In this document: one piece after another, positions 1 through 64,000 of the stretch | Layout: every line of letters starts with the position of its first letter | How positions within the stretch are numbered: position 1 is the first letter of the stretch | Source: Candidatus Saccharimonadales bacterium | GTDB taxonomy: Bacteria; Patescibacteriota; Saccharimonadia; Saccharimonadales; UBA10212 | Length of the DNA: 64,000 nucleotides | Assembly: GCA_040900055.1 (NCBI GenBank) | Contig: JBBDZU010000002.1 | Coordinates: forward strand, 127,725-191,724 | Reading direction: 5' to 3' | Program-made: the position numbers and the translations under genes | Notes under the pieces: model-generated | The model's input: the letters and a program-made list of their open reading frames with translations, nothing else | Told to the model about the DNA's origin: nothing | Databases searched by the model: none

Positions 1-47
1 CCAAATTTATCGCCGTACCGTTTTCTTAATTTTTTAAGCAAAGAGTA

Positions 48-76
48 TTGCAATAAATTTGGCACTCGGCTATTAT
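48..76 (+). promoter_or_regulatory. sigma-70-type promoter of groES-groEL
   Basis: TTGCAA (48-53), 17-nt spacer, TATTAT (71-76). It lies 36 nt upstream of the groES ATG and overlaps the CIRCE repeat. Confidence 0.55.
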
Positions 77-85
77 GAGTGCCAG
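59..85. promoter_or_regulatory. CIRCE-like HrcA operator (inverted repeat)
   Basis: TTGGCACTC-N9-GAGTGCCAG, compared with the CIRCE consensus TTAGCACTC-N9-GAGTGCTAA. It lies directly upstream of groES. Confidence 0.75.
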
Positions 86-111
86 TAAACGCAATTTAAC
101 GGAGGAGAGCA

Positions 112-402
112 ATGGCATCCACACCACTGCAACCTTTGGCTGACTGGGTAGTCGCCGAACAAGAAGAAGCCGCTACCAAAACTGCCTCGGGACTTTATCT
201 ACCGGACAAGGCTGCCGAGAAACCCAAAGTAGCCAAGGTCCTAAAAGTTGGCTCAAAAGTTAAAGAAATTAAAGCCGGCGACCGAATTGTTTATAAAAGC
301 TATAGCACCACTGACGTGAAAATAGCTGACACCGAATATATTTTAGTAAAAGAAGAAGACATTCTGGCAACCGTCCTGCCTGCCGGCAGGCAAGGTAAAT
401 AG
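112..402 (+). CDS. groES: co-chaperonin GroES (10 kDa), with an unusual C-terminal LPAGRQGK tail
   Basis: 96 aa. Mobile-loop region and ...EYILVKEEDILATV match Cpn10. GGAGGAG SD. Immediately upstream of groEL. Confidence 0.95.
   Translation: MASTPLQPLADWVVAEQEEAATKTASGLYLPDKAAEKPKVAKVLKVGSKVKEIKAGDRIVYKSYSTTDVKIADTEYILVKEEDILATVLPAGRQGK
375..394. repeat. GC palindrome family copy 1 (CCTGCCTGCCGGCAGGCAaG)
   Basis: Matches the 20-mer found at 7806, 50662 and 50908 at 19/20 positions. The perfect 16-bp palindrome spans 377-392. Confidence 0.9.
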
Positions 403-415
403 GAGGAATAGATAG

Positions 416-2068
416 ATGGCTAAAAAAGTTTTTTATGATGATGAAGCCCGCAGGCGGGTTCTAGCTGGCGCCCAAATTTTACACGACGCCGTTAAAAGCA
501 CTATGGGCCCCAAAGGTCGAAATGCCGTAATTTCCAAAAGCTACGGCAACCCCACTGTGAGCCATGACGGCGTAACCGTGGCCAAAGGCGTGGAGATTGA
601 AGATGTTTTGACCGATAAAGAAGACACTTTAGGTTATAAAGTTGGCGCCGAGCTGATTAAACAAGCCGCCAGCAAAATGAACGATGTGGCCGGGGATGGT
701 ACGACAACCGTCACCATTCTGACATACCATATTTTAAAAGAAGCCAACAAGTTAATTACAGCAGATCACAGCCCAATGGACCTTCGCAAGGGCCTGGAGA
801 AAGCCTCCGCTGACGTGATTGCCAAACTAGGCACTTTAAGCGAAAATATTGGCTCCAAAAAGGCCCGAGTAGCCGAAGTAGCTACCATATCGGCCGGTGA
901 TGATCAAATCGGCCAACTAATTGCTGATGTTATGGAAAAAGTTGGCAAAGACGGCGTGGTGACTGTCGAAGAAGGGCAGGGCCTGGCCATGGAGAGCGAA
1001 GTTGTGGAGGGCTTTACCATGGACCGCGGCTACGTTAGCCCTTACATGGTGACCGACGCTGCCCGCATGGAAGCCGTTTACGAAAAGCCAGCCATTTTAA
1101 TTACCGACCAAAAAATCAGCTCGGTGCAGGAATTCTTGCCTATGCTAGAAAAACTAGCCCAGGCCGGCAAGAAAGATCTGATCATCGTGGCCGAGGATGT
1201 AGAAGGCGAAGCGCTAGGCACGTTGGTACTCAACAAACTTAAAGGCGTCTTTAATACTGTGGCCATCAAGGCTCCGGCTTTTGGCGACCGACGCAAAGAA
1301 ATCCTAGAAGACATTGCCATTTTAACCGGCGGCGATGTAATTACCGAGGACCGCGGCTTTACTTTCGAAAACGCCGAGGTAGCTATGGTTGGTTCGGCCC
1401 GCAAAGTTATTGTGACCAAAGACGAGACAACTATTATCGAAGGTGCAGGCAGCGCTTCGGCAGTCAAGGCCCGCATTGCCCAAATTAACAAACAAATCGA
1501 CCAAGCCAGTTCCGAATACGACAAAGAAAACCTAGAAAAACGCCGAGCAGCTTTATCTGGCAAAGTGGCTGTAATTAAAGTTGGCGGCGCCACCGAAACC
1601 GAAATTGAAGAAAAGAAATTCCGGGTCGATGATGCCGTGGCATCGGTAAAATCAGCCCTAGACGAAGGCGTGGTGCCAGGCGGCGGCATAACCTTAATCG
1701 ATTTGGCGCGAACCATAAAAGCCGAAGGTGCCGATTCGGAAACTGCCGGCGCCGGAATGCTAAAAAAAGCCCTACACGAACCGTTTAAGCAACTGATGGC
1801 CAACGCCGGTCTAAACGCCGATGAAAAACTGGCCAAGGTAACCGAGGATGCTTCCAGCGGCGTTGGCTTCGACGTTAACCAGCCCGACAAACTGGTTACC
1901 ATGAAAGAGAAAGGCATTGTTGACCCTACTCGGGTAGCCCGCGAAGCCATTCAAAATGCTGTTTCGATTGCCGGTACAGCCATGACTATGGGCGCCCTAG
2001 TCACCGACATCCCCGAAAAAGCACCAGCCGCGCCTGCCGCTCCTGCTGGCATGGGCATGGACTACTAA
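416..2068 (+). CDS. groEL: chaperonin GroEL (60 kDa)
   Basis: 550 aa. Contains AGDGTTT, the VVPGGG motif and a C-terminal GMGMDY-type tail. AGGAGG SD. Confidence 0.98.
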   Translation: MAKKVFYDDEARRRVLAGAQILHDAVKSTMGPKGRNAVISKSYGNPTVSHDGVTVAKGVEIEDVLTDKEDTLGYKVGAELIKQAASKMNDVAGDGTTTVTILTYHILKEANKLITADHSPMDLRKGLEKASADVIAKLGTLSENIGSKKARVAEVATISAGDDQIGQLIADVMEKVGKDGVVTVEEGQGLAMESEVVEGFTMDRGYVSPYMVTDAARMEAVYEKPAILITDQKISSVQEFLPMLEKLAQAGKKDLIIVAEDVEGEALGTLVLNKLKGVFNTVAIKAPAFGDRRKEILEDIAILTGGDVITEDRGFTFENAEVAMVGSARKVIVTKDETTIIEGAGSASAVKARIAQINKQIDQASSEYDKENLEKRRAALSGKVAVIKVGGATETEIEEKKFRVDDAVASVKSALDEGVVPGGGITLIDLARTIKAEGADSETAGAGMLKKALHEPFKQLMANAGLNADEKLAKVTEDASSGVGFDVNQPDKLVTMKEKGIVDPTRVAREAIQNAVSIAGTAMTMGALVTDIPEKAPAAPAAPAGMGMDY

Positions 2069-2152
2069 ACCGACCAGAAGCATAAGCTATATCAGTAGTT
2101 TGCGCAAATTTCGACTTTATATTAAAGTTAAAGTGAATTTGAGAGGCAAACT

Positions 2153-2569
2153 ATGGCTAACTTTAATCGCCCCAAAAACCCTTTCCCGCGACGCGTAGAG
2201 TCAGTGGATAGAACAACTACGACAGCTGGCCGGCCTAAGCCTCCTGCCTGGCTAGTAACGGTTGTTCGTCTGGTAATTATCTTGTTACTTGCCGCACTGA
2301 TTTTACTGGTTGGCCGTTGGCTTTATGATAAAGCTTTTCGAGAAGCGGATACGCCAGCGCCACAGCCTGCACCTACTACCCAGCCAACAACGCCACCTGC
2401 CGAACAAACTCCCCCTAACCAGCAGCCGTCAGCTGGGAATGGCACTCGTACTCCAACTACTGGAGAATTGCCAGACAGTGGCCCTGGTGAGGTCTTAGCC
2501 ATCTTTGTAGTCGCAAGCCTTACGGCTGCTTTATTGCACTATCGTCGCCATCGTCGTCGAGCCACATAA
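2153..2569 (+). CDS. small Pro/Thr-rich surface protein with LPXTG-like sorting signal
   Basis: 138 aa. N-terminal TM segment and a PT-rich spacer. The C-terminus has LPDSG, then a hydrophobic stretch, then an RRHRRR tail. Confidence 0.6.
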   Translation: MANFNRPKNPFPRRVESVDRTTTTAGRPKPPAWLVTVVRLVIILLLAALILLVGRWLYDKAFREADTPAPQPAPTTQPTTPPAEQTPPNQQPSAGNGTRTPTTGELPDSGPGEVLAIFVVASLTAALLHYRRHRRRAT

Positions 2570-2577
2570 GCGTATTA

Positions 2578-2610
2578 CTAGAAACTACAAACTAAAAACT
2601 ATAAACTAAC
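2578..2610 (+). repeat. CTANAAA heptad array (CTAGAAA CTACAAA CTAAAAA CTATAAA CTAAC)
   Basis: Read directly. The array is nearly G-free (one G, in the first unit CTAGAAA) and ends 4 nt before the pgi GTG start. No SD is present. Confidence 0.85.
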
Positions 2611-2614
2611 GTCA

Positions 2615-3652
2615 GTGTTAGACGACCTTAAATATATTCATCATCGCGACAGCTTGGACGCGTTAGGCGTGGCCGAGCGGCAGTGGCAGCAACTTCTGCT
2701 TGAGTTCGATACTACAAACTACAAACTAAAAACTACAAACATCCAGAATGTGGTTTATGCCGGCATGGGCGGCTCGGCCTTAGCGGCGGAGCTAAGCAAG
2801 ATCTGGCCAGGCTGCAATGTGCCATTTGAAATTTGGCGACAGTATCAGTTGCCGGGGTATGTTTCCAAAAACACTTTGGTTATCTGCGCTAGCTATTCGG
2901 GCAATACCGAGGAGGCTTTATCAGCATTAGCCGAAGCTCAGGAACGGGGAGCCCAAATAGCAATTATTTGCGGCGGTGGCCAGCTGCAAAAAATTGCCGA
3001 GGAACAATCACTGCCGATGCTACTTTTGCCAAAAATCGCCCAGCCGCGCTGGGGAGTTTTAGCCAACTTTAAGGCTTTACTGGCCATATTAGTCGCCGCC
3101 GGGTTGATTGATAAAGAGGCCCAGAATCAGGTCCAGCTAGCCGCTGATTTTTTAAAAAAAGAAGTTGGCGCTTGGTTGCCAACTGTCGCTACCAAAGAAA
3201 ATCCGGCCAAGAGCTTAGCCCACGAGCTAGCCGGTAAATCACCGGTTATTTACAGCGGCCCGCTTCTATTTCCGGCAGCATATAAATGGAAGATTAATTT
3301 CAACGAAAACGCCAAAAACATAGCTTGGTGCGGCCAATTACCAGAGTTTAACCACAACGAATTTATTGGCTGGTCATCTCATCCCATTCAAAAACCCTAC
3401 GAGGTGATTGATCTACGCTCCAGCTTTGAGGACCAGCAGATATCCAAACGCTTAGTTTTAAGCGACCGGTTGCTCTCGGGCAAGCGTCCAGCCGCTCATG
3501 TAGTTGAAGCAAAAGGCGACAGCTTGTTAGAACAGTTAGTTTGGGCGGTGGCTTACGGCGATTTTGTTTCAATTTATTTAGCCTTGCTAAATGGCGTAGA
3601 TCCAGGGCCAGTAGCTTTGGTCGAAAAATTTAAAACCGAGCTGACTAAGTAA
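2615..3652 (+). CDS. bifunctional phosphoglucose/phosphomannose isomerase (SIS domain)
   Basis: 345 aa. GMGGS SIS motif and architecture typical of archaeal/CPR-type PGI/PMI. GTG start. Confidence 0.8.
   Translation: MLDDLKYIHHRDSLDALGVAERQWQQLLLEFDTTNYKLKTTNIQNVVYAGMGGSALAAELSKIWPGCNVPFEIWRQYQLPGYVSKNTLVICASYSGNTEEALSALAEAQERGAQIAIICGGGQLQKIAEEQSLPMLLLPKIAQPRWGVLANFKALLAILVAAGLIDKEAQNQVQLAADFLKKEVGAWLPTVATKENPAKSLAHELAGKSPVIYSGPLLFPAAYKWKINFNENAKNIAWCGQLPEFNHNEFIGWSSHPIQKPYEVIDLRSSFEDQQISKRLVLSDRLLSGKRPAAHVVEAKGDSLLEQLVWAVAYGDFVSIYLALLNGVDPGPVALVEKFKTELTK
2712..2739 (+). repeat. CTAYAAA heptad array inside pgi coding sequence
   Basis: CTACAAA CTACAAA CTAAAAA CTACAAA, translated in frame as TTNYKLKTTN. 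Same motif as 2578-2610. Confidence 0.85.
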
Positions 3653-3683
3653 GGATTATCATCTGTTAAAATAGCTTCTTGTT

Positions 3684-3775
<92 letters not shown>

Positions 3776-3898
3776 GACATTAACGCTTATGTTAAAATTA
3801 AAGTAGCCGGTGCAGTAAGATTTCTTACCGCTAAGCTTGTTTGCACTGCGGTAAAATTCCATCCGGTGGATCTGTTAAATACAAAAAAAGGAGCACCA

Positions 3899-4339
3899 AT
3901 GACCGATAAAGACCAGATTAAAGAGATAGTCCAAAATGTTGCCCAACTCCAAGACCTAAAGCAGTGGGAAAAGCTGGAGCATTATTTTGTTAAGAAACCT
4001 TATATAGACAGCAGGGCCCTAAATGGCGAAGCTCCAGCAGCTATCTCTAAGCGGCGGCTAATTGATGGCTGGCGCAGAGAAATAGGCTCCTATTTTTATG
4101 CCACTAGACATTTTATAAAACGCTTGGCGGTTAGAATGCTTAATTCGCGGCGAGCCAAAGTCACCACGGCAGTAGAACATGTTCACTACGTGGCCGATAG
4201 AGGTGAAAGGTATGTTTGGACGGTTCGTGGTACCATTGACTACATTTTCATTAAGACCACAGGTGGCACTTGGAAAATTAGCCAAATGATATTTCGCTTA
4301 CAGGATCAAGCTGTCCGTCCACTAGGCGCTGCCGCTTAA
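3899..4339 (+). CDS. SnoaL-like / NTF2-fold protein
   Basis: 146 aa from the ATG after an AAAGGAG SD. The longer ORF from 3707 overlaps tRNA-Ser and is rejected. The sequence pattern resembles DUF4440/SnoaL. Confidence 0.5.
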   Translation: MTDKDQIKEIVQNVAQLQDLKQWEKLEHYFVKKPYIDSRALNGEAPAAISKRRLIDGWRREIGSYFYATRHFIKRLAVRMLNSRRAKVTTAVEHVHYVADRGERYVWTVRGTIDYIFIKTTGGTWKISQMIFRLQDQAVRPLGAAA

Positions 4340-4402
4340 GCTTTCGGAACTTCTTTTGCTTGCGCTACAATAAGCGTAAGTCATAAATTAGGTGGGCTAA
4401 AT

Positions 4403-5074
4403 TTGAACATCCTTATTGTTTACGCGCATCACGAGCCAAGCTCCTTTACGGCGGCTATGAAAAATGCAGCGGTTGAAACTTTAACTCGCCAGGGGCACCT
4501 GGTAACGGTTTCTGATTTATATGGGCAGGGTTTTAGCTCGGTGGCTCAAAAATGGGATTTTGTAACAACTAGCGGCAATCATTTTAACTATATGCTGGAA
4601 CAACGACACGCCGCGCGTTTAAACATGGCTTTCTCGCCGGATATTGTGGCCGAGATTCAAAAGGTCCAAGCCACCGACTTGTTGCTGCTTATAACTCCGA
4701 TTTGGTGGTTTAGCGTACCGGCCATTTTAAAAGGCTGGTTTGACAGGGTGCTAGCCATGGGTGTGGCCTGGGATGGCGGTAAAATTTATGAGAACGGCTT
4801 GCTCCGCGGAAAACAAGCTATGGTTATTGCATCGGCTGGGGGACCGGCCGAATATTACCGTGAGAGTGGCCGCCACAAGGCAAACGTCGCTCAGATACTT
4901 CACCCAATTAATCATGGGACCTTGGCCTTTTGCGGTTTAAATGTCCACGAGCCATTTGTGGGGCTAAATATTTTAGGACGCGACCAAGCTAGTCGTGAGC
5001 AACTGCTTAAAGATCTGCAGTTTCGCCTGGAGCACTTTGTGGATAGCCCCCAGTGGCTTATCCACTTTAGCTAG
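4403..5074 (+). CDS. flavodoxin-like NAD(P)H:quinone oxidoreductase (NQO1/Flavodoxin_2 family)
   Basis: 223 aa. MNILIVYAHHEPSSF N-terminus and PIWWFSVPAILKGWFDRV motif. TTG start. Confidence 0.75.
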   Translation: MNILIVYAHHEPSSFTAAMKNAAVETLTRQGHLVTVSDLYGQGFSSVAQKWDFVTTSGNHFNYMLEQRHAARLNMAFSPDIVAEIQKVQATDLLLLITPIWWFSVPAILKGWFDRVLAMGVAWDGGKIYENGLLRGKQAMVIASAGGPAEYYRESGRHKANVAQILHPINHGTLAFCGLNVHEPFVGLNILGRDQASREQLLKDLQFRLEHFVDSPQWLIHFS

Positions 5075-5120
5075 GCGCCTAGACAAGCCTATTGGCAGGA
5101 GTTGGGCTATAATTGAGGCC

Positions 5121-5798
5121 ATGATATTTCGGAGTGAGGCCGAGCGACGCTACGTGCGGGCAGCGGGGATCTTGAGTGGCCTTTGTTTAGTTTTTTTTGG
5201 GCTACAGCCACTAGCCGCCGACTCGCTGCGTTATTGGTTTATCCCCCAAAATCTAGGATTAGCTTGGCTGAGTTTGCTGTTTGCCTGGCTGTTAGTCGGC
5301 CAGCTTAAAATTCGCAGTTGGCTAAGCTGGCAGAATTTAAGCCTAACATTGCTCTGGCTAATATTTTTGCCTAATGCTTGGTATGTTCTGACTGATTTTA
5401 TCCATATCTTTCCGGCCGATGACGTTATCCATCTTTACGACATTGTGCTAATGAGTACCCTAGTGGTGAGCGGCTTTATTGTCGGCTTTACCAGCCTTTA
5501 TTTGGTGCATTTAGAGCTAATTAAAAGACTGGGGACCCGAGCCGGACATTGGCTGATTGGCCTAGTTATTCTGCTGAGTAGTTTTGGGATATACATGGGC
5601 CGGATCCTGCGCTGGAATACATGGGACGTGGCGGCTAATCCCAGCGGGATTATTCTAAATGTATCTGATAGGTTAGCTAGCCCCTTGGAATATCCGCGCT
5701 TTTTAAGCCTAACCGCCCTATTTTTTGTGTTTATTAGCATGATTTATTTGGCGCTTTGGCTATTTTTAAAACCGCCTAAACCATCGAGGCCAGCTTAA
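5121..5798 (+). CDS. DUF1361-like integral membrane protein
   Basis: Multi-TM protein with NAWYVLTDFIH and RWNTWD motifs. The start is set at an internal ATG to avoid overlap with the upstream gene. Confidence 0.55.
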   Translation: MIFRSEAERRYVRAAGILSGLCLVFFGLQPLAADSLRYWFIPQNLGLAWLSLLFAWLLVGQLKIRSWLSWQNLSLTLLWLIFLPNAWYVLTDFIHIFPADDVIHLYDIVLMSTLVVSGFIVGFTSLYLVHLELIKRLGTRAGHWLIGLVILLSSFGIYMGRILRWNTWDVAANPSGIILNVSDRLASPLEYPRFLSLTALFFVFISMIYLALWLFLKPPKPSRPA

Positions 5799-7466
5799 AT
5801 GGTGCAGGAGCTAAAAAAACTCTTGGCGGCGGAGTGTCAACGTCAATTTGATATTGATATTGAACCGCAGCTAGAAATCCCCGACAGAAAATTTGGCGAT
5901 TACGCTACAAACTTGCCGCTGCAAGTTGCCGCTAAAACCGGCAAAGATCCTAAGGCCATCGCGGAATCGCTGGCTAAGGTCTTAAAAAAATTGCCGCAAA
6001 TATCCGAAGTAAAAGTAGCGGGGCCAGGCTTTATTAACTTTTTTTTGTCTGACAAAGCGATTTTGGACAGCTTGGAACAGGGCCCACTTTTGCACTATAA
6101 GGGCCAAACTGTAGTTGTAGAGTATTCTGATCCGAATCCTTTTAAAGTGCTTCATGTCGGCCATCTATACACTTCCGTAGTGGGTGATGCGATTGCCAAA
6201 ATATTGGAGGCCGCCGGCGCTAAAGTAGCCAGAGTTAATTTTGGCGGTGATGTTGGACTACATGTGGCCAAAACTATGTGGGCTGTACGACAGCGACTAG
6301 GAGGTGAATACCCCGAAAAATTAACCAAAATGGCAGAGAAAACTGGACCCGATTGGTTAGCTGAGGCTTATGCAGAGGGCAACAGGGCTTATGAAGAAGA
6401 CACTAAAGCTAAAGAACAAATTAGGGAGCTAAATGAGCGAATCTATACGTTGCATGACGAAAAAGATGAGGACTCTAATCTAGCTAAAATCTATTGGTTA
6501 ACCCGGAAGTGGAGCTATAAATGTTTTGAGACCTTCTATGGCATGATTGGCACACATTTTGACCGGTTCTACCCAGAAAGTGAGACCGCCGGGCTCGGGC
6601 TTAAAGTAGTCCGCGAAAATATCGGCAAGGTTTTTGAGGAATCTGAAGGCGCCATTATTTTTAAGGGCGAAGTTCATAATATGCATACCCGGGTTTTCAT
6701 AAACAGCCAAAATTTGCCAACTTACGAGACTAAAGATATAGGTTTGGCTCTAAAAAAATGGCAGGACTACCATTACGATCGCTCAATCATCATTACTGGC
6801 AACGATATTTATGAATACATGCAGGTTGTTTTAAAGGCTTTAGAACAAATTGAGCCTGAACTTGCTAAAAAGACCGTTCATATAACGCATGGTCTAGTGA
6901 AGGCAACCGGCGGTATTAAGATGAGCAGCCGTTTAGGCAATATTATCAGGGCAGAAGATGTGCTATCAGCGGCTGATAAAGCTAACACAAAAGCCAACAA
7001 GCAGCAAAATTCTGATGTAGCGTTGGGTGCAGTAAAATATGCCTTCTTAAAGCAGCGAATCGGTGCTGATATAATTTTTAATCCAGACGAGTCTGTAAGC
7101 CTACAAGGAAACAGCGGGCCTTATCTACAGTATGCGTATGTGCGAGCGCACAGTATTTTAAAGAAATCAAACAATACTACCAAACCACACCCACTAGCCG
7201 CTAGCCTTGAGAATGAGGAGCGCAGCCTGGCCCGTAAAATTAGCGAATATCAGGAGGTTGTGACCAAAGCCACCGATGAGTTAATGCCGCACCACATTTG
7301 CACCTATCTTTATGAGCTGGCCCAGACGTTTAACCGCTTTTACGAGACTAATCGGATTATTGATGATCCCCGCCAGCCCATCCGTTTAAAGCTGGTAGGA
7401 GCCTACAGTAAAGTTCTAAAAAACGGCTTGGAGCTATTAAATATTCCGGTGCTAGAAAGGATGTAA
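5799..7466 (+). CDS. argS: arginine--tRNA ligase
   Basis: 555 aa. HVGH (HIGH) motif, MSSR (KMSK-like) motif and the typical C-terminal ...LERM. Confidence 0.95.
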
Positions 7467-7467
7467 C

Positions 7468-7902
7468 ATGGCTAAAGTTCAGCTGTCTGACGAGGAACTG
7501 AAAAAGAAACTTACGCCTGAACAATACCGCATTCTTCGGCAAAAAGGCACGGAAGCGCCTTTCTCCGGTAAGTACCTAGACCACAAAGAAAAGGGCATGT
7601 ATACCTGCGCAGCCTGTGGCGTCCGACTTTTTAGCAGTGACACCAAATTTGACTCCGGTACCGGCTGGCCAAGCTTTTATGACGTTACGTCAAGTGACGC
7701 CGTTAAATTAGCAGAAGATAGCAGCCATGGTATGAACCGCGTAGAAGTTACCTGCGCCAACTGCGGCAGTCACTTAGGGCATGTTTTTAACGATGGACTT
7801 ACGACCCTGCCTGCCGGCAGGCAGGCTACCGGCCAGAGATTTTGCATTAACTCGGCTTGCCTCGGTTTTATGCCAGAAGGCAGCTCTAAGGCCAAAGGCT
7901 AG
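7468..7902 (+). CDS. msrB: peptide-methionine (R)-S-oxide reductase MsrB, with in-frame palindrome insertion
   Basis: 144 aa. Two CxxC pairs and GHVFNDG...RFCINS. An extra [10 protein letters not shown] sits where homologs have about 3 residues. Confidence 0.93.
7806..7825. repeat. GC palindrome family copy 2 (CCTGCCTGCCGGCAGGCAGG)
   Basis: Perfect 20-bp palindrome inside msrB. Confidence 0.95.
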
Positions 7903-7904
7903 CC

Positions 7905-8735
7905 TTACCTAACGCGCTCAGATAGGCTGCGACCTAAGTCGGCGACATTACTGCTGCCAACACTGCGGGTCAAGACGCTAACAGCGTAGCTTCGACCATT
8001 TGAGTAACTAATAATTGCTACGTCGTGCCATTCTAAAAGTTCGTTCCAGCCAACCTTGTTATGAACGATAGCTTGGCTTATGCCGCTAGGCAGGCCGCGT
8101 CTATAAATGGCCGGCTGGTCTTTGAGCGAATCTAAAAATGCTTCGGTGTGAGCTTTGGTTAAATCACGCCGCTCAAACAATCTTTGTAAAATTTTGGAGC
8201 TGTCGGCTGCCGAAGTTTCCAGGCCGGTCATTGAGGTGTTTGTTAAGCCGTAAGTCTTTAACTTGGCCGTTGAGGCTTCTTTGCCTAGCTCTGCCCACAT
8301 TTTCTCGCCGCAGGGGCTATAGGAGTTTCTGATCATTTCATCTAGGCATTTGCCGCGGCTATAGCCAGTCAGATAGGCATCGTCCATTTGATAAGTGCCG
8401 TCGGCAGCAACCTTCTGGTAGCCTAAATAGGCCACATAGAGCTTATATAAGCTGGCGGCAAAATAAGGTTTATCGGCGTTTAAGCTAGCCACAGTTTTTT
8501 TGTTGTTAAGGTCAATAATCGCGACACTTGCTGTACCATTTTGTTTGGCCGCCCAAGCGTCAACTTCCGGCTGAAGGTCGATTACTGGATATTTGCTGTT
8601 GGGCTCGGCAGAGGACTGGTCAGCAGACTCGGTGCTATTTTTTGAGCCCTGATCAGGCCAAAAAATAAAAGCCACAATGACAGCTAATGCTATAAGGATT
8701 AGATACTTTTTTAGCTTTCTTTGGCGACGTGCCAT
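7905..8735 (-). CDS. membrane-anchored serine hydrolase, class A beta-lactamase-like
   Basis: 276 aa. N-terminal TM segment, SLYK (SxxK) motif and KVG (KTG-like) motif. Confidence 0.55.
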   Translation of the reverse strand: MARRQRKLKKYLILIALAVIVAFIFWPDQGSKNSTESADQSSAEPNSKYPVIDLQPEVDAWAAKQNGTASVAIIDLNNKKTVASLNADKPYFAASLYKLYVAYLGYQKVAADGTYQMDDAYLTGYSRGKCLDEMIRNSYSPCGEKMWAELGKEASTAKLKTYGLTNTSMTGLETSAADSSKILQRLFERRDLTKAHTEAFLDSLKDQPAIYRRGLPSGISQAIVHNKVGWNELLEWHDVAIISYSNGRSYAVSVLTRSVGSSNVADLGRSLSERVR

Positions 8736-8782
8736 AAAGACCAGTATAATCTTAAATTAGCTTTAAAGAGAGGAAACTTCAC

Positions 8783-9997
8783 TTGCAATATAGGCCCTAT
8801 AATTACCGGCCGCAAGCTCTGCGGCCACCGCCTAAAAAACGCCGGCGAACACGCAAATGGCTTTTGGTTTTACTTTTAGCCGCAAGCGTATTTGGATTAT
8901 ATAAGCTCGTTAGCGGTAGTGCCCTATTGCCCTCGAGCCTAGTAAATATAGCCGACAGCTCTCCCAAGCCGACATCTATAGAAGGCCGCTATTTGTTTAG
9001 CGGTACTATAGTGCTCGATAGGGTAGTGGCTTCTGAAGCTGGCAGTGATTACAGCCAACCTTTTAGCGGTATGGCCAGTTTTGGTGACTTTGATACTGGC
9101 ATAGCCGATTTAGAGTGTCCAGTGACAGACAGTAGCTATCGTTCCGTAAAAGGCCAAGAGCAGCCGCGTTTTAATTGCCAGCCAGACTGGCTGGCAGAAC
9201 TTAAAAAGTATATTGGGGTTATTAAGCTAGCCGGCAACCATACTTACGACATGGGAGCCGATGGCTTTACCGAAACAGTGGAGAGGCTGCAAGCAGCCGG
9301 CATCCAAACCGTTGGGCATCATAACCCCCATATAGAAAAAGATAATTGCAGGGTCGTGGCCATGCCGGTTAGGGTCCAAAAATCGGATAACCAGCAAGAA
9401 AAAGGCACACTGCCTATCGCAATTTGCGCCTTTAACTACAAGATTATCTTTTCACCAGAGCCAGGCGAGGTAGAAGTTATAAAAAGATATGCCAAAATTA
9501 TGCCCGTGATTGGCATGCTGCAGGCAGGCGCCGAATACATAACCACTGCCGGTGCCCAACAGCAAGCCTACGCACGCAAAATTATCGATAACGGCGCGGA
9601 CTTAGTAGTTGCTAATGGTACGCACTATGTCCAAAATAGCGAAGTTTATAAAAATAAATTAATTGTTTACTCTCTAGGTAACTTTATTTTTGACCAAACC
9701 GATTATGAGACTATGCGGTCTGTTGCCATCTCAGTTGATATGGCGGCTAGCTATAACGAAAATGTTAGCAAATGGCTGGCATTAAGTGCCAAATGTAACG
9801 CGCCGGCGAGAGAAGATAATTGCCTAGCAGAGGCCGAAAAACAAGGGCTGACTAAGATTAATTCAAAATTTAAATTTGAGCCAATTGGCAGTAGCGGCGG
9901 TGTGCGCAAAATTACCAAAAAAGCCGATGCTACTTTGCAAAAAGCTATTGAAGAGCGTCTCAACTGGGCGCAAGTAGCCAAGGAACTTGGCCAATAA
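8783..9997 (+). CDS. CapA-family (PGA_cap) metallophosphatase-like protein
   Basis: 404 aa. LAGNHTYDMG...AGIQTVG pattern typical of CapA. N-terminal TM segment. TTG start. Confidence 0.7.
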   Translation: MQYRPYNYRPQALRPPPKKRRRTRKWLLVLLLAASVFGLYKLVSGSALLPSSLVNIADSSPKPTSIEGRYLFSGTIVLDRVVASEAGSDYSQPFSGMASFGDFDTGIADLECPVTDSSYRSVKGQEQPRFNCQPDWLAELKKYIGVIKLAGNHTYDMGADGFTETVERLQAAGIQTVGHHNPHIEKDNCRVVAMPVRVQKSDNQQEKGTLPIAICAFNYKIIFSPEPGEVEVIKRYAKIMPVIGMLQAGAEYITTAGAQQQAYARKIIDNGADLVVANGTHYVQNSEVYKNKLIVYSLGNFIFDQTDYETMRSVAISVDMAASYNENVSKWLALSAKCNAPAREDNCLAEAEKQGLTKINSKFKFEPIGSSGGVRKITKKADATLQKAIEERLNWAQVAKELGQ

Positions 9998-10004
9998 CAC
10001 CGTG

Positions 10005-10355
10005 ATGGACCATAAAACCGTTGAGGAACATATCTTAAGCATGCCAAATGCGCGGCTAGACTATCCTTTTGGACCCAATACGGCAGTTTATAAAGTCGGG
10101 CCGCTGGCCGCTGGGAAAATGTTCGCTATTATCCAAGAAAAAAGTGATCCGGTAAGGCTTAGCTTAAAGTGTGACCCTATGTTGGCCGAAACTTTGCGGG
10201 TCAAGTATGAAACAGTGGTGCCTGGCTACCATCTTAATAAAAAACACTGGAACACCGTTTTATTAACCGGCCAGCTATCTTTCGAAGAGGTTAAAGATTT
10301 GATTCGCCATAGTTACGAACTCGTTACAGCTAGAACTGAGGAGCCGAAAGTATAG
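10005..10355 (+). CDS. MmcQ/YjbR-family protein
   Basis: LDYPFGPNTAVYKV...HLNKKHWNTVLL pattern. The ATG at 10005 is preferred over the TTG at 9987. Confidence 0.65.
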   Translation: MDHKTVEEHILSMPNARLDYPFGPNTAVYKVGPLAAGKMFAIIQEKSDPVRLSLKCDPMLAETLRVKYETVVPGYHLNKKHWNTVLLTGQLSFEEVKDLIRHSYELVTARTEEPKV

Positions 10356-10923
10356 TTTGTATACTACGGCGGGCTTCATCCAGTAGCGGCCGAACATCTT
10401 CTGAGGCATTTTGGCTGGCTGCCGCTAGGGCGGAGTCATAGGCCGTTAGATTTTCGACTAAGTAGGCAATATAGGTGCTATCTAACTGGTTGTTGCTAGC
10501 AGCGCTAGCTAGTTGAGCGTCAATGCTGTTATCTAGGTAACTAGTGGCCTCACCGCTCGCGTATTTGGTTAGCTGGGAGTTATTTGAGGATAAAACACTT
10601 TGAGTAGTTGCGGCTAGGGCTAGGTTAGTGTCACTAAGATCGGCTTTGGCAATTTCGGTCACCCTAACTATTTCGGTAGAGCGTCCTATAGCATCAGCCA
10701 GCGGCTGGCGATTGCCGCCGCTGCCGAAGAAAATTGAATAAATAATGATGAAAGCAAATAAGCCTAAAACTGCACCTAGAATTATTTTGGCGGGCTTTGG
10801 CAGGTTAGGCACTGGCAGTCTAAAACGACCAGGTGGTTTCGATTGGTTATTTAAAATAAAGTTGTATTGGTCGGACGGCAACGGGCCGGGCGATTGGGGA
10901 TTTGTGGTTTGCTGAGGAGGCAT
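10330..10923 (-). CDS. hypothetical membrane-anchored protein
   Basis: 197 aa. Pro-rich N-terminus, one TM segment and an Ala/Ser-rich ectodomain. No family recognised. Confidence 0.45.
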   Translation of the reverse strand: MPPQQTTNPQSPGPLPSDQYNFILNNQSKPPGRFRLPVPNLPKPAKIILGAVLGLFAFIIIYSIFFGSGGNRQPLADAIGRSTEIVRVTEIAKADLSDTNLALAATTQSVLSSNNSQLTKYASGEATSYLDNSIDAQLASAASNNQLDSTYIAYLVENLTAYDSALAAASQNASEDVRPLLDEARRSIQTILSAPQF

Positions 10924-10988
10924 AAAAACTATTATAGCGCTTAGCGCTAATGCTGTAACCGGTTACCCCTAACCTATATACTTACGTT

Positions 10989-12743
10989 ATGGATGCGGTT
11001 AGTGAGGTAAAAAGCCGGCTTAATATTGAGGATGTTGTTGGCCAATATGTCCAACTAAAAAGATCCGGCCGTAACTTTAAGGGCTTAAGCCCCTGGACTA
11101 ACGAAAAAACGCCCAGCTTCATGGTTAGTCCCGAAAAACAAATATGGCACGACTTTAGCAGTGGCAAGGGCGGCGATATGTTTAGCTTTGTGATGGAAGT
11201 GGAAGGCCTGGATTTCAAGGCCGCCTTAGAAATGTTGGCCCGACAAGCCGGCGTAGACATGGACCAATATAAAAGCGCGTCGGCTAAAGTTAGCGGCCAG
11301 TTTAAAGCTAGGGCACAAAGCGCTCTGGAATTGGCCGCCAAGTTTTATCAAAAACAACTAACTGCCAACCAAACAGCCCTAAAGTATCTATTAAAAGACC
11401 GGGGCTTCAGCAAACAAACTTTAATTACTTGGCAGCTAGGCTATTCGCCAAATACGGGGCATGCCGTAAGCGATTTTTTAACCAAAAAAGGCTTTAGTGC
11501 AGATGAAATTAAACGAGCCGGCTTAAGTTTTATGCGCAGCGCCCAGCCCGCCGACATGTTCCGGGGCCGTATTATGATCCCGCTTTGTGACGAGAATTCC
11601 CAAGTTGTGGGCTTTACGGCTAGATTATTAGCCGACGAGCCGGACGCGCCCAAGTACATAAATACCCCTCAAACTGTTACCTACGACAAAGGTCGCCAGG
11701 TTTTTGGCCTGCATTTGGCAAAAGAGGCAATACGAAAAGAAGGCTGCGTGGTGGTGGCTGAAGGTAATTTAGATGTTATTGCCTCTCACCAGGCTGGTGT
11801 AGCTAATGTAGTAGCCAGTGCTGGTACGGCCATGACCGAAATGCACCTAAAGCAGCTTAAACGCTTTACTTCCGACATTCGCCTAAGCTTTGACGCCGAT
11901 AGTGCCGGTATAGCAGCTACCGAGAGGGTTATCCCCCTGGCCCAAAAAGCCGAAGTTAACTTGCGGATAATTGCTATCAAGGGCGCCAAGGACCCCGACG
12001 AGTTAATTAAAAAAGACGTAAAGCTTTGGAAGTCAGCTATTGATAGCGCGGTTTATGCCCCCGACTGGTTAATCGACCGCTATAAATCGGAGTTCGATTT
12101 AAAATCTGCCATGGGTAAGCGAGGCTTTACCGACGCTTTGCTTAACATTATTCGCCGGTTGCGCGACCCGGTAGAGCAAGAGCACTACTTGAAAATTATT
12201 GCCAAACTTACCGACACTACTTTGACGTCAGTCCAGGCTAAATTTGCGCCAACCGAAGCGAGCGAGGCCACTAGGCTTCGAAAAATTAAAATTGATCCAG
12301 CTCTGCCGGATCGGGCAGCTTTGGAATACCAAAGGCTTCAAGATCATTTTTTAGCCATGATGTTGTCTCAGCCAAAATTACGACCTTTACTTGCCGGCCT
12401 TCGAAAAGACTTTTTTAACGAGGGGCCACCTCGCCAATTATTCGAATTAATCAAAAAAGCCCCGCCCCAGCCTGAAAGTCCAAGCAAAGCAGCCGCCAAA
12501 TTAGACAACCTCGGTGATTATGTTAAAATTATCAAGTTACAGTTTGAGGAACTATACCAGGACTTGCCTTTCGGAGATTTAAAGGACCAAGCCACTCGCC
12601 TCAAAACACGTCTATTAGACGCTTACGTTAAAATTCAAAAACGCTCATTGGCCCAAACTATGAAGGTGGCCAAAAATGAAACCCACTTAAAAGAACTAAT
12701 CCATAAAGTTAATAAGTTAAACGAGTTGATATCTAAGCAGTAG
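10989..12743 (+). CDS. dnaG: DNA primase DnaG (zinc-ligand-less zinc-ribbon region)
   Basis: 584 aa. NEKTPSF motif and TOPRIM EGNLDV...DADSAG. The canonical C/H/C/C ligands are replaced by S/T/D/S. Confidence 0.93.
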   Translation: MDAVSEVKSRLNIEDVVGQYVQLKRSGRNFKGLSPWTNEKTPSFMVSPEKQIWHDFSSGKGGDMFSFVMEVEGLDFKAALEMLARQAGVDMDQYKSASAKVSGQFKARAQSALELAAKFYQKQLTANQTALKYLLKDRGFSKQTLITWQLGYSPNTGHAVSDFLTKKGFSADEIKRAGLSFMRSAQPADMFRGRIMIPLCDENSQVVGFTARLLADEPDAPKYINTPQTVTYDKGRQVFGLHLAKEAIRKEGCVVVAEGNLDVIASHQAGVANVVASAGTAMTEMHLKQLKRFTSDIRLSFDADSAGIAATERVIPLAQKAEVNLRIIAIKGAKDPDELIKKDVKLWKSAIDSAVYAPDWLIDRYKSEFDLKSAMGKRGFTDALLNIIRRLRDPVEQEHYLKIIAKLTDTTLTSVQAKFAPTEASEATRLRKIKIDPALPDRAALEYQRLQDHFLAMMLSQPKLRPLLAGLRKDFFNEGPPRQLFELIKKAPPQPESPSKAAAKLDNLGDYVKIIKLQFEELYQDLPFGDLKDQATRLKTRLLDAYVKIQKRSLAQTMKVAKNETHLKELIHKVNKLNELISKQ

Positions 12744-12752
12744 GAAGGTTAA

Positions 12753-13883
12753 ATGGCCAAAAAAGCGACTACAACCAAATCCCCCAGAAGAACTACTCGG
12801 TCGTTTGAAAAAGAAATTGCCTCCCTCGTTGAGCAGGGTAAAAAAGATGGCAAAATCGACCAAAAAGACATCTTTGCTGCTATCCCAGATACTCCGGCCA
12901 ACATCGATGTACTAGACCAGCTTTATGCCGAACTGGCCGAAGGCGAAGTCGAGATAATTGCAGCGGCGGAGCCGCCACCGGAGGGCCTAAGCGATGAGTG
13001 GGCTGTCGATGGCGAAGAGCTAATCACCGACGACAACGCCTATATGGACGATATTGCCGATGATTCGGTGCGACTTTACTTGCGCGAAATAGGTAAGATT
13101 CCACTTTTAACTGCCGAGGAAGAACTAGCCCTAGCCCGGAAAGTAAAATCCGGCGACAAACGCGCCAAAGATGCTATGGCCGAGGCCAATATGCGCCTAG
13201 TTGTTTCAATTGCCAAACGCTACGTGGGCCGCGGGCTAGATTTGCTGGACCTTATCCAAGAAGGTAACACCGGCCTGCTTCGTGCGGTCGAGAAATTTGA
13301 CCCGGACCGAGGTTTTAAATTTAGTACCTACGCCACTTGGTGGATTAGGCAGGCTATAACTCGGGCAATTGCCGACCAAGCCCGGACAATTCGTATTCCG
13401 GTTCACATGGTGGAAACAATCAATAAGCTGCTTAGGACCCAGCGGCGCCTAACTCAAGAACTCAACCGTGAGCCAACTAACGACGAAATTGCTGTAGCCA
13501 TGGAAATGGACGTTGATAAAGTAGAGCACATCATGAAAATTAAGCAGGACATTAGCTCACTTGATGCTAGCGTTCGCGACGACGAAGAAGATTCAGTCTT
13601 GGGTGATTTTATTGAGGATGAAGACGCTAAAACACCAACCGAATCGGCCTCCGAGCAGCTTCTTAAAGAACAAGTTAAACAAATTCTAGGTACTTTAACC
13701 GAGCGGGAACAAAAAATCTTAAAACTGCGCTTTGGCCTAGAAGACGGCAAAAGTCACACCCTAGAAGAAGTTGGTCAGGAATTTAGTGTTACCCGCGAAC
13801 GGATTCGCCAAATTGAAGCCAAAGCTTTAGCTAAATTACGTAAGCACAAAGAAACCCGCCGTCTGCACGAGTACCTGCAGTAA
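12753..13883 (+). CDS. rpoD: RNA polymerase sigma factor RpoD (primary sigma-70)
   Basis: 376 aa. Regions 1.2 to 4 are present ([30 protein letters not shown]). Confidence 0.95.
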
Positions 13884-13930
13884 AAACTACCATAGCCACC
13901 TTGCTGCCTGGCTTCTATACTCCATAAGTA

Positions 13931-15322
13931 ATGACAGAGTTGATTCTGCCAGGAAAACTAGACTCAGAATATGAGGGGGCCGAAAGGCCCTTTTTAGATT
14001 CAGAAGAGCTAGCATCCAATGAAGAACTAAGGCAGCTACTTGAAGCCGGCAAAAGCCCGGAGACTGTAGCAGTAGTCCTCAAAGAGCTAGGGATTGATGA
14101 TGACAAAATTGCCGAGGTTTATAGCTATCTGGAAGAGGAACAGCAGCCCACTGAAGTTAGAGCTGAAACCGAAGTAAAATATGACCCTCAAACTACAGAC
14201 TCGCTGAAAATTTATTTAAATGAAATAAAAAAACATCCTCTTCTGACCGCGTCCCAAGAAGTTGAGCTCGCCAAACGCATCGAGCGGGGCGACCCCGAAG
14301 CAAAACAAAAGATGATTGAATCTAACCTGCGATTGGTAGTTTCAATTGCTAATAAATACCCAGGGCATATGTCTTTACTTGATCGCATACAAGAGGGCAA
14401 CAAAGGGCTTATACGGGCAGTCGAGAAGTTTGATCACCGTAGAGGCTTTAAATTTAGTACTTATGCGACCTGGTGGATCCGTCAGGCTGTACAAAGAGGA
14501 ATAGCCGATAAAGCAAGGACTATTCGGTTCCCAGTACACATAACAGAACGCCAACAAAAGATAATTAATTCAAGGAGGCGTTTAACCGGGGAGCTTGGCC
14601 GAGAGCCTTCGGTTGAAGAAATAGCCGAAGATATAGGTATGTCGCTAAGAATGGTGACGGCAGTCCTAGAGGCGCCTGAGGCGTCGGTTTCACTGCAAAA
14701 GCCTGTGGGCGAAGAAGGTGAGGCCCAATTTGGTGATTTATTACCCGGGGACGGAGAGGAAGAAATCTTGGAGGCCGTGGAGCAGAAATTACTAGAGCAA
14801 ATAATCGCAGATCACCTAGGTAGTCTGCCGGAAAAATGGCGTGAAGTGATAGAACTCAGGTATGGTCTAAAGGATGGGGAAGAAAGAACTTTAGAAGATA
14901 TCGGGCGGGGGATGGGTTTAACAAAGGAACGAGTCCGGCAAATCGAAACTGAAGCGTTAAAACACTTGGCTAGCTCTGAGCTTAGGGAAAAGATCGAGCC
15001 AAAGGAGGCGGTAGAATTGAAAAAAAGGTTGACTAGTAAAAAAACTGCTATTTTATATCTTAGAGACGGAACAACAATCCAAATGCCCGAACTCTATTAC
15101 GAAATTCTAAGGCGATTATCTACAGGGATGTCTCACTTAAAGGCTGCGCAGGATCTTGGTATGCCACATAGTACTGTTAAAGCACTTGGCCCTAATGGCG
15201 GCAAGGGGTACTACGCTAAGCTTGGTGTTCAGAACGTGGCTGAAGCTAGACAAAAATTTCAACAAGAATTTGTACGGGTCGAATTTAAAGAGGTGGAAGA
15301 AACCGACCAAAAAGAAGCATGA
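13931..15322 (+). CDS. second group-1/2-like sigma-70 factor fused to a C-terminal LuxR/GerE-type HTH
   Basis: 463 aa. Complete regions 1.2-4 ([30 protein letters not shown]). A further ~110 aa contains [27 protein letters not shown]...[12 protein letters not shown]. Confidence 0.85.
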
Positions 15323-15894
15323 GGCTTATAGGAATAGCGGGGACCGACGGGTCTGGCAAGGATAGCCTTGGCGACATGCTGGTAAAAGGTCACGGCTGGT
15401 TGTTTGTTTCAGTAACCGATATCTTGCGCAGTGAACTTCAAAAGCAAAATATACCGCTCAAACGAGAAAATCTTAGAGCATTAAGTATGCAATTGCGGCG
15501 CGAGCAGGGCCTCGGCGTCTTAATTAATAAAGCCGTTAAAAAATTTGAAAAGCTGAACCAAAGGGAGCAATTTAAGGGTTTAGCTATCGCTAGTCTTCGT
15601 AATCCTGGCGAGGCCGATATGGTGCATGAACTGGGAGGCCAAGTGGTTTGGTTAGATGCTGATCCAAAAGTTAGGTACTTACGTATTGCCCAGCGCCAGC
15701 GGGGCACCGAGGACCAAGTATCTTTCAAAGAATTTCTTGCCGAAGAAAAAATTCAAATGCAAGCCAGTGACGACGAGACGGCCTTAGATTTAGCGGCTGT
15801 AAAAGCTAAAGCAGACATTTTTATAGAAAATAGCGGCGACAATCTGGAGGCATTTATAAAAAAAGCCGAAAAAGCCCTTCAGCCTTACCTCTAA
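15319..15894 (+). CDS. P-loop nucleoside/nucleotide kinase-like protein (CoaE/dNMP-kinase-like)
   Basis: 191 aa. [12 protein letters not shown] Walker A motif. ATGA start/stop overlap with the sigma gene. Confidence 0.5.
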
Positions 15895-15929
15895 TAGAAA
15901 AACGGGTCTGCAGGTATACTTAAAGTCAA

Positions 15930-16040
15930 ATGGCGGAGCGAAAAAAGCTAGCAATTATTGACCCCAGCACCACAAACTTGAAGCTACATAATCTGATTGC
16001 AGACTACTCCGCTCAGGTTTTGGTGCGGGGCAAGTGGTAA
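15930..16040 (+). pseudogene. duplicated polA 5' fragment / 36-codon upstream ORF
   Basis: Encodes MAERKKLAIID, identical to PolA residues 1-11, but 9 of the 11 codons carry synonymous differences. The two sequences diverge completely after codon 11. Confidence 0.5.
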
Positions 16041-16046
16041 ATCGAT

Positions 16047-18680
16047 ATGGCAGAACGTAAGAAATTAGCGATAATAGACGGAAAGTCTGTATTCTACAGG
16101 GGATATTATGCTTTGCCCAATCTTTCCACTAAAGAGGGAATACCCACTGGCGGGGTTTATGGTTTTGCCACCATGGCGCTGGAACTTCTTAAAAAACTCA
16201 AACCAGATTATGTTTGTGTAGCTTGGGATAAGCCCAAAACCAACATTCGCGCGCGCTTAAAAATGTACCCGGACTACAAAGCCGGCCGTAAACCAGCACC
16301 ACCAGATTTTTACACACAGATACCTATCCTTCACGACTTATTGGCAGCTTTTAACTGGCCGCTTTATGAACTCGACGATTACGAGGCCGATGACATTATG
16401 GGCACGCTAGCCGTCCAGGCTAGAGCTAAAAACATCGAAACCATGCTAATCACCTCGGATTTAGATGCCCTACAGCTTATTAACGGCCACGTTAAGGTTT
16501 ATGCCCTAAAACGGGGCTTTTCGAACATTGAAGAGTTTCATACCAAAAGTTTTGAGGCCAAGTACGGCCTTAAGGCCAGCCAGTTTTTAGACCTTAAAGC
16601 CTTAAAGGGCGACAGCTCCGACAACATCCCCGGTGTACCAGGCATTGGAGAGAAAACGGCTACCGAACTGCTAAAAACCTACGGCAGCTTGGACGAAATT
16701 TATAAACATTTATCAGAAATTAAACCCACACTTGCTGCCAAGTTAACGGCTGGCAAGGACATGGCCTATTTAAGCAAAGAACTGGGCCGGCTTTGGACAA
16801 ATGCCCCAGTCAAACTAGATTTTGCGGCGATGGATGGCAGCAAAATAGATGTTAAGCATTTGCGGACTTTGTTAGAAGAACTAGAGTTTAGAAGTTTGCT
16901 AAGGGCATTGCCCGAAGGCATGCGTCAAACTGAGCCAGAAGTTAGCCAACTTGGAGGTACAAAATTAAATATTCCCAAAAATACGCTGATTGATTCCGAC
17001 CAAAAATTATCGCAAATAAAATTAAGCAAAGCTGAGATTTTTATTCATTCCCGGGCGGCTGGGCGACACGGCGCTGAGCCCGAGGTTTTACTTTTAGGTT
17101 CAGATGACCGTTGCTATACCCTCGATTTGACTAAGCTCGACCGTTCAAAAGCCGCCGCCATCCTGAGCTCGCCGCTTTCTGCTGCTAGCCTAATCGGCTA
17201 CGATGTTAAATCGGACATTAAAGTTTTAAAGATTCTGGGCATAGAACCAGTAAAAGTTGGCCACGACGTTTTAGTTGGTGCTTTTTTAATAAATCCACTT
17301 TTACGCGCCCAGACTTTAACCGAAATGGCTTCGTCCGCTATAGCCTACGACGGTTTATCGCTGGAAGACTTACCTACAGAAGATTTATTAACTCGCGGAG
17401 CCGAAATTATTGCGGTTATCCGGGAGCTTTACAAAGGCCAGTACTACGCCCTGGGCGAAGCGCCGAAAATTGCCGATTTAGCTAAAAATGTTGAATGGCC
17501 GCTAACCCCGGTACTAGCAGATATGGAGCTAGCTGGTATTAAGTTAGACACCAAATACCTAAAGAAGATTGCGGCTCAGTTAAACGATTCTATATCTGAT
17601 CTTGAGCAAAAGATTTACGGCCACGCCGGTAGTGAGTTTAATATCAGTTCGCCAGTGCAACTGGCCGAAGTACTCTACGTTAAGCTTAATTTGCCTAAAG
17701 CCGGTATTAAAAAAGGCAAAACCGGTTTTTCGACAGCAGCCAGCGAACTAGAAAAATTACGCAATTCCCATCCCATTATCGATTTAATTAGCCAATATCG
17801 CGAGGCTATGAAATTAAAAACCACTTATGTGGATACACTACCGAAGCTAGTTGATGAAAAGTCTAGAGTGCACACTACCTTCAATTTAACGGTCGCTCAA
17901 ACCGGCCGTTTGTCTAGCACTGATCCAAACTTGCAAAATATCCCAGTTCGCACAGAACTTGGCAAAAAAATACGCACTGCCTTTGTAGCAGAGCCGGGCA
18001 ATGTGTTAATCAGTGCCGATTATAGTCAGTTTGAACTTAGGCTAGCTGCAGCTTTATCTGGTGATGAAGATATGACGGCTGCTTTTAACCGCGACGCCGA
18101 TATTCATACTGAAACAGCAGCATTGGTATATGGCATTCCAGCCGCCAAAGTAACTACCGAGCAGCGCTATGCTGCTAAAGCCGTTAACTTTGGCATTATG
18201 TATGGCCAAGGACCGCACGGGCTTTCGGCCGGCACAGGTATGGCCTACGGCGAAGCTCGAGAGTTCATCCGCCGCTATTTTGAAGTTAGACCAAAGCTAA
18301 AACAGTATATAGAAACCCTTCGACAGCAAGCCGAAGAACAGGGTTATGTGGAGAATTTGCTGGGTCGACGCCGGCCGACACCAGATGTGCAGTCATCGAA
18401 CTTTGTGGTTCGTGAAGCAGCTTATCGAGCGGCCATCAATATGCCTTTGCAGGGCAGTGCGGCCGACTTGATGAAAATGGCTATGATCAAAGTTGCCAAG
18501 CAGCTGCCAAAGGGAGCTCAAATGCTGTTGCAAATCCACGACTCGCTAATTGTAGAATGCAAGAAATCCGAGGCTAAAAAAGTAAGCCAGATACTCAAAG
18601 AAACTATGGAAAACGTCTATAAATTGCCGGTTAAACTCACGGCCGATATTCATGTGGGTCAAAATTGGGGCGAACTATGA
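16047..18680 (+). CDS. polA: DNA polymerase I
   Basis: 877 aa. 5'-nuclease domain, 3'-5' exo-like domain, and pol motifs DYSQFELR and QIHDSL. Confidence 0.97.
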   Translation: MAERKKLAIIDGKSVFYRGYYALPNLSTKEGIPTGGVYGFATMALELLKKLKPDYVCVAWDKPKTNIRARLKMYPDYKAGRKPAPPDFYTQIPILHDLLAAFNWPLYELDDYEADDIMGTLAVQARAKNIETMLITSDLDALQLINGHVKVYALKRGFSNIEEFHTKSFEAKYGLKASQFLDLKALKGDSSDNIPGVPGIGEKTATELLKTYGSLDEIYKHLSEIKPTLAAKLTAGKDMAYLSKELGRLWTNAPVKLDFAAMDGSKIDVKHLRTLLEELEFRSLLRALPEGMRQTEPEVSQLGGTKLNIPKNTLIDSDQKLSQIKLSKAEIFIHSRAAGRHGAEPEVLLLGSDDRCYTLDLTKLDRSKAAAILSSPLSAASLIGYDVKSDIKVLKILGIEPVKVGHDVLVGAFLINPLLRAQTLTEMASSAIAYDGLSLEDLPTEDLLTRGAEIIAVIRELYKGQYYALGEAPKIADLAKNVEWPLTPVLADMELAGIKLDTKYLKKIAAQLNDSISDLEQKIYGHAGSEFNISSPVQLAEVLYVKLNLPKAGIKKGKTGFSTAASELEKLRNSHPIIDLISQYREAMKLKTTYVDTLPKLVDEKSRVHTTFNLTVAQTGRLSSTDPNLQNIPVRTELGKKIRTAFVAEPGNVLISADYSQFELRLAAALSGDEDMTAAFNRDADIHTETAALVYGIPAAKVTTEQRYAAKAVNFGIMYGQGPHGLSAGTGMAYGEAREFIRRYFEVRPKLKQYIETLRQQAEEQGYVENLLGRRRPTPDVQSSNFVVREAAYRAAINMPLQGSAADLMKMAMIKVAKQLPKGAQMLLQIHDSLIVECKKSEAKKVSQILKETMENVYKLPVKLTADIHVGQNWGEL

Positions 18681-19237
18681 GCGAGTTCATAGACGTATTA
18701 GACGAGCGAGGACTCAAAACCGGCGAGGTTTTACCTATAGATGAGGTTCATAGGAAAGGACTTTGGCACGGTGTAGCCCATTTATGTGTTTACAACACAG
18801 ATGGTCAAGTACTCCTGCAACTTAGGCACCAGAGCAGATCTTGGGGCGCAAACCAATGGGACTTGGCAGGAGCAGGTCATATTTCTGCAATGGAGACTCC
18901 CGTGGATGGAGCTATCAGAGAAACGCAAGAAGAAATTGGTTTGAGTATCAGAGCGGACAATTTAACTTTGATTGGCGTGACCAAGGCTGTAGATACCATA
19001 CCTGCGAACGGTTTAACGCATAAGGTCCATGAATGGAACTACATTACTGAAAAGGACGTGGAGCCATCTAAATTGGAATTGCAAGACGGGGAAACAATGG
19101 AAGTTAAATGGTTCTCGATTGATAAAGTTCGACAAGACTTAAATGATCCAGAAGCGCTCAAAAAGTATGCTCCTAGGAGTAAGTACTTATATATGCTTTT
19201 TATTGATGCCCTCCATGAAAGACTAAAGCATGGCTAA
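18677..19237 (+). CDS. NUDIX hydrolase (IDI-like subfamily)
   Basis: Nudix box GAGHISAMETPVDGAIRETQEEIGL. ATGA overlap with the polA stop. Confidence 0.85.
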   Translation: MSEFIDVLDERGLKTGEVLPIDEVHRKGLWHGVAHLCVYNTDGQVLLQLRHQSRSWGANQWDLAGAGHISAMETPVDGAIRETQEEIGLSIRADNLTLIGVTKAVDTIPANGLTHKVHEWNYITEKDVEPSKLELQDGETMEVKWFSIDKVRQDLNDPEALKKYAPRSKYLYMLFIDALHERLKHG

Positions 19238-19655
19238 AATCTATATTGCAGCTCGAGCCAAATATAGGGCCAATGAAATAGCCAAAATCCAAAAACAACT
19301 CCAGAACATGGACCACGAAATTACCTATGATTGGCCTGCCGGCAATATTGAAGTTAAAAAACCTTATAGGGATTCCGAAAGCAGGAAACATAATCTCTCA
19401 CACATGCAAGAGTGTTTAGAGGCGGCCAAAAGAGCAGACATCTTTATTTTAATAGATGATGAAGGGTTGCGCGGAGCCTATGTCGAATACGGTGCTTTCT
19501 TGGCAGATTGTCTGAAGCGGCCCAATGGCCGACGAGCGTATATTGTAGGCAAAGATTCGCACCAAAGGGAATCGATATTCGAAAGCCCCCAGTTTGTAAA
19601 GTTTGTAGATACAATAGAAGAGGTCTACGAAGACTTAAGGATCACAAATGCGTGA
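19230..19655 (+). CDS. nucleoside 2-deoxyribosyltransferase-like protein
   Basis: 141 aa. KIYIAA N-terminus and ADIFILIDDEGLRGAYVEYGAFLA, which resembles the NDT/Rcl catalytic-Glu region. 8-nt overlaps with both neighbours. Confidence 0.5.
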   Translation: MAKIYIAARAKYRANEIAKIQKQLQNMDHEITYDWPAGNIEVKKPYRDSESRKHNLSHMQECLEAAKRADIFILIDDEGLRGAYVEYGAFLADCLKRPNGRRAYIVGKDSHQRESIFESPQFVKFVDTIEEVYEDLRITNA

Positions 19656-20202
19656 GATACTTCTTCCTCCTGAAGATATTAATGCTGATGTTAGTGACTA
19701 TGGTCAAAACCTAAGGTCCTTTGCAGAAACTTATGATATTCCCAGAGGCCTTTTGGCTGAACCCGATCATATGGTTATAAAGTCTGCGGATCCAGTAGAT
19801 TTCGCCGATAAAGCCCGGGCTATCCGACCATGGACTGAAGAAGAGAGGATAGTGTTTATGGAAGTTAACTCTCGTTTCTTGGTAGCCGCGGAGGTTATAA
19901 CGCCATGGGCGGTAGGTCACAATTGGGTTAATTGGCTGGAAATTATGGAGCCCCGGCAGGAGGTTGGTCGTGACTTTATAGGTTTAGAGTATGCCCAATT
20001 TTATTATTCGGATATAGATTACGCTGGGATACTACTTAACTCTAGAAATTTAGAGGTCGAATTCTATACTGACGAAGGCCGCAATTGGCGGTGGCTCAAT
20101 GTCAAAATTAACCAAGTGGGTCAGGAATTTAGACTGTCCGATACAAAATTGGTCGAAATAATTGGAGTAGAGCTAGAAGACGGCACAGCAAGACTTATAT
20201 AG
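19648..20202 (+). CDS. hypothetical protein (possibly YecM/VOC-like)
   Basis: 184 aa. Weak pattern similarity only (DHMVIKS..., WLEIMEP, GLEYAQF). Translationally coupled within the polA operon. Confidence 0.4.
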   Translation: MREILLPPEDINADVSDYGQNLRSFAETYDIPRGLLAEPDHMVIKSADPVDFADKARAIRPWTEEERIVFMEVNSRFLVAAEVITPWAVGHNWVNWLEIMEPRQEVGRDFIGLEYAQFYYSDIDYAGILLNSRNLEVEFYTDEGRNWRWLNVKINQVGQEFRLSDTKLVEIIGVELEDGTARLI

Positions 20203-20619
20203 ATGATAAAGGCTATAATCTTTGATTTTTACGGTGTTTTGAATGAAGAAATGAATCCGAACCAGCGGCTGCTAGCCTATATCAAGACCGCACTAAAGCC
20301 GAAATACAAATTAGGAATCATCTCGAACGCAGTTGATGATTTTATGTACCAAATAGTTGAGGAGGCGATGCTTAGGGAGATCTTTGACGGTATTGTTGTA
20401 TCCCATCAGGTGGGTGTAGCTAAACCAGAAGCTGCAGTTTACCAAAAATCACTGCAAAATTTGGGAGTTAGAGCCGAAGAGGCGGTATTTATTGATGATA
20501 CTGAAGTTTTCTGCCAGGCTGCTCGCGCTGTGGGTATGAAGGCGATTTATTATCAAAATTTTGAGCAGATGAAAAAAGAACTCGAGAACCTACTAAATGG
20601 TGCCGGTTCTAATAATTAG
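20203..20619 (+). CDS. HAD-superfamily hydrolase (subfamily IA-like, short)
   Basis: 138 aa. IIFDFYGVL motif I, ISNA motif II and FIDD motif IV. Confidence 0.7.
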   Translation: MIKAIIFDFYGVLNEEMNPNQRLLAYIKTALKPKYKLGIISNAVDDFMYQIVEEAMLREIFDGIVVSHQVGVAKPEAAVYQKSLQNLGVRAEEAVFIDDTEVFCQAARAVGMKAIYYQNFEQMKKELENLLNGAGSNN

Positions 20620-20835
20620 GCGCTTTTTAATGCCGCAAGTGGCAATTAATTGGCCCTGTTCCAAGTGTAGAGTGGCGGCTAAGGCTGAATTAGACACGGC
20701 GATAATTAGAACGTCACCCTGAATTTTGACATAGCAGTTGCTTTGGTAGCGCCGTTTGATATATTCCCGGACGGCTTTAAATTCATCTGGCGGTGTAAAT
20801 TTTTTCTGGCCTAAAATTTCGCCCAAACTATCCAT
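20593..20835 (-). CDS. DUF721/DciA-like small protein
   Basis: Start set at MDSLGEIL, 6 nt downstream of a TATACT box. LIIAVSNSALAATLHLE resembles DUF721. Confidence 0.4.
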   Translation of the reverse strand: MDSLGEILGQKKFTPPDEFKAVREYIKRRYQSNCYVKIQGDVLIIAVSNSALAATLHLEQGQLIATCGIKKRLIIRTGTI

Positions 20836-20889
20836 ACGCCTAGTATACAACTTGCACTATAGGCAGAACTGTGCTATAATATACGTGTT

Positions 20890-21897
20890 ATGGCAGAAAA
20901 AGCCTATTCGATCGAAAATCAAAAAAACCAAGAACAGCAAAAAGAAACGTCGTTCGACAGTGGCAGTGTTGAATACTCAGTGATTACTTCGAGTGATTCG
21001 GGATTCAATCCTGTCTTAATTGTGCCGGGCTTTACTATTGGGCGTTCTGTCCAGCGAGATTTTGCCACCGAGCTTAGCAGAACCGGCCACCGTAAAGTAG
21101 TCTTTACTGAGCAGCCGTATTTGCGAAAGCTTCAAAGTAGAAAGCCTGTTATTGATAGGCATGCTGAAGCAATTTTAGCGATTATTGAGCAAGAAGGGTG
21201 GGCCGAGCGTCCGGTGGATTTCATAGCTCACTCTATGGGAGCAATTATTTTTACTCGAGCAGCTGAATTAGCACACGAGAGAGGCTATAATTCTTTTGAC
21301 TCCGAACAAGGATCGAATGTAGTTTTCGTGTCGCCTGCTGGTAGTAACGAAAAAGAGAGCCTACTTTTTTTAACGCGCCGATTTGGAAGATTTACATTGG
21401 GGGAGCGATTGGTAGCGTCTGAACTAGACCCCACAGGGGAATGGATGAGGGCAGGCGCCAGAAATTTTATTAAAAAGCCAGGTAAGACCCTTAGGGAGAT
21501 AAATACTTTAAGACACCCGGAAAGAATGTATAGGCGTCTGGGGGAATTAGGGATTCATCCATTAGCCCTAGGCTATAATAACGACTCTTTAATGCCATTT
21601 AGTGCGGCTGAAACTACTTTTATGAACGAAGAGCTTTCTCTCCGAGGGTATGCTGTGCCGGTGGACTCTTCGCCAGTTCCGAAAGGAGCAACTCGAGGCA
21701 TAAGCTTCTCGAGCTTTCGCAAATTAACTGGCTTAAGTAAAAAAGCGGCCAAGAAGGCTTGGGCTCATAGCTTGTTAAATGCTGGCCACAACGACCTATT
21801 ATTTCATCCAAAAAGAACGGCAAATGCAGCTTTGCAGATTCTAGATCGAAAAATTGTTGGACCAGACATTAATTTACCCCTGGGCAAGCGCGGTTAA
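20890..21897 (+). CDS. alpha/beta-fold hydrolase
   Basis: 335 aa. Nucleophile elbow AHSMG and LIVPGFT near the N-terminus. TGCTATAAT box 9 nt upstream of the ATG. Confidence 0.65.
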   Translation: MAEKAYSIENQKNQEQQKETSFDSGSVEYSVITSSDSGFNPVLIVPGFTIGRSVQRDFATELSRTGHRKVVFTEQPYLRKLQSRKPVIDRHAEAILAIIEQEGWAERPVDFIAHSMGAIIFTRAAELAHERGYNSFDSEQGSNVVFVSPAGSNEKESLLFLTRRFGRFTLGERLVASELDPTGEWMRAGARNFIKKPGKTLREINTLRHPERMYRRLGELGIHPLALGYNNDSLMPFSAAETTFMNEELSLRGYAVPVDSSPVPKGATRGISFSSFRKLTGLSKKAAKKAWAHSLLNAGHNDLLFHPKRTANAALQILDRKIVGPDINLPLGKRG

Positions 21898-21941
21898 AGC
21901 TACAATCGACAGGCTTTAGCCACTCTGCCATACTTTAGCCT

Positions 21942-22817
21942 ATGCCGGAGTTACCAGAGGTAGAGACAATTCGAATTGGTCTGTCCAAACTTTTGCCCAG
22001 GAAAGTTATTGCCGACGTTTGGCACGATTGGCATAAATCTTTTCCCAATGCCCCCTCTGATGTAGCCCGTTTTATGATAAACGCCGAAGTTACCAGTGTT
22101 CGTAGACGTGCTAAGGTATTAATAATTGAATTTTCAAGCGATTATTCACTAGTAATTCACCTTAAAATGACCGGGCAAATGGTATTTGACGGCAAAAAAC
22201 GCTTTGGAGCAGGCCATCCAACTAAAAGCTTACTGGCCAAATTGCCAGACAAAAGTACGCGGGTGATTATTGATTTTACAGATGGCTCTAAACTTTTTTT
22301 CAATGATCAGCGGAAGTTTGGTTGGATGCGCTTAATTCCGACCATCCAAGTTCCAGAAATTGATTTTTTTATGAAGGTAGGGCCAGAACCGCTAGATGAT
22401 GATTTTACTATTGATAGGTTTATCGAACGTTTAATGACCCGCCCAAACAGTAATATTAAAGCGGTTTTACTTGATCAATCAGTGCTGGCGGGTGTTGGCA
22501 ACATCTACGCTGACGAGGCCCTGCATGTCGCCAAAATACACCCGGCTACTTTGGTATCAGCTATCCCCAAAATGAAGCTGGTAACCCTATATAATGGCTT
22601 GCGCGATGTTTTGAATATGAGCATAAAACAAGGGGGTAGTACCGATAGGAATTTTGTTGATGTCAAAGGGCAAGCCGGCAGTTATTTAGCATTTGCGCAG
22701 GTATTTAGAAAGCAGGGGCAGCCGTGCCCCCGCTGTGGCAGTGATATAGTTAAAATTCGGGTGGCCGGTAGAGGGACGCATCTTTGTCCGAACTGCCAGA
22801 AGGCACCAAGGAAGTGA
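21942..22817 (+). CDS. mutM: formamidopyrimidine-DNA glycosylase
   Basis: 291 aa. MPELPEVE N-terminus, H2TH region and C-terminal CPRCG...CPNCQ zinc finger. Confidence 0.93.
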   Translation: MPELPEVETIRIGLSKLLPRKVIADVWHDWHKSFPNAPSDVARFMINAEVTSVRRRAKVLIIEFSSDYSLVIHLKMTGQMVFDGKKRFGAGHPTKSLLAKLPDKSTRVIIDFTDGSKLFFNDQRKFGWMRLIPTIQVPEIDFFMKVGPEPLDDDFTIDRFIERLMTRPNSNIKAVLLDQSVLAGVGNIYADEALHVAKIHPATLVSAIPKMKLVTLYNGLRDVLNMSIKQGGSTDRNFVDVKGQAGSYLAFAQVFRKQGQPCPRCGSDIVKIRVAGRGTHLCPNCQKAPRK

Positions 22818-23728
22818 TAATCAGTCTAAGCGGTACCAATTCGTTTGCTGTTAAGCATCGTTTGGACGAACTGACTTCTAAATTTAAGGCCTCACATGGT
22901 GACTTCGGCCTTGAGCGAATTGATGGGGAAGAAGTCGAACTACCAGCCGTTTTAGAAGCTGTTTCTAATCTACCGCTGCTATCTAAACGCAAGATGGTGG
23001 TACTTAGAAGCTTGGGTGCTAACAAAGCCGCTGCCGACCATATTGAACAAATAATTAGTTCAACCAGTGAAAGTTGTGACTTGATTTTTTATGAGCCGAC
23101 GGTGGATAAGCGCACAACCTATTTTAAGGTGTTAAAAGACCGCACTCAACTAGAAGAACATAGCGAAATTACCGGAGCCGAATTAGCAAAATGGCTAGTG
23201 GATACAGCAAAAAATGCTGGTGCCGAGCTGTCTTTTGCAGACGCCAATTACCTAATTGAGCGGGTAGGACCAAACCAAGCATTACTCGCCAAAGAATTGG
23301 AAAAGCTACTTACTTACCAACTCAAAATCTCTAAGGATCAAATTGATCTGTTAACAAACCCAAACCCAGGATCCCGCATATTTGACTTACTTGATGCCGC
23401 TTTTAGTCGTCAAAAACAAAAAGCCCTAAAGCTATATGACGAACAACGGGCCCAAAAGGTAGAACCGCAGGCGATACTTGCTCTAATTGCTTGGCAGCTA
23501 TCTCTGCTAGCTTACGTAAAGTATGGCGAGGGACGGACGGCTTCGGAAATTGCCCAAAACAGTGGCGGCAGCCCATACCCCATTACCAAGGCGCAAAGAT
23601 TGGCCGCCAAAATAACTGTTCCCCAGCTAAAGAATATTGTGTCTGAAGCCCTAGAGATTGATAAACAAGCCAAAACCAGCCCAATTGACCTGGATGAAGC
23701 TCTAAAAAATTATATTACTGCGCTTTAG
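22784..23728 (+). CDS. holA: DNA polymerase III delta subunit
   Basis: 314 aa with a HolA-like pattern. The start is uncertain; a GTG at 22814 overlapping the mutM stop is an alternative. Confidence 0.75.
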   Translation: MSELPEGTKEVIISLSGTNSFAVKHRLDELTSKFKASHGDFGLERIDGEEVELPAVLEAVSNLPLLSKRKMVVLRSLGANKAAADHIEQIISSTSESCDLIFYEPTVDKRTTYFKVLKDRTQLEEHSEITGAELAKWLVDTAKNAGAELSFADANYLIERVGPNQALLAKELEKLLTYQLKISKDQIDLLTNPNPGSRIFDLLDAAFSRQKQKALKLYDEQRAQKVEPQAILALIAWQLSLLAYVKYGEGRTASEIAQNSGGSPYPITKAQRLAAKITVPQLKNIVSEALEIDKQAKTSPIDLDEALKNYITAL

Positions 23729-24083
23729 CAGGCTTTTTCTTAGTAGCAGTCCTAGGTGCCGATTTAGTAGCGGCAGCTTTTTTGGGAGCGGGCTTTTTGA
23801 TAGCAGCTTTAGTCGGCTTAAAACCGGCAGATTTAGCCAAAGATGCGAGTTTGGCTTTTTGGCGAGCAGCTTTATTCTTGTGAATTATTGATTTTTTGAC
23901 AGCCATATCTAAAGCACTTACGGCATTTGCTTGGGCTTTACCAATATCTGCCGATTTACCAGATGAAACAGCCTCGGAAAATGCTCTAACCGCCGAACGA
24001 AGGGTCCGCTTGGTTTTTAGGTTGCGGCTTCTGGCCTTAGCGGCAATTTTAACGCGCTTTTTGGCCGATTTTATAATTGGCAT
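23715..24083 (-). CDS. rpsT: 30S ribosomal protein S20 with Lys/Ala-rich C-terminal extension
   Basis: 122 aa. MPIIKSAKKR N-terminus. The C-terminal ~35 aa are KKPAPKKAAATK-like. Confidence 0.9.
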   Translation of the reverse strand: MPIIKSAKKRVKIAAKARSRNLKTKRTLRSAVRAFSEAVSSGKSADIGKAQANAVSALDMAVKKSIIHKNKAARQKAKLASLAKSAGFKPTKAAIKKPAPKKAAATKSAPRTATKKKPAKAQ

Positions 24084-24091
24084 GGAGCTTC

Positions 24092-24120
24092 ACTATATAG
24101 ACGGTCAAACATTTTGTCAA
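24092..24120 (-). promoter_or_regulatory. rpsT promoter, apparently leaderless
   Basis: On the minus strand: TTGACA, 17-nt spacer, TATAGT. The -10 box ends 8 nt before the ATG and there is no SD. Confidence 0.5.
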
Positions 24121-24238
24121 AGGTGTAGAGGGGGCTTCTGTAAGGAGATAGCGCTATTGCTTAAGGTTTAAGCTTATGCTAATCTGACCCTAAGAGACGC
24201 CAAGTATCAAAATTAAAACTTTTTAAGCTTAAGCCAGT

Positions 24239-25693
24239 ATGGAAAATCCCGCTAAACAACAGACAATTGATCGGGTAAAACAAGCCAATAATATTTTAGT
24301 GACGGTTAGCACAAACCCATCGGTAGACCAGCTGTCGGCTTGCATTGGCCTGACCTTGCTACTTAATCGATTAGGTAAACATGCTACGGCGGTCTTTTCT
24401 GGCAATGTACCCTCGACTTTGGAATTTTTACAACCGGAAAAAACTATAGAAACAACCACTGATAGTCTGCGTGATTTTATAATTTCACTAGATAAAGCCA
24501 AGGCCGATAAACTGCGCTACAAAGTCGAAGATCAGGTCGTTAAAATCTTTATTACTCCTTATAAAACCAGTTTAAGCGAAAAAGATTTAGTCTTTAGCCA
24601 GGGTGAATACAATGTCGAGGCCGTACTGGCGCTGGGAATTAAGAACCGCACCGAAATTGACGCTGCCATAACTGCCCACGGCCGTATACTGCACGACGCT
24701 ACCGTAATTTCGCTTAACGCTGGTGCGGGCAAGGCTCCAGACTTGGGTCAAATAAACTGGCAAGACAGCGCCGCTAGCAGTTTATGCGAGATGATTGTCA
24801 GTTTAAGCGAAGCCTTTGGCTCTGGCTTAATTGATAATCAAATGGCTACGGCCTTTTTGACCGGCATTGTGGCCGAAACCAAGCGCTTTTCTAACAATAA
24901 GACTTCCTCAAAAGTTATGACAATTTCAGCCCAGTTAATGGCGGCTGGAGCCAATCAGCAATTGATAGTCTCTAAGCTGGAGCCGCCCGTACAAGTCTAT
25001 GGGGGCTCGGCAAAAGCTGTGCCCAAACCCAGGCAACCGGCTGCTACTCCAGCCGGCACTTTGAGCATTTCGCATGACGAAAAAAAAGCGGACGAAGATC
25101 AAGAAGTTCAAATCGATTCGACCGAGATTCACATTGATGAACAGGGGAATCTAAAGACAGCTGGAGACTTAATGACTAAAGCGCCTGTCCCAAAGCCACC
25201 TTTGCCGCCGCCTCCACCGCCACCACCGCAGCCTACAAAACCACCCACCCCACCCTCCGATATGCCCGGCCAGCACACTTTGCTGGATCCCGAAAACCGC
25301 CCGCCAACCATGGGAACGCCATTTAGCGCTAACACTGAGCCAGCCTGGTATGACCCCTATGACACCGTCCCCAGCGACCCGTTGAGTGAGACAACGCGCC
25401 CCGGAGGGGGAATTGTTGGTCAAGATACCCCGCCTGCAGTTAGCGATGCACGCAGCGCCGTAGAAAATGCCATAGCTAAAGGCTCGTCGGCGCCGGTTTT
25501 TCCAGATTTGGCCGATACCCCGGCTATTGACGACGACCCGCCAACCCCGAAACCGGCCATTCCAAACGGTACGCCAAGCCTTAGCCTGCCCACCAATGGG
25601 CAACTACCTACCGAGCAAAAAGCCGATATAGCGCCGCCGGCTCCACCACCACTGCCTCCACCTTTGATGACGCAGCCCCCAGACCCAAAGTAG
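24239..25693 (+). CDS. DHH/NrnA-like protein with degenerate catalytic motifs and a Pro-rich C-terminal half
   Basis: 484 aa. The N-terminal layout resembles DHH subfamily 1, but STNPSVD replaces HxxPDGD. The C-terminal half contains poly-Pro tracts. Confidence 0.45.
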   Translation: MENPAKQQTIDRVKQANNILVTVSTNPSVDQLSACIGLTLLLNRLGKHATAVFSGNVPSTLEFLQPEKTIETTTDSLRDFIISLDKAKADKLRYKVEDQVVKIFITPYKTSLSEKDLVFSQGEYNVEAVLALGIKNRTEIDAAITAHGRILHDATVISLNAGAGKAPDLGQINWQDSAASSLCEMIVSLSEAFGSGLIDNQMATAFLTGIVAETKRFSNNKTSSKVMTISAQLMAAGANQQLIVSKLEPPVQVYGGSAKAVPKPRQPAATPAGTLSISHDEKKADEDQEVQIDSTEIHIDEQGNLKTAGDLMTKAPVPKPPLPPPPPPPPQPTKPPTPPSDMPGQHTLLDPENRPPTMGTPFSANTEPAWYDPYDTVPSDPLSETTRPGGGIVGQDTPPAVSDARSAVENAIAKGSSAPVFPDLADTPAIDDDPPTPKPAIPNGTPSLSLPTNGQLPTEQKADIAPPAPPPLPPPLMTQPPDPK

Positions 25694-25708
25694 CTATACT
25701 TATCGCTA

Positions 25709-26458
25709 GTGGATGGCATTTTACTGCTTGATAAACCAGTCGGCTGGACTTCTCACGACGTAGTTGCCATGGTGCGCAAAACACTGCGCACAGCTCTTAG
25801 CGATAAGCAGTTAGCCGTTAGCCAAAAGCAAAGTGCCAACAGCCAGCAGCTAACAGCTCCTTCAGCTAAGCTGAAGGTAGGCCACACCGGTACGTTGGAT
25901 CCGATGGCCAGCGGCTTATTGGTGTTAGTTTTAGGTAGTTATACTAAGCGTGCTAGTGAGTTTTCCAAATTAGATAAAACTTATGAGGCTGAGCTAACTT
26001 TGGGAGCGGTCAGTACCACTGGCGACTCTGAAGGGGAAATCCGCCCTAAGTCAGGCCGTGAGCCGACACTGGCAGACATCACGAGAGCCCTCTCTGAATT
26101 AACGGGGCAGATTCAACAAACGCCGCATATCTATAGCGCGGTTAAAGTTGGCGGGCAAAGGTCGTATAAACTGGCGCGACAAGGCAAAGCAGTAAAGCTG
26201 GAGCCGCGCAAGGTTAAAGTGCATAGCTTAGCCGTTACAGGCTATAGGTATCCAAAACTCCAGATTTTAACAGAGGTAAGCAGTGGCACTTACATTCGTT
26301 CCTTGGCCGAAGATATTGGGCAAAAAGTAGGCTCCGGTGCCTACTTAACAGCCCTCCGACGCACGAAAATCGGTAATTTTGACGTTAATGATAGCTTATT
26401 TACAGAGAAGATAAACCAGAAAGATATAGAAAAAGCTATTGCTTTAACTATAGTTTAG
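25709..26458 (+). CDS. truB: tRNA pseudouridine(55) synthase
   Basis: 249 aa. GILLLDKP and GHTGTLDPMASG motifs. GTG start. Carries an insertion of about 25 aa before the GHTG motif. Confidence 0.9.
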   Translation: MDGILLLDKPVGWTSHDVVAMVRKTLRTALSDKQLAVSQKQSANSQQLTAPSAKLKVGHTGTLDPMASGLLVLVLGSYTKRASEFSKLDKTYEAELTLGAVSTTGDSEGEIRPKSGREPTLADITRALSELTGQIQQTPHIYSAVKVGGQRSYKLARQGKAVKLEPRKVKVHSLAVTGYRYPKLQILTEVSSGTYIRSLAEDIGQKVGSGAYLTALRRTKIGNFDVNDSLFTEKINQKDIEKAIALTIV

Positions 26459-26467
26459 TGATATAAT
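26459..26467 (+). promoter_or_regulatory. extended -10 promoter (TGATATAAT)
   Basis: Lies directly after the truB stop. It now drives the GC-rich inserted gene and probably rpsO as well. Confidence 0.5.
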
Positions 26468-26535
26468 AGTGTTAATCTGTTGAGCTAAAGCTCCAGAGGT
26501 GGCTCTTTGACATGTGTTACAACAAAAGGAGAGAG

Positions 26536-27273
26536 ATGACGAGAGTATTGCTCATCGTCTGCTTGCTCGGTGTGCTGGCTCTGCCGGCTACCGCATTGGC
26601 GGATGACGGCGAGATGCCGCCGCCGTGCGACAACACCATCCCCGGCAACGTTTGCCCGCAGGGGCCGCCGCCGGAGATCATCGTCAAGCTGTCTGGACGA
26701 CTGCCTGTGGGCGGCTGGAAGATCCGGCAGACGCGGATCGACCCCCTCTACAGCCAGGTCGCCTCGACCATCTCCGGGGTGAGTAACGCTCAGGTGCGTT
26801 GCTGGAGCGAGGCCGACTGGGCCTTTCTGGGTCCGTACTTCGGCTCCCCCTACGCCTTCGTGCTAACCGTGGCAGTAAGCCAGTTCTGGAACGGGGACAT
26901 CACGGGGATTCCGGACGACAAGGCACACTTCTCGCCCGAGATCTGTGCCCAGCTTGATCTGATGACCTACGGTCATAAGCGGCCGCGGGTCCTCAACACC
27001 AAGGTGCTAATGGCCAATGCGCTGAACGCTCTGGCGCACGAGCCGTGGCACATCGCGGGTGTGATGGACGAAATGGTGGCGCAGTGCTATGCGCTGCAGT
27101 CCATCGAGCAGGTCGGCATCATGATTGGTCTTCCACGCGTGTACGCGCACGAAATGGGACAAGTCGCGTGGAAGTACATCCAAACGACTGCTCCGCTCTT
27201 CTACCAGAACCCCCGTGCCTGCCGAGATGGTGGCCCTCTGGACCGCAACACCGGTCTAGGTTGGCCGTCGTAA
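26536..27273 (+). CDS. secreted HExxH-motif protein (putative metallopeptidase), GC-rich foreign gene
   Basis: Signal peptide MTRVLLIVCLLGVLALPATALA and HEPWH motif. About 60% GC against about 48% background. AAAGGAGAGAG SD. Confidence 0.6.
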   Translation: MTRVLLIVCLLGVLALPATALADDGEMPPPCDNTIPGNVCPQGPPPEIIVKLSGRLPVGGWKIRQTRIDPLYSQVASTISGVSNAQVRCWSEADWAFLGPYFGSPYAFVLTVAVSQFWNGDITGIPDDKAHFSPEICAQLDLMTYGHKRPRVLNTKVLMANALNALAHEPWHIAGVMDEMVAQCYALQSIEQVGIMIGLPRVYAHEMGQVAWKYIQTTAPLFYQNPRACRDGGPLDRNTGLGWPS

Positions 27274-27294
27274 ACCCCCAACGTCAAAGAGCTC

Positions 27295-27315
27295 GGGGAG
27301 ACCGCAAGTCTCCCC
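27295..27315 (+). terminator. GC hairpin without U-tract after the HExxH gene
   Basis: GGGGAGAC-CGCAA-GTCTCCCC, an 8-bp stem 22 nt after the stop. Confidence 0.4.
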
Positions 27316-27402
27316 GCAGTTCCCAAGTCAATTAAATCTAGTTGATTTAGGAATTGAATCGATTGCCAAAACCCCTCTAATCTGTTAAGCTGTTAGCCAA
27401 GA

Positions 27403-27669
27403 ATGGTAACAGGTGAGAAGAAGGCCAAGGTCGCCTTAGAGCTTGGCGCGCATAAGAAAGACAGCGGTTCTTCGGCTGTCCAGGTTGGCATTTTGACGGC
27501 CCGCATCGCCGAACTTACTGTTCACATGAAGACCCATAAGCATGACTTTGCGGCTCGCCGAAACTTACTGCAATTAGTTGGCAAGCGAAAGCGCCTATTA
27601 AAGTACATAGCCGAACATGACGGCGAAGCATACCTAACCCTTATTAAAAAGCTGGGCATCAGGCGTTAG
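27403..27669 (+). CDS. rpsO: 30S ribosomal protein S15
   Basis: 88 aa. Typical S15 sequence (HDFAARRNLLQLVGKRKRLLKY). Confidence 0.95.
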   Translation: MVTGEKKAKVALELGAHKKDSGSSAVQVGILTARIAELTVHMKTHKHDFAARRNLLQLVGKRKRLLKYIAEHDGEAYLTLIKKLGIRR

Positions 27670-27681
27670 AGTCTGGACCAT

Positions 27682-27808
27682 GGACGCAAAGATTATTTGT
27701 GTCCAAGATCTAGAATCTAAATTCTAGGATTAATAAATAACGGATATTGTACGTGGCAGAGCACAGCTATCTCAAATTTTAGAAGAGATATCTGAACCCT
27801 GCGACGTA
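27682..27808 (+). promoter_or_regulatory. structured rpsO-pnp intergenic leader
   Basis: Hairpin GGACGCAAA/TTTGTGTCC (27682-27704). Long bipartite hairpin TACGTGGCAG...CTGCGACGTA with inner TATCTC/GAGATA (27750-27808). The position is analogous to the RNase III-processed pnp leader. Confidence 0.4.
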
Positions 27809-27829
27809 TAAAAGTCGAGGAGACATTTT

Positions 27830-29962
27830 ATGGGCGAAACTATAAACCCATTTGGTAAGAAAATCGTATCAGTTAGCGGTGATTTTTGTGGCCGTAAATT
27901 AACTTTGGAAACTGGTCGGCTGGCCTTCCAGGCTGGCGCTTCGGTAACCGCTAGCTACGGTGATACGCTTGTCCAGGCGGTGGTTAGTGCATCTGACAAG
28001 CCCGTAGAGGGCTTGGATTTTTTCCCGTTATCGGTAGATTATGAAGAACGTTTCTATGCGGCCGGTAAAATAAGCGGTAGTCGGTTTATTAAACGAGAGG
28101 GCCGCCCTAGCGAGGAAGCTATTTTAGCCGGTCGCTTAATTGACCGACCAATTAGACCTTTGTTCCCCAAGGGTTATCACAATGAAGTTCAAGCCGTGGC
28201 CTTAGTACTTAGTTTAGATCCGGAACTTAGGCCCGATATTGTGGCAATGATAGCCGTAAGCTGCGCCATGGTATTAACTGGCGTACCTTTCGAAGGCCCG
28301 GTGGCCGGTGCCCGAATAGGTTTAATCGACGGAAAGCTAAAAGCCTATCCGACCACCGGCGAGTTAAAAGAAGGCCAACTTGATTTAACGGTAGCCGGCA
28401 CAAAATCGGCCGTTATGATGGTCGAGGCCGGATCTAGCGAAGTCAGCGAAGACGTAATGATATCGGCCATTGAACTAGCCCATAAGTCACTGCAGCCAGC
28501 CATTGATTTACAAAACGACCTAATTAAAAAAGTCGGAGTTACCAAGCAGGGATATGAGCTAGTATTGCCAGATGAGACGGTCCAAAAAGCCGTTGATGAC
28601 TATTTAGGCAGTAAGTTAAGTGATACCCGCGGCAATGTAGCCCAGCGCCACCAAAAGCTTAAAGGCCTTAAAGACGAAATGGTCGAGCATTTTAGGAGTC
28701 AACTTGGCGAAGACGCAGACCTTAAGCCATATAAAGAAGCCTTTGAAACGGCGGTCAAGACCGAAGTTCGAAGGGCAATTTTAAAAGACGGCAAACGTCC
28801 GGACAACCGCAAACCAGATGAAATAAGAGCGCTATCAAGCGAAGTTGGCGTACTGCCCAGAGCCCACGGCAGCAGTATTTTTACTCGCGGATCCACCCAA
28901 GCCTTAAACGCCACTACATTGGCACCCTTAAGCTATGTTCAGCTAATTGACACTATGGAAGAAAGTGCCGAAAGACGTTTCTTCCACCATTACAATATGC
29001 CCGGCTACGCCAGCGGCGAGATTAAGCGCTTGGGCAGCCCAGGCCGCCGAGAAATTGGGCATTCGGCTTTAGCTCAACGGGCCTTAGAAGCGGTCTTACC
29101 AAATGAAAAGGACTTTCCTTATACCATTCGCAGCGTTACGGAAATTATGAGCAGCAACGGTAGCACTTCTATGGCAGCGGTATGCAGCGGTATTTTAAGC
29201 CTAATGGATGCCGGAGTGCCCATTAAATCGCCCGTAAGCGGTATTGCCATGGGGCTCGTTAGTGATTCTGACACCGGCAAATACGTAATTTTAAGTGATA
29301 TTGCCGGGGCGGAAGATTTTGCCGGTGATATGGACTTTAAAGTGGCAGGTACTAAAGAGGGAATTACAGCTCTTCAAATGGACATTAAAGTTTCGGGCTT
29401 AACCACCGACACCTTGCGAGAAGCCCTAGCTAAGGCAAAGACCGGTCGGGCCGCAATCCTTTCGCATTTGCTGTCGGTTTTGCCGGCGCCCAGAGACTCA
29501 CTTAGCCCGTATGCGCCTAGGGTCGAAGCCATTACCATCAACCCCGAAAAAATCCGCGAAGTTATCGGTAAAGGCGGCGAAACAATCAACAAAATTATTG
29601 CTGAAACAGGAGCCGAAATTGACGTTAAAGACGATGGTACCATTATGATTGCTAGCCCGGATAAAAAAAGCATCGATGCGGCGATTCAGTTTATTAGGAC
29701 ATTAACGGCCGAGCCCGAAGTCGGCAAAATATACGAGAACGTTCCGGTGGTCAGCGTCCTGGATTTTGGCGCTTTTGTGCAGGTTATGCCGGGCAAAGAC
29801 GGCCTGGTGCACGTTTCCGAAATGTCCGAGGAGCGAGTGGATAAACCCAGCGACGTTGTCAAAGAAGGCGACAAAGTGACAGTTAAATTAGTGTCCATTG
29901 ACGACCGCGGCCGTTTGCAGCTGAGCATGCGAGCAGCAGAACGAGAAGGGAAAAGAAAATAA
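27830..29962 (+). CDS. pnp: polyribonucleotide nucleotidyltransferase (PNPase)
   Basis: 710 aa. Two RNase PH domains followed by KH and S1 domains. Confidence 0.97.
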   Translation: MGETINPFGKKIVSVSGDFCGRKLTLETGRLAFQAGASVTASYGDTLVQAVVSASDKPVEGLDFFPLSVDYEERFYAAGKISGSRFIKREGRPSEEAILAGRLIDRPIRPLFPKGYHNEVQAVALVLSLDPELRPDIVAMIAVSCAMVLTGVPFEGPVAGARIGLIDGKLKAYPTTGELKEGQLDLTVAGTKSAVMMVEAGSSEVSEDVMISAIELAHKSLQPAIDLQNDLIKKVGVTKQGYELVLPDETVQKAVDDYLGSKLSDTRGNVAQRHQKLKGLKDEMVEHFRSQLGEDADLKPYKEAFETAVKTEVRRAILKDGKRPDNRKPDEIRALSSEVGVLPRAHGSSIFTRGSTQALNATTLAPLSYVQLIDTMEESAERRFFHHYNMPGYASGEIKRLGSPGRREIGHSALAQRALEAVLPNEKDFPYTIRSVTEIMSSNGSTSMAAVCSGILSLMDAGVPIKSPVSGIAMGLVSDSDTGKYVILSDIAGAEDFAGDMDFKVAGTKEGITALQMDIKVSGLTTDTLREALAKAKTGRAAILSHLLSVLPAPRDSLSPYAPRVEAITINPEKIREVIGKGGETINKIIAETGAEIDVKDDGTIMIASPDKKSIDAAIQFIRTLTAEPEVGKIYENVPVVSVLDFGAFVQVMPGKDGLVHVSEMSEERVDKPSDVVKEGDKVTVKLVSIDDRGRLQLSMRAAEREGKRK

Positions 29963-30079
29963 TGCGCTTACCACTCCAAAGGGAAAAGACAGCACCGGTT
30001 CGCTTTAGCGAATTTGGATTTACTCCAAAAGGTGCAATAGGAAAAACCGTAGGTTTGTCCTATAGGCCGGAGGCCCAAT

Positions 30080-30298
30080 ATGGCTAGGCGGATTTTAAGA
30101 AAGTCCCAAGAACAAAAACTAATGCACAGATGGTGGGTAGCTGGCTTGCTCGCCTTGGTTTTTTTAGCGGTAGCTTATGGTTTTATTAGCCTAGCGCTCG
30201 ATTCTGGCAGTTGGCTAGAATACGCCACCGGCTTATTCTTTTTTGGCTGGGCCATTAATCGGGCAGTAAATTCATTTCGTTATGCTTTTGACAGGTAG
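30080..30298 (+). CDS. small two-TM membrane protein, hypothetical
   Basis: 72 aa with two hydrophobic segments. No family recognised. Confidence 0.4.
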   Translation: MARRILRKSQEQKLMHRWWVAGLLALVFLAVAYGFISLALDSGSWLEYATGLFFFGWAINRAVNSFRYAFDR

Positions 30299-30302
30299 TT
30301 AA

Positions 30303-31100
30303 GTGAAACAAGCTTTGACAAAACAAGCCAAGCTAGACCAAATTAGAGCCGACATTTTGGACCTAAATATCTGCGAAGGCTTAAGGCAAAACGCCACACA
30401 GCTAGTTTTTGGCGATGGCAGTGCTGATAGCGAGATTGTTTTTATTGGCGAGGCGCCTGGCAAAAGTGAAGATGAGCAAGGATTGCCTTTTGTGGGCGCG
30501 GCCGGCAAATTTTTAAACGAGATGCTGGCCAGTATTGGCCTTGAGCGCTCGGAGGTTTATATCACCAATATTGTTAAATACCGGCCGCCGGCTAACCGGG
30601 ACCCACTACCAGAAGAAAAGGCAGCCTTTTTGCCATATCTTCGCCAACAGATAATGGTCATACAGCCCAAGCTAATTGTTACTTTAGGCAGACACAGCCT
30701 AGAAACACTAATTCCTGGACTGCGAATTAGCGAATGTCATGGCCGGCCAAAACGAGTGAAGATCCCAGTAGGTCGCCAAGGTGCGAGTACGATGCAAGGC
30801 GCAGGCGAGCAGAGGACTGAGCTGTACAAAAATGTTACTGCGAAGGAGCAGACGCAGCCTGCAACGCCGCAGCGTGCCGCGAATGATGGCGGAGTCGGCG
30901 GCTCTGCCGACGAGCAGGCCATCATGTCCTTGGTGATCCTACCGCTGTTTCATCCGGCGGCAGCCCTATACAACGGCTCCATGCGCCAAACCTTAATTAA
31001 CGATTTTGCCAAAATCCCTAAAGTACTTGAGCAAATAAACAACCCAAAACCAGCTATATCTAAAAGCAAGGAGTCCAAATATGTCGCCAGCAACAGGTAA
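30303..31100 (+). CDS. uracil-DNA glycosylase, family 4, interrupted in frame by a GC-rich insert
   Basis: GEAPG motif A and HPAAAL motif B. About 55 extra residues lie between HGRPKRV and VILPLFHPAAAL. GTG start. Confidence 0.85.
   Translation: MKQALTKQAKLDQIRADILDLNICEGLRQNATQLVFGDGSADSEIVFIGEAPGKSEDEQGLPFVGAAGKFLNEMLASIGLERSEVYITNIVKYRPPANRDPLPEEKAAFLPYLRQQIMVIQPKLIVTLGRHSLETLIPGLRISECHGRPKRVKIPVGRQGASTMQGAGEQRTELYKNVTAKEQTQPATPQRAANDGGVGGSADEQAIMSLVILPLFHPAAALYNGSMRQTLINDFAKIPKVLEQINNPKPAISKSKESKYVASNR
30761..30943. mobile_element. MITE-like GC-rich in-frame insert with imperfect terminal inverted repeats
   Basis: The left end AGTAGGTCGCCAAGG matches the reverse complement of the right end, GGTAGGATCACCAAGG. 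GATCC occurs at both ends. GC is clearly above the flanks. Confidence 0.5.
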
Positions 31101-33099
31101 AAATAATCCCGGCAACCGGAAAATATCTCGTGGAGCGGCCATTAGGGCTCAAAAACGTTCGGTGGCCGATGCCAACCGCAAAGCCAGCCAATATCTAGAC
31201 GCTTCGGCTAAAAAGCCCGCCGACCCAGGCAAGGCCCCGATCCGCAGAGTCAACCTAATTGACGATAGCCCTCGTCTGAAAATTATCGGCTTGGGGGGCA
31301 TGGACGGTGGTGGCTCTAAAAACATATTGGTTATTGAGTATCAAAATGATGCCCTAGTCTTAGACTGCGGCAATGACTTGGGTGTTGATTTACCCGGCAT
31401 TAACTATGGCATAGCCGACACCACATATCTTGATCAGATTAAGCCAAAGCTTAAAGGTTTTGTTATTACCCATGGTCACTTAGACCACATGGGGGCTTTG
31501 CCGCATATTTTGCCAAAATATAATGTGCCAGTTTATGGTAGTCGTTTTACCATTGGCCGGGTTGAAGAAATTTTTGAAAATTTTGGCCTGCCAATGCCAG
31601 CCGGCTTTGAGCTTAAGACTATCATTATGAACGAGGACAATCACGAACGACTCAAAGTCGGCTCCTTTTTTGTTGAGCTTATCCGGGTGACCCACTCCAT
31701 ACCCGGCAGTAATGCCATTGTGGTTGACACACCTGCAGGTCGCGTAATTAACACTGGTGATTTTAGGCTAGACCCTAACCCGCTAGACCACGAACGTACC
31801 GACATGGCCAGGTTTGAAGAGCTAGCTCGTCAAGGCGTATTGGTTTTGATGAGCGAATCTACTACAGCCGAGCGACCGGGCCGCACCCCCTCCGAGAGCA
31901 CTATCGAGCAAAGCTTCGTAGACATTATGGAAAAAGCCCCAGGTAGGATTTTTATCGCTATTTTCTCGACTAACGTTAACCGTATTCAAATGATTGTGAA
32001 TGCCGCTGTTAAGCATAATCGCAAAATTGCGCTAGACGGCCGCAGTATGGTTAGCACTTTGGAAATGGCTGTGCGTAACGGTTTTATGAAGATTCCCAAG
32101 GGCACTTTTGTGCCCATCGCTTCGGTTCCTAATCTTAAAGACGATCAAGTTGTAGTGGTTTGTACTGGTGGGCAAGGCGAACCTAATTCGGCGCTAGTTA
32201 GAATGAGCATGGGCGACCACGCTGTCATTAGCCTAAAAGAGCAAGATAGCGTGGTTTTATCTTCAACACCTATCCCAGAGACTGGCAACGATGCTCTTAT
32301 TGGCGACATGGTTGATGATTTGATGCGGAAGGGCGTGCACGTTTACCGGCACGAAACCTATGAGCTAGACGGCTGTGGGCCACTGCATGTATCCGGTCAC
32401 GCCTCCATCGAGGAATACCGCGACATGATTAACTTGATAAAACCCAAGTTCTTTATCCCGGTATATGGCAATTATCGATCTAAGAAACGCCACATAACCA
32501 TTGCTGTTGAAGAAGGCATCCCCCGGGGCAACTGTGTTAACGCTGAAAACGGCGATATTATAGCCATTACTCCAAATAAAATCGAAGTTACTGGTCAGGT
32601 ACCGCACGGCACTGTCTTAGTAGATCAAACCGGCGCAATTGTTAGCAGCGTGGTGGTTAAAGACAGAGTTTTGTTGGCCGAAGAGGGACTAGTAGCGGTT
32701 GTTTTAACAATCGATAAAAAAAGTGGCACTTTGCTTACCAGCCCCGATATTATCAGCCGCGGCTTTATCTACATGAAGGATAACGAGGAGTTGATGAATG
32801 CCTTCCGGGAAGAACTGCGCCGGGCAGTCACCCAGCGCTTTAAACGGGTTGATTTGGATCGATTTAAAGCCGAACTTAAAGATTATGTTACTCATTTTTT
32901 GTTCGAACAAACTCAGCGAAGCCCAATCGTTATCCCAGTAGTCAATGTTATTGGTGGGCGGTCGGAAAAACAGTCTAAACCACTGCAAAATGGACAAACC
33001 GAAGGTCAAAAAAGTCCCCAGGAGCTTGCCTTAGAACAACAAAGACGCTTTGCCCAAATGCGCCAGCAGCTACTTAACCAAGACGCCCGCACTGACTAA
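31081..33099 (+). CDS. rnj: ribonuclease J
   Basis: 672 aa. HGHLDHMG metallo-beta-lactamase motif and beta-CASP layout. Basic N-terminal extension. Confidence 0.9.
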   Translation: MSPATGKNNPGNRKISRGAAIRAQKRSVADANRKASQYLDASAKKPADPGKAPIRRVNLIDDSPRLKIIGLGGMDGGGSKNILVIEYQNDALVLDCGNDLGVDLPGINYGIADTTYLDQIKPKLKGFVITHGHLDHMGALPHILPKYNVPVYGSRFTIGRVEEIFENFGLPMPAGFELKTIIMNEDNHERLKVGSFFVELIRVTHSIPGSNAIVVDTPAGRVINTGDFRLDPNPLDHERTDMARFEELARQGVLVLMSESTTAERPGRTPSESTIEQSFVDIMEKAPGRIFIAIFSTNVNRIQMIVNAAVKHNRKIALDGRSMVSTLEMAVRNGFMKIPKGTFVPIASVPNLKDDQVVVVCTGGQGEPNSALVRMSMGDHAVISLKEQDSVVLSSTPIPETGNDALIGDMVDDLMRKGVHVYRHETYELDGCGPLHVSGHASIEEYRDMINLIKPKFFIPVYGNYRSKKRHITIAVEEGIPRGNCVNAENGDIIAITPNKIEVTGQVPHGTVLVDQTGAIVSSVVVKDRVLLAEEGLVAVVLTIDKKSGTLLTSPDIISRGFIYMKDNEELMNAFREELRRAVTQRFKRVDLDRFKAELKDYVTHFLFEQTQRSPIVIPVVNVIGGRSEKQSKPLQNGQTEGQKSPQELALEQQRRFAQMRQQLLNQDARTD

Positions 33100-33117
33100 A
33101 ACCCACCTCTATTTAAT

Positions 33118-33145
33118 TTGACAAAAATAAACATAAGCGTATAAC
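33118..33145 (+). promoter_or_regulatory. putative promoter of the 33170 gene
   Basis: TTGACA, 16-nt spacer, TATAAC. Confidence 0.45.
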
Positions 33146-33169
33146 GGACTTTAGGGCTACGAAATAAAA

Positions 33170-33763
33170 ATGGCTGCAATTGAACAAGCACGCAACCAAG
33201 ACAGTGATTTAGATAACCCTTATATTGATGTCTTGCCTCCCAGAACATCTATCGACATAGGGCATTTTTTCGATATAGCTGAGAGTGAGGAGAAATTTCA
33301 AGGATATTATCTATGCGCAGAAGAGGTTCTCATACAGCTGGATGAAGTTACTCGTGAGAGTGATTACGACTGGCATGAGAGTCTCCGGTTGCCTCTGGGG
33401 CTTGAGAATGGTTACGCCTTCACAAAGTTAAGCGGTGAGATGCCCGATGGCACCAGAGCTCTAATTGAGCTAACCTATGCTCTGACTAAGTCGGAAATAG
33501 TAGGAGAGACTTCTAAAAAAGACCAGGACATTATTTATCTGCACGGTTTATATCGCGATAGGCCTATTGAATTTATAGAAACATACACCCGCCAGAGCGA
33601 AGATTTGATCATGGAGTGGTCGGTCAGACTCGATGAGCCGATAGCAGAATTAGAGGATCCTGCCTATGATAGGCGCCCGGCTACTGAAGGCGAAAAAAGA
33701 GAGCTAATCGATACGGCTATCGAATACTGGCTAGACCAGCCAGGGTATCTGCAAGCTGCATGA
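33170..33763 (+). CDS. acidic hypothetical protein
   Basis: 197-aa ORF with coding-like composition. No family recognised. Confidence 0.45.
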   Translation: MAAIEQARNQDSDLDNPYIDVLPPRTSIDIGHFFDIAESEEKFQGYYLCAEEVLIQLDEVTRESDYDWHESLRLPLGLENGYAFTKLSGEMPDGTRALIELTYALTKSEIVGETSKKDQDIIYLHGLYRDRPIEFIETYTRQSEDLIMEWSVRLDEPIAELEDPAYDRRPATEGEKRELIDTAIEYWLDQPGYLQAA

Positions 33764-33852
33764 CTTGACAGCATACCCATAACGATGTTGTAATTATAAC
33801 GTTTAAGCTTAAGCGACAGGTTTTAAGCTTAAACAGGCTATAATTACTAGAT

Positions 33853-36078
33853 ATGGCTAAAAAAAGAAAAAGAGCTACTAAAACTACTGCTAAACCAATC
33901 CGCAAAGCGCGCCGCAACCGCCAGGTTTCGGCCAATTTTTGGCGGGGAGTTGGCGCGGTTATTTTAATTATTGCCGGCATCGTCTTACTTTTTGGCGCCT
34001 TTATCAACGCACCCATCCCTAGGGGTTTTTGGGATGGCACTTGGTGGGCTTTAGGGGCGGCAGCGCCAATAACTCCCTTAGCCTTGTTATATTTAGGCTC
34101 ATTAAAATTTATTAGCGAAGATCACCTAATACCTTTGCCCAAAATGGTGGGGGTCTTGGGCCTTTTAACTTTTTTTGCCAGCTGGCTACATACCGCCTTT
34201 TTGCATGAAGAAAACGGCATTTTAGTAGGCGGTTATGGCGGGGAAGTTGGTGGTGCGATAGGTAATGTTTTGGTAACGGCGCTTGGCGAGTTTTTGGCAT
34301 CGTTAGTCTTTTTTGTACTTACCTTATTTGCCGTCTTTTTTACTTTTGGCATTGAACCCAGGTCGCTTCTTAAGCTAGCCGAACTTTTTAAACGTGAACC
34401 ATCCGAAGAAGACCCAGAAGATCTCGGTGCTCTTAAAAAGAAGATGGGTGCAGGTTTTCAATTACACGAAGGCGTGCCAGTAGAACACCATCCTAGCCAA
34501 CCAGTTATGGGCTCGCTGCGCAACACAGCCCAAAGACTGGCACCCAGTGAAGATCACGCCGCCCTGACACTGGCCAGCGATCCAGACTGGCAATTCCCGT
34601 CGCTAGACTTGCTAGACGAAAAACAAGACAAAGCCGATGCTGGTGACGTTAAAGCCAACGCCGAAATTATTAAAGAAACTTTCACCAACTTTAATATTGA
34701 TGTAGACGTAGAGGGCGCTAATGTTGGCCCCAGGGTCACTCAATTTACCCTAAAACCGCCTACAGGGGTTAAATTAGCGCGCTTAACAGCATTAGAAAAT
34801 AACTTGGCGCTGGATTTAGCTGCTGAGAGCATCCGTATGGAAGCTCCCATCCCCGGAAAACGAGCTGTCGGTATAGAAGTGCCTAATGTTAAGGCCGCTA
34901 CAGTGACCATCCATAGTCTCCTAACCAGCCCAGAATGGCGCGAGACTAAGAGCCAGCTAAGTTTTGTGATTGGAAAAGATATTGCCGGCTCACCAATAGT
35001 TGGCGACCTGGAAAAAATGCCACACATTCTAATCGCTGGCCAAACCGGCTCTGGTAAATCTGTAATGATTAATACGCTTTTAACCAGCTTGCTTTATCGC
35101 AACAGCCCATCGGACTTAAAGCTGATTTTGGTTGATCCAAAACAAGTCGAAATGGGTCTTTATCATGACATTCCCCATCTGCTTAGTCCGGTAATTCACG
35201 AGCCAGAAAAATGCATCAGCGCCTTAAAGTGGGCAGTGGCCGAAATGGAACGGCGCCTAAGGGCCTTTGCAGAAGTTGGCAAACGCAATATCAAAGAATA
35301 TAACACCGTTAAAAAAGAAGAAGAGGGCATGCCTTACGTTGTTATTGTTATCGATGAGCTGGCCGACCTTATGATGATGGCTGCTCGTGATGTAGAAGCA
35401 CTGGTAGTTAGGTTAGCCCAAAAAGCCCGAGCCGCGGGCATTCACTTAGTAATTGCCACCCAGAGACCGAGTGTAGATGTTATTACCGGCTTGATTAAAG
35501 CTAACGTGCCAGCGCGTATTGCCTTTACGGTAGTTAGCCAAGTAGACTCTCGTACAATTATTGACCAAATTGGTGCCGAGAAACTGCTAGGCCGCGGTGA
35601 CTTACTATTTAGCATACCCGAATATTCCAAGCCAAAAAGGGTGCAAGGCTCGCTAATTACCGACGGCGAAACTTCTAAAGTTTGTGATTTCTTGCGGGCT
35701 CAGCGGCCGCCGCAATACGACGATGAAGTAGTTAGCCAACCAGTTCAGTTAACTGGTCGTGGCGGCATGGTTTCGCAAATTGGCGAAGAGGATGATCATG
35801 TGCTAAAAGACGCTGTCGGCGTAGTTGTGGCCAGCGGCAAAGCCAGTACCAGTCTTCTGCAACGAAAACTAAGGATTGGTTACGGACGAGCCTCACGCTT
35901 AATGGATATTATGGAAGAACGGGGCATCATCGCCAGGAGTGACGGTACCAATCGTCCTCGAGAAGTGTTAATCCGCGATGTTGATGAAATATTTGGTGCT
36001 CCCGCACCCGCTAGCGTTGAAAGTAGCGAAGGCGATGTTTACGACGATATGCCCGACGAACAATTTGAGAAACAATAG
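33853..36078 (+). CDS. ftsK: DNA translocase FtsK/SpoIIIE
   Basis: 741 aa. N-terminal TM segments, Walker A GQTGSGKS and a C-terminal gamma wHTH (LLQRKLRIGYGRASRLMD). Confidence 0.95.
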   Translation: MAKKRKRATKTTAKPIRKARRNRQVSANFWRGVGAVILIIAGIVLLFGAFINAPIPRGFWDGTWWALGAAAPITPLALLYLGSLKFISEDHLIPLPKMVGVLGLLTFFASWLHTAFLHEENGILVGGYGGEVGGAIGNVLVTALGEFLASLVFFVLTLFAVFFTFGIEPRSLLKLAELFKREPSEEDPEDLGALKKKMGAGFQLHEGVPVEHHPSQPVMGSLRNTAQRLAPSEDHAALTLASDPDWQFPSLDLLDEKQDKADAGDVKANAEIIKETFTNFNIDVDVEGANVGPRVTQFTLKPPTGVKLARLTALENNLALDLAAESIRMEAPIPGKRAVGIEVPNVKAATVTIHSLLTSPEWRETKSQLSFVIGKDIAGSPIVGDLEKMPHILIAGQTGSGKSVMINTLLTSLLYRNSPSDLKLILVDPKQVEMGLYHDIPHLLSPVIHEPEKCISALKWAVAEMERRLRAFAEVGKRNIKEYNTVKKEEEGMPYVVIVIDELADLMMMAARDVEALVVRLAQKARAAGIHLVIATQRPSVDVITGLIKANVPARIAFTVVSQVDSRTIIDQIGAEKLLGRGDLLFSIPEYSKPKRVQGSLITDGETSKVCDFLRAQRPPQYDDEVVSQPVQLTGRGGMVSQIGEEDDHVLKDAVGVVVASGKASTSLLQRKLRIGYGRASRLMDIMEERGIIARSDGTNRPREVLIRDVDEIFGAPAPASVESSEGDVYDDMPDEQFEKQ

Positions 36079-36088
36079 AATGTAGGCG

Positions 36089-36124
36089 GATCCCTCCCAA
36101 TTTCTGTAGAAATTGGGAGGGATC
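36089..36124. terminator. bidirectional 16-bp perfect hairpin between convergent genes
   Basis: GATCCCTCCCAATTTC-TGTA-GAAATTGGGAGGGATC, between the ftsK stop and the stop of the minus-strand gene. Confidence 0.6.
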
Positions 36125-36566
36125 ACGCCATGACGGCCTTCGGCATCAGCGACCAGTTGTGGCAAAGAACGTAGTTGGCAGGTAGAGCGATGCCCAGCCC
36201 CCAGACTAGGGCAATGCCAACCTGGGCCTCCAGGTACGAGAACCCGAAGGCTCCAACCATCGCCAAGTAGGCCAGATGTGGTACTGAGGTCATCACTAGC
36301 CTCTGACATGACCACCTAGCAGCACTGTTGACGAGAGCGACTCGTCTGTCGCGCCAAACGAACAGCAGGGCGCAGAAGACAAAGGGGCCCATAGTCGCTG
36401 AGGTGGTTGCTTTGGCTAGTCGTTCGTCCAAACCGAGTTGTGATACATACAGATGAATCACCCCAAGGCCTGCTACGAACGAAAGGGCAGAGACGGCCAG
36501 ATACTCGGTAATGCGACGTTTATGGCTACGGAGAAGGCTCCGCAGCTGCTCAACTTTGTGGCGCAT
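36123..36566 (-). CDS. GC-rich small integral membrane protein (possibly GtrA-like)
   Basis: 147 aa, about 4 TM segments. GC is well above the flanks. Family assignment is weak. Confidence 0.5.
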   Translation of the reverse strand: MRHKVEQLRSLLRSHKRRITEYLAVSALSFVAGLGVIHLYVSQLGLDERLAKATTSATMGPFVFCALLFVWRDRRVALVNSAARWSCQRLVMTSVPHLAYLAMVGAFGFSYLEAQVGIALVWGLGIALPANYVLCHNWSLMPKAVMA

Positions 36567-36651
36567 GCGGGACTCCTCCTTCCTGATTCTCGAAGACCTA
36601 CTCTCATGTTTTCCCGAGAGTCTAAGCTAACTATAGAACAAAGAATCAAAC

Positions 36652-36803
36652 TTGCATATTAAGCACAAGCGTCTTAGTATAACGTTGTATAGGCAAACAA
36701 ACATGAATAAAGAGAGCATATGCCTAACAGAGTAAGGATTACTCTAAGGTTTAATCGAGAGATAGCCGTAATGTCCGCGCTTAAAAGCGCGGATTTTTAT
36801 TTT
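36652..36803 (+). promoter_or_regulatory. promoter, ~120-nt structured leader and intrinsic terminator (riboswitch/attenuator-like or sRNA)
   Basis: TTGCAT-N17-TAGTAT (36652-36680). Hairpins TAGGCA...TGCCTA and AGAGTAA-GGA-TTACTCT. Terminator TCCGCGC-TTAAAA-GCGCGGA followed by TTTTTATTTT (36774-36803), ending at the SD of the next gene. Confidence 0.5.
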
Positions 36804-36814
36804 AGGAGCAAAAA

Positions 36815-37396
36815 GTGACTTCTGTCGAAGTAGGCAGAAACTCAGAGTCGATCTGGCCAGTACAAGGGGTGGATTTTTTTGAAGAACGTGGAGCTTTGTT
36901 AGTAAATGTTGGCGGACATGAGTTAATTGACAGCTTGATTGAAAAACCTGAGGTAGAAGAGCTTTTAGCCCATGGTTTTAACCGAAAAGAAGAGCTACAC
37001 ATAACAGTTCTGGGTTACGAGAACGGGAAACGCATAATCGATGCTACAAAGCATTATCCTGATAGCGAAAGGCAGGCACTGCTTTATCAGTTTGGCTCGA
37101 TGGCAAACAGCTTAAGGTGGTCATGGCAGCCAACTGGTGAGATTCATGTCTTACATAGGCGCGAGCGGGGTGGGCTTAAGGTTTTCTCAATGGTGGAATG
37201 TTCTGATGCAGAATTCTTCTATCAGTACGTGGAAATAACTCTCCCAGGAACGTATCTCAGGCGCCAACCTTTACACGTCACATTGTTAAAAAAAGCCTTT
37301 GAAAAAAATAGAACTAATGCCAGGGTGGGGGGTTTAGCTATAGGCAGGCCGTTGATTTCTTTAAGTCATTTACTACATGCGCCGACAGAAGGGTAA
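36815..37396 (+). CDS. 2H phosphoesterase superfamily protein (LigT/CPDase-like)
   Basis: 193 aa with two HxT motifs (LHITVLG, LHVTLLK) about 100 aa apart. GTG start after an AGGAGC SD. Confidence 0.55.
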   Translation: MTSVEVGRNSESIWPVQGVDFFEERGALLVNVGGHELIDSLIEKPEVEELLAHGFNRKEELHITVLGYENGKRIIDATKHYPDSERQALLYQFGSMANSLRWSWQPTGEIHVLHRRERGGLKVFSMVECSDAEFFYQYVEITLPGTYLRRQPLHVTLLKKAFEKNRTNARVGGLAIGRPLISLSHLLHAPTEG

Positions 37397-37440
37397 TAGT
37401 AAACAATTTAATTTATAAGAAACAAAAAGTAAAAACAAAA

Positions 37441-38184
37441 ATGTCAGTCGAAGCATTAGCACCAATAAGAAATTCCCAACTGGAAGAGTACTTTAGATTT
37501 GATAACGAAAATGATGCCGCGTTAAGTGGCCTCAAATCATTCGTTAGGAGTATTAACAGACGGCCAAACTTAACTAACGAGTATTCTATTGCCTTACCCC
37601 CACCACCTACTGGGTGTATGGAGAGTTGTCCATTTAAAAAGGGTAAGCATCGGTGTGAACTTACTGAACATCACTTGCATAGCACAGTCCCCGATTACGA
37701 AGCTGCTGGCGACTTAGCCATTGATTTTAGAGAACTCTCAGTTTTAACTGTTTGGCTGCCAGAATGCGTACACCATCGACATCATATGACGTTCGATATA
37801 CATGTACATATTCCAAGCGAAAAAGTTATGAAATGGTGTATACACGAACAGAAAATAATTCGAAATGTTGTTGACATCTCAAGGAGGCTTAGGAATACGG
37901 AGAAAGGCTTGGCGGAAGCTGCTGAAGCTGGGAAAGAGAGTTTTGGGCTTGATCAAGCTAAGGAAAGATTTATCGAAGAGCTAGACGACGCCCTTGTCGG
38001 AATTCAGAGCATTGAAGTCATACCCGAAGAGCTGGTAACAGGAGCATTGTTAGTTGCAGCCCCTGAACATGCCCAAGCTAGGATAGCCCGCGGGTCAGGG
38101 GTAGCCTTAACACGAACAATGACTATAAAAGAAGTGCCACTTGCCTTGTCGAATTTAGAAGCTGCAATGGCAGAAGCGGCCTAA
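37441..38184 (+). CDS. hypothetical protein with HNH-like Cys/His cluster
   Basis: 247 aa. CMESC...EHHLHSTVP...LPECVHHRHH resembles the HNH pattern CxxC...HH...CxxH. Helical C-terminal half. Confidence 0.4.
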   Translation: MSVEALAPIRNSQLEEYFRFDNENDAALSGLKSFVRSINRRPNLTNEYSIALPPPPTGCMESCPFKKGKHRCELTEHHLHSTVPDYEAAGDLAIDFRELSVLTVWLPECVHHRHHMTFDIHVHIPSEKVMKWCIHEQKIIRNVVDISRRLRNTEKGLAEAAEAGKESFGLDQAKERFIEELDDALVGIQSIEVIPEELVTGALLVAAPEHAQARIARGSGVALTRTMTIKEVPLALSNLEAAMAEAA

Positions 38185-38187
38185 ATC

Positions 38188-38216
38188 TTGACTAACAGGG
38201 GTGGCTAAGCTACACT
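38188..38216 (+). promoter_or_regulatory. putative rpsF operon promoter
   Basis: TTGACT, 17-nt spacer, TACACT. The ~67-nt leader contains hairpin TGGG-CTTAA-CCCA. Confidence 0.5.
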
Positions 38217-38289
38217 ATAGCGGTTAATAGAACTTCGGCCTGAGGCACTTATTTAGGTACTTGGGCTTAACCCAGAGGAAGAGGATGTT

Positions 38290-38703
38290 TTGAACCAGTA
38301 TGAAATTGCGGTGCTTTATCACCCAGATCTAGAAATTGATTTGGAAAAAGCCACCAGCAAAGTAGAGAAAATTATTGCTGGCAGTGACGGCAAAATCACC
38401 AAAACCGACAATTGGGGCAAGCGTAAATTGGCCTATCCTATTAACAAACAAGAGTTTGCTATTTACGTTTTTTATACGGTAGAGATGCCACCTCAAAACG
38501 TGGCAAATGTGGAACGAACCTTTAATATTACAGATGAGATTATCCGATTTTTAATAACCAAGCTAGATCTTAAAGCTATGGCCAAGGCCGAAGCTCTTAA
38601 GGCCGAAAAAACCAAAAGACAAGCCGAAAGAAGCAAGAGCTCAGAAGATGCCGAAGAAGAGGATGCCCCAAAAACTAAGCGCAGTAGTAAAATAGAGGAA
38701 TAA
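38290..38703 (+). CDS. rpsF: 30S ribosomal protein S6
   Basis: 137 aa. YEIAVLYHPDLE and NWGKRKLAYPI motifs. Acidic tail. TTG start. Confidence 0.93.
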   Translation: MNQYEIAVLYHPDLEIDLEKATSKVEKIIAGSDGKITKTDNWGKRKLAYPINKQEFAIYVFYTVEMPPQNVANVERTFNITDEIIRFLITKLDLKAMAKAEALKAEKTKRQAERSKSSEDAEEEDAPKTKRSSKIEE

Positions 38704-38715
38704 GAGGATTTAGAT

Positions 38716-39207
38716 ATGGCTCGCAGTTTTAATCAAGTAGTTCTGATGGGCAATTTAACTAGGGATCCGGAACTTCGCACAACTCCCAATGGCCAAAGTG
38801 TATGTAGTTTTAGCTTGGCTCTAAACCGTAACTATAAAAATGCCGAAGGCGAATGGACCGAGGCCACTGATTTTGTCGATATTGTAGCCTGGGCTGGCTT
38901 AGGTGAGCGTGTGGCCCAGTATTTAACCAAAGGCCGGCCAGCTTTGGTTAGTGGACGCTTACAAAGCCGCAGCTGGGAGCAAGACGGGCAAAAACGCACC
39001 AAATTAGAAGTTATCGCCCAAGATGTTACTTTCTTAGGTTCTCCAGGCGGAGCTGCTGCCGGTCCTAGCGAGCCGGCAGTTGCCCAACCGGCAAGTGACG
39101 GCAAAAAACCGGCCAAAAAAGCTGATAGCAAGAAGCAAAAGGAAGAAGATGTGGTCATCGAGGACATTGGCGATGAGCCAATTAACTTAGATGACATCCC
39201 ATTTTAA
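38716..39207 (+). CDS. ssb: single-stranded DNA-binding protein
   Basis: 163 aa. OB fold and a C-terminal DDIPF tip. Confidence 0.95.
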   Translation: MARSFNQVVLMGNLTRDPELRTTPNGQSVCSFSLALNRNYKNAEGEWTEATDFVDIVAWAGLGERVAQYLTKGRPALVSGRLQSRSWEQDGQKRTKLEVIAQDVTFLGSPGGAAAGPSEPAVAQPASDGKKPAKKADSKKQKEEDVVIEDIGDEPINLDDIPF

Positions 39208-39216
39208 GGAGAATAG

Positions 39217-39420
39217 ATGGCAAAAATATTCAAATACGGAAGCGACATAGCTTATTTTGACTATAAAGACTTTAAAACACTCCAGCGTTACATTAACCAG
39301 TACGGTCAGATTGAAACCCGCAAAAAAACGGGGTTAACCGAGTCTAAACAGCGCCAATTGGCACGGGCCATCAAACGCGCTCGGCATATTGCACTCCTAC
39401 CATTTGTTTCTAACGGCTAA
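39217..39420 (+). CDS. rpsR: 30S ribosomal protein S18
   Basis: 67 aa. QRQLARAIKRARHIALLP motif. Confidence 0.93.
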   Translation: MAKIFKYGSDIAYFDYKDFKTLQRYINQYGQIETRKKTGLTESKQRQLARAIKRARHIALLPFVSNG

Positions 39421-39426
39421 AACTGT

Positions 39427-39993
39427 ATGGCTTTTGCGATAACCGACCTTAAAAAGGGTACGGTTTTTGCGCTAGATGGGGTGCCTTATAAAGTTATGGA
39501 GTACAGCCATAAGGTGATGGGGCGGGGCAGCTCGACGGTCGATGTAAAGATTCGTAGCCTTATAGACGGCAAAGTTTTGGATAAAACTTTTAGGGGTAAT
39601 GAGCAAATAGAGGCTGCTAATCTTAGTAGTCGACCGTTGCAATATCTTTATCAGGATAACGAGCAGTTTCACTTTATGGACAGCCAAAATTATGAGCAAT
39701 TTAACCTAGTAGCTGCCGACGTGGAAGGCAAAGGCGATTACTTAAAAGAGGGGGACGAAGTTCAAGCCCAGTTTTTTAACGGACGTATAATTAACATTGA
39801 GCTGCCCAAGAACCTGCCGCTTAAAGTCACCTACACCGAAGACGCGGTTCGCGGCGATACTTCTACGGCTGTCACTAAAAATGTCACCCTAGAAACCGGC
39901 CTGACTATTAAAGTCCCAGGCTTTATCAAGCAGGGCGATATGATATCTGTAGACACAACCACCGGAGCTTATCGCGAAAGGATTAAAAATTAA
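39427..39993 (+). CDS. efp: elongation factor P
   Basis: 188 aa. Typical EF-P three-domain sequence. Confidence 0.95.
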   Translation: MAFAITDLKKGTVFALDGVPYKVMEYSHKVMGRGSSTVDVKIRSLIDGKVLDKTFRGNEQIEAANLSSRPLQYLYQDNEQFHFMDSQNYEQFNLVAADVEGKGDYLKEGDEVQAQFFNGRIINIELPKNLPLKVTYTEDAVRGDTSTAVTKNVTLETGLTIKVPGFIKQGDMISVDTTTGAYRERIKN

Positions 39994-40039
39994 CCCATCA
40001 GATAACGCGGGCAAGTTTCGGTACTGGCTGGCCTTTTTC

Positions 40040-40480
40040 TTGGCAGATTTAGCTGAAGGGGAGGTTTTTAAGACCGGGCTAGCTCATATAACTGTCATCC
40101 CCTGGTTTGTTGTAGAGGATGACCAACAATTAACTAAGGTTTTTCACCAACAGTTTGAACAGACAAAATCATTTAACGTTCATTTAGGCAGTAAGGTAAT
40201 GTTTGGGCCTAAAAAAGACGTGCCGGCCATTTTAGTAACTGCCACACCGGAAATCTTGAGAATTCACCATCTAGCTCTTGATTTAATGGATAAAGTTGGC
40301 GCTCGCTGGGCGGTAAAACATCCGCATGCCAGCAAAGACTATGTTCCGCACATTAGGTTACGAGAAGGCTTTAAATTCAGGGAAGGGAAAGAGATTGAAT
40401 TAACCTCGTTAATATTAGTTAGAGCGGCTCGTAAAGAAGATAATATTCGCCATGTTATGGCTGAGGTAGTCTTTAAGTGA
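40040..40480 (+). CDS. hypothetical protein, possibly a degenerate 2H phosphoesterase
   Basis: 146 aa with AHITV (HxT) and PHIRL. The second motif is non-canonical. TTG start. Confidence 0.35.
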   Translation: MADLAEGEVFKTGLAHITVIPWFVVEDDQQLTKVFHQQFEQTKSFNVHLGSKVMFGPKKDVPAILVTATPEILRIHHLALDLMDKVGARWAVKHPHASKDYVPHIRLREGFKFREGKEIELTSLILVRAARKEDNIRHVMAEVVFK

Positions 40481-41193
40481 GCAAAAAACGGTTAGATAGA
40501 GCTTTGGTAGAACGGGGGCTAGTATCTAGCCGTTCTCAAGCCGAGCACTATATTAAACTTGGCTATGTAGAAGTTAATGGACAGCCTGTTTTAAAACCGT
40601 CTTTTGAAGTTGCAGGATCTGCTAAAATACGGATAAATTCTGCTCAATACGTCTCTAGAGCAGCCCTTAAGTTGGCATCTGTGGCAGAGACACTAGGGCT
40701 AGATTTTAGAGGTAAATTGGTCATAGATGTAGGCAGTAGTACCGGTGGCTTCACTGATTATGCCCTTAAGCATGGCGCCAAAAGGGTAATAGCAGTCGAT
40801 ATTGGCAGTGGCCAACTGCACCCTGATTTGAGAGCCGATAGTCGCGTGGAACCTTATGAAAAAACTGACATTAGAAGCTTTAAAACAAAGTTAAAACCGG
40901 AGATTATCTTAATTGACGTGAGCTTTATTAGTCTTCGCTTAATACTGCCAGCAGTTGCCGCATTGAGTAAAAAAAGTACTCAAATTGTGGCCATGGTTAA
41001 ACCGCAGTTTGAGGCCGGGGTCGAAGAGGCCCACAAAGGAGTTATTAAGAACGATACAGTTAGGCGTCGAATACTAAAAAATTTTGAAAACTGGGCTAAA
41101 AAACACTTCGTTTTGTCGGCCAAAGCTGACTCCAAAGTTGCCGGCAGCCACGGTAACTTGGAGAGATTTTACCTACTTAAGCCCATGTTATAA
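40477..41193 (+). CDS. tlyA: TlyA-family rRNA 2'-O-methyltransferase
   Basis: 238 aa. S4 domain plus FtsJ-like methyltransferase (DVGSSTGGFTD). Confidence 0.88.
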   Translation: MSKKRLDRALVERGLVSSRSQAEHYIKLGYVEVNGQPVLKPSFEVAGSAKIRINSAQYVSRAALKLASVAETLGLDFRGKLVIDVGSSTGGFTDYALKHGAKRVIAVDIGSGQLHPDLRADSRVEPYEKTDIRSFKTKLKPEIILIDVSFISLRLILPAVAALSKKSTQIVAMVKPQFEAGVEEAHKGVIKNDTVRRRILKNFENWAKKHFVLSAKADSKVAGSHGNLERFYLLKPML

Positions 41194-41194
41194 T
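41186..41194 (+). promoter_or_regulatory. extended -10 promoter (TGTTATAAT) for the Rpf-like gene leader
   Basis: Overlaps the tlyA stop. It predicts a leader of about 180 nt containing hairpins GTCTAT/ATAGAC, GCTCTA-GCAA-TAGAGC and ATAGGTG/CGCCTAT. Confidence 0.45.
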
Positions 41195-41380
41195 GTGGGG
41201 GACGGTTGTCAGACCGGTCCGAAAATATGTGTCGCAAAGAGTCTATAAAATAGACGCCAATTTGCGGGACTCGGACTTTAAGCCTAGTCGCTCTAGCAAT
41301 AGAGCAGCCTCGACGGCTTACAAACTGGCAATCAGATAGATAGGTGTGAAGACGCCTATCGTACCTTAGGGAGACGACAT

Positions 41381-42016
41381 TTGCTTAAGCTCACGGCCAA
41401 GCAGTGTTTGGCGATGGCACTTTTTGCCGCTATCGCCACAGCCTGCGGCACCGACAGAGCAGCGGCTAACACGTCGGTAGGCAGCCAGTTCCAGATTGGC
41501 TGGATCCAGCAAGACATCCAATTAGCAGCACTCAAGCGCGCCATCAAAACCAAGCGTCGTGAGACTTGGCAGTGGCAGGACAGCTCGCTGACGCCACGAA
41601 CGCCAACCGACTACAAGGAGCGCACAACTAAGAGCCCGGCTTTTCTGGAGTGGATTCGCGACTACTGGGCGGAGAAGCTGAGGAAAGCCAAAAAAAAGGC
41701 TCTCAACCCGCCGCACAAGCCGGAGTGGGAATGCATACACGGTCACGAAGCTGCGTGGGACAACCCCGGCCTAACTTGGCAGGGCTATCCCTCTCGCTAC
41801 TATGGTGGCTTGCAGATGGATCGGCAGTTTATGGCCACCTACGGGGCTTTCTTCGTTCGCAAGTACGGAGGTCGGGTTGTAGACGGCAGGGCTTACGGTG
41901 GCGAAGCCCATCTTTGGACACCGCACGAGCAGATGTGGGTGGCCGAGATGGCTCATCGTGTCCGTGGCTTCAATCCTTGGCCTAACACGGCCCCTAAGTG
42001 CGGACTTCCCACTTAG
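41381..42016 (+). CDS. lipoprotein with Rpf-like/transglycosylase-like domain, GC-rich foreign gene
   Basis: Lipobox AIATAC|G. The sequence W-ECIHGHEAAWDNPG...YYGGLQMDRQF resembles the Rpf-type transglycosylase-like domain. About 58% GC. TTG start after an AGGGAG SD. Confidence 0.65.
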   Translation: MLKLTAKQCLAMALFAAIATACGTDRAAANTSVGSQFQIGWIQQDIQLAALKRAIKTKRRETWQWQDSSLTPRTPTDYKERTTKSPAFLEWIRDYWAEKLRKAKKKALNPPHKPEWECIHGHEAAWDNPGLTWQGYPSRYYGGLQMDRQFMATYGAFFVRKYGGRVVDGRAYGGEAHLWTPHEQMWVAEMAHRVRGFNPWPNTAPKCGLPT

Positions 42017-42026
42017 CCCACAAACA

Positions 42027-42053
42027 GGCCGGGCACCCAAAAGGTGCCCGGCC
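42027..42053 (+). terminator. 11-bp GC hairpin without U-tract
   Basis: GGCCGGGCACC-CAAAA-GGTGCCCGGCC, 10 nt after the stop. Confidence 0.45.
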
Positions 42054-42085
42054 ATCTGGCAACCGTCAATAAAACTAGACCTATT

Positions 42086-42094
42086 TGTTATACT
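42086..42094 (+). promoter_or_regulatory. extended -10 promoter (TGTTATACT), leaderless configuration
   Basis: The box ends 8 nt before the ATG at 42103. Confidence 0.45.
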
Positions 42095-42102
42095 GCTTAT
42101 GT

Positions 42103-43221
42103 ATGAACCTAGCCAGAAAAAACCGCCTGGCCTTAGTCAGTTTTTGCTTGCTACTTACTTTAGCGCCTGTCAGCGTTGTTTACGGGGCTAAACCTTACTT
42201 GAAAGTCTTTGGTGGTGATGTAATGAGTGGCGGCTGGTTTAACGCAGGCTCTTCATGTAATACTGCGGCTGGTTCTAGCTACCAGGACCCCAATTATCAA
42301 CTGGTTGGTGATGTTCGTAACGGCGGCATTTTGGCATTTTCCAAAGAGGGCCCAAATGGTGTGTCAGCTGGCGGAGCTTCCAGCCAGTATGGAGCTTTTT
42401 CGCTGGGTCAAATAGAGGGTAATAGTGGGCCGCAATATGGTTTTTATAGTGGTAGCGCCCAAAGTGCCAACGGCCCAACGTCTAAAAAATACTTAAGTTT
42501 TGCTAACGATGATGAAGCCAAAGCCCCGTGGGGTGGTTTTTACGAAGGCGATGTTCGCCAGTCGGCTTGCTTGCCGGACTACTGGACAAAACTAGCTAAC
42601 GCTAACGCTTCTGGTCTGTCGGTTTTAGGGTCCTTGACGCCTAGCGGGGCTTATTCGGCTTCGGCTAGTGGTTCTAATCCATTTGTAGTCAACAATTCGC
42701 CCGTGAACCTTTCGGCCGGTAAAAAAATTACACTATTTGTCAATGGCAATGCCTATATTGGCAATAATATTACCTATGGACCATCCAACGCTAACAATCT
42801 GCCTAAATTTGCACTAGTGGTGAAAGGCAGCCTTTATATAGATCCGGCAGTTACCCAGCTCGACGGAGTATATATAGCCCAACCAGCTGGCAATATTGTC
42901 ACTGCCGACGACGGCAATATTTGGACTTGCCACCCTAACAATTCTTTGCCAGTTTATGACGACTACCCAGCTACTTGCACCAACCAGCTGGTGGTAAACG
43001 GCGCGCTATTGGCCAAACAAATTAACTTTTTACGGGCTAAAGGCGACGTAGCAACAGCTACGACCGCCGAGGATGACTTAAGCCCTGCGATGGCCTCGGA
43101 TAACATCGCCGAGATTATTAATTACACACCAGCCATGGTCATTGGTGGGCCATTTTTTAATCAAGCCACGGCACCAACATTAAAGGTCCAAAGCCTGCAA
43201 AGCTTGCCCCCGGTTTTTTAG
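42103..43221 (+). CDS. secreted hypothetical protein upstream of the T4P operon
   Basis: Signal peptide MNLARKNRLALVSFCLLLTLAPVSVVYG. Gly/Asn/Ser-rich. No family recognised. Confidence 0.5.
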   Translation: MNLARKNRLALVSFCLLLTLAPVSVVYGAKPYLKVFGGDVMSGGWFNAGSSCNTAAGSSYQDPNYQLVGDVRNGGILAFSKEGPNGVSAGGASSQYGAFSLGQIEGNSGPQYGFYSGSAQSANGPTSKKYLSFANDDEAKAPWGGFYEGDVRQSACLPDYWTKLANANASGLSVLGSLTPSGAYSASASGSNPFVVNNSPVNLSAGKKITLFVNGNAYIGNNITYGPSNANNLPKFALVVKGSLYIDPAVTQLDGVYIAQPAGNIVTADDGNIWTCHPNNSLPVYDDYPATCTNQLVVNGALLAKQINFLRAKGDVATATTAEDDLSPAMASDNIAEIINYTPAMVIGGPFFNQATAPTLKVQSLQSLPPVF

Positions 43222-43281
43222 CCAAAAAGCTTTCAGATAGCCAAGCAGCTTTTAACAGCTTACGAAAAACCAATGTGCTCA

Positions 43282-43290
43282 TGTTATAAT
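43282..43290 (+). promoter_or_regulatory. extended -10 promoter (TGTTATAAT) of the pilM operon
   Basis: Lies 61 nt upstream of the pilM ATG. Confidence 0.45.
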
Positions 43291-43350
43291 TCCAGCCAGA
43301 ATATGGAGAGATCTACTAACATAAAAATAGTGGCGGAGCGTTAGCTCGAC

Positions 43351-44394
43351 ATGAACTTACTAAGCGGTGGGGATGGCAATTTCTTTGGCCTTGATATTGG
43401 CAGCTCAGCAATTAGGGTAGTTCAGCTTAAAGGTACTCAAAATCCCAAGGAACTAGACAAATACGGGCAACTGGCGGCTACCGGCAACATGACTTTGAGT
43501 GACTCTAAAGAAGACCAAGCTAGGGTGACCCAAACCGTCCGCGAAGTTGTTAAAAAAAGCGGCATCGCAAGCAAAAACGTAGTGGCAAACCTACCAAGCA
43601 ACCGCGTTTTTACAACTGTTATTGATATGGATCGGATGGCGCCAGAGCAACTGGCCCAAACCATTAATTATCAAGCTGACTCTATCATTCCAACGCCGCT
43701 TGAACAGTCTAAAATTGACTGGGCAATCATTGGCAACTCTCCCAAAGACCCTAAGAAAGTTGAAGTGCTGCTATCTTCGGTCGCCAATAGCTTTATCGAA
43801 GCTAGGTTAGACATGCTAGAAGCTGCCGGGCTTAACGTTATTGCTTTTGAGCCGGACTCTTTGGCCTTAATGCGGGCAGTTATCCCACCAGACACCCACA
43901 CACCCCAGCTAATACTAGACGTTGGCTCGGTCGCGACTGATTTAGTTGTGGCTATGGGCGGAGCGCCACGGCTAACGCGGGCTATCCCAATTGGCGCCAG
44001 TACCCTAATTAGGGCGGCTTCTCAAAATCTAAATATCGAACCGGCCCAAGCTCAGCAGTTTGTGGCTAAATTCGGCGTCAGTCGCGATAAACTGGAAGGT
44101 AAGATTTATAATGCCATAATAGCCACGGTGGATAATCTAATGGCCGAAATAGAAAAATCGATAAAATTTTTCCAAAGTAGATACCCTAATACCAAGCTGG
44201 AGCGGATTATTGTGACGGGCGGAGCCTCGTCTTTACCAGAGTTTCCGCTTTATATAGCCAACCGCTTTGGCATAAACGTCGAGATTGGCAATGCCTGGCG
44301 TAACGTTAGTTTTTCCGGCAGCCGCCAAAATGAACTGCTGTCAGTTTCTAATCATTTTGCCGTAGCAGCAGGGCTTGCGGAGAGGACAACGTGA
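43351..44394 (+). CDS. pilM: type IV pilus assembly protein PilM
   Basis: 347 aa. Actin-like ATPase fold pattern (GLDIGSSAIRVV). First gene of the pil operon. Confidence 0.85.
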   Translation: MNLLSGGDGNFFGLDIGSSAIRVVQLKGTQNPKELDKYGQLAATGNMTLSDSKEDQARVTQTVREVVKKSGIASKNVVANLPSNRVFTTVIDMDRMAPEQLAQTINYQADSIIPTPLEQSKIDWAIIGNSPKDPKKVEVLLSSVANSFIEARLDMLEAAGLNVIAFEPDSLALMRAVIPPDTHTPQLILDVGSVATDLVVAMGGAPRLTRAIPIGASTLIRAASQNLNIEPAQAQQFVAKFGVSRDKLEGKIYNAIIATVDNLMAEIEKSIKFFQSRYPNTKLERIIVTGGASSLPEFPLYIANRFGINVEIGNAWRNVSFSGSRQNELLSVSNHFAVAAGLAERTT

Positions 44395-45059
44395 GCGCTG
44401 TTCAATTTAATTTGCTGCCGGACATAAAACTAAAGTATGTTCAGGCCCAGCGTACTAAAAATAAAGTAGTTAGCTTATCGATTTTAATTTCGGCGGTGGC
44501 TTTGGGCATCTTTTTGTTGCTGCTGGCCTACACCGGAGCCGTCCAACGAAAACAACTATCCGACGCCGACAAAAATATTGCAGCCAAAACCACCGAGCTA
44601 AAAGCTATCCCCGAAATTGAAAAAGTCTTAACCGTCCAAAACCAATTGCAAACACTATCAACCTTGCATGCCGACAAGCACGTTACATCGCGAGTTTTTG
44701 ACTATTTGTCGCAAGTTACGCCGGCGCAGGTCTCTTTGAGTCGCTTGAGTCTCGATTTTGCTACTAACGTTATGATGGTAGAGGGCAGCGCCAATTCCCA
44801 AGCCAGCGTTAACCAATTTATTGATACTCTCAAGTTTACTAAATATAAAGTAGGCGAGGCCGGGCAAGAGGGCACAGCTTTCCCGTCGGTAATAGAGAGC
44901 AGTTTTTCAATTGTGCCGCCAAATGTTAGTTATTCACTGACCGTTAGCTTTGATCCAGAGCTTTTTATAGGCAGCCAAGGCGCTCCGACTTTGCAGGTAC
45001 CCAGCCGCATTACCACCCATTCATCGCTGGATGCTTTATTTGAGGGGGCTCCCAGATGA
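44391..45059 (+). CDS. pilN: PilN-like T4P inner-membrane component
   Basis: 222 aa. FNLLP N-terminal motif and a single TM segment. GTGA overlap with pilM. Confidence 0.7.
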   Translation: MSAVQFNLLPDIKLKYVQAQRTKNKVVSLSILISAVALGIFLLLLAYTGAVQRKQLSDADKNIAAKTTELKAIPEIEKVLTVQNQLQTLSTLHADKHVTSRVFDYLSQVTPAQVSLSRLSLDFATNVMMVEGSANSQASVNQFIDTLKFTKYKVGEAGQEGTAFPSVIESSFSIVPPNVSYSLTVSFDPELFIGSQGAPTLQVPSRITTHSSLDALFEGAPR

Positions 45060-45739
45060 AATTGCCAGTATCAATTAAACACTTGCAGACTTCTCAGACT
45101 AACTCGGTTATTTTAAGCGTGGTAGCTATTGCCACCGTTGTGACGGTTTTTTGTCTAGTTAGCGCTAAAACTTTGGTTAGCCAGGCGGCTTACCAAAACC
45201 GACTGCTGTCAGCCAAGAACCAAACAGTCAAACAATTAGAGACAGACAAAACCTCAGCCCAAACCTTAACTAGCAGCTACAAGGCAGTTTTTGCGTCCAA
45301 CGAGCCCTTAAATGTGCTGGGTGCTAAAAACGACTTTGGGGCAAATGCCATTCCGCCGGATATTGATAATACCCGCCTAACCCTAAATGCTTTGCCGGTG
45401 ACCTATGACTTTCCGGCTTTAATTTCATCGTTATCTAAAATCTTAAATGCCAGCGGCATATCTAGCCCTAGTATTTCGGCCACTGACGAATCCGAAACTG
45501 CCAGCAACCAACCGGCAGCCGATCCCAAGCCCATTGAAATTAAATTCTCAATAAGCGGTAACGGTAATTACGACAGTATTAAACGTCTGATAAGGGATTT
45601 TGAACGGTCTATTAGGCCATTCGATATCGTAAGCCTGCAATTATCCGGCAGTGACTCATTTATGACCGTTGGCTTAAACGCCGTAACTTACTACCAGCCG
45701 GCTAAAACGCTGGATAGCGGCAAAAAGGAGATTCGCTAA
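45056..45739 (+). CDS. pilO: PilO-like T4P inner-membrane component
   Basis: 227 aa. Single TM segment plus coiled coil. Assigned by position after pilN. Confidence 0.55.
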   Translation: MKLPVSIKHLQTSQTNSVILSVVAIATVVTVFCLVSAKTLVSQAAYQNRLLSAKNQTVKQLETDKTSAQTLTSSYKAVFASNEPLNVLGAKNDFGANAIPPDIDNTRLTLNALPVTYDFPALISSLSKILNASGISSPSISATDESETASNQPAADPKPIEIKFSISGNGNYDSIKRLIRDFERSIRPFDIVSLQLSGSDSFMTVGLNAVTYYQPAKTLDSGKKEIR

Positions 45740-46000
45740 ATGAAGCGAAAAGATATCTTTTCGCTGGTTGTTACGGCCGTCGTTACCGGCCTAATCTCGT
45801 TATTTATCACCAATGCCTTATTTAAGACCCCGCAAAGCCGGGCTGGCCAAGTACCGCAGGCGCCGGTTATTACTACGATTTTCCCAGACGTTAAGAACGA
45901 CCCAGCCTATAAAGCTTTTCTTAACGAGCAGGCCCTTGACCCAACTCAGCCCATCCAAATCGGCAACACTAATAACACCTCGCCGTTTCTTAATAGATAG
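45740..46000 (+). CDS. small membrane-anchored protein in the T4P operon
   Basis: 86 aa. One TM segment. No family recognised. Confidence 0.45.
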   Translation: MKRKDIFSLVVTAVVTGLISLFITNALFKTPQSRAGQVPQAPVITTIFPDVKNDPAYKAFLNEQALDPTQPIQIGNTNNTSPFLNR

Positions 46001-46006
46001 GCTCTT

Positions 46007-47794
46007 ATGAACGTCTTAACAGCTTCTACCGCCCAACACGTTGAAGAGATGCTGCTGGCTGACGGCGTCGTATCTAAAGCTGAGCTGGGCCAGCTAAAGC
46101 GACAGGCCGACACCAACGGTAAACCGCTTTTATCGACGCTTTTAGAAAAGGGCGCTATCACAGACGAGCAACTGACTAAAACCTTAGCTAAGGCTAGTAA
46201 GATTCCCTACGTTAACCTTAGTAATGTTCGTATTGACCCTAAAATCCTGCAGTTACTGCCACAAGATTTGGCCGAGCACTACATGGCCGTACCGCTTGGC
46301 GAGATGGCCGATCGTTTAGTGGTTGCTATGCTCGATGCCGGCAATGTTCAGGCCGTCGATTTTTTAAGCAACCGGATCGGCCGGCCCTTAAAAGTCTATG
46401 CCGCCAGCGAAAAAGGTATCAGACGAGTTCTACCGCAATACAGCCGGGGTGATTTAGTGCCTGGCATGGCCTCATTTTTAGACGAACAACTAAAAACTGC
46501 CGATGCCGAAGCCGGCCAAACCGTCCAAGCGGAAGAAAAAGTCCAAACCATCACCCCCGATTCGCCAATATCCAAAGCGCTGGCCGCTATCATGGACTAC
46601 GCTGCTAAAAACCTAGCCAGTGATATTCACATCGAGCCGCTAGAAAATCAAATTAAAATCCGCTGTCGGGTAGATGGGGTGCTACGCGAAGTCATGAAGC
46701 TGCCAAAAAGCTTAGAGGCCCCTTTAATTAGTCGAGTAAAAATTTTAGCCAACCTAAAAATAGATGAACACCGCATTCCTCAGGACGGCCAGTTTTCCAT
46801 TAAAGTCGACGGTCGGCCAATTGACCTTCGTATAGCCATTAGCCCAACGGTTTGGGGAGAACAAGTCACGCTCAGGCTGCTAGATAAAACGGCCACCAGC
46901 TTAAAACTAGAAGACTTAGGCTATACCGGTCGGACGCTTAGGCTTTTGGAAAAAGGCTTAACTAGGCCTTATGGCATGATACTAACTTCGGGGCCGACTG
47001 GCTCTGGAAAATCGACCTCTATGTACGCCATGATTCAAAAAATAAAGACTGATTCTATAAACATCGTTACGTTAGAAGATCCAGTGGAATATAAAATTGA
47101 AGGAGTTAATCAAATACAGGTTAACCCCGATATTGGCCTAACCTTTGCCACCGGCTTGCGGTCAGTCTTGCGCCAAGACCCCGATGTGGTAATGGTCGGC
47201 GAAATCCGGGATAAAGAAACCGCCAATTTAGCTGTCCAGGTAGCCCTAACCGGACATTTGGTTTTCTCAACTCTTCACACCAATAACGCCGCAGGCATTT
47301 TGCCAAGGCTACTTGACATGGGCATTGAGCCGTTTTTAATAGCCTCGACAGTTCATACGGTAATTGGCCAGCGCCTGGTAAGAAAAGTAGTGCCTGGCGG
47401 CGAGACTTATCAGTCCACTAAAGCCGAAACCTTAGCTATTTCGCAGGCGTTGGGAAACATCTTGCCGAAAACCTCCCAAGAGGTGGCAAAAGTTGCCGCG
47501 GACCTGGGCTATCAGAGCTTGCCTCTGGCAGGACAAAGCGCTTATACTCTAGTTAAAGGTGCCGTCTCGAACGATAATCCAACGGGTTATCAAGGACGCC
47601 TGGGGTTGTTCGAAGTCTTTGAGGTTACTGAGCAAATCCAAGACCAAATTCTACGTCATGCTACTAGCTCGATGATCCAAAAGGCGGCTCAAGCTCAAGG
47701 AATGCTAACTATGCGACAAGACGGCTACCTAAAGGCCTTGGCCGGCCTAACCACTCTTTTAGAAGTTGATAGAGTGGCGGCCGAGGAGGGCTAA
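46007..47794 (+). CDS. pilB: T4P extension ATPase PilB (GspE family)
   Basis: 595 aa. Walker A GPTGSGKST, Asp box and His box. Confidence 0.93.
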   Translation: MNVLTASTAQHVEEMLLADGVVSKAELGQLKRQADTNGKPLLSTLLEKGAITDEQLTKTLAKASKIPYVNLSNVRIDPKILQLLPQDLAEHYMAVPLGEMADRLVVAMLDAGNVQAVDFLSNRIGRPLKVYAASEKGIRRVLPQYSRGDLVPGMASFLDEQLKTADAEAGQTVQAEEKVQTITPDSPISKALAAIMDYAAKNLASDIHIEPLENQIKIRCRVDGVLREVMKLPKSLEAPLISRVKILANLKIDEHRIPQDGQFSIKVDGRPIDLRIAISPTVWGEQVTLRLLDKTATSLKLEDLGYTGRTLRLLEKGLTRPYGMILTSGPTGSGKSTSMYAMIQKIKTDSINIVTLEDPVEYKIEGVNQIQVNPDIGLTFATGLRSVLRQDPDVVMVGEIRDKETANLAVQVALTGHLVFSTLHTNNAAGILPRLLDMGIEPFLIASTVHTVIGQRLVRKVVPGGETYQSTKAETLAISQALGNILPKTSQEVAKVAADLGYQSLPLAGQSAYTLVKGAVSNDNPTGYQGRLGLFEVFEVTEQIQDQILRHATSSMIQKAAQAQGMLTMRQDGYLKALAGLTTLLEVDRVAAEEG

Positions 47795-47807
47795 TCACCG
47801 CGAAATT

Positions 47808-48887
47808 ATGGGGGTAAAAGTGCAAAATCAGCCAAAAATCGAAGCGCTGCTCGAAGAAGTAATTAAGCGTAAAGCCTCTGATTTGCACTTGCAAGTAGGC
47901 TTGGCGCCTACGCTTCGAATTGACGGTGCCTTAACGCCACTGCGTGACGGGACGCCACTTACCGAAACTACGCTGGAAGCTTTGTTATTCTCGCTGCTTG
48001 AAGAAGACCAAAAACAAATATTGCTACGTGACAAAGAGTTTGATTTTAGCTTCGCCTTTGGTGATTTAGGCAGATTCCGAGTTAATGCTTTTCATGAACG
48101 CGGCAACTTGGCAGCCGCTATGCGCCTTATTCCCAATAAAATTAGAACTATAGAAGAGCTTGGCCTGCCATCGGCTGTTAATAAATTTTGCGAATATCCA
48201 AGGGGTCTGGTACTAATTACCGGCCCGACTGGTTCTGGTAAATCGACTACGCTAGCTGCTTTAATCGACAAAATTAACGAAGAGCAGGCTCGTCATATTA
48301 TTACCGTGGAAGACCCCATTGAATACACCCATAAATCGAAGCGTTCGGTAATTGTCCAGCGCGAAGTCCACTATGATACTTATAGTTTTTCCTCGGCTCT
48401 ACGCTCTTCGCTTCGCCAAGACCCGGATATAGTTTTAATTGGCGAGATGCGTGACTTAGAAACTATTGCCGCGGCCATAACTATTGCCGAAACTGGCCAT
48501 TTGGTCTTTGCTACGCTGCACACCAATAGCTCCTCCCAAAGCATAGACCGCATGATAGACGTCTTTCCGCCTCACCAACAGCCCCAAGTGCGGTCCCAGC
48601 TTGGCAATATCTTAAATGCCATTTGTTCGCAGCGGCTGGTTCCAACGCTGGCCGGTGGCCGCGTGCCAGCTGCCGAAATTATGATTGCTAGTCCAGCCGT
48701 TAGAAACATTATCCGAGAGGGCAAAACTTATCAACTTGATGCAGTCATCCAAACTGGATCCGAGGTCGGTATGCAAAGTATGGATAGAACCTTAGTTAAC
48801 CTTATTCATGCTGGGACCATCAGCTATGACGAGGCTAGGAATTTTGCGGTTGATTTAGAAGAACTCGATAGACTAATGCGGGGCTAA
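47808..48887 (+). CDS. pilT: T4P retraction ATPase PilT
   Basis: Walker A GPTGSGKSTT and the AIRNIIREGK PilT signature. Start set at the internal ATG. Confidence 0.92.
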   Translation: MGVKVQNQPKIEALLEEVIKRKASDLHLQVGLAPTLRIDGALTPLRDGTPLTETTLEALLFSLLEEDQKQILLRDKEFDFSFAFGDLGRFRVNAFHERGNLAAAMRLIPNKIRTIEELGLPSAVNKFCEYPRGLVLITGPTGSGKSTTLAALIDKINEEQARHIITVEDPIEYTHKSKRSVIVQREVHYDTYSFSSALRSSLRQDPDIVLIGEMRDLETIAAAITIAETGHLVFATLHTNSSSQSIDRMIDVFPPHQQPQVRSQLGNILNAICSQRLVPTLAGGRVPAAEIMIASPAVRNIIREGKTYQLDAVIQTGSEVGMQSMDRTLVNLIHAGTISYDEARNFAVDLEELDRLMRG

Positions 48888-48894
48888 TCTTTAT

Positions 48895-50007
48895 ATGCCA
48901 AGCTTTAGCCATAGCGCTGTTGAAGCCAAAACCGAACTCTTCGGCGGTTTGGCAACCTTTCGTAATCGGATTGGGTCTAAACAAAAAGTTATTTTATCGC
49001 GTCAGCTGGCTACTTTAATTAATGCCGGTCTGCCGCTGATCCAAAGCTTAAATACAGTTAAGGGCCAAACATCTAACCCGGCCCTTAAAGAAATTATTGG
49101 TGTGATTATAAGCGATGTGGAGGGCGGGGCAACTTTATCAAAGGCCCTAGCCAAGCATCCCAAAGTTTTTAACGATGTTTATATTAGCTTAATTGCTGCC
49201 GGTGAAGCCTCGGGCAATCTAGACAAAAGCCTAGAGCGGCTGGCTAACCAGCAAGAAAAAGATGCCGAAATAGTCTCAAAAGTCCGGGGAGCCTTAATCT
49301 ATCCATTGATTGTCCTAGCTGTCTTAGGTGCAGTTTTGGTATTTATGTTGATTGCTGTTTTGCCGCAGGTCCAAAGCCTTTATGAGCAACTGCCCGGAGC
49401 AGAGTTACCTTTAATTACTAGGGCGCTACTGGCTTTAGCGAATCTAATCATAAATATTTGGTGGATTGTGCTGATAGTTTTAATCATCGGCAGTATTTTA
49501 GGCGTGCGCTGGGCCCGGAGTCCGGCCGGTCAAGAAGTAATAGATAGGCTCAAACTTAAGCTTTGGCCCATAGCACCGCTGTTTGCCAAACTTTATATGG
49601 CCCGGTTTTCCCGAACGGCTGCCACCTTAGTGGCTAGTGGGGTGCCCATGATAAAAATGCTAGAAACTACCGCCCAGGCGGTTGATAATCTGCAGGTTTC
49701 CAGGTCGATCCTACAAGCCTCCGAAAAGGTTAAAGGCGGTAAAAGCCTATCAGAAAGCTTAAGCGGCGATCCTAACTTCTTAGAACTGGTGCCTAATATG
49801 ATTAATATCGGTGAACAATCGGGTGCTTTGGACAATATGCTGGCCAAAACGGCCGAGTATTACGAGAAAGAGGTAGATAACCAAATTAAAGCTGTCTCAA
49901 CAGTAATTGAGCCGGTTATGATGATTATTGTCGGCGTTTTGGCTTTAATAATGGTAGCGGCCGTACTACTGCCCATATATAACCTGGCTGGCCAGCGCTT
50001 TATTTAG
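48895..50007 (+). CDS. pilC: T4P platform protein PilC (GspF family)
   Basis: 370 aa with two GspF repeats. Confidence 0.9.
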   Translation: MPSFSHSAVEAKTELFGGLATFRNRIGSKQKVILSRQLATLINAGLPLIQSLNTVKGQTSNPALKEIIGVIISDVEGGATLSKALAKHPKVFNDVYISLIAAGEASGNLDKSLERLANQQEKDAEIVSKVRGALIYPLIVLAVLGAVLVFMLIAVLPQVQSLYEQLPGAELPLITRALLALANLIINIWWIVLIVLIIGSILGVRWARSPAGQEVIDRLKLKLWPIAPLFAKLYMARFSRTAATLVASGVPMIKMLETTAQAVDNLQVSRSILQASEKVKGGKSLSESLSGDPNFLELVPNMINIGEQSGALDNMLAKTAEYYEKEVDNQIKAVSTVIEPVMMIIVGVLALIMVAAVLLPIYNLAGQRFI

Positions 50008-50009
50008 GC

Positions 50010-50037
50010 TTGCGTAAGTAATCAGATGCGGTAGTAT
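50010..50037 (+). promoter_or_regulatory. putative major pilin promoter
   Basis: TTGCGT, 16-nt spacer, TAGTAT. GGGAGGG SD ahead of the ATG. Confidence 0.4.
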
Positions 50038-50086
50038 TAAAACATAACCACTTCACTCATGAGCAGGGAGGGCATTAGGTAGCTTC

Positions 50087-50587
50087 ATGAAATACCGGCT
50101 TAACAAACAAAAAGAACCAAGAGTCCCCAAAAACTTGGGCGGTTTTACAATTATCGAGGTTGTTATTGTGCTGGCTATCGCTGGTCTAATTATGGCCATA
50201 GTTTTTATAGCCGTACCTCAACTTAACCGCAACGCTCGAGATAATGCCCGGCAAAACGTTGCCAATCGTTTGCACTCAGAACTTGGGACCTACGCTGCCA
50301 ATAATAGCGGAACCTATCCATTTACCACTTCGGCGCTAGCTGATTTCTCTAGCCGCTATGCCTCGACCATTAAGATGACTAATCCATCAACTGGCAGTAC
50401 GTACTCGCTAGACTTCGCTAGCAGTGATGGAGCAAATCCCAGTGCCGATCAAATCCTTATTCATCGCGGCGCTAGGTGTACCGGCGAACAAGCCTCTGGC
50501 ACCAGCTCCTCAGCCACTACCAGATCTTATGCGCTGCGGGTAGCGCTGGATAGATCAAACATTTTCTACTGCATCGACAACGGATAG
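50087..50587 (+). CDS. pilA: type IV major pilin
   Basis: 166 aa. Leader ...KNLGG|FTIIEVVIVLAIAGL with G at -1, F at +1 and E at +5. Confidence 0.85.
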   Translation: MKYRLNKQKEPRVPKNLGGFTIIEVVIVLAIAGLIMAIVFIAVPQLNRNARDNARQNVANRLHSELGTYAANNSGTYPFTTSALADFSSRYASTIKMTNPSTGSTYSLDFASSDGANPSADQILIHRGARCTGEQASGTSSSATTRSYALRVALDRSNIFYCIDNG

Positions 50588-50661
50588 ACCTACTTTGGAC
50601 AGCCAAAGTAGCAAAACCGCCGGGCGCGTCGCCAAGCTTGAGTAGCGGTTGTTTAAAACAG

Positions 50662-50681
50662 CCTGCCTGCCGGCAGGCAGG
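50662..50681. repeat. GC palindrome family copy 3
   Basis: Perfect CCTGCCTGCCGGCAGGCAGG. Confidence 0.95.
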
Positions 50682-50906
50682 GCTCGCTGTGGATCTCACC
50701 CTCACCATTTTCACTGGAAATGGTGAGGGGCTCAAACAGTCCTCGCGACCAAGTACGCCTCTTTAATAAACAACAGACTACTCAGGTTAACTCCTTATGC
50801 CCGGACCCATAAATTGGGCATGTAGGCGAGCCTGAGCTAAGCACGTCAAAAGCATCAACTTAATAATGCCGAGGACTGTCCGATCCGCCAGCTGGCGGAG
50901 AGGGCC

Positions 50907-50928
50907 GCCTGCCTGCCGGCAGGCAGGC
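50907..50928. repeat. GC palindrome family copy 4 (22 bp)
   Basis: GCCTGCCTGCCGGCAGGCAGGC. A CCGCCAGCTGGCGG palindrome lies adjacent at 50885-50898. Confidence 0.95.
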
Positions 50929-51066
50929 TTGTCGTCCCGCAGGCTTGTTTGTGCGCTTTGACAGGGGTTGGCGTCAGCCGAGCCTACGCCCAGAGCTTTT
51001 TTTGCTACTTTTGTCGGCACAAAAGTAGCGAATACTTTGCTTCTTTAGAAAGAAGCAGTTAGCATT

Positions 51067-51876
51067 ATGGTAATGCTTGTTACGGCTATTGCCTTAGCTA
51101 TTTTAGGCTTATGCTTGGGGAGCTTTGTAAACGCCCTGGTTTGGCGCATACATGTCAATAAAAATTGGGTGAAGGCTAGAAGCCAGTGCCCAACCTGCGG
51201 CCATATTCTATCGGCACGCGATCTAATTCCGGTTATATCTTGGTTATCATTACGCGGTCGTTGCCGTTACTGCGGCAATAAAATCTCTTGGCAGTATCCT
51301 ATTTCCGAACTTGGCCTATCAGCTGTTTTTATGACTTCTTATTATTTTTGGCCTGGCGGGTTAACTAGCACCGGTCCTAAAATTTTATTCATTAGCTGGC
51401 TTATTTCGGCTGTAGGTCTTTTGGCCTTATTTATTTATGACCTTCGTTGGATGTTGCTGCCCAGTAAAATCCTGGCTGCTACAGCTTTGGTGGCCATAAC
51501 CGGACGGCTGATTTACTTAATCGGCTTTGAACCGTCAAAAACTGAAGGCCTTGCCAATTGGCTACTTAGCATCACAGTAGCCAGTGGTCTATTTGGGTTA
51601 TTTTATATAATTTCACGCGGTCGCTGGATAGGCGACGGGGACATTAGCCTTGGTCTAATTACCGGCACCTTGCTGGCCGATCCATTGCGAAGTTTTTTAA
51701 TGATTTTTTTGGCGTCGCTAATTGGCACTTTAGTGGTGTTGCCGGCCATTATCAGCGGTCGGCGGGCGCTTGGTACTAGGGTGGCCTATGGCCCGTTTTT
51801 GATTTTAGCGGCATTTATTGTCCTTTTGTTTGGCGATCCATTTATCGATTGGTATAAGGCGCTGATTTTAGTTTAG
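51067..51876 (+). CDS. pilD: prepilin peptidase / N-methyltransferase
   Basis: 269 aa. CPTCGH...CRYCG zinc motif. Multi-TM protein with GDGD-type aspartate motifs. Confidence 0.9.
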   Translation: MVMLVTAIALAILGLCLGSFVNALVWRIHVNKNWVKARSQCPTCGHILSARDLIPVISWLSLRGRCRYCGNKISWQYPISELGLSAVFMTSYYFWPGGLTSTGPKILFISWLISAVGLLALFIYDLRWMLLPSKILAATALVAITGRLIYLIGFEPSKTEGLANWLLSITVASGLFGLFYIISRGRWIGDGDISLGLITGTLLADPLRSFLMIFLASLIGTLVVLPAIISGRRALGTRVAYGPFLILAAFIVLLFGDPFIDWYKALILV

Positions 51877-51922
51877 CTAAGGTGATTTACCCCTTAGCGC
51901 TTATGTTATACTAACCTATATA

Positions 51923-52813
51923 ATGAGGGGCTTTAAAAAGGCTTTGGACTGGGCCCGCCCAGCTCTAAATCCTGAAGTGACAAGAGAGGGAATACCTCTA
52001 TTTGAAGCATCAAGATTTAGGGCAGGGTATACCTTTATTGAGGCCCTAATCGTGCTGGCCATTTCTACATCTTTTTTCCTGGGCGCCATGGTCTTAGTAA
52101 ACGGCCAGCAATCTAAAACGGGCTTCTCCGGAGCCATGCGTGACCTGGAATCTAGGGTTAGAAACTACGTATCACAAGTTACCAGCGGGACTTTTCCAGA
52201 CAGCGCAGGCTATAGCTGCGAGGTTAACGCCACCGGTCATCCGGTTTTAAGCCCGGCAGCCGGAGGCATTGGCGAAAGTTCAGAATGTCTATTTTTAGGC
52301 AGAGCTATCCAAGCGGTGCCTAGTCACGATCATTTGTATATTTATCCGGTTATCGGCACTAAAAACGCTTATAACGGTGCCAACAACTTAGGTACGGCCG
52401 CCACGGGTTTTAATCAAATCAACACTAGCCCTGCCGTAAGCTCTGGCGGCCAGTTTCTGTTAGTAGACGAATATAAGCTCCTAGATGGCGCCAGCGTCCT
52501 CAAAACTTCTGTTGCGGGCTCTAGCGGCGATTTTAGCCTGGCGGGTTTTTATACGGCTTTATCAAGTGACGGTGGTTCGGCCAGTAATAGCTTACTAGCC
52601 AAGGCCTACCCACTAATTAGCACGACCGACACCATTAAATCGGCAGCCTTAAAAAGCTGCTTAGAAAAAAACCCACCGTGTGCCGAACTTTCCGATTTTA
52701 GCCGTTGGGACTTATGTGTCCAAAGCGGCGACGGTAATCAAACTGCTATTTTAAGCATTAACAACACCGCCGCGGGAATTACCACCAAATTAAGTTTCGA
52801 GGTCTGCTCATGA
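51923..52813 (+). CDS. minor (pseudo)pilin with hairpin element in the leader
   Basis: 296 aa. ...RFRAG|YTFIEALIVLAIS. The N-terminal MRGF followed by a 32-aa insert suggests an interrupted short leader. Confidence 0.75.
   Translation: MRGFKKALDWARPALNPEVTREGIPLFEASRFRAGYTFIEALIVLAISTSFFLGAMVLVNGQQSKTGFSGAMRDLESRVRNYVSQVTSGTFPDSAGYSCEVNATGHPVLSPAAGGIGESSECLFLGRAIQAVPSHDHLYIYPVIGTKNAYNGANNLGTAATGFNQINTSPAVSSGGQFLLVDEYKLLDGASVLKTSVAGSSGDFSLAGFYTALSSDGGSASNSLLAKAYPLISTTDTIKSAALKSCLEKNPPCAELSDFSRWDLCVQSGDGNQTAILSINNTAAGITTKLSFEVCS
51955..52027. repeat. prepilin-leader hairpin element, copy 1
   Basis: Outer arms CCCAGCTCTAAATCCTGA / TCAAGATTTAGGGCAGGG. Inner hairpin AGAGG-GAATA-CCTCT. About 85% identical to copy 2 by eye. 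Confidence 0.75.
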
Positions 52814-53358
52814 ATTTAATTACTAAAGACTCAACTTTTAGCTTGATTCACTTAATAAAGCGGGGGTCTCGCCCAGCCTTAAATCCTGAAGGCAGAAGAG
52901 AGGGAATACCTCTATTTCGATTATCAAGATTTAGGGCTGGGGACACCATCGTGGAAGTTCTAGTCAGCGTCACTGTTTTAGCACTAGTGCTAGCCGGCGC
53001 TTATGTTTCTTCTTCTAACAGCTTGCGTCAGGGTACTGCCGCTGGCAACCGTAATCAAGCTTTGGGCCACGCCCAAGCTCAAATTGGTCTTATAAAAAGC
53101 GCTGCCGGCACTAATGCGGCTACCTTGAACTCTTACAAAATTAACCAACCATTTTGCATAGCTTCAGACGGCACGGTCGATACCAGCAGTATCAACCAAG
53201 CAGAAGGTGTTTGCTATCTTAGCTCCTGGACGCCGTATGGAGTGGGCGTAAAATACAGCTCGTCTAATCAGGTATTTACGGTCACCGCCAAATGGCCAGG
53301 CGGAGGGGCCACCGCCCAGGACCAACTGGTGCTTTATTATAAAGCGGGGAGCAATTAG
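52810..53358 (+). CDS. minor (pseudo)pilin with hairpin element in the leader
   Basis: 182 aa. ...RFRAG|DTIVEVLVSVTVLALVLAG. ATGA overlap with the upstream gene. Confidence 0.7.
   Translation: MNLITKDSTFSLIHLIKRGSRPALNPEGRREGIPLFRLSRFRAGDTIVEVLVSVTVLALVLAGAYVSSSNSLRQGTAAGNRNQALGHAQAQIGLIKSAAGTNAATLNSYKINQPFCIASDGTVDTSSINQAEGVCYLSSWTPYGVGVKYSSSNQVFTVTAKWPGGGATAQDQLVLYYKAGSN
52869..52942. repeat. prepilin-leader hairpin element, copy 2
   Basis: CGCCCAGCCTTAAATCCTGAAG...AGAGGGAATACCTCT...ATCAAGATTTAGGGCTGGGG. Confidence 0.75.
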
Positions 53359-53360
53359 CT

Positions 53361-54026
53361 ATGACGCGGGCATATTCGCCTAAGGGCTTTACCATAACCG
53401 AGCTGCTAATCGCCACCGCAGTCTTCTCACTCATCTTAACAGGGGCCATAGCCGGTTTTTTGCAAATTGGTAGGATGTTTTATAAAGGGGTTTCTGTCAC
53501 CCAAACTCAGGAAAATGCCCAGACTTTGCTAAATAGTCTGCGTGACGGAATTGCCCAGTCTGCTAATGTCTCGTCAGCCCAGTCTGGCGGGGGCTATACG
53601 TACTACTGCATTGGCAACGTTCGCTATACTTATAACATCAACAAAATGGTGGACCAATCGGCCGATTCTAATTACTCGTCCGGCGGCAATTTTGGGCTTT
53701 TGCGTGATGTGATGCCAGGCTCTACGGCCTGCGCGACACCTTGTGTTAGCGCTTGCCCGGCGGGCGGCGTAGCCTTAAATAAACCACAGGAGCTGCTTGG
53801 CCACAAAAACCGTTTGGGTAATTTTAGTATTGTCCAGCCAGACCCAGCTGCTGCCCCTAACTTATATAAGTTGGACCTAACGGTTGTTTATGGCGACGAC
53901 GAGGTTTTGGACTTTCGTGAAGAGGGCAACCCGGCCACACTTTTTTGTACCGGTAATCTATCTACCCAGCAGTTTTGCGCCGTAAGCTCGCTGTCGACCA
54001 GCGTTTATCGAGGTTTAAGCCTATGA
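53361..54026 (+). CDS. minor pilin
   Basis: 221 aa. Leader MTRAYSPKG|FTITELLIATAVF. Confidence 0.8.
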   Translation: MTRAYSPKGFTITELLIATAVFSLILTGAIAGFLQIGRMFYKGVSVTQTQENAQTLLNSLRDGIAQSANVSSAQSGGGYTYYCIGNVRYTYNINKMVDQSADSNYSSGGNFGLLRDVMPGSTACATPCVSACPAGGVALNKPQELLGHKNRLGNFSIVQPDPAAAPNLYKLDLTVVYGDDEVLDFREEGNPATLFCTGNLSTQQFCAVSSLSTSVYRGLSL

Positions 54027-56275
54027 TGCGCAAGCGACAGCAGGGAATGGCATCGATAGTCATTATTACGGTACTAATTTTAATTATTAGCCTTATTACT
54101 ATAGGTTTTGCTAGGATTGTTAGCCGTTCGACCCAAAATGCCGTCAATAACCAGCTGGCTACGGCGGCCGATTACGCTGCCCAATCCGGCGTTAATGATG
54201 CCATTTCTTATCTTAAAGCCAATCCTACGGCGGATGCCGAGGATTGCAAAGATTTAATAGGCACATCAGGAAGTCCTGGTCCGCTTTTTGACTCTTCTAA
54301 CCTTTCCGGCGACAGTACCCGCACCGCCGAATACACCTGTCTTTTAATAAACCAGCGTCCCGCCGACCTTATTTACCAGCAGTTGCCACCGGCTAAATCC
54401 CAAGTTATTAAAATGACCACCTCGGCCCCACCAGCCGACATGATGGTCTCTTGGCAAAGCACCGATAGAACCAAAAGGGCATTGCCGCCGCCTTCGGCTA
54501 ACCCGCCGCTAGGTAATGTTACCCAGTGGAACTCGTCTGGTTATGTCCCTATGATGCGCCTAACGTTTTATCCTATCGGACCCGGTGGCTCTATGCCCGG
54601 CGGCGGGGAAGATTCCAAAACCTTCTTTTTATACCCAACCTCGGCTGGCGGCACCGTAACCGCTGTACCTTACTCCACGGCGGATGGTTCTCTTAAAACT
54701 GTTAACTGCGGCGCTAAAATTAGCCCAGCTTTTAGCGGGTCAGCCGATTATGACTGCAACGTTATAATTTCTAACCTTTCGGCGGCGGGTCCAACGGACC
54801 ATTTTTATGTTCGTATAACGCCAATTTACGGGCAGTCCGACGTTAAGTTAAAGGCCCAAGCCGCTAGCGGCCAAGCCGTACAATTTGTGGGTGTCCAGGC
54901 GGTCGTGGATGTTACTGCCAGGGCTAACGCTACCGCCAAGCGTTTGCAAGCGCGAGTTGACACTAACCCAGCCTTTAACATTAGCCCCACAGACGATGCT
55001 TTTCCAGAATATGCTTTGCGGTCGGCGACATCTATCTGTAAACGGTTAGTTGTAACTGGTTCTAAAGCTTCAATTGACGGCGCTTATTGTAACCTTACTT
55101 TATCGCCGCCACCTCCGCCGACGGTCACAACCGGCAATGCTACCAACATAGGCGATAGCTCGGCTACGCTAAATGGCACTGTTAACCCTAATCGCTATAA
55201 CGTTACAGCTTGTTACTTTCAATACGGTACTACTACCAATTATGGTTCGCAAACAAACTGCTCACCCTCGCCGGGAGCAGGGAACACGGCGCGGGCTGTT
55301 AGTGCTGGCGTTGGCAGCCTTACTTCTGGCACCACTCATCATTTCCGCCTCTGCGCCACCAACGTGAATGGGACGTCCTGCGGCGATAACGTTTCCTTTA
55401 AAACCACCGGCACGCCACCACCTCCGCCAGCACCTAGTTTTACCTTCAGAGCCGATTCTACGACAGTAGCTTCTGGCAGCTCGACTACTTTACGTTGGAC
55501 TACCAGCAATGTTACCTGGTGCTGGGCTACCGGTGATTGGGGCGCCGACTGGAAGAATCCAGGGGGGGGTAGCGAATCCACAGGTAACCTAAAAGCATCC
55601 AAAACCTATACGCTCAAGTGTGGTAGGGATGGAGTAGAAGCACCTGCTCAAACTGTTACTGTGTCAGTCTCTAAGCCAACTATTGTAGTCGATATATTTA
55701 AATACTCTCCGAAGTGGTATGGAGTTAACGATCCTAATATCTCGCAAAAGTGTCGCCAAGATGATGTAGAGAATGGAGTTCAGCAGCACCAGTACCTTAT
55801 ATGTGTTAGTTTCCGTGCCACTCAGACGGATGGCGGTACTATAGTTGGTCCGGAGGGGCAACGCAGTAGACCATGTAGAATGACATGGCGAGGTGATGAT
55901 GGATATCAGGGTACAAAATCAAATTATCTTACAGTTTTTGAAACAGAGCGATCATTCGGCGTGCCTTCTAACCGTCATGTTGGCGGCTCCGTAACTGTTC
56001 AATGCACCAACTACGAACTCAATATTACAGGTCTCGATAGCAAGTACATTAAACCCTATAATTGCAATCTTCAGCCTGATGGGTCTTGCTACGACCCACC
56101 ACCACCAAGTTGCCCATATGGGGGGAATTACCCTAATTGTAATGCGCCACCTCCTCCACGTCGCACATACACTCTTCACTGTCATCGTGAAGGCAGGTCA
56201 GGGATATACTACAGACATTGGAGTGATGGAAGTCCGGAGACAAGGGATGGCAGTTTTTGCTTTTATGCGGAGTAA
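54023..56275 (+). CDS. large PilX-like minor pilin / putative tip adhesin
   Basis: Start MMRKRQQG|MASIVIITVLIL, with an ATGA overlap. FN3/Ig-like segments are separated by poly-Pro linkers. Cys-rich C-terminal module. Confidence 0.7.
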   Translation: MMRKRQQGMASIVIITVLILIISLITIGFARIVSRSTQNAVNNQLATAADYAAQSGVNDAISYLKANPTADAEDCKDLIGTSGSPGPLFDSSNLSGDSTRTAEYTCLLINQRPADLIYQQLPPAKSQVIKMTTSAPPADMMVSWQSTDRTKRALPPPSANPPLGNVTQWNSSGYVPMMRLTFYPIGPGGSMPGGGEDSKTFFLYPTSAGGTVTAVPYSTADGSLKTVNCGAKISPAFSGSADYDCNVIISNLSAAGPTDHFYVRITPIYGQSDVKLKAQAASGQAVQFVGVQAVVDVTARANATAKRLQARVDTNPAFNISPTDDAFPEYALRSATSICKRLVVTGSKASIDGAYCNLTLSPPPPPTVTTGNATNIGDSSATLNGTVNPNRYNVTACYFQYGTTTNYGSQTNCSPSPGAGNTARAVSAGVGSLTSGTTHHFRLCATNVNGTSCGDNVSFKTTGTPPPPPAPSFTFRADSTTVASGSSTTLRWTTSNVTWCWATGDWGADWKNPGGGSESTGNLKASKTYTLKCGRDGVEAPAQTVTVSVSKPTIVVDIFKYSPKWYGVNDPNISQKCRQDDVENGVQQHQYLICVSFRATQTDGGTIVGPEGQRSRPCRMTWRGDDGYQGTKSNYLTVFETERSFGVPSNRHVGGSVTVQCTNYELNITGLDSKYIKPYNCNLQPDGSCYDPPPPSCPYGGNYPNCNAPPPPRRTYTLHCHREGRSGIYYRHWSDGSPETRDGSFCFYAE

Positions 56276-56279
56276 GTTC

Positions 56280-56981
56280 ATGAAAAGAATTGCATTAAAG
56301 TTACCTAAAAGCAGTCAAGTGAAAAAGCATATCGCCATTATTCTCGTGATCTTTTTAATAGGCGCATCTATAACAGTTGGTATTTTTAGGAGTAACAGTA
56401 AGACCCCTACTGAGCAAACGACGGAGGCCTTCCTACAACTTTATCGCCTTACAGGATCAGGGGTAGGCAATGGGGCAACCTTTAAACGGCCAGATGGTTT
56501 TAGCGAACTTAAAGAGTGGAAAGGCCCCGATCAAGTACTTTTATATCAAACTGAGAATAATGAATCGCAACGTCTTCTAGGCTTTATAGCTCTCTCTATA
56601 TCTAATTTTACCGAGCCGATACCCGCCGATGGGTTAAAAGAACTCAATGATATTATGACCAATTCTGAAAATTCATTTCATGAAGACCATATAATGCAGC
56701 TAGAAGAATTAATTACTAGAAATCTTGGCTCTACCTTCGATACAACTATCGATATCCCTAAAAAAGTCACACTAACAAATATTAAAAATCATGTTTGGGG
56801 GTCAGAATTTAGTGCAAATTATATAGCTACGAAGACCTATGCTCCAATTAAAGGAAAAGTTATCTTAGCGGTCGGGGAAAAAACATACTATTACTTTATG
56901 GTAGGCGCAGTTGATTATAATTGGCATGCTAACCAAGAAGTGTGGTCACGGGTGATAAATAGCCTAAAAATAGATCAATAG
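56280..56981 (+). CDS. membrane-anchored hypothetical protein
   Basis: MKRIALKLPK... followed by one TM segment. AT-rich. No family recognised. Confidence 0.45.
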   Translation: MKRIALKLPKSSQVKKHIAIILVIFLIGASITVGIFRSNSKTPTEQTTEAFLQLYRLTGSGVGNGATFKRPDGFSELKEWKGPDQVLLYQTENNESQRLLGFIALSISNFTEPIPADGLKELNDIMTNSENSFHEDHIMQLEELITRNLGSTFDTTIDIPKKVTLTNIKNHVWGSEFSANYIATKTYAPIKGKVILAVGEKTYYYFMVGAVDYNWHANQEVWSRVINSLKIDQ

Positions 56982-57097
56982 ATAAGGCATACAATCCATT
57001 GATGGTTTAGTCAATATATGTTATTATATTAGCAGTCCTGCTCTTTAATTTTCCTTCAAATAGTCGCTGGACTGGCGACATTACAAAGGAGCCTCAA

Positions 57098-58045
57098 ATG
57101 CGATTGGTGCTGTTTGCTGTCCTCGCAGCTTTGGTCACAGCCCTCGGCGGTGGCACTAGCGCGTACGGGCAGCTTACGGTTGCCTCTACGCATGGTGCTG
57201 TCGTTACCACGAACTGCACGGTGAACACAGTCAAGTTGTCCGGCGCGCGAATTACCTCAACGGGTCGTTGCGTGCGTCTAGGCCGGACCGTGCCTTCCAA
57301 GATCACGTACAGCTTCGTTCAGACCGACTCGGACGGCTATGGTTGCCCGGCGGTGAAGGGAACGGCTCTTCGGAGCCGCTTTTCTCTTACTCCGGCAATC
57401 GGATCTTCGGTGACGATCAAGGTTCGCTACCTGCCCTCCGGCAAGTACGGTCGGCTCGTGAGCCGCACCAAAACCTTCCGGTTCAATCCGGAGAGGTCGA
57501 ACCTGCAGTGCGGCAGACTGGGATCCTTGGGTCTGCCTGATCCAGCCAGTCTCTGCGACCCCAGCATGTGGCCCAGTGCTAGCTGGAACTCGCCCCTCGT
57601 TCACTGCGGCCGACCGGTACCCGGAGGCTTGGGTTTTGCCCAGATGCCACGCTTGGTAGAGGGTCGGTTGGATCTAGGGCCTATAGCGAGCGCTTCTGGC
57701 GCTTGCGTATGGCGGCTGGACGACTTCCCTGGACCGTATGTCGATGACGAGGGAGTGTTCTCCTGGAACGCGCAGTACCTCTACTGCCCTAAGGATGGAG
57801 TAGGGGGTACCATCTTCCTCTGGGGCTATGAGATCTACAGCGCTACCGGCCGCCTATGCACATTCGGCTACACGAATCCGGCGAGAATGTTCGTGCTAAC
57901 AGATCGGGCAACTCGTTGGCGTGGACGTCTGAACGTTCTAATTAGCCTCGGCTCCTACAAGTCCTATTTCTTTGAGAGGAAGTTCATGGGTGCGGAGTAT
58001 GTAACCGCGAGCTTCCACCTCGATGGGACGGAGGAGCCCTGCTAA
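57098..58045 (+). CDS. secreted Cys-containing hypothetical protein, GC-rich foreign gene
   Basis: 315 aa. Signal peptide MRLVLFAVLAALVTALGGGTSAYG. AAAGGAG SD. About 58-60% GC. Confidence 0.6.
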   Translation: MRLVLFAVLAALVTALGGGTSAYGQLTVASTHGAVVTTNCTVNTVKLSGARITSTGRCVRLGRTVPSKITYSFVQTDSDGYGCPAVKGTALRSRFSLTPAIGSSVTIKVRYLPSGKYGRLVSRTKTFRFNPERSNLQCGRLGSLGLPDPASLCDPSMWPSASWNSPLVHCGRPVPGGLGFAQMPRLVEGRLDLGPIASASGACVWRLDDFPGPYVDDEGVFSWNAQYLYCPKDGVGGTIFLWGYEIYSATGRLCTFGYTNPARMFVLTDRATRWRGRLNVLISLGSYKSYFFERKFMGAEYVTASFHLDGTEEPC

Positions 58046-58067
58046 AGGGCAAAGAACTGGGACGAGT

Positions 58068-58105
58068 CCCGATGGGCGTCCGCCAGCTGGCGGACGCCCA
58101 TCGGG
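58068..58105. repeat. perfect 38-bp palindrome
   Basis: CCCGATGGGCGTCCGCCAGCTGGCGGACGCCCATCGGG. Its core CCGCCAGCTGGCGG also occurs at 50885-50898. Confidence 0.95.
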
Positions 58106-58130
58106 CACAAACAACTTAAAGTTTTTCGAT

Positions 58131-58151
58131 ACACCCATACTGGGTGTTTTT
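58131..58151 (+). terminator. rho-independent terminator
   Basis: ACACCCA-TAC-TGGGTGT followed by TTTT. Confidence 0.6.
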
Positions 58152-58239
58152 AAATACCTAAAACCCTTCACATCCTTTTGTCCATCCCCCCACTTCATGT
58201 CCGATCGGACGCAAAGCGGGATTATTAGGCATTCAGAAC

Positions 58240-58743
58240 CTAAGCCGGAGGATATAGCCTAACTGACTCGTGAACTTCAACACAGTCTCTTAGGTTCAGC
58301 TCATCAATAATATCAATAAGCTCGCTCCTCAAATCATAACCGCTAATCCAAACACTTTTTTGTACTTGCCTAAACCCCCATTGGCGCAACAACGTTCTAA
58401 AACTTCTCCTCGCCGCAGCTCTTGTTTCCGGTACATCAAAAATGACCATCAGGGAGGCTCTGTTGCCCAAGGTGCTGGCCGTAAAAGGTACAATCTTGCG
58501 TTGACCCGACTTTGATAACCTTGGCTTATCCAGCTGTTCAATAAGTCCGCTTTTTACGCCTCTATAATAAGCTTTCTTGAGTGTTGATTGTTTATATTTA
58601 GAAATTTTCTCTAGCTCCTGATAAAACATTCGTGGTTTAAAACTGAGCAGCATGTTTGGTTTAGAGTAGGGAATTAAGGCAATCAATACATAAACCAAGG
58701 GCGAGCGCTCTCTTAACAATCTTTTGTTTGCCATTATTCTCAA
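58240..58743 (-). CDS. PaaX-family / Cas2-like-fold domain protein (orphan)
   Basis: 167 aa. LMVIFDVPETRAAARRSFRTLLRQWGFRQVQKSVWIS matches the ferredoxin-like motif shared by the PaaX C-terminal region and Cas2. No CRISPR array or other cas genes are present. Confidence 0.5.
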   Translation of the reverse strand: MRIMANKRLLRERSPLVYVLIALIPYSKPNMLLSFKPRMFYQELEKISKYKQSTLKKAYYRGVKSGLIEQLDKPRLSKSGQRKIVPFTASTLGNRASLMVIFDVPETRAAARRSFRTLLRQWGFRQVQKSVWISGYDLRSELIDIIDELNLRDCVEVHESVRLYPPA

Positions 58744-58804
58744 TTATCCCAAAAGTTGCTCGATCGGACAATATGTGGGAATTGTTGAGCTGTTTTGGGA
58801 AATT

Positions 58805-58828
58805 GAAAAAGCCCCCAAAAAGGGGGCT
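58805..58828 (-). terminator. rho-independent terminator of the SGNH hydrolase gene
   Basis: On the minus strand: AGCCCCC-TTTTT-GGGGGCT followed by TTTTT. A second GC hairpin lies at 58851-58875. Confidence 0.65.
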
Positions 58829-58884
58829 AGATTCTTCTTCTGATAGACTCAGGCGGGCTTTTTAGGGCCCGCCCGAGATTCTTG

Positions 58885-60114
58885 TTAGCCGATGATGGCC
58901 TTGGTTACAGCCTTGGCGATAGCGACTTCGCCCTTTACCAGCGGGTGGCCGCAACGAACATCGCGGATGCAGAACGGATTTACCTGGAACATCCATGAGT
59001 CGGCACTACATAGCTCATGGCCGTCCAGATCGTCCAACACCGAGACGTAGTTCACGCCTGCAGCCTTGGCTGCTCTACGTTCAACTGCGTCAAGCCAGGC
59101 AGCTAGGCCATTTAGGCCGATCCGCTCGTTGTTGTCCAGCCAGCTGCAATTAACGGCCAGCTCCCGGCTGGAGGGGAAGATCCGCGGGTAGCCCACCACG
59201 TAGACCTGGGCCCGCGGCGCGGCCTTCTTCAGGTCCAGGAAGGCCCTCTTCAGCCGTGGCTGAAGCTTTCGGATGGTGGTCTCAGCCTCTTCCAGACGGC
59301 TGAAGCGCTTACCCGCCGGGGCGGCTGCACAACTGCGAAGCAAGCAGGTCCTAAGCACGGCACTAAAGCCGGCATCGTTGCCGCCAATGGTGACGGTAAC
59401 AATGGTCGGGTTGGCCGCCCGCACGCTTTCCAGCTGAGGCGGTTCCCCCTGAAAGGAACCGTAAAGAGCCTGGATCTTGGCTCCCGCGCAAGCGGCCGAA
59501 GATTCGATGAGCGGTTGCTCCTGCGAGCCTTGGAAGAGGAAGTGAGGCCAGGCAGCGGGACTGCGCCGGCACAGGCCCCCCCTCAACTCGTCGTAGTACG
59601 GCGGGTTAGCGGCAGCGGTGGAGTAGGAGTCGCCAATGGGCATGACGACTTCTGTGGAATCGGTGTCAATGCCGCTATAGTCTGGCTCAAACTCGAACCA
59701 GTAATCCACCACAGCTTGCCCGCAGTCAGTTTGGACGATGGCCCAAACACGGCGATCGCCCCATGAGGCCAGCTGACCATTTTGAGCACCTAGCAAGGTG
59801 AATTCTTCCGGCGAAGACTCGTCGAAGTAATACGAGCCGGCGTTGTTCTCGTCATACAGCGAGGCGTAGCCCGTACCGCCTTTACGGTAAACCGTAAAGG
59901 TGAACGGCTGGAGCCAGAGCGGGAACTGGTCGCGGTAGTAGTTGTCGTAACCGAAGTCCCAGACTTCCGGCGGCTCCGAGCAATGACTGCTCGATTGCGC
60001 CGAAATGGCCACCATGGCCTCGGCCGGAGCAGGTGCCCCCGCCGTAGGTGCGACAACGGCCGCCGCAACTATGCCGACGGCCCATATCCGCTTGATCCCA
60101 AACAACGGGATCAC
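58885..60114 (-). CDS. secreted SGNH/GDSL hydrolase with N-terminal unknown domain, GC-rich foreign gene
   Basis: 409 aa. GDSYS (block I), GGND (block III) and D..GHP (block V). Signal peptide. About 60% GC. The start is GTG at 60114, or possibly TTG at 60105. Confidence 0.7.
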   Translation of the reverse strand: MIPLFGIKRIWAVGIVAAAVVAPTAGAPAPAEAMVAISAQSSSHCSEPPEVWDFGYDNYYRDQFPLWLQPFTFTVYRKGGTGYASLYDENNAGSYYFDESSPEEFTLLGAQNGQLASWGDRRVWAIVQTDCGQAVVDYWFEFEPDYSGIDTDSTEVVMPIGDSYSTAAANPPYYDELRGGLCRRSPAAWPHFLFQGSQEQPLIESSAACAGAKIQALYGSFQGEPPQLESVRAANPTIVTVTIGGNDAGFSAVLRTCLLRSCAAAPAGKRFSRLEEAETTIRKLQPRLKRAFLDLKKAAPRAQVYVVGYPRIFPSSRELAVNCSWLDNNERIGLNGLAAWLDAVERRAAKAAGVNYVSVLDDLDGHELCSADSWMFQVNPFCIRDVRCGHPLVKGEVAIAKAVTKAIIG

Positions 60115-60226
60115 CTCCTCTTTAAGTTGTCGAAGGGCTAATCTAGAAGAAGATCTTAAGGCAAGCCTACATCAACAGCTTGGAATTCTCAAGCAATAGC
60201 GGCTTTGGGCTTTTTAAGCTTAAGTT

Positions 60227-61138
60227 TTACGGTTTTCGGTGAAACTTCTCGTGAACGGCCTTTAGGTGCGGGTCGGTAACATGAGTATAAATTTGGGTAG
60301 TAGCAATGTTGCTATGGCCTAACATAGCTTGCACACTGCGCAAATCCGCGCCATTCATTAATAGATCGGTAGCAAAGGAGTGCCGCAATGTATGGGGACT
60401 AACGTGTTTAGTAATTCCAGCAAGTTTGGCATAGCGGGCGACCATCCTCTGGACACTGCGGGCAGTTAACCGGGCAAAATTACCAGATTGATCGACTTTT
60501 TTCGAGCCGCTATAGCGGATAAATAGAGGTTTGGAGTTATCTTGACGCTTGGCCAGATATGCTGAAATCCATTCAGCCGCCTCGGGACTAATAAAAATCG
60601 GTCGATCTTTTTGGCCTTTGCCGCGGACCATAAACTCCCGCCGCCCTAAGTTGATATGGTCGCTATCTAGGCCAACTAGCTCGCTAACCCGTAGGCCGCT
60701 GGAAAACAGCAGCTCAATGATAGATCGATCACGCAAACCAGCCAGGGTAGAGGTATCGGGCTGGGAAGCTAGCCGCTCTAACTCATCTGGTGTTAAAAAG
60801 GTAACTTGAGGCCGCTGAATACGGGCTAACTCTATCTTATCGGGTGCCAAAGCCGCCATTTCTCGCTTGGCGCAAAAGCGCAAAAAACTACGAAGGGCAA
60901 TAAGATGGTAGTTCTGGGTGGTTTTAGATAGTTCGTCAGAGGTATTAGTGCCCAAACGGTTAAGCCAAAGCCGCCATTTACGGATAAGCTCTACATCTAT
61001 ATCGGCTAACTTTATATCGCCGGCAAAGTCGGACAGCCTGGTTAAATAATGGCTGTAGTTGGCAATAGTTTTAGAGGAGCGGTTTTGCTCTAGCTCCAAG
61101 TACTCTAAAAACTGCTCAACAGCCTGCTCATAAGGCAT
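60227..61138 (-). CDS. tyrosine recombinase XerC/XerD family
   Basis: 303 aa. The R..HxxR..Y catalytic set is present (RHSFATDLL, GHSNIATTQIYTHV). Confidence 0.88.
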   Translation of the reverse strand: MPYEQAVEQFLEYLELEQNRSSKTIANYSHYLTRLSDFAGDIKLADIDVELIRKWRLWLNRLGTNTSDELSKTTQNYHLIALRSFLRFCAKREMAALAPDKIELARIQRPQVTFLTPDELERLASQPDTSTLAGLRDRSIIELLFSSGLRVSELVGLDSDHINLGRREFMVRGKGQKDRPIFISPEAAEWISAYLAKRQDNSKPLFIRYSGSKKVDQSGNFARLTARSVQRMVARYAKLAGITKHVSPHTLRHSFATDLLMNGADLRSVQAMLGHSNIATTQIYTHVTDPHLKAVHEKFHRKP

Positions 61139-61226
61139 GAATATAGTTTACAGCCTATGGTTAGCAGTGAATAGGCATAAGCAGTTTGAGTAATAGAATT
61201 GTTCATTTTGCCTGGCTCTCGCTATC

Positions 61227-61235
61227 TGTTAGAAT
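61227..61235 (+). promoter_or_regulatory. extended -10 promoter (TGTTAGAAT)
   Basis: Lies 27 nt upstream of the GIY-YIG gene ATG. Confidence 0.4.
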
Positions 61236-61261
61236 AGCTTCGTCCGCCGAAACTTTTCATT

Positions 61262-61525
61262 ATGCGTTATGTCTACGTCTTACACAGCAAGAAAGATAAT
61301 CAATTCTATATTGGTTCTTCTCATAATGTCAGGAAGCGTCTTAAGGAGCATAATGATGGGAGAGTACCGGCGACGCGTGACAGAATCCCGCTAGAAATCA
61401 TCCACTACGAAGCTTTTGCTAATAAATACGATGCTTTCTTTCGCGAGAGATGGTTAGAAACTGGCTGGGGCCGTAGATACTTAAGGAAATCGCTACATAA
61501 TAAAATGAAAAGTTTAGGCGGATAA
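61262..61525 (+). CDS. GIY-YIG nuclease superfamily protein (UPF0213-like)
   Basis: 87 aa. YVYVLHSKKDNQFYIGSSHNVRKRLKEHN motif. Confidence 0.85.
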   Translation: MRYVYVLHSKKDNQFYIGSSHNVRKRLKEHNDGRVPATRDRIPLEIIHYEAFANKYDAFFRERWLETGWGRRYLRKSLHNKMKSLGG

Positions 61526-61526
61526 A

Positions 61527-62078
61527 ATGGAAAGAACCTTGGTTTTACTTAAGCCTGATGCCTTACAAAACGGCTTAGTAGGCGAAATTATCACCCGCTT
61601 TGAAAAAGCTGGTCTTAAACTAGTTGCTACCAAAATGGTCTGGCCCAGTGAGGACTTAGCTAACCAGCACTACCCTAAGCATAGACAAGAATTTATTAAA
61701 GGTATGGGCCATAAAACCCTAGAAAGCTACCAAGAAGCCGACCATAACCCGCAAGATAACTTCGGTACGGACAATCCTCATGAGATTGGCCTCCAACTTC
61801 AAAAGTGGTTAGTGCATTTCTTGGTATCTGGCCCGGTAATCGCTCTAGTACTGACCGGCCCCAAGGTAATCTCTGCAGTTCGTGACATTGCCGGCCATAC
61901 TATTCCGGCTAAGGCCGAAAAGGGCACAATTAGAGGTGATTATTCTGATGACTCAGCTATAGCTGCCAACAAGGAAAGCCGCTCCATTAAAAACCTTGTG
62001 CACGCCTCTGGGGACAAAGAAGAAGCCGAGTTTGAAATAAAACTTTGGTTTTCCGAAGACGAACTCCACTCGTATTAG
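61527..62078 (+). CDS. ndk: nucleoside-diphosphate kinase (long form)
   Basis: 183 aa. ERTLVLLKPD motif and the NLVHASG active-site His region. Confidence 0.88.
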   Translation: MERTLVLLKPDALQNGLVGEIITRFEKAGLKLVATKMVWPSEDLANQHYPKHRQEFIKGMGHKTLESYQEADHNPQDNFGTDNPHEIGLQLQKWLVHFLVSGPVIALVLTGPKVISAVRDIAGHTIPAKAEKGTIRGDYSDDSAIAANKESRSIKNLVHASGDKEEAEFEIKLWFSEDELHSY

Positions 62079-62112
62079 GTTATAGTTTGTAGGTTGTAGG
62101 TTACAGTTTTAG
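62079..62112. repeat. heptad array, complement orientation (GTTATAG TTTGTAG GTTGTAG GTTACAG TTTTAG)
   Basis: Reverse complement of the CTAYAAM motif. It starts at the base after the ndk stop, 11 nt before tRNA-Arg. Confidence 0.8.
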
Positions 62113-62123
62113 AATAGATTAGC

Positions 62124-62198
62124 GCCCCTGTAGTTCAATGGATAAAACGGCTCCGTCCTAAGGAGAAGCTAGAGGTTCGAATCCTCTCGGGGGCACCA
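62124..62198 (+). tRNA. tRNA-Arg (anticodon CCT)
   Basis: Acceptor stem GCCCCTG/CGGGGGC. Anticodon loop GTCCTAA. T-arm AGAGG-TTCGAAT-CCTCT. Encoded CCA. Confidence 0.85.
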
Positions 62199-62209
62199 TA
62201 GCCTTTACC

Positions 62210-62238
62210 CTAAACCATAAACTCTATAACCTATAAAC
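62210..62238 (+). repeat. degenerate heptad array (CTAAAC CATAAA CTC TATAAC CTATAAA C)
   Basis: G-free tract running from 12 nt after tRNA-Arg up to the ATG at 62239. Confidence 0.7.
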
Positions 62239-62814
62239 ATGAGCACTGCAGAAGAAACAGACAAGGCCAAACCCCAAAAACCAAAGCATAAATACTTCAA
62301 AGAACAGTTCGATGACGAAGAGGTACTTTTAGTCTTTCGCAAACACCCGATTGTTATGCGAAAAGGGCTGTTGTTAGCCTCTTTAGCCTTACTAGCCGGC
62401 GCTGTGCCAGCCTTTATCAAACCGGAGCCTAGTTTTTTCTTTGGAGGGCTTGCCGCCGGGCTGATAGTCGCGGCAGTTGTTATGTTTCCTTTTTGGGTGC
62501 GTTGGTATTTTAGCGTCTATATTTTGACCAATCAGCGCTTTATCCAGCAAACCCGCAGCCTGCTTCAAGTTAATGTAGTAGACATTGGGTTGGACCAAAT
62601 ACAGATGATAAACTACCAGATCGCCGGCTTAGAACAGACCATGCTGGGCTTTGGTACAATAGTTGTGCAAACTTACGTGGGGGATTTGGTTATACATAAT
62701 GTGCACCGTCCGGCGCGCATCCAGAAGAAAATGGTACACATTTTGCGTGATCTAGGCATAAATCCCAGCCAGCGTCCCAGCGCCGGCCAGGAGCCTAAAA
62801 TTATCGAATCATGA
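62239..62814 (+). CDS. bacterial PH-domain (YdbS/YdbT-like) membrane protein
   Basis: 191 aa. EEVLLVFRKHPIV, then two TM segments, then a bPH-like segment. Confidence 0.6.
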   Translation: MSTAEETDKAKPQKPKHKYFKEQFDDEEVLLVFRKHPIVMRKGLLLASLALLAGAVPAFIKPEPSFFFGGLAAGLIVAAVVMFPFWVRWYFSVYILTNQRFIQQTRSLLQVNVVDIGLDQIQMINYQIAGLEQTMLGFGTIVVQTYVGDLVIHNVHRPARIQKKMVHILRDLGINPSQRPSAGQEPKIIES

Positions 62815-63929
62815 TTAAAAACCGGTTTAAAAAAGCTAAAAAAGTTAAAGACTTGGTACCCGAGGCTGTAGCCGAGAAGGCCGCAGCTCTTAACCCACTA
62901 GCATCTAAAGTAGATAAAACTCCCTCTTTAGAAAATGTTCCCCGCATTACTAACGAGACCATTACCGACCACCGGGAAGAAGTCCTAAAAGGCGCGCGCA
63001 AGTATATTTACCCTCTGCAGCACTCTAAACGCCGCATCGTGACTATAACTTTAGGTATTGCCATTGTTGCCACTATTTCTTTTTTGATTTATTGCATGCT
63101 AGGACTTTATAAGTACTACCAATACAACACCTTTTTGTACCGCGTTACCCAAGTTGTGCCGTTTCCCATCGCCAAGGCTGGGGACGATTATGTGGCTTAC
63201 GAGAATTACCTGTTTGAAATTCGCCGCTACGTGCACTATTACCAGACCCAGCAGCAAGAGTTATTTGGAGGCGACAGCCAAGTAACTTCCTACCGAGGCC
63301 AAGCCTTAACCGACATCATTAACGATGCCTACATTAAGATCCTGGCCAGCCAAAACGGTGTGAAAGTATCTAGCAAAGAAGTTAATGACAGGGTAAACGA
63401 AGTTCGCAACCAAAACCGCCTGGGCAGTAATGACAAAGTATTTGCCGATGTGCTAAGAAGCTATTGGGGATGGTCCGTAAACGACTTTAAGCGCAGTCTA
63501 AAAAATGAAATCGTATCGCACAAAGTAACTGCAAAGTTAGATACCGAAGCGACAAAACGTGCCGAGGATACTCATAAGCAGCTTATAGCCGGCGCCGACT
63601 TTAGCCAGCTGGCCAAGCAAGTTTCTGACGACTCTAGCGCCAAGCAAAATGAGGGCAACTTCGGCTTTAGTATTACCAAAACTAACCCTAACGTACCGCC
63701 CGAAGTTATCACCGCTATTTTTAACCTAAAAAACGGTGAAACTTCCGGTATAGTTCTGGCAAGTCCGGTGCTGGCAGGAGCTGGTCCAACGCTGGAAATA
63801 GTCAAAGTCTTGCAAAATAATGGCAACACAGCTACCGCCCAGCACATCAGCTTTAAGCTTAAAGACGTTAATACCTATATAGAACAGTTAAAGAAAAAAG
63901 AACAGCTCACCAAATACGTGAAGTTCTAG
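62811..63929 (+). CDS. membrane-anchored peptidyl-prolyl isomerase (SurA-N plus parvulin)
   Basis: 372 aa. ADFSQLAKQVSDDSSAKQNEGNFGF parvulin motif. ATGA overlap with the upstream gene. Confidence 0.8.
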   Translation: MIKNRFKKAKKVKDLVPEAVAEKAAALNPLASKVDKTPSLENVPRITNETITDHREEVLKGARKYIYPLQHSKRRIVTITLGIAIVATISFLIYCMLGLYKYYQYNTFLYRVTQVVPFPIAKAGDDYVAYENYLFEIRRYVHYYQTQQQELFGGDSQVTSYRGQALTDIINDAYIKILASQNGVKVSSKEVNDRVNEVRNQNRLGSNDKVFADVLRSYWGWSVNDFKRSLKNEIVSHKVTAKLDTEATKRAEDTHKQLIAGADFSQLAKQVSDDSSAKQNEGNFGFSITKTNPNVPPEVITAIFNLKNGETSGIVLASPVLAGAGPTLEIVKVLQNNGNTATAQHISFKLKDVNTYIEQLKKKEQLTKYVKF

Positions 63930-64000
63930 GCAGCTGCGGGAAAGGGATAGTCAGTAGCTGATTCGGATTCTACAAATGCATGGGGACCCTCTGACGAACG

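Follow-up and report, generated by a model that had tools for sequence, protein, structure and literature searches.

In Escherichia coli pyrBI, a promoter-proximal intrinsic terminator lies inside the translated leader ORF pyrL, and a passage of PMC5021804, citing Roland et al. 1988, describes this hairpin as suppressed by ribosomes that are coupled to the polymerase. Termination is efficient at terminators that lie no more than 100 bp into a coding region (PMC4824070). At the pil1 locus of Streptococcus gallolyticus, a leader peptide that reaches the terminator destabilises it, and short and long leader products correspond to the OFF and ON states (PMC3894217); leader length is set there by slippage at GCAGA repeats (phase variation). 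The leaders trpL, ermC/ermK and bmrB carry a short, SD-preceded upstream ORF (uORF) in front of a terminator in the 5' leader and work through alternative pairings combined with stalling codons or peptides. How Saccharibacteria and other bacteria of the Candidate Phyla Radiation (CPR), which have small genomes, regulate their genes is, to our knowledge, almost entirely uncharacterised.

Here we analyse a leader within a stretch of 64,000 nt of Saccharimonadales DNA (the window), for which a literature search found no description. Genomes and metagenomes of Saccharimonadales yielded 27 distinct homologous leaders; the host group is soil Saccharibacteria. As in pyrBI, a promoter-proximal intrinsic terminator is located inside a leader ORF that is predicted to be translated, and neither system has an RNA antiterminator; in pyrL it is the trailing ribosome that prevents the hairpin, according to the same passage (PMC5021804). 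A T-rich stretch of the leader may also resemble the UTP-sensitive pause region of pyrBI. The two systems share no sequence homology and belong to different phyla. Unlike pyrBI, the Saccharimonadales leader has two overlapping start sites 17 nt apart, its leader ORF ends on the main start or fuses to the main ORF, and the genes behind it are not pyrimidine genes. With pil1 it would share the principle that a ribosome reaching a premature stem-loop terminator decides read-through (PMC3894217), whereas it hard-wires a short ORF1 and a long ORF2 in every copy and contains no repeats. Like trpL, ermC/ermK and bmrB it has a short uORF; in contrast to them, neither alternative pairings nor stalling codons or peptides were found. 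We propose, with a probability of about 0.58, that the region is a conserved, promoter-proximal, translated and ribosome-coupled pyrL-like attenuator of a variable gene slot between ftsK and rpsF. Expression of the cargo genes would then probably depend on a ribosome following the polymerase and not on a riboswitch that senses a small molecule.

Location and conservation of the leader

The region is the intergenic spacer between a gtrA-like gene on the - strand and the gene for p193 on the + strand (from 36815). Because these genes diverge, the terminator cannot belong to an upstream gene. The features are:

36123-36566, - strand: divergent gene for a gtrA-like membrane protein (GtrA_DPMS_TM, E = 6.5e-5, below the Pfam cut-off)
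36652-36657, + strand: -35 hexamer TTGCAT, read from the sequence, conserved as TTG(C/T)nn
36675-36680, + strand: -10 hexamer TAGTAT, after a 17-nt spacer
near 36687-36689, + strand: putative transcription start, about 15 nt before ATG1
36690-36701, + strand: 5' UTR with the SD-like TAGG (SD1) and then an A-rich box AAACAAA, from family conservation
36690-36695 and 36721-36726, + strand: hairpin TAGGCA/TGCCTA, read from the sequence
36703-36735, + strand: ORF1, the uORF, 10 codons (MNKESICLTE) and a TAA stop
36720-36818, + strand: ORF2, 32 codons (MPNRVRITLRFNREIAVMSALKSADFYFRSKK), starting at a second ATG, 17 nt downstream of ATG1 and out of frame with it
36729-36745, + strand: hairpin AGAGTAA-GGA-TTACTCT, an inverted repeat whose 5' arm holds the ORF1 stop
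36773-36803, + strand: intrinsic terminator inside ORF2, stem GTCCGCGCT/AGCGCGGAT, loop TAAA, T-tract TTTTTATTTT
36804-36817, + strand: SD AGGAG (36804-36808) and GTG start of p193 (36815), read from the sequence
36815-37396, + strand: p193, 2H-phosphoesterase-like (HxT motifs, weak profiles), first gene under the leader
37441-38184, + strand: p247, of a Cys/His-rich protein family, second gene

A first, sequence-only reading had reported promoter-like hexamers (TTGCAT-N17-TAGTAT), a canonical terminator whose T-tract runs to the SD, and the SD of the downstream gene; all of these are present where it placed them, and the GTG start follows. The hexamers match the consensus at 7 of 12 positions, which is weak when taken alone, and a promoter scan overlooked them. 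In the family they are nevertheless conserved: TTG(C/T)nn-N17/18-TAT..T, 19-23 nt before ATG1, is kept in 25 of the 26 homologues with upstream sequence, with TATTAT/TATAGT/TATGAT as the family consensus of the -10 element.

Searches with blastn and nhmmer of the intergenic sequence of the window against 80 FtsK-anchored relatives gave no match. The family surfaced through homologues of p247, followed by a DNA pattern scan and then a profile search; these contributed 5 (downstream-protein homology), 20 and 2 leaders respectively, the last two from unrelated FtsK-anchored loci. In 20 of the 27 leaders, the invariance of AAACAAANATG, of the hairpin core and of the T-run stems partly from the search method, because the pattern prescribed these elements; the other seven leaders are pattern-free. 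Products of per-sequence probabilities overstate significance, since the leader sequences are related.

Wherever a flanking marker is on the contig, the leader sits between ftsK and rpsF and points toward rpsF. A divergent gene similar to the gtrA-like one is also found in loci L083 and L113. The conserved layout consists of a promoter with 17-18-nt spacing, the uORF with its SD and ATG1, a second start at +17 nt and a terminator inside ORF2. The leader is kept in relatives, including loci with a homologue of p193 (L099, L101, L111 and L114), so the lack of conservation beside the same gene that would have counted against the sequence-only reading is not what we found. One locus, L087, retains the promoter and has lost both ORFs and the terminator; the device is therefore dispensable. 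Viral contigs gave no match, and a phage origin was rejected.

Reading frames, terminator and RNA structure

An SD core of at least 4 nt stands 7-11 nt before ATG1 in 23 of 27 leaders, compared with a background of 13%; in the window itself SD1 matches only AGG (3 nt). The box AAACAAA, or AAATAAA, is present in all seven pattern-free leaders, AAACAAA having been required by the metagenome search pattern. ORF1 has 10-11 codons in 26 of the 27 leaders and 7 codons in L094; a single leader, L002, has ATC in place of ATG1. The 'TA' of the ORF1 stop is an invariant alignment column (stop form TAR) that occupies positions 2-3 of a variable ORF2 codon, and ORF1 ends 10-13 nt beyond the second start. 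The ORF1 peptides are not conserved in sequence and contain neither a shared motif nor tandem regulatory codons. Position 7 of ORF1 holds a conserved TGY/TGG codon; the second start, for which GTG is found as well, falls on this codon.

The second start is ATG or GTG in every leader (27/27, with TG invariant). SD-like cores about 8 nt from it reach at least 3 nt in all 27 and at least 4 nt in 13 (background 13%), and SD2 of the window is poorly spaced. The ORF2 frame reaches the terminator without a stop in all 27 leaders (script count for 25, reading by eye for L002 and L004), while the other two frames of the 25 script-counted leaders carry 34 and 29 stops; shuffled sequences keep the ORF2 frame open with a mean probability of 0.39 per sequence. 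Downstream of the second start, lengths differ only by multiples of 3, in the terminator loop as elsewhere, and the gap in the terminator core is only 6 or 9 nt. The region from the second start to the terminator is near sequence saturation, with an entropy of about 1.5 bits per column, yet remains an open frame. Since conservation in ORF2 shows no 3-nt periodicity, only the openness of the frame would be selected and not the peptide. A conserved ORF2 micropeptide was rejected for want of codon periodicity, the 'SAP..GADF' motif being the terminator read as codons.

In the window, the TGA stop of ORF2 overlaps the GTG start of p193 (GTGA). In at least five loci (L002, L004, L092, L098 and L106) ORF2 is fused to the main ORF, which continues from it without an SD or start codon of its own. 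All 19 loci in which the two are split have the ORF2 stop between -16 and +14 nt of the main start, and four of them show ATGA/GTGA overlaps; for the third frame the corresponding range is -17 to +68. A programmed frameshift from ORF2 into the main ORF was discarded: the main ORFs are found in both other phases (12 vs 7), mostly with their own SD. The leader thus has what is expected of a pyrL-type attenuator, namely a terminator between promoter and gene body, a leader ORF with start and SD, and passage of that ORF across the hairpin (0 stops and 3n indels in 27 leaders).

The terminator stem (36773-36794) has 9 pairs, 6 of them G-C, and is followed by TTTTATTTTA. Its CCGCGC...GCGCGG core is invariant in 27/27 leaders, including the seven pattern-free ones, and hairpin energies in the family lie between -12 and -18 kcal/mol (mean -15.1). 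The core begins exactly 72 nt after ATG1 in 23 of the 27, and the hairpin starts 55 nt after the second start. The pattern CCGCGC-N4-12-GCGCGGNTTTT occurs once in 64 kb vs 0 expected. The site is the top-ranked terminator-like site of its 20-kb segment; the remaining ones in the window are at shuffle level. Even where a change would be synonymous in ORF2 the terminator does not vary, a sign of constraint at the level of the nucleic acid.

On the + strand the leader is predicted to fold with -31.5 kcal/mol (z = -3.5; 1 of 200 shuffles folds as well), and a slight advantage over shuffles (mean z = -0.86) is also seen for the family's pre-terminator regions. The two hairpins that the first reading had called clean exist in the window, but neither their sequence nor their register is conserved. 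A propensity test predicts a hairpin 2-10 nt after the second start, enclosing the ORF1 stop, in 26 of 27 leaders (mean z = -1.0), in a register that differs between sequences. It is absent as a consensus helix because the register varies, and the leaders share only a general propensity for a hairpin shortly downstream of the second start codon. Indeed, the sole consensus helix returned by RNAalifold (25 leaders) is the terminator, with a covariation term of 0; the check for homologues and covariation proposed earlier thus yielded 27 homologous leaders but no covarying helix. Pairing of the terminator 5' arm with upstream sequence averages -2.8 kcal/mol vs -3.3 for shuffles, the terminator itself having about -15, and an RNA antiterminator was rejected on these grounds. 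A T-rich patch lies at +44 to +52, about 20-28 nt before the hairpin; together with the post-start hairpin it hints at pausing.

Genes behind the leader

A full HMMER search identified 55 remote relatives of p193, and a word-index search matched only p193 itself. In an alignment of 29 sequences, H62, T64 and H154 of the motifs H62-x-T64 and H154-x-T156 are invariant and T156 is nearly so; p193 thus has the two H-x-T/S motifs that characterize the 2H phosphoesterase superfamily. No Pfam family matched p193 alone. Among 29 of its relatives there are weak matches to 2_5_RNA_ligase2 (four, best E = 0.0021), LigT (two), Acb1 (one) and 2H-SAK (one). The best PDB profile match, again weak (E = 0.58) and aligned on the HxT motif, is the hypothetical protein PH0099 (1vdx), which we take to be a 2H-fold protein. 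The single-sequence AlphaFold2 model was unusable (pLDDT 33). Together, motifs and profiles lend weak support to a putative 2H assignment. The earlier suggestion of a link between a 2H phosphoesterase and a cyclic-nucleotide ligand did not hold: the association is incidental, as the same leader precedes at least five protein families.

These families, directly behind the leader, include the homologues of p193 and p247, and none has a significant Pfam match. Among the leader's direct partners found by protein homology, the p247 family is the commonest, with the leader immediately upstream of p247 homologues in L082, L083, L085, L088, L107 and L109. For p247 there was no Pfam match, and its structure model (pLDDT 73) gave no PDB fold match at E ≤ 0.001. 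The idea, formed by eye, that p247 and its relatives are HNH-like is unsupported because of this missing fold match. PADLOC and NCBIfam searches of the downstream proteins returned nothing.

Proposed mechanism and alternatives

The leaders combine conservation, an open frame, codon-sized indels, SD-like elements, fixed spacing and the absence of an antiterminator. From these properties we infer that the hairpin would terminate transcription in vivo and that a ribosome would suppress it. Because no RNA antiterminator exists, the ribosome is the likely antiterminator. Two initiation sites near the 5' end of the mRNA, 17 nt apart and in different frames, would be competing or coupled, and ORF1 and ORF2 are presumably related through competition or reinitiation. 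ORF1 would terminate inside the local hairpin, beyond the second start, whereas ORF2 would be read straight through the terminator, to end on or near the main start or to form the 5' end of the main gene. If RNA polymerase were closely trailed by a ribosome on ORF2, the hairpin would be blocked and transcription would continue, translation then being handed from ORF2 to the main gene. If ORF2 were left untranslated, for instance with ribosomes on ORF1 or lagging, the hairpin would form and a transcript of ~113 nt would be released. Given its place in the first 100 nt of an ORF, the hairpin might also influence translation or how stable the RNA is.

The sequence-only reading had favoured a riboswitch-type leader. 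In such a leader, an aptamer, or a domain sensing some factor, in the ~85 nt before the terminator would switch between terminator and antiterminator. The layout of promoter, structured RNA, terminator and RBS stands, and the fold of the window (z = -3.5) would suit an aptamer, as to a lesser degree would the family mean of -0.86. Aptamer helices and an antiterminator were not found: the terminator is the only consensus helix and has zero covariation, the near-saturated region stays open as a reading frame, and the letters that are conserved are those of the start codons, the stop codon and the SD-like elements. Neither the window nor 18 homologous loci matched Rfam 15 at the gathering threshold, so that no family covers the leader, in agreement with the earlier remark that it is no known riboswitch class. 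At relaxed thresholds the matches align at the terminator region; the best cmscan rows, Arrc14 (RF02860, 21 bits against a gathering score of 99) and STnc130 (RF02084, 17 bits against 55), align through the generic terminator only, and the leader is not a member of either. The downstream genes differ in function and so suggest no single ligand, and we consider a riboswitch very improbable. Regulation by a stalled ribosome, of the trp/his or the erm/bmrB kind, would make ORF1 the sensor: a ribosome stalled on it by amino-acid shortage or an antibiotic would remodel the RNA and thereby keep the terminator from forming. Consistent with this are an SD-preceded uORF of 10-11 codons about 40 nt upstream of the terminator, a hairpin overlapping the stop codon of this uORF and the TGY/TGG codon at position 7. 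However, that codon is the second start codon, found also as GTG, no alternative pairing of the terminator 5' arm beats shuffles, and the ORF1 peptides lack the motif or tandem codons expected of trp, his or leu leaders. Stalling also leaves the openness of ORF2 through the terminator unexplained, and it seems improbable to us.

An independent sRNA of ~120 nt had been offered as the second option. Such an RNA, or a small mRNA of ~113 nt, would act in trans or carry one or two micropeptides, the downstream gene being incidental. Its own conserved promoter and strong terminator agree with this, and there is a precedent in rnTrpL/peTrpL of other bacteria, where the RNA released by an attenuator and the leader peptide can have functions in trans (PMC7298713). 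However, in the loci examined the element always lies immediately upstream of a co-oriented protein gene, and no second copy exists elsewhere in the 64-kb window or in any locus. It carries two SD-preceded ORFs that appear to be under selection, which argues against a non-coding RNA, and neither small peptide is conserved in sequence. Because ORF2 runs from the leader up to or into the downstream gene, whose 5' end it forms in at least five loci, an sRNA is an improbable primary role. Alternatively, the hairpin could be unregulated: a constitutive leaky terminator or insulator that holds cargo expression down, or an element for RNA stability, translation or protein binding in the coding 5' end. 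Recognition by a conserved protein could account for the invariant stem, L087 shows that the gene can work without the whole device, and read-through would enter the rpsF promoter region, there being no terminator between it and the cargo. Set against this, a perfect G-C stem with a T-run is a canonical intrinsic terminator, and the fixed 55-nt distance, the dual starts and the ORF1 stop are hard to explain for a passive element. The 3-nt shift in half-site spacing (core gap 6 or 9) also argues against a DNA operator for a dimeric protein, and we regard an unregulated hairpin as unlikely. A type III toxin-antitoxin locus (ToxIN-like) would comprise a promoter, an antitoxin RNA made of a repeat array, a terminator and a toxin gene, and the ToxIN order of promoter, short RNA, terminator and small protein gene does resemble the locus. 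The leader RNA appears to be translated, PADLOC gave no match for p193, p247 or the gtrA-like protein, and Tandem Repeats Finder returned 0 rows for the leader; the absence of repeats effectively refutes this explanation.

The leader is a conserved, sequence-defined element, absent from Rfam, that apparently uses the ribosome as its antiterminator; being natural and compact, it lends itself to work on transcription-translation coupling beyond the model organisms. It can also be used as a specific marker with which to locate a gene slot whose content changes quickly; at least five protein families occupy this slot, and they may be relevant to conflict systems or to life as an epibiont. Annotators should note that a leader is not necessarily non-coding because a terminator stands immediately in front of an SD: here the 'leader' appears to be translated, and in some genomes it is the true 5' end of the gene.

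A more far-reaching and, in our view, doubtful extension is that the leader and the rpsF promoter are the two conserved ends of a swappable ftsK-rpsF slot with a dual-start toggle. Unrelated cargo genes would enter by recombination and inherit transcriptional control from the flanks; some would take their first ~30 codons from ORF2 and their last ~13 from the rpsF promoter, read as LQTEV..LAA. The short frame would abort at the terminator and the long frame would carry the polymerase through, so that cargo expression would depend on ribosome availability or on stochastic choice of the start codon. Read-through transcripts would run into the rpsF promoter region, and extra transcription into rpsF-ssb-rpsR might show the same dependence. 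If true, the Candidate Phyla Radiation would gain its first described attenuator family and its first regulated site for variable-gene cassettes.

At the far end of the slot, the rpsF promoter has the -35 element TTTACA and the -10 element TACAAT and can be read in frame as the C-terminal '..LAA' codons of the cargo. An ssrA-like degron was set aside as an explanation of this C-terminus, the codons being the rpsF promoter read in frame.

The leader and its relatives

The leader between the gtrA-like gene (36123-36566, minus strand) and p193 is real, conserved and undescribed: literature searches found no description of the element, and it is absent from Rfam. The data below argue that it is a translated attenuator and not a riboswitch or an sRNA. 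On re-reading the sequence, all elements named by the sequence-only reading were present where it had placed them.

Features of the leader and of the 3' end of the slot in the window
36652-36657, plus strand: -35 hexamer TTGCAT, then a 17-nt spacer (sequence reading)
36675-36680, plus strand: -10 hexamer TAGTAT (sequence reading)
36690-95 and 36721-26, plus strand: hairpin TAGGCA/TGCCTA (sequence reading)
36729-45, plus strand: hairpin AGAGTAA-GGA-TTACTCT (inverted-repeat search)
36773-36794, plus strand: intrinsic terminator stem, 9 pairs, 6 G-C, then TTTTATTTTA
36804-08, plus strand: SD AGGAG, preceding the GTG start at 36815
36815, plus strand: GTG start of a 193-codon ORF, p193 (ORF reading)
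38188-38216: rpsF promoter region; the stop of p247, the second gene behind the leader, lies 3 nt before the -35 hexamer TTGACT

The plus strand folds with -31.5 kcal/mol (z = -3.5); the minus strand folds too (z = -3.0), and the T-tract is on the plus strand only. Because the spacer is divergent, with the gtrA-like gene starting at 36566 on the minus strand, the terminator cannot end an upstream gene. The hairpin-plus-T pattern occurs once in the 64 kb, and other terminator-like sites in this genome are at chance level. A 22-nt direct repeat (77% identical) has one copy upstream of the promoter (36599-36620, TACTCTCATGTTTTCCCGAGAG) and one within the leader (36740-36761, TACTCTAAGGTTTAATCGAGAG); it may be a chance match. 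An opposite-strand promoter-like site (36828-36799, minus; TCGACA-N18-TAAAAT, 10/12 matches) overlies the T-tract and p193 start and points toward the gtrA-like gene. Its -10 is simply the complement of the T-tract; if the site were real, an antisense transcript would cover the entire leader.

The window derives from a Candidatus Saccharimonadales MAG, and we compared it with 80 FtsK-anchored loci (L001-L080) from GTDB species representatives of Saccharibacteria. The order ftsK ... rpsF-ssb is kept across these loci, with the ftsK-rpsF interval as a hotspot of variation, ~100 bp to ~5.7 kb long. Searches of the 80 loci gave no tblastn match to the gtrA-like gene, p193 or p247, and no blastn similarity to the window spacer. 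Since gap length varies and homologues are missing from these loci, 36079-38289 is, as judged from sequence comparison, a lineage-specific filling of the variable slot.

In a word-indexed protein collection p193 matched only itself; for p247 protein searching found a small family. A clear homologue of the leader lies directly 5' of the p247 homologues in L082, L083, L085/86 and L088/89, where p193 is absent. A pattern made from the shared letters, AAACAAANATG-N64-74-CCGCGC-N4-12-GCGCGGNTTTT, matched a further 24 loci in JGI metagenomes, and an alignment-profile search of the 80 FtsK loci gave two further leaders outside the pattern (L002 and L004). The search of related genomes proposed in the sequence-only reading thus yielded 27 distinct, conserved leaders, one per locus, some of them before p193 homologues (L099, L101, L111, L114); all come from one order, so counts among them are not independent. 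On every contig with a flanking marker gene, the leader has its place between ftsK and rpsF, oriented toward rpsF. No leader was found in the viral contigs searched. In L088, a DDE transposase gene (DDE_Tnp_1, 663-1487) immediately 5' of the leader holds the place taken elsewhere by ftsK or the gtrA-like gene.

Conserved layout and two overlapping reading frames

The promoter, whose hexamers are weak by themselves, is backed by conservation: TTG(C/T)nn, 17-18 nt and TAT(T/A)(A/G)T recur in 25/26 leaders, ending 19-23 nt 5' of ATG1, the start of a short ORF (ORF1; 36703 in the window). An SD-like AGAGG and an A-box, AAACAAA, lie upstream of ATG1, and an SD core of at least 4 nt precedes it in 23/27 leaders (background 13%). 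ORF1 has 10-11 codons (7 in L094) and encodes unrelated peptides; the 'TA' of its stop codon is an invariant alignment column. A second start, ATG or GTG with TG invariant, opens ORF2 in another frame at +17 from ATG1 (+14/+16 with shorter ORF1), with an AGGA/AAGG-like element ~8 nt 5' of it in half of the leaders. The terminator core CCGCGC begins at exactly +72 in 23/27 leaders and at +68, +69 or +75 in the remainder, always in phase with the second start. The gap between the hairpin cores is 6 or 9 nt only. Because 20/27 leaders came from a pattern that fixes the A-box, ATG1, hairpin core and T-run, the invariance of these four elements rests on the 7 independently found leaders only. A minimal natural variant, L087 (2900-3006), retains a promoter (TTGCCA-N17-TATTAT) and the AAAACAAAAATA A-rich 5' end; its p247 homologue starts ~40 nt past the -10. 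It lacks ATG1, the second start, both ORFs and the terminator, and the device can therefore be lost.

From the second start to the terminator, the ORF2 frame is free of stops in all 27 leaders (25 scripted; L002 and L004 read by eye), against 34 and 29 stops in the other two frames of the 25 scripted leaders. Shuffled leaders keep this frame open with a probability of 0.39 each, and the joint chance is well below 0.001 even when ~10 independent lineages are assumed for relatedness. Length differences 3' of the second start are all multiples of three. In L002, L004, L092, L098 and L106, ORF2 reads on into the long ORF, and neither an SD nor a start codon follows the terminator. In the 19 loci with a separate main start, the ORF2 stop lies -16 to +14 nt from that start (ATGA/GTGA overlaps in 4 loci, including the GTGA of the window), compared with -17 to +68 for the first stop of the third frame. 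These data indicate that the ORF2 frame is translated. We found no 3-nt periodicity of conservation in ORF2, and selection acts on its translatability, not on the peptide. The apparent peptide motif 'SAP..GADF' was rejected, since it is what the hairpin and T-run encode when translated; synonymous positions in these codons do not vary, which suggests a constraint on the nucleic acid.

ORF1 is probably translated as well. In its stop, TAR, the TA falls on the second and third positions of an ORF2 codon that varies (CTA, GTA, ATA, TTA), and the purine comes next; the third position of that codon never drifts, though amino-acid selection on ORF2 would allow it. No leader has an A after the TG of the second start, where it would put a TGA into ORF1. 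ORF1 is not indispensable: in L002 the ATG1 position reads ATC.

RNA structure and a proposed ribosome-coupled mechanism

The sequence-only reading had favoured a riboswitch-like leader, with an independent sRNA as the alternative. Some structure does precede the terminator: the region is only mildly structured (mean z = -0.86), and a hairpin that starts 2-10 nt past the second start and encloses the ORF1 stop occurs in 26/27 leaders (mean z = -1.0). Its register differs among sequences, AGAGTAA/TTACTCT being the window instance. The window hairpin TAGGCA/TGCCTA pairs SD1, the SD-like element before ATG1, with the second start, and analogous SD1 pairings occur at different places in other leaders. 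RNAalifold found no consensus helix in the leader alignment besides the terminator (-12 to -18 kcal/mol). Pairing of the terminator 5' arm with upstream sequence (-2.8 kcal/mol) brought no gain over shuffled upstream sequence (-3.3). Rfam returned no known family at the gathering threshold, and relaxed-threshold matches aligned at the terminator region. These results speak against a riboswitch and, with the reading frames, favour a translated attenuator over an sRNA.

With no antiterminator present and a leader ORF running across the hairpin, the most natural candidate is a ribosome on ORF2, which would act as antiterminator. Ribosomes have this role in the S. gallolyticus pil1 leader (PMC3894217) and, according to the passage in PMC5021804 that cites Roland et al. 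1988, in the E. coli pyrBI attenuator. Terminators near an ORF start are still efficient, the first ribosome usually being behind the polymerase (PMC4824070). The leader terminator, 55 nt into ORF2, falls within this zone; hence the default state is probably OFF, and the share of read-through would depend on how closely translation of ORF2 keeps up with the polymerase. ORF1 might draw ribosomes away, its end being 40 nt short of the hairpin and too distant to mask it; alternatively, it might open the post-start hairpin and promote reinitiation at the second start, which lies 10-13 nt 5' of the ORF1 stop. In most leaders, positions +44 to +52 counted from ATG1 (window 36747-36755) form a T-rich patch, with T in up to 16/22 sequences per column. 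This patch lies 20-28 nt 5' of the terminator stem and might make the polymerase pause, or else just reflect Phe/Leu codons of ORF2. Speculatively, a hairpin followed by this patch might hold the polymerase until the ribosome comes. Within ribosome-coupled attenuation the leader would be a new form, marked by dual overlapping starts, rigid spacing, occasional fusion to the regulated gene and, in a lineage of the CPR, a constant position ahead of a hypervariable gene slot.

Genes served by the leader

The genes directly behind the leader form five BLAST clusters: the p247 family, a large 'HHHFHP'-type cluster, an 'FPR..NGL' cluster, the pair L097 and L102, and the p193 family (L099, L101, L111, L114). 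Pfam gave no significant match for p193, p247 or 8 cluster representatives tested. Because at least five families are served, the logic of the leader is independent of any one cargo family. The rpsF promoter is conserved (-35 TTTACA, 17 nt, -10 TACAAT/TACCAT), and many cargo ORFs run into it; in L110, L109, L096 and L098, the final ~13 residues (..LQTEV..V.LAA) are thus the promoter sequence in translation. No terminator lies between the cargo gene and rpsF. As many cargo ORFs end within this promoter, read-through transcripts would run on into rpsF-ssb-rpsR.

The small p247 family (37441-38184; P0003-P0010) has invariant C59, C63, C72, T75, H77-H78-L79-H80-S81, C109, H111 and H115, as well as a C-terminal half that is long, helical and confidently predicted in the structure model; searches with p247 gave no PDB fold, Pfam or PADLOC match. 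Two members, L081 and L084, lie outside the ftsK-rpsF slot, without the leader. For p193 (36815-37396; P0011-P0064), a 1.8-billion-protein library contained 55 remote relatives. The p193 family carries two H-x-T motifs, each invariant or almost invariant, and has weak similarity to 2H families; the 2H phosphoesterase label proposed for p193 is plausible but not established. In P0015-P0019, forms of ~400-420 aa, the p193-like domain is N-terminal.

Follow-up and report, generated by a model that had tools for sequence, protein, structure and literature searches.

In the 64-kb stretch of a Saccharimonadales genome analysed here (the window), type IV pilus genes form an operon on the + strand, in which the genes for the major pilin and PilD are separated by a spacer of 479 nt (50588-51066; Table 1). 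Six of the 16 perfect hairpins with a stem of at least 9 bp in the whole window fall within this spacer, and shuffled windows contain 0-5 such hairpins in total compared to the 16 of the real one. Minimum free energies of -207 and -209 kcal/mol were computed for its two strands, corresponding to z = -8.3 and -7.8 relative to shuffles. As stated in the original prediction, the spacer has no credible open reading frame (ORF), since none of its three ORFs of at least 40 amino acids has a Pfam match and since the indels that separate it from its homologue in locus L025 have lengths that are not multiples of three and break the frames. ARAGORN detected no tmRNA in the window, and its two ordinary tRNAs both lie outside the spacer. 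At the downstream edge, a conserved GTTAGCAT or GGTAATGCTT is found right at the pilD start codon (window 51060-51075; L003 6560-6580; L025 about 3990-4010), which could indicate a leaderless or very-short-leader pilD mRNA.

The spacer had been described as two long imperfect inverted arms with the architecture of a MITE-like element or a large structured RNA. All sequence features named in that description are present, one of them at a shifted coordinate. Terminal hairpins with stems of 9 bp (50590-50611) and 11 bp (51004-51029) are each adjoined by AAAGTAGCAAAA or its complement (50605-50616 and 51000-51011), the 20-nt palindrome occurs exactly at 50662-50681 and 50908-50927, and each arm has its second hairpin (50699-50729 and 50884-50899). 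The pair ACAGTCCTCG/CGAGGACTGT exists as well, at 50736-50745 with the complement at 50870-50879 (chance expectation 0.03), although 50743, where the left member had been placed, is 7 nt off. The two arms are real as series of collinear motifs, but their similarity outside these motifs is low: a global alignment of one arm with the reverse complement of the other scores 51, compared to 15 +/- 5 in shuffles, and the palindrome supplies most of this score. Because this alignment is weak beyond the short motifs, it was discarded as evidence that the arms make up one long inverted repeat, and we regard the arms as collinear motifs rather than as a recent inverted duplication. The homology of the left arm is evident only via a family alignment and a covariance model.

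This family was assembled starting from locus L025, whose PilD is 60% identical to that of the window and whose pilin-pilD spacer measures 382 nt, the right half of it aligning with 50815-50995 of the window except for a 32-nt gap at the right palindrome. Two conserved motifs gave the pattern GTCAAAAGCA-N8-16-GCCGAGGACTG, which was scanned against JGI metagenomes and yielded 13 loci. Twelve of these were confirmed by a covariance model covering the 111-position core only (34-122 bits); they are alignable over about 145 nt and represent nine distinct sequences, and the remaining locus, L038, was rejected as a chance match. No pilus genes were found near the 13 pattern-derived loci, their neighbours being unrelated housekeeping genes (SecA/RF2, L25/UvrC, FtsK/AhcY and a 5S/23S rRNA operon). 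The family is low-copy, and its conservation extends over metagenome contigs of Saccharimonadales type with many different genomic contexts. In L035 (4320-4421, with the 5S rRNA at 4653-4766), the 5' half of the family member is normal and the 3' half is like the 3' half of the minus-strand copy of L025, so that this member could represent a second subtype or have arisen by recombination.

The RNAalifold consensus of ten sequences, from a family with a size of roughly 145-190 nt, is a rod of 37 base pairs, 17 of which show compensatory double changes among the homologues. Paired cells reach 92.4%, compared to 84.4% with shuffled partners and 24-38% with partners slid by 1-3 columns. None of 500 shuffles attained the observed covariation score, a control that is no probability, and the alignment comprises only 10-12 sequences. 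Among the predicted pairs, 21 G.U/U.G cells stand against one C.A cell, and because G.U so greatly exceeds C.A, the sense strand is that of the aligned orientation, which is the + strand for the right arm. The rod is closed by the stem P1 and further comprises the helix CUGAGC/GCGUCA, a long helix that reads GUCAAAAGCAC/GUGCGCUUUGAC in the majority of members, a bulge in the 5' strand that is rich in A and U, and the short helix P3 (AGCC-GAGG / CCGC-A-GGCU). Above P3 lies a nearly invariant asymmetric loop, ACUGUUUGA on the 5' side and GAGUU on the 3' side, which is non-helical and the most conserved part of the RNA, and on which a cap hairpin is placed whose sequence is free and whose length ranges between 4 and about 25 bp. 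GCCGAGGACUGU is invariant in 10/10 aligned members, this motif being partly contained in the search pattern; because the pattern fixed two motifs, the invariance of these two is partly by construction. As read from the alignment, the loop region resembles a K-turn in having a helix, a one-strand loop, facing 5'-GA on both strands and a second helix (P3, UGUUU, GA[hairpin]GA), but differs from it by a loop of 5 nt instead of 3 and by an extra UU on the 3' strand.

Table 1. Positions of the pilus genes and of the proposed RNA genes and their elements in the window.
Feature	Position	Strand	Remark
pilB	46007	+	type IV pilus operon
pilT	47766	+	type IV pilus operon
pilC	48895	+	type IV pilus operon
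Major pilin gene	50087-50587	+	same operon
winL 3' hairpin CTACTTTGG-ACAG-CCAAAGTAG	50590-50611	-	directly after pilin stop codon
winL	about 50618-50808	-	5' GGGUCCGGGCAU (50808-50797) to GCGCCCGGCG 3' (about 50627-50618)
Palindrome insertion in winL	50660-50682		P3/P2 junction, 3' strand; side hairpin in fold
winL apical hairpin CCCTCACCATTT...AAATGGTGAGGG	50699-50729	-	at the family's variable apical position
winL signature motif CGCGAGGACUGUUUGA	50732-50747	-	ACAGTCCTCG falls inside
AT-rich junction ATAAAT, 6 nt	50809-50814		between winL and winR 5' ends
winR	about 50815-50992	+	5' UGGGCAUG to GCCCA 3'
winR signature motif GCCGAGGACUGUCCGA	50868-50883	+	from family alignment
winR apical hairpin TCCGCCAGCTGGCGGA	50884-50899	+	native; counterparts CCGCCAACTGGCGG in L025R and CCGCCAGCAGGCGG in L030
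winR insertion, about 32 nt	50902-50933		holds 22-nt palindrome 50907-50928; boundary +/- about 8 nt
U-run, then winR 3' hairpin GCTACTTTTGT-CGGC-ACAAAAGTAGC	50997-51029	+	U-run precedes hairpin
Second downstream hairpin TGCTTCTTT-AG-AAAGAAGCA	51038-51057	+	ends 9 nt before pilD start codon
pilD	51067-51876	+	same operon; followed by minor pilins

The spacer very likely consists of two diverged, mirror-image genes of this one small rod-shaped RNA family, winL on the - strand and winR on the + strand, the 5' ends of which lie head-to-head at a distance of 6 nt. The idea of a structured RNA is thereby supported, though as two opposed units of about 180 nt and not as one molecule of 440 nt. The core of winR (50829-50978) matches the covariance model with 73.4 bits (E 1e-16), and winR folded alone gives a closed rod of -89.8 kcal/mol (z -4.05). 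Its insertion of about 32 nt is opposed by a gap in 9/9 other aligned members and is an insert in the covariance-model alignment too. The highly diverged winL is alignable with the family and has a local covariance-model match at 50684-50748 (-), with E 0.003 in 800 nt; it starts with a GGGUCCGGGCAU that is identical in L025, L033 and L037, continues on the minus strand with CCUGAGUAG, CGCGAGGACUGUUUGA, a hairpin and GAGAUCCACAGCGA, and ends in GCGCCCGGCGG-UUUUG-hairpin. Folded alone, it is likewise a closed rod (-80.7 kcal/mol, z -4.1). In its P3, AGCC/GGCU is replaced by UCGC/GCGA, a compensatory change, and GUUGUUUA/UAAACAAC takes the place of the family helix GUCAAAAGC/GCUUUGAC; winL and L027 both keep the helices with different sequences. 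Some members, L034 and L040 among them, have a closing stem that is longer by 15-18 bp, with unrelated sequences.

In both copies, a U-run is located 5' of the 3' hairpin on the RNA's own strand, GUUUUG (50612-50617) preceding the hairpin of winL on the - strand, and this module of U-run plus hairpin is also found 3' of the RNA in L025, L030, L031, L033, L035, L036 and L037. The stem sequence of the left hairpin is kept in L003, L048 and L025, with a varying loop, and a counterpart of the second downstream hairpin, YTTCTTT-GR-AAAGAAR, occurs 3' of the RNA in L025, L035, L033 and L037. Because the U-run precedes the hairpin instead of following it, the 3' hairpins are not canonical terminators. 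A terminator scan of the spacer gave weak calls only, with a weak flag at 51001-51032 (+; tail TACTTTGCTT) and none on the left hairpin, and a promoter scan of the spacer found no sigma-70-like site. An A/T-rich hexamer as in the junction is also present just 5' of P1 in L031, L025R and L034 and might serve as promoter; with just 6 nt between the two 5' ends, each promoter would have to sit inside the opposite gene. We propose that winL and winR would be transcribed outward, starting near P1 from A/T-rich boxes at the 6-nt centre, and that transcription would end at the U-run and the conserved 3' hairpin, which would insulate both RNA genes against the transcripts of pilin and pilD. The RNA would act in trans, with its invariant K-turn-like apical loop as a putative protein-binding platform, and its position beside the pilin gene would reflect lineage-specific synteny rather than a function in the pilus.

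Rfam 15 contains no relevant family for the spacer or its homologues: at the gathering threshold nothing was found in the whole window, and at E up to 10 the spacer and six homologous loci gave chance-level miRNA or snoRNA matches only; the families covered include 6S, SRP, RNase P, tmRNA and raiA. Most probably, the RNA represents a small-RNA family of Saccharimonadales that is new and has no match in Rfam 15. Like 6S RNA and small SRP RNA, it measures about 100-200 nt, forms one long irregular hairpin with paired termini, is encoded by a stand-alone gene with variable neighbours and occasional paralogues, and possesses conserved internal loops, which are protein-binding sites in the known RNAs and putative ones here. 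Besides 6S RNA, which often occurs in two copies, no other rod-shaped RNA is known to us to be widespread in bacteria. A highly diverged form of a described housekeeping RNA missed by the Rfam models, chiefly 6S RNA, would account for the rod with paired 5' and 3' ends and for a stand-alone gene with paralogues in housekeeping contexts, and our literature search gave no paper naming both Saccharibacteria and 6S RNA. We nevertheless judge it very unlikely, given that isolated copies have no 6S, SRP or other relevant match even at E up to 10 and that consensus and single-sequence folds lack the large two-sided central bubble of the 6S type, with no sizeable unpaired stretch beyond an A/U bulge on one side and the small apical loop. 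Also unlike 6S RNA, the apical loop is strongly conserved in its primary sequence. SRP RNA differs in that no GNAR tetraloop or AGCA loop is seen here, the apex being a freely varying hairpin, and the signature GCCGAGGACUGUUUGA ... GAGUUCCGCAGGCU sets the family apart from both RNAs.

The presence of this unit in differing genomic contexts across genomes could also suggest a non-autonomous mobile palindromic element of the MITE, ERIC or Correia type, inserted in the spacer twice or as a composite. Such elements likewise are hairpin-forming, intergenic units of 100-200 bp at non-orthologous sites with truncated copies, and truncated remnants do occur in L003 and L048, where only the outer ends, the hairpin plus CAAAACC.CCGGG, are left. 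Moreover, the pilin-pilD spacers of relatives range from 25 to 510 nt, with a closest PilD of only 63% identity, so that no precise empty sites are definable, and Logan contigs of run SRR27977660, from the same sample, stop at 50643 and resume at 50851. With these breaks (50643/50644 and 50850/50851) the central 207 nt of the spacer are unassembled in Logan, which may be caused by a co-existing variant or by low coverage; the breaks lie off the palindrome positions, and the idea of an invertible switch was set aside. Against a mobile element stands the copy number, tens to hundreds being usual for ERIC, Correia or MITE palindromes: neither BLAST of the spacer nor the covariance model found a copy in the 64-kb window outside the spacer, which contains two adjacent ones, and each pattern locus has one. 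There are no terminal inverted repeats, no direct repeats flanking the element and no target-site duplication; the terminal symmetry amounts only to the 12-nt AAAGTAGCAAAA and the hairpin, which are the common 3' module of the RNA genes. The arms, matching an element that is single-copy elsewhere, are too diverged for recent transposition, and their two-copy layout recurs in L025 despite a PilD of only 60% identity. The non-palindromic, asymmetric loops are best conserved, the compensatory changes come with the 21:1 strand bias of G.U over C.A, and a scan of IMG/VR with the RNA pattern gave no matches. Consequently, the MITE-like reading of the original prediction is not supported, and we consider a mobile element of any of these types improbable to a high degree.

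Comparison of pilin-pilD spacers bears on a third explanation, in which the element would act in cis on the pilus operon, either as a structured 3' UTR or an attenuator, by which the pilin mRNA would be stabilised and read-through into pilD metered, or through winL as an antisense RNA directed at pilin read-through. A search of 5.8 billion proteins returned no other PilD more than 63% identical to that of the window, and in a scan of GTDB genomes with PilD the species of the window was absent and the nearest representative 60% identical. RNA copies are present in or at the edge of the spacer in four other Saccharimonadales loci, and two more loci have remnants only. L025 has two copies in the same head-to-head layout (114 bits on the + strand; E 0.026 in 600 nt on the - strand), L027/L028 have one copy in the spacer on the - strand, L043 carries one immediately 3' of pilD, and L003 and L048 carry the remnants described above; in the window, a hairpin is found immediately 3' of the pilin stop codon. 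However, 7 of the 13 PilD-anchored loci have no copy, their spacers being short or unrelated, the orientation of the copies relative to the operon is not constant, and nine distinct homologues are located far from pilus genes, making a cis-acting pilus element a most improbable explanation. Judged from these sequences, the pilin-pilD arrangement is old and lineage-specific, and in some lineages it is undergoing decay. The spacer of L029 (1552-2061) is an AT-rich sequence of 510 nt without similarity to the RNA family, pointing to the pilin-pilD spacer as a hot spot for unrelated insertions. Decay is possible at this locus because L003 and L048 show it, and winR or winL could be a decaying pseudogene because the loop of winR is interrupted and winL is highly diverged; winR, with its insertion inside the conserved 3' loop, scores 73 bits versus 95-122 for the others.

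The 20-nt palindrome CCTGCCTGCCGGCAGGCAGG has four copies in the window, those at 50662, 50908 and 7806 being exact and the one at 375 having one mismatch, with 0.01 expected from shuffles. The original prediction had linked the palindromes in groES and msrB to the spacer element as to a larger, parent-like one. The direction is the reverse, as the palindrome is absent from all 11 other members of the RNA family, including the minus-strand homologues L025L and L027, and because it is absent from every homologue, it represents a secondary insertion in the RNA genes, as it does in msrB and groES. It is thus a spreading unit that invaded the RNA genes and not a fragment shed by them. In winR, it lies inside the 32-nt insertion on the 3' side of the apical loop and forms a side hairpin; the predicted folds of winR and winL show that the insertions sit where an extra side hairpin is tolerated. 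In both RNA copies, a family-native motif is found directly 3' of the palindrome, as GCAGGCTTGT, doubled in winR (50923-50932 and 50939-50948), and as GGCAGGCAGG-CTGTTTT in winL (50672-50689), where it is the native motif after the palindrome. This hints that integration may be guided by microhomology at GCAGGC-like sites.

Both protein genes read the palindrome in one and the same frame, as LPAGRQ, and keep their own reading frames intact. Relative to MsrBs from the PDB, the msrB copy (7806-7825) is a 7-residue insert, LTTLPAG, in the conserved DGP-PTG loop, and for the copy at the 3' end of groES (375-394) homology stops at residue 88, the last 8 residues, LPAGRQGK, replacing the normal end. 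REP/BIME elements are imperfect palindromes, 20-40 nt long, that carry a conserved GTAG at the 5' end and come in hundreds of intergenic copies together with a RAYT gene. The palindrome shares with Rickettsia palindromic elements (RPE) and REP sequences that it is short, dispersed and palindromic, and that insertion preserves the frame (21 nt for 7 amino acids in msrB; an 8-amino-acid C-terminus in GroES), with copies in RNA genes as well. Conversely, it is a perfect (GCCT)n/(AGGC)n palindrome of 20-22 nt, unlike the RPEs with their 100-150 bp and the REPs with their imperfect palindromes; the window showed neither a RAYT nor a transposase, only the msrB copy of the four has the GTAG flank, and two of the four lie in coding sequence. 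A possible role as uptake sequence was rejected, the 10-nt half-site never being found outside the full palindrome. The 22-nt palindrome was also encountered in IMG/VR contigs that are unrelated, classified as viral and have a higher GC content (0.53-0.62) (L045 at 2648, 9001, 10422 and 10690; L046 at 1537; L047 at 1568). Two copies in L045 share long flanks and, as in REPs, a 5' GTAG, and two further copies stand in inverted orientation with about 1.4 kb between them. L047 in addition contains ten tandem 21-nt units of a variant with two mismatches (3916-4124).

Other repeats were observed in the window. A second family, an imperfect palindrome of about 75 nt, is present at the 5' ends of two minor-pilin ORFs (51955-52030 and 52868-52945). 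It has the sequence CCCAGCyyTAAATCCTGAAG...GAGAGGGAATACCTCT...TCAAGATTTAGGGCwGGG, which reads similarly on both strands, and encodes RPALNPE..REGIPLF..SRFRAG just before the prepilin cleavage motif; half of it is also found upstream of pilD in L024. A 38-nt perfect palindrome at 58068-58105, between convergent ORFs, has a 16-nt core, TCCGCCAGCTGGCGGA, equal to the apical hairpin of winR (50884-50899).

Tiny genomes and an episymbiotic lifestyle are typical of Saccharibacteria and the other bacteria of the Candidate Phyla Radiation (CPR), and we know of almost no characterised non-coding RNAs in CPR bacteria; our literature search returned nothing relevant on non-coding RNAs of Saccharibacteria or on in-frame palindromes in CPR bacteria. 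As a tentative overall reading, to which we assign slightly less than an even chance, the locus would contain an undescribed class of sRNA, conserved across Saccharimonadales, with an invariant K-turn-like apical module that recruits a protein, and here duplicated head-to-head next to the major pilin gene. It would have been invaded by a self-propagating perfect palindrome of 20-22 nt that colonises RNA and protein genes while leaving them intact and that also occurs in unrelated IMG/VR contigs. The RNA is likely to be important, as inferred from a 16-nt loop motif that is invariant across organisms whose PilD is only about 60% identical. For annotation, two opposed RNA genes explain the MITE-like look of the pilin-pilD locus. 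The palindrome, as a 20-nt unit altering MsrB, the GroES C-terminus and RNA genes, would rank with the shortest invasive repeats so far known and offers a second handle, besides the concrete one that the sequence, structure and strand of the RNA family provide for work in cultivable TM7 strains.

Follow-up and report, generated by a model that had tools for sequence, protein, structure and literature searches.

Two adjacent minor pilin genes of a Saccharimonadales bacterium carry in-frame copies of a dispersed palindromic repeat

Introduction

Why do two neighboring minor pilin genes share a near-identical segment of approximately 75 nt, placed exactly at the predicted prepilin cleavage junction, when the surrounding sequence of the two genes cannot be aligned? 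In type IVb prepilins and other proteins with class III signal peptides, a PilD-type peptidase cuts behind Gly(-1), with Glu in position +5, and known systems tolerate leaders of 15 to 30 residues. An earlier note on this locus proposed three readings of the shared segment: a mobile hairpin that targets or regenerates the cleavage junction, a regulatory RNA structure embedded in the leader codons, or a novel long leader peptide. Here, we compare these readings, and two others, against the pilin genes, their orthologues, and further copies of the segment in other genomes and metagenomes.

Results

Within the window (the whole 64-kb stretch of DNA that was analyzed), minor pilin gene 1 (51923..52813, plus strand; 296 aa) and minor pilin gene 2 (52810..53358, plus strand; 182 aa) lie directly downstream of the gene for the prepilin peptidase PilD (51067..51876, plus strand), which contains Peptidase_A24 and A24_N_bact domains and would be the enzyme expected to remove the leaders of both products. 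Each pilin gene carries, on the plus strand, one 75-nt copy (type A) of a hairpin repeat. In codon register, copy 1 (51953..52027) comprises codons 11 to 35 of gene 1 (residues A11 to G35) and copy 2 (52867..52941) codons 20 to 44 of gene 2 (residues S20 to G44). Both show an open sense frame of exactly 25 codons, translated as RPALNPE..REGIPLF..SRFRAG. The two places and the translation given in the earlier note hold. The 3′ end of copy 1 reads GCA GGG (Ala-Gly), followed by TAT ACC TTT ATT GAG (Y T F I E); copy 2 has AAG CGG GGG (K R G) on its 5′ side and ends in GCT GGG, followed by GAC ACC ATC GTG GAA (D T I V E). We observe the features of a prepilin in both products, namely Gly(-1), a hydrophobic N-terminal helix and Glu(+5), at RAG/YTFIE and RAG/DTIVE (slash, predicted cleavage site), and orthologue alignments agree with these positions. 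The predicted leaders, of 35 and 44 residues, contain the element, and the mature N terminus of the gene 1 product would be YTFIEAL. The N_methyl profile PF07963 matches residues 33 to 55 and 46 to 65, with scores under the curated cut-off (17.4 and 19.7 versus 21.2 bits).

The start codons of both genes are conserved upstream of the element, which is therefore coding and not merely part of a 5′ untranslated region, as the earlier note had considered. A promoter-like block with an extended -10, TTACCCCTTAGCGCTTATGTTATACT (51887..51912, plus strand), stops 10 nt short of the gene 1 ATG; it is kept in two orthologous loci, there 7 nt before the ATG, which fixes the start of gene 1 ahead of the repeat. 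The position of this putative promoter also suggests that the gene 1 mRNA is leaderless or nearly so, with transcription predicted to begin 0 to 3 nt ahead of the ATG at 51923. The gene 2 ATG overlaps the gene 1 stop codon (ATGA), and the same overlap is found in orthologous loci.

Orthologues of both genes in related Saccharimonadales lack the segment. Leaders of gene 1 orthologues are 7 to 8 residues long (MGRPHRG/YTIVEV, MMRVLGGG/YTIAEA, and MKMAAKGG/YTIVEV), those of gene 2 orthologues are of the type ..GRGRG/DTIVEV, and overall the orthologous leaders span 7 to 17 residues, versus the 35 and 44 seen here, which exceed the approximately 5 to 30 residues of an ordinary short basic leader. 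The 25 residues are absent from the gene 1 orthologues, the gene 2 orthologues (61 to 65% identity) and six more distant homologues, in all of which a short leader ends in G, and the covariance model of the element (R1) found no match in the syntenic loci L001 and L002. The segment was thus gained twice, after the two genes had diverged. The earlier note had supposed that removal of residues 5 to 36 of gene 1 would leave MRG/FTFIEAL; this disagrees with the element boundaries and with the orthologues, which give a native +1 residue of Tyr (G/YTIVEV). A long leader in the orthologous locus L003 was rejected as a family member, with no covariance-model match and no other copy in the loci. The L003 pilin cluster also holds a decayed copy of the repeat between its major pilin gene and pilD.

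Copies 1 and 2 are 84 to 86% identical (63 of 75 positions in register) and score 87 and 89 bits, respectively, against the covariance model. Searched with three sub-patterns of the element, the 64-kb window gives matches at copies 1 and 2 only, versus approximately 0.01 expected by chance, and a repeat search of the window groups the two as family D2. They are mutual closest relatives that have in common the derived states CCCAGC, the loss of one T, and the 75-nt length, which indicates that one derives from the other or both from one source. Both fold as the imperfect hairpin described in the earlier note, with outer arms CCCAGCYYTAAATCCTGA and TCAAGATTTAGGGCWGGG and an inner AGAGG-GAATA-CCTCT, at -35.8 and -38.8 kcal/mol (z = -4.9 and -5.3), a stability reached by none of 200 shuffled sequences. 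Differences between the copies are synonymous and pair preserving in the stems and nonsynonymous in the unpaired loops, which points to constraint on the structure rather than on the peptide.

Scans with the central 19- or 20-mer of the element recovered approximately 22 true metagenome loci and 7 genome loci, the latter exclusively from Saccharibacteria or Patescibacteria MAGs; together these collapse to about 18 distinct copies, 17 of them outside long open reading frames (ORFs). In total, the family comprises about 20 distinct Saccharibacteria loci, and its copies are almost always intergenic, with unrelated housekeeping genes, tRNA genes, and 5S rRNA as neighbors. Most are co-oriented with the neighboring genes, and two, from different species (L007 and L038), follow 5S rRNA at a distance of approximately 82 nt; the copies in L008 and L011 are antisense to local genes. 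In L016, L024, and L031, a near-identical element of approximately 105 nt stands in flanks that cannot be aligned. Approximately half of the intergenic members have a stop in the pilin frame (e.g., ..TTT TAG TGC..). One further copy is genic: in L034, an antisense, in-frame copy in murB adds approximately 25 residues where the corresponding positions of Pseudomonas aeruginosa MurB (PDB 7orz) stand 3 residues apart.

The earlier note had located the segment at two places in the window, and both stand, yet a third, divergent copy (type B) is present on the minus strand at 15957..16036, between a P-loop kinase-like ORF and polA and antisense to the local genes. Its basal stem, CTTGCCCCGCACCAAAACCTGA...TCAAGTTTGTGGTGCTGGGG, is that of type A, while its apical hairpin, GTAGTCTGCAATCAGATTA, differs; the family thus has at least two alternative apical modules, in which terminal inverted repeats with arms GCCCCGCACTAAATCCTGA and TCAAGATTTTAGTGCGGGGC are common to types A and B and the center is not. 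With three copies in the 64-kb window and one to three per stretch of DNA examined, copy number appears low.

At the protein level, an exhaustive search of 1.84 billion cluster representatives with the element peptide gave the two window proteins as the only strong matches (E ≤ 1e-10). Only two other proteins pass E = 0.001 (1e-4 and 4e-4), with weak, multi-stretch matches, so that no other protein clearly carries the peptide. A padded peptide profile run against a set of 5.8 billion proteins returned only a small intergenic ORF in L009, a search in which the profile missed even the window proteins. No match to the element was found in phage and plasmid collections or, at gathering thresholds, in Rfam 15 for the window and 20 loci, where permissive E-values gave chance-level matches only. 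A giant-virus match to the arm pattern (L004) and metagenome matches in L012, L022, L028, L029, and L035 were set aside as chance matches. The element in L014 was considered as a tRNA intron, its flanks resembling an acceptor stem and a T arm; ARAGORN found no tRNA with its intron option or in 360 deletion variants, and this identity was rejected. An identity as SRP RNA or as an attC site was rejected on sequence features and copy number.

Across the family, the hairpin is under selection. In the aligned stems, 93.5% of cells are paired, compared to approximately 48% in slid controls, and 14 of the 28 pairs have changed on both sides, which none of 500 shuffles reaches; fold energies range from -30 to -45 kcal/mol (z of about -5). 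Three elements are conserved: a G-U pair that never varies, an internal loop of tandem G-A/A-G, and a GAAUA loop, which persists in the second copy of L007 despite a change in its closing stem. Outside the invariant pair, we observe 19 G-U versus 5 A-C cells, and for 19 of 20 copies the sense strand gives the more stable fold. This covariation of the arms between genomes, with its G-U bias, points to a single-stranded structure rather than to double-stranded transposase sites.

No transposase, RAYT, or other mobilizing enzyme was found near any copy examined. Pfam scans of the minus-strand ORFs of the window, the ORFs flanking the type B copy, and the neighbors of ten elements returned only a XerC/D-type recombinase and housekeeping genes. 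The XerC/D-type recombinase is encoded in the window at 60227..61138. At the insertion sites, GGG(G) stands on both sides of the element in both gene 2 and L014: a G-run borders the 5′ side (CGGGGG/TCTC and ATCGGGGG/CCTG, respectively; slash, element boundary), and the GGGG 3′ end of the element gives GGG(G) direct repeats at the junctions. Gene 1 has only GG (TGG, possibly a former GGG), and elsewhere there is no consistent target-site duplication; the flanks of approximately 18 other copies and of the murB copy have no common motif beyond a single G.

Discussion

Taken together, we consider it probable that a small palindromic repeat, non-autonomous and scattered over Saccharibacteria genomes, gave rise to the pilin segments, which are tolerated in the leaders and are probably not a pilin-specific device. 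The repeat would have landed, or been copied, twice in sense orientation between the Gly(-1) and +1 codons of adjacent minor pilin genes. With a length of 75 nt, and with the loss of the T that gives many members an in-frame TAG, the insert would be read through in a single open sense frame, and its G-rich 3′ end (..GCN GGG), encoding Ala-Gly, would rebuild the G/YTFIE or G/DTIVE site. Judging from the sequence of these sites, PilD should still cut off the 35- or 44-residue leader and leave the mature pilin unchanged. The element would then be tolerated because the leader is cleaved off and because its GGG 3′ end supplies the Gly(-1) codon. We infer that the insertion serves no function specific to pilins and that the family spreads via a single-stranded hairpin intermediate mobilized by some enzyme. 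Of the three readings in the earlier note, the mobile hairpin thus fits best, and regeneration of the junction is seen at the sequence level; the targeting that it also entailed does not follow from two related events and flanks that lack a common target motif.

The closest likeness is to the Rickettsia palindromic elements (RPEs; Ogata et al. 2000, as reviewed in PMC10969869). These are likewise short palindromic repeats without a transposase of their own. They are scattered over a reduced genome, some copies being intergenic and others lying in frame within unrelated coding sequences, where they add a peptide and do not destroy the protein (PMC10969869). In the same way, the present family occupies many unrelated loci, forms a palindromic hairpin and includes in-frame genic copies that are absent from orthologues. 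The likeness drawn here is one of features, and there are differences: the elements measure approximately 75 nt here versus about 100 to 150 bp, belong to another phylum (Saccharibacteria/CPR), and are seen at low copy number. In addition, the pilin copies lie in a cleaved leader peptide, in contrast to the surface loops occupied by RPEs, a situation that the murB copy does resemble.

Miniature inverted-repeat elements (MITEs) and intragenic elements of the ERIC, BOX, and Correia types also have inverted-repeat arms conserved between subfamilies around a variable center, as seen here in types A and B, form hairpins when transcribed, and occasionally fuse in frame with host ORFs (PMC10969869). 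Here, however, neither a clear target-site duplication nor a parent insertion sequence with matching ends was found, and the covariation of the arms between genomes is biased toward G-U. REP/BIME elements, mobilized by RAYT transposases (IS200/IS605-like HUH enzymes), are similar in being strand-specific single hairpins, most of which lie outside genes, frequently where a transcription unit ends; they probably act as single-stranded DNA or RNA. REPs are 20 to 40 nt long, with a GTAG or GGAG head, and number in the hundreds, with a RAYT gene close by; the present element, at approximately 75 nt, has no GTAG head at its 5′ end and three copies in 64 kb, and a RAYT was not seen. As for the host proteins, they resemble type IVb prepilins in their predicted Gly(-1) and Glu(+5) site for a PilD-type peptidase, yet their 35- and 44-residue leaders owe their length to a recent DNA insertion absent from orthologues and not to a family trait.

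An identical junction in both genes is not what random insertion followed by selection would predict. The same codon junction was hit twice, although an insertion anywhere in the leader would be tolerable, and some site preference or functional selection was therefore probably involved. A possible, if doubtful, explanation is site-specific homing, in which the element is targeted to the leaders, not merely tolerated there, through a preference for G-runs in general or for the junction-encoding DNA, where NAY ACC comes after a GGG/GGN Gly codon. Both insertions do fall exactly at the -1/+1 junction despite unlike flanks, the G-runs and direct repeats of gene 2 and L014, with TGG in gene 1, are consistent with such a preference, and the decayed L003 copy offers a possible local source. 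However, these are two events only, between mutual closest relatives, and the other two prepilin genes of the cluster (G/FTIIE and G/FTITE) are empty. The flanks elsewhere agree in no more than a single G, and the Gly(-1) codons in L001 and L003 are GGC and GGT rather than GGG.

It appears unlikely that the repeat is a functional cis-acting RNA hairpin (protein binding, processing, stabilizing, or terminating) whose copies, within the first 110 nt of the pilin coding regions, regulate the minor pilins. Such a role would account for the strong stem covariation, the invariant G-U pair, the tandem G-A/A-G and GAAUA loops, and the more stable sense strand. The equal spacing of two copies downstream of 5S rRNA in different species, the prevailing co-orientation with flanking genes, and the strand-biased pairing also fit it. 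Yet the murB copy, the type B copy of the window, and those in L008 and L011 are antisense, the neighboring genes are functionally unrelated, orthologous pilin genes work without the element, and no Rfam family matches. Moreover, selection on the hairpin is equally expected of an element mobilized as single-stranded DNA. Improbable, too, is the stronger claim that the hairpin either homes to the prepilin Gly(-1) codon, bringing its own Gly and using the cleaved leader as a safe harbor, or is a conserved protein-binding RNA module that Saccharibacteria have positioned within leader codons, where it co-regulates the minor pilins.

The third reading of the earlier note, a new long leader whose 25 residues are themselves functional (in chaperoning, targeting, or delaying cleavage), we regard as very unlikely. 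In its favor, neither gene has a stop within the segment, and the encoded peptide shares the hydrophilic, basic character of ordinary leaders. However, conservation follows the stems and not the codons: the two copies differ nonsynonymously wherever the RNA is unpaired, homologous copies are noncoding, half of them with stops in that frame, in murB it is the opposite strand of the element that is translated, and the peptide is not clearly carried by any other protein among the 1.84 billion cluster representatives.

Tandem duplication or gene conversion between the pilin genes, with no mobile element involved, is highly improbable. The derived CCCAGC, lost T, and 75-nt length shared by copies 1 and 2 would suit it, but the similarity stops at the element: the flanks of the copies are no more alike than shuffled sequence (P of approximately 0.33), and comparison of the mature parts of the two pilins found no significant similarity, which largely refutes such an origin. 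Both genes also have separate orthologues without the segment, which places the gene duplication before the gain, and the element recurs in numerous other genomes and settings. Finally, it is hardly conceivable that the hairpin is skipped at the RNA level and never translated, whether by excision or by a translational bypass like that of T4 gene 60. In favor of skipping, the codon just before the insert in gene 2 and the last codon of that insert are both GGG. In gene 1, however, these codons are TGG and GGG; a stop is missing after the presumed take-off codon; both copies have a length divisible by three and can be read through without interruption; and loss of the usual TAG is relevant only if the element is translated.

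The dispersed repeat adds a case to the record of selfish DNA within coding sequences and extends that record to another phylum. In our literature search, no paper connected MITEs with Saccharibacteria, and as far as our searches could tell, this would be the first dispersed palindromic repeat family described in Saccharibacteria/CPR. It would be the second clear case, after Rickettsia, of such repeats in frame inside the genes of a reduced genome. The family is a candidate structured RNA or single-stranded DNA motif, and its conserved loops suggest a binding partner, conceivably an IHF/HU-like protein; it also provides a ready marker of strain variation in Saccharimonadales. The pilin copies represent a natural experiment, which suggests that a prepilin leader can be extended by 25 arbitrary residues if Gly(-1) is restored, a point of relevance to the substrate rules of PilD and to the engineering of type IV pilins.

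The hairpin element in two minor pilin genes

The two adjacent minor pilin genes, gene 1 (51923-52813, +) and gene 2 (52810-53358, +), share a segment that keeps its codon register, with 51953-52027 encoding residues 11-35 of gene 1 and 52867-52941 encoding residues 20-44 of gene 2. The segments are identical at 63 of 75 positions, sub-patterns of the element match nowhere else in the 64 kb (~0.01 expected by chance), and each copy folds into a two-tier hairpin (-35.8 and -38.8 kcal/mol; z, -4.9 and -5.3) that no shuffle equals. Similarity of the flanks outside the element is no better than for shuffles (p ~0.33), and BLASTP between the two mature pilins yields no significant match. The earlier note's description of a near-identical segment with a two-tier hairpin, set in gene sequence that cannot be aligned, is thus borne out.

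The two proteins (NCBI records WD877_01075 and WD877_01080) come from a 192,830-bp contig of a Candidatus Saccharimonadales MAG and are encoded in a type IV pilus cluster together with two T2SSE ATPases (46007 and 47766), a PilC-like T2SSF protein (48895), a major-type pilin (50087; ..NLGG|FTIIEVV, the bar marking the cleavage site), the prepilin peptidase PilD (51067-51876), and a further pilin (53361; ..SPKG|FTITELL). The gene 1 stop is overlapped by the gene 2 ATG (ATGA), as it is in two syntenic loci of relatives, L001 and L003. A promoter-like block, TTACvCCTTAGCGCTTATGyTATACT, containing an extended -10 (TGyTATACT), is conserved in all three loci (window 51887-51912; L001 5156-5181; L003 4427-4452), with a spacing to the gene 1 ATG of 10 nt in the window and 7 nt in L001 and L003. 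Together, overlap and block place the start codons of both genes upstream of the element. The element is therefore coding, and the reading with true starts downstream of it and a purely 5' UTR location fails. The position of the block also suggests that the minor-pilin operon mRNA is leaderless or nearly so.

Separate gains in the two genes

The 25 residues are absent from nine gene 2 homologues (three at 61-65% identity), whose leaders run, for example, MMRYLSALWQGRGRG|DTIVEV. The gene 1 homologues begin with MGRPHRG|YTIVEV, MMRVLGGG|YTIAEA, and MKMAAKGG|YTIVEV. Since each gene has its own element-free orthologues, the gene duplication predates the gain, and there were two acquisitions of the segment; with the similarity also confined to the element, whole-gene tandem duplication is rejected. 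Derived states common to both copies indicate that one probably derived from the other. Stem differences between them are synonymous and pair-preserving (GCT CTA versus GCC TTA; GCA versus GCT) and loop differences non-synonymous, so that the hairpin, not the peptide, appears constrained. Among 1.84 billion cluster representatives, strong matches to the peptide are limited to the two window proteins, and two other proteins pass E 0.001 through weak multi-stretch matches.

In gene 2, KRG directly precedes the insert and DTIVEV directly follows it. The 75-nt insert of gene 1 comes right after ..GAC TGG, and TGG differs from GGG by one base; judging from the sequence, a former Gly codon may have decayed to TGG once it was no longer needed. 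The ancestral leader proposed earlier, MRG|FTFIEAL, conflicts both with the element boundaries and with the Tyr(+1) of orthologues. The gene 1 orthologue in L003 carries an in-frame extension that is unrelated to the element, folds strongly, and spans ~160 nt, giving a 61-residue leader (L003 4459-4641; MKCVRAF...RKVSAG|YTIVEV). Insertions of a second kind thus occur in the gene 1 leader, which seems generally permissive. The same orthologous cluster has a decayed copy of the element in the spacer from its major pilin gene to pilD (L003 3525-3605; 28 bits, no stable fold).

A dispersed repeat family

A search of 185,579 species genomes for the central 20-mer returned seven loci, all from Saccharibacteria or Patescibacteria MAGs, and a 19-mer metagenome scan returned 27 loci, about 22 with the full hairpin and five chance matches. 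A covariance model derived from 20 distinct copies scores the pilin copies at 87-89 bits and, with filters off, identifies a third copy in the window at 39.5 bits (15957-16036, -), in the intergenic spacer that separates polA from a P-loop kinase-like ORF. This copy combines the family basal arms with a different apical hairpin, GTAGTCTGCAATCAGATTA, that is found again in a locus recovered from elsewhere (L014:1175-1253). Shared basal arms with differing apical modules indicate that the ends of the family are conserved and that its centre comes in at least two versions.

Outside the pilin genes, 17 of the ~18 other distinct copies do not lie in a long ORF. Their neighbours include tRNA-Gln, tRNA-Leu, PNPase, GyrA, a class I aminoacyl-tRNA synthetase, an ABC ATPase, a sortase, a HEPN protein, and a T2SSE ATPase with L19, and a 5S rRNA is located ~82 nt upstream of two copies (L007; L037/L038). 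Three loci (L016, L024, and L031) have in common a near-identical version of ~105 nt in unalignable flanks, which is the signature of a dispersed repeat. These contexts argue against a pilin-specific role.

In locus L034 the element (5543-5617) is antisense and in frame within murB (4719-5855), the ORF reading ..YPDIKGWPQHQNLDASNRGIPSLQASGLGAGQAHELKMVKISAGWL.. at this point. Residues 279-306 of this MurB correspond to three residues only of the Pseudomonas aeruginosa MurB structure (7orz), giving an insert of ~25 residues, or 75 nt, in the loop before the conserved K-x-S/A-AGWL motif. The murB copy thus entered the gene of a housekeeping enzyme independently and in frame, and in this behaviour resembles Rickettsia palindromic elements (RPEs), for which in-frame insertion in protein genes has been described (PMC10969869).

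In L014 1470-1596, a type A copy, the type present in both pilin genes, is flanked by tRNA-like pieces (acceptor-like GCTGGGG / CTCCCAGCCA plus a T arm, GGGGGTTCGAATCCCTC) and is located just downstream of a tRNA-Gln gene. ARAGORN recognised no tRNA in this interval; the flanks may represent a tRNA remnant or an att-like site.

The window also holds other repeats. The perfect palindrome GCCTGCCTGCCGGCAGGCAGGC, 22 nt long, is present at three sites (7801-7826, 50661-50683, and 50908-50930), two of them within the hairpin-rich 480-nt spacer from the major pilin gene to pilD, and appears to represent a further family of short, REP-like repeats. A 168-nt direct repeat with 70% identity (13241-13408 and 14374-14541) links ORF 12753-13883 to the adjacent sigma-70 gene (13931-15322), the two being probably paralogous sigma factors, and an A-rich 31-nt direct repeat, 94% identical (2576-2606 and 2710-2740), straddles the predicted start (2615) of a phosphoglucose isomerase-like ORF.

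Hairpin structure and strand bias

The alignment follows the covariance model, which biases it somewhat toward the structure; in it, 93.5% of cells are paired and both partners vary in 14 of 28 pairs. None of 500 shuffles reaches any of five measures, and slid partners give 45-50% pairing. The hairpin structure is under selection, on one strand. Cells with G-U outnumber those with A-C (19 versus 5, one invariant G-U pair excluded), and in 19 of 20 copies the pilin-sense strand is the better-folding one, a bias more in keeping with a hairpin of RNA or single-stranded DNA than with double-stranded transposase sites. Two loops are conserved, a tandem G-A/A-G internal loop and a GAAUA loop, the latter unchanged in the second L007 copy, where its closing stem is altered with compensation. 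The nearly invariant 3' arm of the family, ATCAAGATTTTA (e.g., L014 1551-1563), resembles the IHF core consensus, WATCAANNNNTTR; the pilin copies are without the T that completes it. No Rfam family matches the element, and none of the papers listed by our literature search on Saccharibacteria and miniature inverted-repeat (MITE) elements contained the latter term.

Reading frame, junction repair, and possible alternative roles

Of the sense frames of the element, a single one is stop-free, because the arm CTAAATCCTGA places TAA and TGA in the other two, and a surviving sense insertion must therefore use the frame seen in the pilin genes. About half of the intergenic members have a stop in this frame, often ..TTT TAG TGC..; the pilin copies, missing one T (..AGA TTT AGG GCN GGG), are open over exactly 25 codons. 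The G-rich 3' end always encodes Gly in the pilin frame. Located directly before the +1 codon, the element rebuilds G|Y-T-F-I-E and G|D-T-I-V-E, and PilD would presumably remove the lengthened leader, so that the mature pilin could stay unaltered by the added residues.

We consider it unlikely that junction targeting or RNA-level regulation makes the element more than a dispersed repeat. A preference for G-runs or prepilin junction sequence is plausible, since the same codon junction was hit precisely twice in dissimilar flanks, exceeding the prediction of random insertion plus selection, under which any position in the 10-17-codon leader should be tolerated. G-runs flank the element in gene 2 and L014, yet the other copies share no target and the two other prepilin genes of the cluster are empty. 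No mobilising enzyme was seen among neighbours of the copies examined. A functional RNA role for the family has a minority chance: conservation of the loops, location behind 5S rRNA, and an orientation shared with neighbouring genes would agree with it, and the antisense copies in murB, L008, L011, and at window 15957 speak against it.

On our analysis, the best explanation is a new family of palindromic repeats, dispersed in Saccharibacteria and behaving like RPEs, two in-frame copies of which are parked in cleavable prepilin leaders, with the cleavage-site glycine restored by the 3' end of the element.
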